Below, piece by piece: positions 1 to 64,000 of a stretch of DNA of 64,000 nt. Position 1 is the first letter of the stretch. Each line of letters opens with the position of its first letter. The notes below the pieces were generated by a model, which saw only the letters and a program-made list of their open reading frames with translations, made no database searches and was not told the origin of the DNA. The position numbers and the translations under genes are program-made. The stretch is from Salpingoeca rosetta (lineage: Eukaryota; Protista; Choanoflagellata). Location: NCBI GenBank assembly GCA_033442325.1, contig JAWQFM010000035.1:202246-266245 (forward strand). Direction: 5' to 3'.

Positions 1-258
1 TTTGTGTGTGTGTGCGAGTTTGTGCGTGTGTGTGTGTGTATGTGTGTTTGCCGTGTGCTGTTTCGTGTGCGCGGGTGTGTCGTCTTCTTTGCTTGAACGC
101 CTGCCAGTTACTTCGTCAATAAGATCAACTGTACTCTGCAAGCTAGCTATGTTTTCACCAACGTCAAGGCTCCCAAACAAGCGACACACACACACACGCA
201 CACATACACACACACACACACACATATAACCGTCGTGTCGAAGGAGCCACTCCCCGCT

Positions 259-12618
<12,360 letters not shown>

Positions 12619-12842
12619 CGTGCACCTGCCGCCCCATGCACACAAAAAGTGTCAAGAACACAGCGCGATCACCGGTAAACAACGCAGTCCACACCACATC
12701 GCACAGAGAGAACAAGGGCCAGCCACACACTCATGTAGCAACACCACACAATGCCATGCACAACCATCCCACCACCGGCATGCACCAACACCAAGCACCA
12801 CGTACCACCAGCACAACACTTGCTTCGCTGCTGTTTGTGTCG

Positions 12843-12856
12843 TTTCGCGGCAAAAA
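12843..12856. promoter_or_regulatory. Putative overlapping/inverted E2F site in the divergent TOP3A/myosin promoter
   Basis: TTTCGCGGCAAAAA lies ~225 bp upstream of the TOP3A ATG and resembles the double E2F element TTTCGCGCCAAA. Motif match only. Confidence 0.35.
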
Positions 12857-13399
12857 CACGTCTGCTGCAGCTGTGCGCGGTTTTTGGATTTTACCAACAG
12901 CAGTCACAGACAGCATGAAAATGGGAGGCATTTTACCACGCAAGCATTGTTGGCAAAACAGAATTTAGCAATAACATCAATAGAAACCCGGTTTCGCAAC
13001 AACCTGACCTTCAAGGCATGCTCGAAGCGTGTTGCGAAGGCAGGCAAAACGGATGACAGGCCATCCAGCCAAACTCCCAGCCACCGAACAAACGGACCAA
13101 CCAAAAGGCAAAGCCCTCACCTCACATCAACCCACGAACGCCAAGAGCGAGCACACACACTTTCCCAACCAGCCAGCCAAACAGCAGCAGCAGGAGGGCG
13201 AGTGAAAGGATTGGTTGGAACGATAGCGACAAAGTTGTGGAGAGAAGAGAGAGAGAGAGAGAAGAAGAAGGAAGCAAGTGACAGCAGGCAGGCAGGCAAG
13301 TCAGGAGCAAGGATTGCCATCTGCAAACCGGAGTGTTGTGGGATTGAGTGGGAACAAGAACCAGCCAAGCCAGTCAGCGATCCAAGGACACAGGCCATC

Positions 13400-15472
13400 A
13401 TGGCCAAGTACCTTGTCAAGTGAGTCGAGACAACAGGAGTGGAACGTTCTTCAGGGCTGGGGAGCACTGTGGTCTTTGTTTGTGTGCTGCTCGATTGCGT
13501 GACTTTCCCATGATGCATTGTTGTCTGCCACCTGACTGCCGTTCAGCTCGATGTTCATTGCTTGCTCATCCCGGCGCATGCACCTCTCCAACCTCACCAC
13601 CATGTCATCAATACTCCCTCACTGACAGCCGCGATGATGACGACTTGTGCTCTCTGCCGGAGATGTCGCGGGAGCACGTCTTCAACGCCATCCGCGACCG
13701 CTTCCAACAAGACATCATCTACGTGCGTCGCGTTGCGTCGTGCGTGTGTGTGTGCGTGTATCTGTGTTGTGTGTGTTGTGCGTGCGGTGTGTCGTGTGTG
13801 TGCGTATGTGCGTGTGTGCGTGTGTTGTGGCAGATCAATCCCTCAACGCGATCTTTCTCTTTGTCTCTGCTGCGCTTCTCCCACGTGCACAATCCTCAAC
13901 TTGCCCCTCCCATTCCCCCCAACACACTCACACCCTTGCACGCCATTGTACTCTCGCACTCGCAGACATACGTCAGCGACATGCTGATTGCGGTCAACCC
14001 GTGCAAGCCCCTGCCAGATCTCTACTCCATCGAGGTCAGTGCGCGCGCGCGCGTGTGATGACATGATGAGCAAAGACTTGAAAGGGGGCTTTCGGTGGCT
14101 GCAAGTGAGATCAACAGGCATGAGGGAAGCATGCAAGCAAGCGTGGTCACGTTCAGAGTGGTGGCTCACGATCAAAGACGCAAACGTTCTCACTTCCATC
14201 ACACATGGCCTGACTCAACGGCTCATGCTTATTGCCATTGTGGCGTCAACTGCAGATTGCACGGCAGTACCTGACGTTGACGTCAGCTCGCTGCCCCCCG
14301 CACATCCACGGCATCGCCCTGCGCACGTACACGCAGCTCAAGGAGACACGGCTCCCGCAGTGCTGCATCATCAGTGGCGAGAGTGGTGCAGGAAAGACGG
14401 AGAGCACAAAGCTGTTTGTCAGCCACGTGCTCAAACTTGCCATGCCGGAGAAGGACACGCTCAGTGAGTACAGCCGTGTTAGAGGAATGTTGGGACTATG
14501 CAAGTGCGTGTGAGGGGGGATCTTGTGTTGCTCATTTGTGTGGGTGTGCATGTACGCGTGGTTTTCATTGGGTGCACGTGGGTTGCGCTGTCCTTCTGCT
14601 CTTCTCGCTTGCTTCTTCGTCTCATCAAGTTTGTGTCACATCTGCATTGGAGCAGGCATCGGCCAGCACGCAAACGCGTGCGTTGACCTTCCCATCAAGA
14701 TCAACCAGGTTCAAACCAGTGAAGCATGCGCACCTGTGCTACATCTGTACGCGTGCTTCCACTTGGAACCGAAAGATCTTACACATGGATGGACACACAC
14801 ACACACGCACGCACACACACATACACACACGCTCGCTCGCTCGCATGTACAGGTCAACCCCATTCTGGAAGCGTTTGGAAACGCCAAGACCCCCCTCAAT
14901 GACAACTCGAGCAGGTACACACGCCTGCGAACCATTGCCTGCAAGCAAACAAATTAAACACTGCATATCTGTGTTTAATGATTTGGATGCGGCACACATT
15001 CACATCACATCACGCCACATTGTACTCTGTCTGTGTGTGTGGACGTTTCAGGTTTGGCAAGTACCTTCAGCTGCAGTTTGACAAGGACGGTGTAATCTCT
15101 GGCGCCTCCATGTCACAGGTGGGGGGAGGCAGTGCACATTAATTTGTATTGTTCGCTGGTGATGATCATGCCCGCTTCGCTGCAACTCGAACCTTGTTGC
15201 CTGCAGGCAACCTTGCTTTACTCCTGCCTGTGCATCCCACCTTACTCACTCTGCACGACCACTACCACCACCACCGCCGCCGCCCACGTTCAGTATCTGC
15301 TTGAGAAAGCGCGCGTGGTGCACCGGTCTGAAGGCGAAGAAAACTTCCACGTGTTCCACTACCTCATCGCTGGCCTTCCAGCAGACACAGCAGCCACCCT
15401 CCATCTCTCACCCTCAGACTACCACAAGTACGTATTTGTGCGTGCGTGCGTGCGTGTGTGTGTGTGTGTGTG

Positions 15473-15504
<32 letters not shown>

Positions 15505-16063
15505 CGTGTGTGTGTGGAAAGGAAAGTTCTTGTGGCCGTTGTGCATGATGACTTCACTTGAACAACAAATGCTCATCATGCTGCACGTCACCATCACCAC
15601 CATCAAAATGACAACAGCTTTCTGTACTCTGATGAGAGCTCTGCTGATTTGCCTCCAAGCGTCACCACCTCATTCACCAAGTCCCAAAAGGTGCGAGTGT
15701 GTTCGTGTGCGTTGCCTCTGTGTGTGGGTGTGTGCGTGTGTGCGTGTGACTGCTAGTACAAGTCTGGAAGAGACAGCATGGCTCACTCACGCGCGCTCAC
15801 ACACCGCGCACGCAAACACGCAAACGCGCATACACGCAACACATGCACACTGTCTTGTCCATGTCTCACCTCACCTCACCTCAACATCACATCTATCCCG
15901 CAACCCCCTCCATTCGTCTACCACCCCACCCCCTCCCCCCCCCCCAACACGGCACAGCTTCGGTTTCGCGAGATGCTGGATGCGATGCTGGCTGTCGGCT
16001 TCAGCACAACAGAACTGCAGCAGATCTTCGAGTCCGGTGAGCAGCGCACACAATGTGGAACCC

Positions 16064-16112
<49 letters not shown>

Positions 16113-17560
16113 TGTGTCTGTGTCTGTGTGTGTGTGTGTCTATCTGTGTGTCTGTCTGTGTGTCTGTGTGTCTGTGCCGCGGTAAGTAAGTGGCCAACGA
16201 TGGACAGGGGAAACGCACACAACGCAACACAACACGACACACCACAACACAACACAACACAACACGACACAACACAACACAACACAACACAACACGACAC
16301 GACACAACACGACACGACACAACCCAACACAACACGACACGACACAACCCAACACAACACGACACGACACAACACTTACGCGCAAGCACCACGTGCTGCC
16401 TTCCCTTGCGTTGAGCAGTTGCTGCGATCATCCACATTGGTGACATTGAGTTTGATCTCGATCCCGTCTCCGACACTGCCGTCGTCCACTGCCCGCACAT
16501 ATGCGCACGAGGTGACGACGGCGACTGTTCTTGTTCTTGTTCTTGTTCTTGTTCTTGTCCTTGTTCTTGCTGTTGTTGTTGATGTTGTTATTGTTCTTGT
16601 TGTGCTTGTTTCTTGTTCTTGTTCTTGTTCTTGTTTCCGCACGTCAGGAACGCGCGTGCTTCTGCTTTGCATGCTCTCGACCTCAACCGCTGCAGCAAGA
16701 TGACAATGCACGCATGCACCCCTCACACCCTACATTTGCTCTCTATCTCTCATTCACACACACACACGTACACACACACACACACACAAACCCGCCTCTC
16801 CCCTTTCACACTTTCACCAACCTCCAGTCGCCAATCTGTTGCAAGTTTCGGAAGAGCAGTTGCAATTGGCATTGACATTCAGCATTTCTGTCACCCGGGG
16901 CGAGAGCATCAAACGGTTCGTTGCCTGCAAGCACGATAACAACAGCATAACAATATCGCTACCTTGTCCCCTTCCACAAATGCGTTGCGTGCTTGACTTA
17001 TCGTGCATGATTGATGTGCGCCGATGTCCAACGGCTCAGGCTTGTCTGTTGGTACCATCCCACGACACATATTTATGTCTTGTTGATCGATGGCATGCAA
17101 TCTCTGTATCACCGCCATCATGGTTGCTTCCGTGGCTGTTACGGACACATTGACGCTGCACTCACGTTCTGCTCACAACAGCCGCAAGACTGTGAAGGGC
17201 GCCGAGGACTGCAGAAACACCATGGCCAAGGTTTGTGGCCAAATGAGAGAAGAAATGGGAAGAAGCGTGGGTGGATACACATCCGGTTGCCACGTATTTG
17301 TGCAAGAACTGGTGCATCTTTGTGATTCAAAGCAGCGTCTCTCATGCAGTCTAACCCAATGTCTTTAACATACACACATACACACATACATACAAACGCC
17401 GTCACACACATGCACACATACACACAAACACCCTCACACGCACGCACACACACACACTATTCCGCCCTCCCACAGGAGATTTACAGCCGTCTGTTTGAAT
17501 GGATCGTCATCCGAATCAACGAGCAGCTGTCCGCGCCGGAGGAGGTGGAGGTGAGCACAC

Positions 17561-17653
<93 letters not shown>

Positions 17654-18069
17654 ACAACCTTGACATGTGTCGTCGTTAGGTGCTGTCTGTAAGTGCTCTT
17701 GGGCGTGCTTCCCTCCTGACGACGACGTTTTTGAGGCTGCATCTCACGTTGCCCCCATTGCTTCCACCCAAACAACATTGATCATGCCGTGTAGAACATG
17801 ACGATTGGTGTGTTGGACATCTTTGGGTTCGAGAATATGCCATGCAACAGCTTCGAGCAGGTGCGCAACAAGACAAAGGTTGTATTGCGTGTGGAGTGCA
17901 GCTTGTTTGAGCGCGCACGCGTGTTGCAAATGTGAAGGGGTCGGTTTGCTGTTTGCCGTCTGTGTCACGGCCATCACTCGCCATTGTATGGACGTGCACC
18001 CATTCATCAACAAACCATTCACGAAACTTGTCTGTCTGTGCGTGTGTGTGTGTGTGTGTGCGTGTGTGC

Positions 18070-18104
<35 letters not shown>

Positions 18105-19482
18105 CAGTGCTGCATCAACTTGACGAATGAGGAGCTGCAGTTCTACTTCAACGAGAATGTGTTCCAGTGGGAATTGGCGCAGTACAAGGAAGAAGGGTGC
18201 GTGTGTGTTTGTGGAATATGATGCTTTTGATGGCTATTTGTATGTGTGTGTGCATACACGTGACTGTGCATGTGTGTGCGTGTTTGGTGATACAATTCAT
18301 ATTGCAGCTTGTCATGCTTCGAGTGCAACAGTCGTAACCTTACGTCCCCCATTGCACAAACAACCGCCCACACAAACGCAAACAGGCGCACTTCCTCTCA
18401 CGCTCATGCACACACACACCAACTCACTCACACTCCCACTCACACTCACACTCACGCTCACACACATACACACACGCGCCAACTCACACTCACACTCACA
18501 CTCACGCACGCCGCAACAGAATTGACATTGGGGAGATTGAGTACACGGACAACAAGCGACTGCTCGATTTCTTTCTCCTCAAGGGAATCGGCATGTTCGA
18601 CATGCTCAACCAGGTTTGCGCGCGTATATTTTGTACATGTGTGTGAGAGAATGTGAGCGAGTGTGTGTGTGTGTGTGACAGAGTGTGTGGGTGTGTGTGT
18701 GTGTCAGAGAGTGTGTATTTCGAGGGTGTTAGACACACGCGCACACATGCTCCCGCGCACGCGAATACGTGTCTGCAAAGACCTCGACGTTTGAAAGATG
18801 ACAACCACTTCCTGTAGTTGTCGCCGTCCTGTTCTCATCACCGCTTCGCTCGGGCACCTCTAACTCATCATCATCACCATCACCGCAAACATTCTTGCTT
18901 GTTTCAGGAATCCTTCCTCCCAACGGGCACCGCCAAGTCGTTCACAGAAAAACTCACGCGCGAATGGAACGGCAGCAACGTCTACGAAGGAAACAGGGTA
19001 CCGTTTATGAATGTGTGTGTGTGTGCGTGCGCGCGCGCTCTCATGTGTTCTTGTGCGTGTGCTCGCGTGTTTGTCCCTGAATCCCCTTGGCTTCATGTGC
19101 CCTTGTTGGTGGCAAGCTCTCCGTGGTCGCTGCGTGTGCCCTGAAGAGCATGCATGCTTGCTTGCAGGCAAACCAACATACCCTTACGCCCCTTCTAAAA
19201 CAGTCTCACATTCATGACTGTATCTGCCATGGTCACGCAGATCTACAAGACGCTATTTACGGTGAAACACTTCGCGGGCGACATCGAATACGACAGCGAA
19301 CAGTAAGTGCGAATGCACATCACAAGCATCAGCACGTGTGGCCGTGGAATGTGGCGACTGTATTCTCCGTTTCGTTCGGGTGATCATGTATTCGAAAGAG
19401 GCGAGGGCATGACAACAGCCACTGCAAGGCGTTTGTGCAGACTGTTGCACGTCCATTGCTTACTCATATCACAATCACACAC

Positions 19483-19523
<41 letters not shown>

Positions 19524-21038
19524 CGCACACACACACACACACTCTCTCTCTCTCACTCACAGGTTTCTTGAGAAGAACCGAGACCCGTTCCCTGAGGACG
19601 TGCGGCAGATGTTGTGCGAGAGCGAATCGACATTCATCAGCTCTCTCTTCAATGTGGGTGGCATTGTTGCATGCTTGGTTCTGTGAGTGAGTGTTGTGCC
19701 GCAGATGTATTTGCTGGCACCCGCTGCCTCACCCTCTCTCGTACATTCACGCACACACACATGCATGCACACACATACACACACATACACATTTGCATGT
19801 ACACATACCTCACACTCTCTACTCATGTCGTTTCTCTTCGCATTCATAACACGCACGCGCTCGTGTCCGACAGCACGCTTTTCGGGTCAACACGACATCA
19901 GGCATTGACAAGAAGTTCATGAAGCTCCAGCGCCAAAACTCCAAGATCAGGTGAGATCATGCGCATGCGCTGTCTGTGTAAGTGTGTATGTGTGTGAGTG
20001 AGTGTGTGTGTGTGTGTGTGTGTCGGTGTGCATGTGCATGTACATGTGCGTGTGCATGTGCCTGTGTGAAGAGATGTTTAGTGTGCGCGTTTCCAATTCG
20101 TGTTTAACAACACATACATTCAACCTCAACCTCAAACTCACTGCAATGGTCACCACCATCACCATGATTGCAATTGTCGACATCACGTCACCGAAATCGC
20201 TATCGTCAGGGACGCTCTCCGTGTTGGATCTCGCGACCAGTGAGTGAACACATGTGCATGCTTGCAAGTCGCCTTGATGTGTCTTACGTCGTGTGAGGCT
20301 GTGTATGTAAGTGTGTAAGTCCGTGTGCATGTGTGTGAGGCAGGGAAGTCAACAACGTTGCTGTTCACTGCGTCGACATGCTCTATCTTCAACTGTCGCT
20401 CACAAATCGAATTGCCACATCACACCACCAACCACCCATCACACCACCAACCACCCATCACACCACCAACCACCCATCACACCACCAACCACCCATCACA
20501 CCACCAACCACCCATCACACCAACTGCTGTTCTGTGTGTGATTCAGACTGGTGTCGCCCAGCCGGCGGGCCCAGGGCAAACGCAACACGCTCGCCGCCTC
20601 GTTCCGCACATCTCTCGAACACCTCATGCGAAAGGTGGCGAACGACTTCACTGAATCGAAACTGATCCTGGTGGTCATGATGGGTTCGAGAGCGAAGTGG
20701 TGGTGATGCGAGTCATGTATGAGTGAATACCACTCCCTGTGCTTTGTGTCCCTGCGCGTGTCCTGCTGAAGACCAACAAGACTGAGCGGCACACCTCAAT
20801 TCCCCCCCCCCTACTCACACACCTCGCATCATGCCATCACTTCACTTCACTCACAACCACCGCCCACGACCCATCATCGACCCTGAACAGATGCGCGCGT
20901 GCCAGCCCGCGTTCATCCGCTGCATCAAACCAGACCCTTACCGCTGCCCAAACAGCTTCGTCTCGGAGTTTGTCCATCGCCAGCTCAACTACACGGGCGT
21001 CTTCGAGGCCGTTCGCATTCGCCGCGAGGTGTGCTGTG

Positions 21039-21097
<59 letters not shown>

Positions 21098-23112
21098 TGT
21101 ATGTGTGCGTGTGTGTGTCTGTATGTGTGCGTGTGTGTGTGTGTATGTGTGCGTGTGTGTGTATGTGTGTGTCTGTGTGTGTCTGTATGTGTCTGTGTGT
21201 TCAAGTGAATACTGACCCTGTCCTTTGTCATTTGATCGCCCACTCCCTTTCCCCCCACCGCCCTCCCTCGTGTTGTCCCTGTTTCACGCTCTTCCTCGTT
21301 TGACCAACACTGCCTGACTCACGCCAAATCGTTGGTAATGCTGCCTTTGTTCCACTTCAAGGGCTACCCGATTCGCATGCTGTTCGTGGACTTGGTGGAG
21401 CAATTTGGGAGTGTTGCATTTCCGTTCCACAGCTGCGCACATGCACCGGCAACATACACCACCGCCCACAAGATCATGTCCAAGATCAGCAGCAACGGGT
21501 GCGTGCGTGTCCCATATTGAGTGCAACACACAAGGCAGCCATGTGCCATGATTGAGTTGTGATCAGTTCTGTGGCCAAGCTCTCGCACACATACACATGA
21601 ACACACATTTTCACGTGCACTCACGCCCACACTCATCCAATTCCGTGGACACAATGACGTGTGCATGTGCAGGTGGCAGCTGGGAAAGACGCGTGTGTTC
21701 ATGAAACTGCACCACCTCGATCTTCTCCGTGATCTCAAGACCTCTCTTTTTGACAGCGTTAGTTCATCGCATGGGCGTGATTGCACGTGTATTGTGTGTG
21801 TGTGTGTGTGTGTGTCTGTGTGTGTGTGTGTGTGTGTCTGTGTGTGTCTGTGTGTGCACTCACTTCATGCCATGATGAGGCATAATGTGCGTGAGTCTGT
21901 GCAACAACAGCTTGCTGCTCATTCTCGGTTAGTGTATTCGTTCTCAACTACCCAATGCCTTTGTGCTTGCTGCTGGTGCTTCACAGGTGGTGGACGCACA
22001 AAAATACGTACATGGATGGCTGGCCAGGGTGCAGTACAAGCGGCTGCTGCGCCAAGCACACAAGGAAGCAACACAGGTCGAGGCGTTGCTTGCAAGCATC
22101 CCGTCCCATTGCAAAGCCAAAGCCATGGCAAAGACGGACGCCGAGGTGAGAGAGCGTGCTCCTGGTTGTTTGTTTGTTGACTGAATATACATTGCATTGT
22201 ATTGTAACCCGCCTCTTCTCACTGCCACCCCCTCCCTCCCTCCAGGGCGAGCGCAAGCACCGTGCAGAGGTGGAGAGACGCGTGAACATCGCTTCCCAGA
22301 TTGCGGCAATGGCTGCACTCAAGATGAGGGCAAAGAAGGCCCTCAGCGCCGAAGTGAAGGGATCAGAGACAGACCCTGCTGTCCAGGTATGTGTGTGCGT
22401 GTGCGTGCGTGCGTGTGCGTTTGTACGTGTGTGTGTGTGTACGTGTGTGCGTGTCTGTGCGTGTGTGTGTGTGTGTGTGTGCGTGCGTGTGTAGGTGTGC
22501 GTGTGTTTGCGTGTGGACGATGAAAGGTATCGGTGCTTGTGGTTGCTGGCAGACCAGCGTTTGCATACACGCGTGCGCGTGTGAATATTCGTGGTTGTGG
22601 CTGCGCGTGTGTTGTTTTCCTCGTTATTATGTGTTGGCTGTTTCACATCCAGTGAAACTAGCGGTTTTACACACACTCACATACACTCACACACACATAC
22701 GCATACACATACGCGCGCACACACACACACTCACACACACACACACACACATACGCACACACCTGCCTCCACTATTAGGAGAGCAACAACGAGCCAACAA
22801 CGTCCTCTGACCCTGGCCAGGCCATCAGCGCTGCCAACAACGACTATGACAACGATGGTGACGATGACGACACGTATGGTGTGCGGCAACACGGCATCTC
22901 AGAGAGCAACACGCACGCCACGTCTGCCCAGGAAAATGCGATGGCGACGCCCAAGGACCGTAATGTAAGCGCAAGCGCTGGTGGCGCCCGCAGCCAACAC
23001 CCACACCAAGCACGACAGCAACGGCAGCAGCAGCAGAGACAATCACGCCGACACCAAGCACCGGTCCGCAGACAGTCGCAGCGCCAGTCTTCACAGTCCC
23101 AAATGCAACAGC

Positions 23113-23152
<40 letters not shown>

Positions 23153-24538
23153 GAAGCAGGGACGATCAAGTAGCTCTCACCATGTGCAGGACATCAACTC
23201 GCGCGCGAACATCACCCGAAACCTTTCAAACTCCTCGGTTGGTTCGGATGCACAAGTGCCTGCAGGCAAGCCTGAGCACCACGCGAACAACCGCGGCCAC
23301 CGCCACGGCCGGGAGCAAGGGCATCACAGCCCACATGCGCTTTCGCGGGAGAGCAGCAGAGAACTTGGTGGCGACACACACCAACGCAACCACAAACAAC
23401 AGCAGCATCAGCGACAGCAGCAGATGCAGCACATGTCACGCGACTCGTTTGATTACGGCGACCTGACGCAACACAGCCGCGCACGTGCGACTCGTGGCGA
23501 TGTTGCACGCGTTCGAAACGAGCAACGGAGGGGCTCCGTGCAGGTGCAGAGGCATGGCAACGCACATGCACATGCACATGCACATGCACAGGCGAGGCTG
23601 CGGCGTGCACATCACGAGGAGTATGAGCACAACATGCGTCGCATTCACGAGCACGCGGATGACGTGGCGGTTGCGCGTGCGCGTGGCCGGGAGCTGAATC
23701 GCATCAACGGCAACAATGATCGCCACACTTCTTCTTCTTCTGCCGCTGCTGCTGCCCGTGTGTCCACCGCCCACGAATATGAGCACATGGCGCCCCGCCA
23801 CAACTCTGAGGCGCATAGCGCATCCACCGCAACCGTGTCCGCCACGTCTGGTGCATCGTCGTCGTCATCATCGTCGTCGCATTCGCAGCATCAACGGCAA
23901 CGTCATCACTGTGACCAGCGCCAACGACGCCACACAGACCAAGACGCAGCCCATGCGTACCACCACAGCAGCCAGCACGACGGGCACGCTCAGTCACCGC
24001 AGCAATCGCCATCATCATCGCCGTCGTCGTCAGCCCAATCACCATCATCTGGTGGGCGGAGCAGGTGGAGCCTCTCTGGTCGCAGCGTCATCTCTCGCCT
24101 TCGCTCCGGCACCATGTCTCGTCGGCGCAGCGGCAACGGTGGTGGTGATGGTAATGGTGGTGGTGGTGGTGGTCGGCGACAGTCCAAGGCCAACGATGCA
24201 TTGCATGATGAGTTGACACGTGCGGCGTCCCGGCGTGCGAGCAAGCAAGTCAGGCGCAACGCCAGCCGTGCCTCCATCACCAGCACCGGCAGCAGCGTGA
24301 CGGGTCTCTCGTACGCATCCAACAGACGTCCGTCGCTCATTGCGAGCTTTACGCGCCGTCTCACTCGCAGATCAAAGGACAGCGGCGGCAACAGCCACAT
24401 GTTGCAGCTTAGGAGGTGTGTTAGTGTTGCTCTCTGCATGTGTGTTTGTGACTGTGTATGGTCAAGTGTGAGGAGTTGCGTGTGCATGTGTTTGTGTGTG
24501 TGTGTGTGTGTGTCTGTGTCTGTGTTCAAGTGTGAGGA

Positions 24539-24572
<34 letters not shown>

Positions 24573-25996
24573 TGATTGTTTGTTCACACGTGTGCGCGAT
24601 GGTTTGTCAAGTGCCCATTGCTCTGTACAATTGTGCCAACTGTCACCACCGCCAAATCCTCTGAACAATGCCTCAACTTTGTGTTTTCATCCACGTGTTT
24701 TTTCAGTGGGCGGTCAAGCCGTCGTTCGTCACGCCTCGCGACAATGACGGAGAAACCCGAACTGCAGAAGCAACAATCGTTCATTGAATTCCTCCACCAG
24801 TTTGAAATTGACAGGACCACGCTGGTGCGTCGACAATGGCTTGAATGTGTTTGCATGTGTGTGTTTGCATGTATATGTGTGTTTGCATGTGTGTATTTGC
24901 ATGTGTGTGCGTGTGTCTGTTGTTCCTGTCTTCGTCTTCTGTGCACTTGAATGTGTGTGTGTGTGTGTGTGTGCATGGTACCTTCTACAAGCCGATTCCA
25001 GATCAACCCATCACCGCGTGTCAGCCGGCCGTGTTGCTCTGTGATTGTCCTTGCACACCTTACTCAATGGATCACACGACACCACATTTAGATTCCGTGC
25101 GTGGTTGAAGGCTGTGCATGTCGCTTCTCCATGTTCAAGGAGCTCAAGGATCACCTCTACCTCGACCACCTGCCCGTCGAAACAAAGGTGTGTGGGTGTT
25201 TGGTGGGAGAAGGAAGGCTCATATGTGGTATTGTGCTTGTGTACTTGCGTGCTGTTCGTGCATCTCTGTCCCACTCCTGATAGGGATGACAAATGACTCA
25301 ATACACAAAATATGTGTGCCTCACGAATGGCGCTCTCTTAACTTGACATGCTTGTTCACCGCTTCGTTCTTTCGTTGCAGTTTACGTTCCATGAGCGAGC
25401 CCTTGCCTTCCTGGACACAACGGGTGTCTTGCTTGCCGGCGAATACTACGAGGGCGAACGTGTTGTTCTGCATTTTGAAACGCGCACGTCCGCATGCAAG
25501 ATTGATGCACGCGACCTCCACCTCGCCCCACGTGAGTGATATGTGTGTGTCGTGTGTGTGTGTGTGTGTGTGTGTTTGTGCCGTGTGTGTGTCGTGCGTG
25601 TACGTGTGTGTGTGTGTATGTGTGGTGTACGTGTGTCGTGTACTTGTGTCGTGCGTGGTTTTCCTTCATGTCAGTTTACGTCCTGCTGAATTCATCTTTG
25701 TGCAGTGTTGCTTGCGAACAAGGCACTTGTCCGCACGCACGTTCCGGGACGTTTCATGAGACAATTTGAATGTTGTAGTTGAACGACCAGCTCCCTATAC
25801 TTGCCCCAAACCTCACCGTCACTCCCACATGCGCAAAATGGCCCTCTGCCCGCACCCGCTAGGTGATGTGTACCACGTGAACCTCCAGGAATGCGAAAAC
25901 CCGGATCGCACGGCACGAACAGAGCGGGTACGACACCACCAGCACATGCGCAAGGGGCGCTCAGCGACTGTACTTCTGTGTGCCACCCGCAATCGT

Positions 25997-26079
<83 letters not shown>

Positions 26080-26939
26080 ATGTTGATTTGCTCCTGTGTC
26101 ATCACGCTGACACGCACTCTCGTTTCAGGCGAGTTTGCTCCTCCACAGCCATTCTCACCCCCTCTTCCCTTCCTAATTGCCACTTGTTCCACAAACACAC
26201 ACACACACACACACGCCACACATGCACTTTAGATCCGGCGGCATATTGGCAGCGGCGTGTTGGTCACGGTGTGCGACAAGAGCATCTACATCACGCGAAG
26301 TGCAAAGAACCCCATCTTTGTCACAACACCCGTGCCCGCAAACCAACAGCACCTCATGCTGCCAAACGGGGAATTGCCACGCAACGAAACCATCTGTGTC
26401 TTTGATTACCAGGTGGGCTTGCATACTTTGTTGACTGCCGCTTGCATGAGTGATGGTTTCTGACGTGTTTGTTGGCAACGGTATTTGGTGATTGAAGTGT
26501 TGAACTGTTTGGTGCTTGTTGTTGTTGTTGTTGTTGTTGAAGTTGTTGTTGTTGTTAAAGTTGTTGTTGTTGTTAAAGTTGTTGTTGTTGTTGTTGTTGT
26601 TGTGTGTGCGTGTGTGTGTGTGTGCGTGCTTGTCATATTCGTTAAGCATTGGGTTTGCTGGTGGCACTTCTTTGCGTTTCTGCTGTGCCTCTACCACTTC
26701 TTACGGGACGCAACACCTCACCTTGCTCGCGACGGAATGGTTCCAATGGCAATCAGCTCTTCCGAATGAACCTGCACAAGACGTCGCCAAAGGACTGCTG
26801 GGACGCGACGCAAGTGCGCCTGCGCCTGGTACGTGCCTCAGCCGCGAGTGCATGAAGGTGGTGAATGCTCGCTTGAATGTGTCTGCTGCCACTCATTCAT
26901 GAAGGAACCCAAACACAAACACGTGCGCGCGCGCAAATG

Positions 26940-26995
<56 letters not shown>

Positions 26996-53867: not shown

Positions 53868-54085
53868 TGGAGTCCTTGTTGTTGGTGTTGGTGTTGGTTC
53901 AACCACACCCCTCACCCCGTACATGCACGCACGCACGCTTGCCCTCTTGCATGCACTGCCTGGCTGTGGTATTGAACTGCAACGCAACAACGAAGCTCTA
54001 ATGCATCAACGACGCTCTAACGCAACAACGAAGAAGCGTCACAAACAGCAGCTGCATCAACCAAGCAATCACGAGCGCAGTCGAG

Positions 54086-55192
54086 TCAATCGCACACTTG
54101 CTGGCTGCACGCGGAGAGGGGCTTCTTGTCCGCGCCTGTGCCTGCTTCTCCCGCCACTTTCGTGTCCTTGCCATCACCACCAACATCAGCGCCACCATCT
54201 GCATCAAACTTGGGGCCAGAGCAGCAGCACACGTCCATGGCGTGCTCAAATGCGCCGGCAAGCAGGTCCACAATGTACGCCGCAGACTCCTCATCCTGCA
54301 GCTTGTCGTTGCGAATCTCGATAATCACGTGCGGCAGGCCGCGCGCCAGCCCGTGCGTCGGCGTGGTGTATCCGGGGATGAGCTTGCCGGAGTACGGCTC
54401 GTTGTTTCCCACGCAATATCCGTGCTCATCTTCGCGCTTGCACAGGTATTCCAGCAGGGCGTCCGCGACGCTGCGATCAGAGTGCCACAGCACGCTCACC
54501 TCCCACGGCCGATGCTCCCCAACAACCTGGACGAGGAAAGAGACGGTGGACAGGACAAGATTAGGGTGGTGGTATTAGAAGTGTGAGGGGAACGGGCATG
54601 AGCGAAGCAGGGTAAGGGGGGAAGGTAGGGAGAGTGGGCAAGGAGTATTTGAATAGCAACAACAACAACGCGCGCGTGTGTGTGTGTGTGTGTGTTTGGT
54701 GATGTGGGTGTGGCAGCGGGACTGCGCAGCAGAGACAAACATGCACGTACACACACACATACACACATACACACACACATACACACATGCACACACATAC
54801 AGACGCATACACACTCAAAAGCACACACAGATACAGACACGCACCTTGAGCTTTGGCGTCATGGAGTGAATGGAGAAGATGACGGGTTTTGGCGATGTTG
54901 GCGCGATCACCACAGCATCACCACCGCTATCAACACCATCTTGTCCCTGGTCCTTGAACCACTGGTTGATGGTGGCGGATATGGCGTTGTGGTACGGCTT
55001 GAAGATGCCGCTCACGCGGTCATCGCGCTGCTGCTGCGTGAGGTGCTGGTTGCCCGGCACAGGCACGCCATCGGAGACGGGAGGGATGGAGGATGGGTCG
55101 TCGAGCTGTCTGTTGCAGTCGATCAGCAGCCGGCTGTAACCGCACACGACCCCGCGCATGTTCAGCCGCTCAGACAGCTGCCGCGTCACCTG

Positions 55193-55284
<92 letters not shown>

Positions 55285-55884
55285 ACTTGCGTGCATGCAG
55301 AGCAAGATCCCGTCTCCCTTCCACAACGCATGGCCGCAGGGATTTGACCCGCACCCAGCCGGCGCCAATGTCCCAGGCAATGTGATCCGAGAGGTGCTTC
55401 TTCTCCAAGCCAAGCCCATCTGATCGATGTGTGTGTGTGTGTGTTAAAAGGTGTGACGTGAATGATTTGATACTTCCACAAATTGATGCATGCACAATGT
55501 AAACACGCGCACACGCACCACAAACAGCACAGCACACACACACACACACGACACACACACCCTTCACACACATAATACACGACACACACACGCACACAAA
55601 ACAAACCGCACACAAACCGCACGCAGACGACCTTTGCTTTGCGTCTTACCCAGCTTTGCAGGGATGGTGTTGGATGCATGATCGCAAACAAGAACGCCGC
55701 GGGCCGTGCCCGCTGGGTTGATGACCTCGTATGGCTCGGAGAACATGGCACTCATGTCTGCGCGCTGTCGGGTTGAATGTGGTGGTGTGCTGGCGTGAGC
55801 GGTGTATATGCGACGCGTGGACAATCTCAACACAGCAGCTCTAGCGTGCAGCGATGACGTAGGACAACGCAACAAGGGCATCAT
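54086..55884 (-). CDS. N-formylglutamate amidohydrolase (FGase)-family hydrolase of bacterial type; exons 55884-55650, 55419-55355, 55189-54845, 54526-54086
   Basis: Motifs LVCDHASN, HIAWDIGA, YSRLLIDCNR, VPGN, KPYH, SIHSMTP, RPWEVSVLW, GNNEPYSG and IEIRND. The first ~43 aa (MMPLLRCPTSSLHARAAVLRLSTRRIY...) are R/S/L/A-rich with almost no acidic residues. A downstream Met is at 55755. Confidence 0.9.
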
Positions 55885-55927
55885 CCTCTCAAATGAATGA
55901 CAAGCAAGCAAGCTGACGAACACCAAG

Positions 55928-55986
<59 letters not shown>

Positions 55987-56719
55987 CGCACGCACGCCTC
56001 ACACACACACACACACCTCACGACAGCTTGGTTGGTGCCTCAGGTTTGGGCTGTGCTTCTGCTTGCTTCTCGTCTTGCGTGGCAGCTTCCTTCCTTCCTT
56101 GCTTGTGTCAGTCAGTTCTTGCTTCGCAAGTGATTGGTTGGTGGCAGCGTTGCATCATCATCAGCGTTCGCCATAACCATCGTGTTGCTTCGGTGCATCG
56201 TTGCGTTTGCTGCAGATTATTGGTGGATATTATCAAATAACGTTCCGCAATTTATGTCCTTGATGTGGCGAGCAACCGTTTTGCCACCCAAGATGCAATC
56301 AACCAATCATCATGGTTGGTGGCAAGCAAGCGATCAAGGCAAGGCGATCAAGGCAACGCTGGGCCTTAATGAATAAAGCAAGCAAGCGAGCAAGCAGTTT
56401 GTCTGCTGGCCACAACACGCAATGAACCTGCCGCATACACAAGTCACACACCATCACACACCATCACACACACACATACACACACCACACTCTTCTCGCT
56501 CGTCCGCAGACACTGTCAATCCGGAAGAACCCCCCTCTCTTCAGCATTTTCTCCTCCTCCTCCTCCTCAAACCCAAAGTGCACACTCACACTCTCACCAT
56601 TGTCGTTCCTCAGAGAACGCACACACACACACACACAACCACGCACACACACACACATGCACACACATACGCACACGCGAGATCATTACCCCACGTACCT
56701 TTGAGCGCTGTACGGCATC

Positions 56720-57194
56720 ATGGCTGATGAGTTCCAGCACATCCATTGGACCCACGGGCCAGACAAGGACTTTGTTGTCATCCCCAGCCTTGTAAGGCAT
56801 GTGTGTGTTGTGTTTTGTTTTGTTTTGTTTTGTTTTGTTCGTGCGCGCAGTGCAATGCAATGATCACTCCAACTCACTCCCCCCCCCATCCAACCTCTCA
56901 TGTTTGCTAGACGTTTGACAATGGCGAGCTTGAGAAGCTGAGGGGCGTGCATCACTATGAGGAGCGACTGCTGTTCTCGCTCATCCTGTTGCGTTACAGC
57001 AACACACGGCTGGTGTACCTCACTTCGATGCCCATCCCCAGCGACATCCTTGACTACTACTTCTCCCTCCTCCCACCAGATATCCCCATCCACCGCGAGA
57101 ACCTCCTCATGCTCAGCACGCAGGACAGCTCCCCCGTCTCCCTCAGCGAAAAGGTGTTGCATACACGCACGCAGGGAAGAGCACACAGGGAAGA

Positions 57195-57251
<57 letters not shown>

Positions 57252-57569
57252 CGTGTGCGTGTGTGTGTGTGTGTGGCTGTGTGTGGCTGTCTGTCTTTCC
57301 TTCAGTGCCCTTCGATTTCGTCTCCTTCCTCTCACCTCACCTCTCCTCTCACGCCCCCCCCTCTCTCTCTCTCCATCATCACCACCGCAACCACCAGCTG
57401 CTGCGCCGGCCGCGGCTGTTGAATCGGATCCGCACGTATGTGCGGCCGAATGCGGTGATGGCGGTGTTTCGCAGCACCCCGCTGGAGATGCGCATTGCAG
57501 ACTACCTCGGCATGACACTCCACTCCGTCAGACCAGACCTCATGTTCTGGGTACGTGCGGTTTGGATGT

Positions 57570-57614
<45 letters not shown>

Positions 57615-58345
57615 TGCGATTCTGTGTGTGTGTGTGTGTGTGTGTGGATATGTGTGTGTGTGTGTCTGAGTTTCTATGTGTGTGTGCTTGCGTTTCTGTG
57701 TGCGCGTGTTGTGTCTGCGTTCCTGTGTGTGTGTGTGTCTGAGTTTCTATGTGTGTGTGTGTGTGTGTGTGTACTTTAATGTGCACACGTCTTTATATCC
57801 CCTGTCAACATGTTATCTCACAACTCGCAACAACCACACCGCGCCACACACTCACTCCCACACACTCACCCTCCATGCCTCTTCAATCAATCACCCCCAC
57901 CAGGGCGGAAAGGATGGGTCGCGAGTGGCGTTTGCCAACAGCGGCGTGCCATGCCCGGACGGTGTGCGCCTGACACACAACGTCGATGTGCTGGTGGACC
58001 GAATCGCCACCCTCCTATTGCGCAACCCAACAACAAAGCGGGTCGTCGTGAAACTCAACGAAGGGTTCTCTGGCGAGGGCAACGCCATCCTGCACGTGGA
58101 CCACATCACCTCCAACCCAAAGCTCATGCAGCCAGCACGCAGCGCCGCCGGTGATAGCAGTGGTGACAGCAGTGGTGGTGGGAGTGGCGACAGCAGGGGT
58201 GACAAGGGCGGCCCTGTCGAGGCGAAGCGTGCGCAGAACAAAGAGAACGACACCAGCAGCAAAACCAGCGGCGGCATCGCTACCAACAACAACACAAGCA
58301 GCGGTCGCAGCGCTGCCACTGCCTCAACTGCCACCCCAACCGATG

Positions 58346-58400
<55 letters not shown>

Positions 58401-58414
58401 GCAGCAGCAGCAGC

Positions 58415-58451
<37 letters not shown>

Positions 58452-59857
58452 CCGCGTGTCGTTTGCGTCCGAAGCAACGGTGGTGACCACCACCACGACA
58501 ACAACAGCGACAGAAGACGCATACACCGACACACACATTGGCCACAAGCAACAGCAACAAGGAGACGAAGAAGAGCATGTGGAGATCCGCGTACAGGTGC
58601 AGCAGCAAGTCAAAGAGGTAACAGCGGTGACAACAGTGCAAGATAACGAGGAAGAAGAACAAGAGCAAGAGCAAGAAGACCTGCCAGCATCACCAACATC
58701 GTCCGCGCCCCGCCCCGTGTTCAGAGCAACACCAGCGCTGCGTGCAGCCGTGTTGGCGGCACTGGCCCACGACGACCCGACGGATGACAGGCGCACAATG
58801 CGCTTCTGCTCGACTGTGGAGCGCTGGGAGACGTTTGTGCCGAAGATTGCGACCTTTGGCGCCATTGCGGAGCTGTTTGTGGAGGGCGCCACCACCTCGC
58901 CGAGCGTGCAGTGTGTGATTGACGCGCAGTCGAACGTGGAGGTGGTGTCCACGCATGAGCAGGTGCTGGACGGGCAGATATACAAGGGGTGTCTGTTCCC
59001 GGCGAGGGACGAGTACAACAAGCAGCTGCAGGAGTACGGTCGCAAGGTGGCGCAGTTCCTGGCCGACCAAGGCGTTGTCGACAACCTCGGCATCGACTTC
59101 ATGTGCGGCCCAAACGCGGATGGGTCATGGAACATTCAGGCGCTGGAGATCAACCTGCGGCTGTGTGGAACCACGCACCCGTTCATGACGCTGAAGCTGC
59201 TGACGGGCGGCGGGCTGGACCCAATGTCCGGGCTGTACATGACGCAACGCGGGGAGTACCGCTACTACATTGCGTCAGACAACATGGAGGACCCGAGCCT
59301 GCAGACGCTCACGCCGCAGGACATTATCGACATCTTCAAGGAGAACGACCTGCACTTCCACCACGACACGCAGGTCGGCGTTGTGTTCCACCTGCTGGGG
59401 TGCCTGAGCGAGTGGGGCAAGGTTGGCGTCACGGCTATCGGCACGTCAAGGGACCACGCCAAGGACCTGTTTGACCGCGCACAGCACCTCCTCATCACGG
59501 TCAGTTAGGCAGGTGGGGTGGAAGAGCTTGGAAGAAGGGTGTTGTGGTGGTTTGTGTTGGGTTGGGTCATGTTGTGTGGTGTTGTGTGTTTGTATCCTGT
59601 GTATGCGCACATGCGTGTTGAGAAGCACGCGTGCCCTACCATACGACACGTGCTCCCATATCGCACCATCATCGTCACCGTAACCCCACATGACATCACA
59701 CCCACGCCCACGCCAAATACATGCACGTGTACAGGAGGCGCGTCGAATCCCGCCGCTGTGGACGCCGACGATGGAGACAGACGCCTGCCCGTATCTCTGT
59801 CGCCGCCGCGTGTCTGTGGCCGCACCAGAGGCAGCGAAGCTCGCCGCGAGACGCTGA
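56720..59857 (+). CDS. ATP-grasp amide/peptide ligase, PGM1-related (IQCH-like ATP-grasp family); exons 56720-56791, 56911-57153, 57398-57550, 57904-59499, 59735-59857 (728 aa)
   Basis: VVIPSL...HYEERLLFSLILLR, LVYLTS, WGGKDGSR, VVVKLNEGFSGEGNA, SPSVQ, STHEQVL, YKGCLFPA, GIDF, EINLRLCGTTHP, YYIASDN and GVVFHLLGCLSEWGKVGVTAIG. All introns are GT-AG and phase 0. Without the last splice the ORF stops at 59508. Confidence 0.88.
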
Positions 59858-59893
59858 CTACATCGTGCTTGTTGTGTGTGCGCGTGTGTGCGT

Positions 59894-59969
<76 letters not shown>

Positions 59970-60251
59970 TTTCTCTTTGCATGTCACACACTACATCCCT
60001 GCCACATCCTTTCGTCTGTGCTTTGCCTTTTGTATCCCCCGCCATTGAAATCAATTCGAAACCGAACATACGCATGCAAGGAAGAAGCAATACAAGTCAA
60101 CGACAGCAAAGCAAGCTCAATCCAAGGCTATCAACACTTTGGGTAAACACAAGCGCGCACACATATACACGCACTGACACACACACATACACACTCACAA
60201 ACTCACACACCCACACTCACACTCACACACACACACACACACACTCACACA

Positions 60252-60285
<34 letters not shown>

Positions 60286-60433
60286 CTCTCTCTCTCTCTC
60301 TCTCACTCACTCACTCACTCTCTCTCTCTCTCTCTCTCACTCTCTCACTCGCATCACCACCCCCCCCCCCCCCACCAACCACGCACTCATACTCAAAATA
60401 ACTTCATACACGGAGCAGCAGGTGGCTGGTGGG

Positions 60434-61786
60434 TCAGAGGCAGAGGGAGAAGAAGGTCGTGTCGATGGTGAGAACGCTCGTGGTGTGAAACGGAATGCCA
60501 ACAATCGTGCCGTCACCAACAGCGACACCATCCGACCACAGCGTGGGCGCGTCTCCGGTGCACGAGCCTGTGCTGGACCAAGCTCCAGCCACGAACGTGC
60601 ACGAGTGCAGCGGGTACGCGTCTAGCACGACTGCGGTGTTGGTGCTGCTGTCAGGGTCGATGACGAGCGGATATGGGGCGTCACGCGCGATAGCGTACAC
60701 CCGGCCGTCCCGCCCAAGCGCACCGCCAGACCACGTCCACCAGCCATCCACGTCCAAGGGGAGAGGTACCATGGACGTCTGCTGCGTGGACGGGTCGATG
60801 ACGAGCACCGCGCTGGCCTTGTATGGGATGCCGTAGATGAGGCCGTTGCCTGCAAGTACGCCGCCGTACCACTTCCAGTTGTCGCCCGGACCGCTGCGCA
60901 GGAAGGCCGCATTGGGCGAGACATCCAGGTAGGAGACGGTGTGGTCGAGGGTGGAGATGGCCAGCACGGCATCCGCAGACGCAGGCATGGCGTAGATGTA
61001 CCCGTTGTCGGCAAGCACCCCACGCGCCCACTTGGTAGGCCCATAATCGATAAAGGCACCATTGTACTTGGGCAGGTCGATGGTGGAGAACCCGCCGGAC
61101 AGCACGTCAAACACCATGATCACGGGCGAGCCCCACGGGATGCCGTAGATGATGGTGTTGTTCTTGCCAGCAACAACCCCGCCGCTCCACGACCAGAAGG
61201 TGTCAAGTATCGGCGACAGCGCCTTTGATGACACCACCTCGTCCTCCAATGAGAGCATGAGCAACGCACCGCCCCTCACGGGCATGCCGTACAGGTGGTT
61301 GTCGCCCGCCTCCACCAGCGTGTACCACATGCCGTCCAGCATGTTTGCCGGGAGCGCAATCTCGCGCACGGTCTGCGTGTCTGGCTCGATGACGAGGATG
61401 GAGTCCGCCCTGTCTGGTGCGGCGTAGACGTTGCCGTTGCTGGCGAGCACGCCGCCATTCCACTTGAACTGGGCCGTGTTGGAGGTTGTCAGCGTGGCCG
61501 TATCCACGCCGTCTCGCAGCGCTGACCTACACGTCTTCGTCGTCACGTGGCGCAACAGCTCAAGCTCTCGCAACACATCCACGCCGTTGACGTAGACACG
61601 GCCGGAGACGTCACCCGTGGAGATGTGCAGGTTTCCCACGTCGTCCCCGACAATCTGCGACTTTGGTGTGGTGGACGCGCCCCCTGCATCTGCTGCGGCG
61701 AGCACCGCCTGCGGAACCACCACCACCACCACCACCACCAGCAGCAATGCGCGAGTCACAGCCAGCCGCAACGACAACGCACGCAT
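60434..61786 (-). CDS. Secreted 7-repeat beta-propeller-like protein with intronless CDS (450 aa)
   Basis: Signal peptide [30 protein letters not shown], a short GNLHI...RVYVNGVDVL-helix module, then seven repeats of W-x-G-G-V-L-A-x-N-G-x-I-Y-x-x-P...V-L-V-I-D-P. The ORF is uninterrupted and has coding-like GC3. Confidence 0.85.
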   Translation of the reverse strand: MRALSLRLAVTRALLLVVVVVVVVPQAVLAAADAGGASTTPKSQIVGDDVGNLHISTGDVSGRVYVNGVDVLRELELLRHVTTKTCRSALRDGVDTATLTTSNTAQFKWNGGVLASNGNVYAAPDRADSILVIEPDTQTVREIALPANMLDGMWYTLVEAGDNHLYGMPVRGGALLMLSLEDEVVSSKALSPILDTFWSWSGGVVAGKNNTIIYGIPWGSPVIMVFDVLSGGFSTIDLPKYNGAFIDYGPTKWARGVLADNGYIYAMPASADAVLAISTLDHTVSYLDVSPNAAFLRSGPGDNWKWYGGVLAGNGLIYGIPYKASAVLVIDPSTQQTSMVPLPLDVDGWWTWSGGALGRDGRVYAIARDAPYPLVIDPDSSTNTAVVLDAYPLHSCTFVAGAWSSTGSCTGDAPTLWSDGVAVGDGTIVGIPFHTTSVLTIDTTFFSLCL

Positions 61787-61828
61787 GATCTGTGTGTTGT
61801 GTGTGTGTGTGTGTGTCTGTGTGTGTGT

Positions 61829-61865
<37 letters not shown>

Positions 61866-61968
61866 TGTGTGTGTATGTGTGTGTGTGTGTGTCTGTGTGT
61901 GTGGGCGTGTGCTTGCCAGTGCGGCGATGACGCGATCGCGGCCACGGCGTTTGGCAGAATTGCACAGA

Positions 61969-64000
<2,032 letters not shown>

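What the first reader, a model, noticed from the sequence alone, without database searches (positions are those of the whole stretch)
54086..59857. Divergent pair of bacterial-type amide ligase and amidohydrolase: candidate eukaryotic peptide make/break module
Seen: an FGase-family hydrolase and a PGM1-type ATP-grasp ligase are head-to-head, with ~835 bp between start codons. They have only 3 and 4 introns, against 20-30 in the large housekeeping genes nearby. Known: PGM1 is the pheganomycin peptide ligase, related uncharacterised ligases are common in cyanobacteria and actinobacteria, and FGase-like Zn-peptidase-fold enzymes co-occur with ATP-grasp/carboxylate-amine ligases in bacterial gene neighbourhoods. 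Inference: these are horizontally acquired, co-regulated enzymes that form and cleave the same amide (a small peptide, gamma-glutamyl or N-acyl metabolite, osmolyte or nitrogen store). This would be an undescribed metabolic mini-cluster in a close relative of animals.
Basis: partly seen in the sequence, partly recalled or inferred. Interest (0 to 1): 0.82.

Follow-up and report, generated by a model that had tools for sequence, protein, structure and literature searches.

The report
Head-to-head amide ligase and amidohydrolase genes
In the choanoflagellate Salpingoeca rosetta, a gene for an enzyme that makes amide bonds sits back-to-back with a gene for an enzyme that cuts them; the two came from different sources, and relatives in other organisms suggest, but do not prove, that such enzymes work as a pair.

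Summary
Window 54086-59508 carries two intact, spliced, single-copy S. rosetta genes placed head to head. One is an FGase-family Zn amidohydrolase (PTSG_10703, 318 aa, 3 introns, minus strand). The other is a PGM1/BesA-type ATP-grasp ligase (PTSG_10704, about 690 aa, plus strand).

- The FGase nests inside Pseudomonadota.
- The ligase sits in a eukaryote-rich clade (chytrids, diplonemids, Percolomonas). An AU test rejects a choanoflagellate+cyanobacteria clade (p=0.009).
- No bacterial group examined has the two genes adjacent. The pair was most likely brought together within the choanoflagellate lineage, not inherited as a module.

- In two diplonemids and one unidentified organism, the orthologous ligase is fused to an AstE/AspA-type deacylase.
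- 20 of the 30 best alphaproteobacterial FGase homologues lie directly upstream of a YbdK/GCS2 carboxylate-amine ligase.
- The FGase model shares its fold with hydrolases of glutamyl amides.
- The closest characterised ligase is BesA, named L-propargylglycine--L-glutamate ligase.

A 2021 HGT screen flagged both genes as "foreign" individually. The two text searches run here found no paper describing the pair.

The parts
55650..55755 (-). FGase gene (PTSG_10703), coding exon 1, starting at the annotated ATG at 55755
   Evidence: Model built. The translation is identical to P0121.
55355..55419 (-). FGase coding exon 2 (HIAWDIGAGW motif)
   Evidence: with GT-AG borders. The motif is conserved in alignment A3.
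54845..55189 (-). FGase coding exon 3 (SRLLIDCNR and SIHSMTP motifs). It includes a lineage-specific insert of about 17 aa.
   Evidence: PF05013 at 52.9 bits. Alignment A3.
54086..54526 (-). FGase coding exon 4 (RPWE and IEIRND motifs) plus a C-terminal tail of about 45 aa predicted to be disordered, then the stop codon
   Evidence: PF05013 at 35.2 bits. pLDDT is below 50 for residues 284-318.
55756..56719 (.). Divergent intergenic region of 964 bp, a candidate bidirectional promoter. It contains CA repeats and no other convincing ORF.
   Evidence: Sequence and ORF list. Promoter function is inferred and was not tested.
56720..56791 (+). Ligase gene (PTSG_10704), coding exon 1 in my model (MADEF...VVIPSL)
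   Evidence: It aligns with the N-terminal '...ILVIPSLS' region of cyanobacterial homologues.
56911..57153 (+). Ligase coding exon 2 (HYEERLLFSLILL motif)
   Evidence: alignment A1.
57398..57550 (+). Ligase coding exon 3
   Evidence: with GT-AG borders.
57904..59508 (+). Ligase coding exon 4: the ATP-grasp core (KLNEGFSGEGNA, ALEINLR ExN motif) and the PGM1_C domain, then the stop codon
   Evidence: PF24923, PF18105 and PF02655. BesA structure 8YI6 matches at E=2.4e-26.
58099..58797 (+). In-frame low-complexity insert of 233 aa (48 Gln, also Thr/Ala/Ser-rich) inside the ATP-grasp domain. Bacterial homologues have about 25 aa at this position.
   Evidence: Inserts at the same position occur in P0001-P0003, including the transcriptome-derived P0003.

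Best explanation
Two real, intact eukaryotic genes of different ancestry lie head to head. They most likely act as a functionally coupled pair of amide ligase and amidohydrolase.

The ligase (PTSG_10704) is an ATP-grasp carboxylate-amine ligase of the PGM1/BesA family. It would activate a carboxylate, probably on Glu or Asp, as an acyl-phosphate and join it to an amine. The neighbour (PTSG_10703) is a Zn amidohydrolase of the FGase family. It would hydrolyse an amide on an acidic amino acid: either the ligase's product, giving turnover, or a precursor, giving substrate supply.

Shown here: gene structure, family membership, conserved catalytic motifs, separate phylogenetic origins, and analogous ligase-hydrolase couplings in other lineages. 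Inferred: that the S. rosetta pair shares a promoter and a pathway, and that the amide involves a glutamyl group.

The FGase entered a choanoflagellate ancestor from a proteobacterium. The ligase belongs to an older, patchily distributed eukaryotic clade. The adjacency most likely arose within the choanoflagellate lineage.
For: - Gene models and identity.
- Catalytic motifs kept. The FGase keeps all 42 invariant columns of A3. The ligase keeps the E-x-N and other invariant columns of A1.
- FGase model: pLDDT 82, TM 0.88 to Atu2144. Next come true FGase, poly-gamma-glutamate hydrolases, succinylglutamate desuccinylase, CCP5 and aspartoacylase.
- Closest characterised ligase: BesA, named L-propargylglycine--L-glutamate ligase.
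- Fusions of the orthologous ligase with an AstE_AspA catalytic domain: P0215 (842 aa), P0346 (Diplonema ambulator, 839 aa) and P0208 (833 aa), with HGxE and DIHS motifs intact. The first two fall within the 27-tip eukaryote-rich clade (87/94) that holds S. rosetta, and P0208 within the 43-tip clade (97/93).
- FGase-GCS2 operon: 20 of 30 alphaproteobacterial loci.
- S. rosetta gave no match for GCS2 or AstE/AspA. The ligase and FGase in this pair are therefore the only partners of these kinds found in the genome.
- Separate origins.
Against:
- Adjacency was not found beside the ligase in a chytrid or in two unidentified eukaryotic contigs.
- Contigs from choanoflagellate relatives are too short to judge synteny.
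- The fusion partner elsewhere is AstE/AspA, not FGase. The bacterial partner of FGase is GCS2, not an ATP-grasp. The support is therefore by analogy only.
- A profile comparison of FGase with the fused AstE/AspA domain was not significant.
- Two neighbouring genes can be adjacent by chance.
Confidence: 0.5

Rival explanations
1. Chance neighbours. Both are genuine enzymes, but they act in unrelated pathways and merely share an intergenic region in a compact genome.
For: - The two genes have different evolutionary origins.
- No FGase lies near the ligase in 80 cyanobacteria, a chytrid and two other eukaryotic contigs.
- Ligase and FGase are not associated in cyanobacteria. Four of 151 genomes have both, always on different contigs, against about 5 expected by chance.
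Against: - The ligase is fused to a Zn deacylase of the same fold class in at least three sequences.
- The FGase subfamily is tightly linked to an amide ligase in Alphaproteobacteria.
- For single-copy genes among about 11,600, the prior chance that one flanks the other is about 2 in 10,000. That is my estimate, and the pair was picked out after the fact.
Confidence: 0.35
2. One reading: a bacterial make/break module acquired horizontally, with a shared donor or a pre-existing bacterial linkage.
For: - The best prokaryotic hits are bacterial for both genes.
- Both score as 'FOREIGN' by Alien Index in Matriano 2021.
Against: - The donor groups differ: cyanobacteria-like versus Pseudomonadota.
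- The ligase clusters with other eukaryotes, and the AU test rejects choanoflagellates+cyanobacteria (p=0.0087).
- PGM1_C was found in 2 of 401 Pseudomonadota.
- No adjacency was seen in any bacterial locus.
- Both gene families are classed 'Ureukaryote' by OrthoMCL and were excluded from that paper's final list of 175 HGT candidates.
Confidence: 0.03
3. The ligase is the choanoflagellate orthologue of the animal IQCH protein, vertically inherited and unrelated to small-molecule metabolism.
For: - It matches the Pfam domain named after IQCH.
- It belongs to a eukaryotic clade found mostly in flagellated protists.
- An Atlas cluster named 'IQCH-like ATP-grasp' is among its look-alikes.
Against: - It has no IQ motif.
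- Its PF24923 score (55 bits) is no higher than those of bacterial homologues (46-93 bits in the bacterial members scanned).
- Matriano's NR comparison found no metazoan hit.
- It keeps the PGM1_C domain and is 45-51% identical to cyanobacterial enzymes.
Confidence: 0.07

Closest known systems
BesA, L-propargylglycine--L-glutamate ligase (PDB 8YI6; NCBIfam NF042917), and PGM1, the pheganomycin peptide ligase
   Same: It has the same ATP-grasp family architecture: PF24923 plus the PGM1_C domain. The C-terminal half aligns to BesA at E=2.4e-26 with the ExN region conserved.
   Different: - It scores 98 bits against an equivalog cut-off of 750, so it is not a BesA orthologue.
- PGM1 itself was not matched at E<0.01 with the C-terminal 272 aa.
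- It has a 233-aa low-complexity insert.
- It is a spliced eukaryotic gene with no bes or pgm cluster around it.
Cyanobacterial 'peptide ligase PGM1-related protein' (uncharacterised; found in 55 of 151 Cyanobacteriota genomes)
   Same: Identity is 44-51% over the catalytic half, and the domain order is the same.
   Different: It forms a separate clade from the eukaryotic sequences. The cyanobacterial genes stand alone, with no conserved neighbour and no FGase nearby.
Diplonemid ligase-AstE/AspA fusion proteins (P0215, P0346) and P0208
   Same: The ligase is orthologous and falls within the same eukaryote-rich clade. It is coupled to a Zn amidohydrolase of the Zn-exopeptidase fold class.
   Different: There the coupling is a gene fusion and the hydrolase is of the AstE/AspA type. 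In S. rosetta it is a separate, divergently transcribed FGase-type gene, and no AstE/AspA was found in the genome.
Alphaproteobacterial FGase-GCS2 (YbdK-type carboxylate-amine ligase) operon; structure Atu2144 (PDB 2ODF)
   Same: It is the same FGase subfamily: 43-47% identity, and TM 0.88 to Atu2144. It is also paired with an amide-forming ligase.
   Different: The partner ligase there has a different fold (glutamine-synthetase-like GCS2) and is co-directional in an operon. S. rosetta gave no GCS2 match.
HutG, N-formylglutamate deformylase of histidine degradation
   Same: It belongs to Pfam family PF05013 and has the same fold.
   Different: It gives no match to the HutG equivalog TIGR02017. 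Even its bacterial kin score 28 bits against a cut-off of 279. The public name 'N-formylglutamate amidohydrolase' is therefore a family label, not an established function.

Membership tests
FGase family (Pfam PF05013) | Profile score above the gathering threshold | tested here: met
   Exon ORFs score 52.9 and 35.2 bits against a cut-off of 28.9. P0121 carries PF05013.
FGase family (Pfam PF05013) | Conserved motif residues (CDHA, SRL.D.NR, HS.TP, E.R) | tested here: met
   All 42 invariant columns of the 15-sequence alignment A3 are present in P0121. That these are metal or catalytic residues rests on my knowledge of the family.
FGase family (Pfam PF05013) | FGase-like Zn-exopeptidase fold | tested here: met
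   The model has pLDDT 82. Foldseek gives TM 0.88 to 2ODF and E=3.8e-10 to 2Q7S.
HutG N-formylglutamate deformylase (equivalog TIGR02017) | Equivalog-level score | tested here: not met
   P0121 gives no NCBIfam hit. Its homologue P0367 scores 28 bits against a cut-off of 279.
PGM1/BesA-type ATP-grasp ligases | ATP-grasp domain PF24923 plus the PGM1_C domain PF18105, both above threshold | tested here: met
   55 bits (cut-off 27) and 45 bits (cut-off 22.5).
PGM1/BesA-type ATP-grasp ligases | ATP-grasp Mg/ATP-binding motif (E-x-N) and other invariant core residues | tested here: met
   E153, N155, R157, D136 and others are invariant across A1 and A2, S. rosetta included.
BesA equivalog (NF042917) | Equivalog score of at least 750 bits | tested here: not met
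   97.7 bits for the C-terminal half. Cyanobacterial P0041 scores 141 bits.
Animal IQCH orthologue | IQ calmodulin-binding motif | tested here: not met
   A regular-expression scan of the 690-aa model found none.
Animal IQCH orthologue | Groups with metazoan IQCH in a tree | not testable with these tools
Indirectly, Matriano 2021 reports no metazoan hit for PTSG_10704.
Co-transferred bacterial gene module | Both genes nest in the same donor group | tested here: not met
   The FGase is in Pseudomonadota. The ligase is in a eukaryotic clade, with cyanobacteria the nearest named bacteria.
Co-transferred bacterial gene module | Homologues are adjacent in bacteria | tested here: not met
   None of 80 cyanobacterial loci has an FGase within 10 kb. 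Four cyanobacterial genomes have both genes, always on different contigs. PGM1_C was found in 2 of 401 Pseudomonadota.
Eukaryotic metabolic gene cluster / co-regulated divergent pair | Co-expression from the shared intergenic region | not tested
The expression tables of the 2021 paper were truncated in the stored copy.
Eukaryotic metabolic gene cluster / co-regulated divergent pair | Adjacency conserved in related species | tested here: inconclusive
   Choanoflagellate-like contigs L007-L009 are 1.8-5.2 kb, too short to judge. The metagenome scan found no close relatives.

The most novel reading that the evidence does not exclude
The S. rosetta pair and the diplonemid ligase-AstE/AspA fusions mark an undescribed eukaryotic pathway. 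It would build and hydrolyse a small glutamyl or aspartyl amide, such as a gamma-glutamyl-amino acid, an N-acyl-Glu type osmolyte, a nitrogen store or a signal. In choanoflagellates the ancestral AstE/AspA-type hydrolase would have been replaced by a proteobacterial FGase that landed next to the ligase (non-orthologous displacement followed by clustering).
Probability: 0.25. Interest if true: 0.7.

Novelty: new variant of a known kind. Interest (0 to 1): 0.5.

Why it matters
Pairings of a ligase with a peptidase or amidohydrolase are familiar in bacterial operons. This report shows such a pairing in a eukaryote, a close relative of animals, built from one bacterial import and one older eukaryotic gene. 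An independent gene fusion in diplonemids mirrors it.

If the coupling is real, three things follow:
- It points to an unknown small amide metabolite in choanoflagellates, chytrids and diplonemids.
- It gives a first functional handle on a ligase family that is conserved but uncharacterised in many cyanobacteria.
- It offers a clean example of a eukaryotic mini-cluster formed after gene transfer.

If the coupling is not real, the result still corrects the origin story. The ligase is not a choanoflagellate-specific cyanobacterial import.

Tried and rejected
Splicing, 5' ends and co-expression are therefore unverified by reads.
- Synteny in relatives. The contigs carrying the closest eukaryotic homologues (L007, L008, L009) are too short. 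The JGI metagenome scan returned only distant, short contigs.
- IQCH comparison. No IQCH sequence was obtainable, and a paper search for IQCH plus ATP-grasp found nothing.
- Literature. Iyer et al. 2009 on amidoligases, and papers on BesA, are not held. No paper text mentions PTSG_10703 or PTSG_10704.
- Conserved neighbours of the cyanobacterial ligase. Only lineage-restricted synteny of at most 27 of 80 loci was found, with no functional partner.
- Profile-profile comparison of FGase with the fused AstE/AspA domain. It was not significant (probability 0.1%). Their relationship rests on the structure search alone.
- ORFs directly after the ligase copies in eukaryotic contig L094. They gave no Pfam match.
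- Rejected idea: mitochondrial (endosymbiotic) origin of the FGase. Among the closest relatives recovered, only three full-length eukaryotic sequences and one metagenomic fragment appeared. They nest among mixed alpha- and gammaproteobacteria, which fits a later transfer better.


Full report
**What is there**

The window is Salpingoeca rosetta (assembly contig C35).

On the minus strand, four exons with canonical GT-AG introns encode a 318-aa protein: 55755-55650, 55419-55355, 55189-54845 and 54526-54086. It is identical to the database entry P0121, named 'N-formylglutamate amidohydrolase [Salpingoeca rosetta]'. Matriano et al. 2021 list it as PTSG_10703.

On the plus strand, four coding exons give a 690-aa ATP-grasp protein: 56720-56791, 56911-57153, 57398-57550 and 57904-59508. 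The public model, PTSG_10704, has 728 aa and 4 introns.

Pfam assigns PF05013 to the first gene, and PF24923, PF18105 (PGM1_C) and PF02655 to the second. The start codons are 964 bp apart. Each family occurs once in the assembly.

**Are the enzymes intact?**

- The FGase keeps every invariant column of a 15-sequence alignment, including the CDHA, SRL.D.NR, HS.TP and E.R motifs.
- Its AlphaFold model has mean pLDDT 82. It superposes on Atu2144 (2ODF, TM 0.88) and on a true FGase (2Q7S).
- The ligase keeps the ATP-grasp E-x-N motif and about 50 other columns that are invariant across cyanobacterial and eukaryotic homologues.
- The ligase carries a 233-aa Gln/Thr/Ala/Ser-rich insert (58099-58797) where bacteria have about 25 residues. 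Relatives P0001-P0003 have inserts at the same place. P0003 is transcriptome-derived, so such inserts are carried into mRNA in at least one relative.

**Origin of the ligase**

- A word-based search gave three eukaryote-like hits at 63-67% identity, followed by more than a hundred hits of which every named one but one (a Chloroflexi MAG) is cyanobacterial, at 44-51%.
- The 80 best loci in species-level prokaryote genomes are all cyanobacterial.
- An exhaustive search of 50%-identity representatives changed this picture. In the trees, the choanoflagellate group (100/100) sits among sequences that cluster look-ups identify as eukaryotic.
  - Chytrids: Quaeritorhiza and Kappamyces.
  - Diplonema ambulator, and a EukProt record prefixed 'Hpha'.
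  - Percolomonas, an MMETSP transcript, and another EukProt gene.
  - Two contigs carrying THOC2, RCC1, RPC5 and cohesin-loader genes.
  - Sources.
- In the careful tree, a 43-tip clade with 97/93 support holds all the known eukaryotes and no sequence identified as bacterial; many of its tips are unidentified. The cyanobacteria lie outside it.
- Forcing choanoflagellates and cyanobacteria together costs 48.6 log-likelihood units (AU p=0.0087). One caveat: I named that group after seeing the tree.
- The ligase is therefore a member of an older, patchy eukaryotic family and not a recent cyanobacterial import.
- This agrees with Matriano 2021. They scored it 'FOREIGN' with no metazoan hit, placed its orthogroup at 'Ureukaryote', and dropped it from their 175 candidates.
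- Whether animal IQCH belongs to this clade could not be tested. The protein has no IQ motif, and its score on the IQCH-named Pfam model is no better than that of bacterial members.

**Origin of the FGase**

- Beyond two EukProt proteins (55-57% identity) and one metagenomic fragment, all close relatives are bacterial at 40-47%. Every one that carries a name is from Pseudomonadota: Caenispirillum, Terasakiella, Roseospira, Novispirillum and Competibacteraceae.
- In a 90-sequence tree the eukaryotic trio (100% support) hangs on a long branch. It lies inside successive well-supported proteobacterial nodes (87, 97, 97 and 99).
- This fits a transfer from a proteobacterium into a choanoflagellate-lineage ancestor.
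- The two genes therefore have unrelated histories.

**Are bacterial homologues neighbours?** No.

- None of the 80 cyanobacterial ligase loci has an FGase within 10 kb. The positive controls were detected.
- The cyanobacterial gene has no neighbour conserved beyond lineage-level synteny.
- Among 151 Cyanobacteriota genomes, 55 have the ligase and 14 have an FGase. Four have both, always on different contigs, against about 5 expected by chance.
- PGM1_C was found in only 2 of 401 Pseudomonadota.
- No FGase lies within 10 kb of the ligase in the chytrid or in the two other eukaryotic contigs.

**Evidence for functional coupling**

Three independent observations bear on this.

1. P0215, P0346 (Diplonema ambulator) and P0208 are fusions of this ligase with a C-terminal AstE/AspA catalytic domain. 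That domain belongs to the succinylglutamate desuccinylase / aspartoacylase family, and its HGxE and DIHS motifs are intact. These sequences lie inside the same eukaryote-rich clade as the S. rosetta ligase.
2. The bacterial kin of the FGase sit immediately upstream of a YbdK/GCS2 carboxylate-amine ligase. This holds in Terasakiella, Novispirillum and Caenispirillum and in 20 of the 30 best alphaproteobacterial loci.
3. After its own family, the FGase model's nearest structures are poly-gamma-glutamate hydrolases, succinylglutamate desuccinylase, the tubulin deglutamylase CCP5 and aspartoacylase. All of these cut amides on Glu or Asp. The ligase's closest characterised relative is BesA, named L-propargylglycine--L-glutamate ligase. 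From memory, BesA makes a gamma-glutamyl dipeptide (Marchand et al. 2019).

S. rosetta gave no match for GCS2 or for AstE/AspA. Each enzyme's usual partner class is thus missing from the genome, while the other kind of partner lies next door. This is analogy, not proof. A sequence-profile comparison of FGase with the fused AstE/AspA domain was not significant.

**What could not be done**

I sent nothing from those places to any search tool afterwards.
- No co-expression data, read-level splice confirmation or 5' ends are therefore available.
- Synteny in other choanoflagellates is undetermined.

**Verdict**

- The claim of a jointly transferred bacterial module is wrong.
- The idea of a make/break (or supply/use) amide pair is plausible, at about 50%. 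It is now backed by fusion and operon analogies.
- The adjacency is best seen as assembled within the choanoflagellate lineage from one proteobacterial import and one older eukaryotic gene.
- Both genes were individually flagged in a published Alien-Index table. The two text searches run here found no paper describing the pairing, the fusions or the FGase-GCS2 link in this context.

Noticed in passing
window 55756-55884 (minus strand): An in-frame ATG lies 43 codons upstream of the annotated FGase start. It would add an Arg/Ala/Ser/Thr-rich extension with 7 basic residues and only 1 acidic residue, which resembles a mitochondrial presequence. The two EukProt homologues lack such an extension.
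   Followed up: partly
P0215, P0346, P0208 (protein ids; no window coordinates): The PGM1-like ligase is fused to an AstE/AspA-type deacylase domain in two diplonemids and one unidentified organism. No paper search was run on this fusion, so I cannot say whether it has been described.
   Followed up: partly
P0225, P0223, P0213, P0254: Bacterial members of the ligase family carry a C-terminal WD40 beta-propeller. They include Myxococcaceae, CPR1/'Xenobia' and two unnamed sequences. This hints at a protein or peptide substrate in those lineages.
   Followed up: no
L094 4349-5707 and 6899-8257: An unidentified eukaryotic contig carries two tandem copies of the ligase. Each copy is followed directly by an ORF with no Pfam match (325 and 451 aa).
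   Followed up: partly
window 56422-56719: The extra 38 N-terminal residues in the public 728-aa model of PTSG_10704 appear to derive from Thr/His-rich translation of a CA repeat. Homologues align from the ATG at 56720.
   Followed up: partly
L004 13545-14528: Terasakiella has a second, more distant FGase paralogue (327 aa) directly upstream of a GNAT acetyltransferase. This is another pairing of an FGase with an amide-forming enzyme.
   Followed up: no
window 54560-54840, 55190-55290, 55900-56010, 57180-57290, 57560-57790, 59880-59960: (CA)n/(GT)n microsatellites fill almost every intron and flank of both genes. Metagenome gene callers read through equivalent repeats in relatives (P0001, P0123), producing spurious Thr/His or Cys/Val tails.
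   Followed up: no
window 60434-61945 (minus strand): The next gene downstream is a 503-aa ORF with a hydrophobic N-terminal stretch and only a weak, sub-threshold DUF5074 match (21.5 bits). Its function is unknown.
   Followed up: partly
cyanobacterial loci L013-L092: The 'PGM1-related' ligase is single-copy, about 50% conserved and present in 55 of 151 Cyanobacteriota genomes. It has no conserved neighbour, so it is a widespread cyanobacterial enzyme with no known function.
   Followed up: partly
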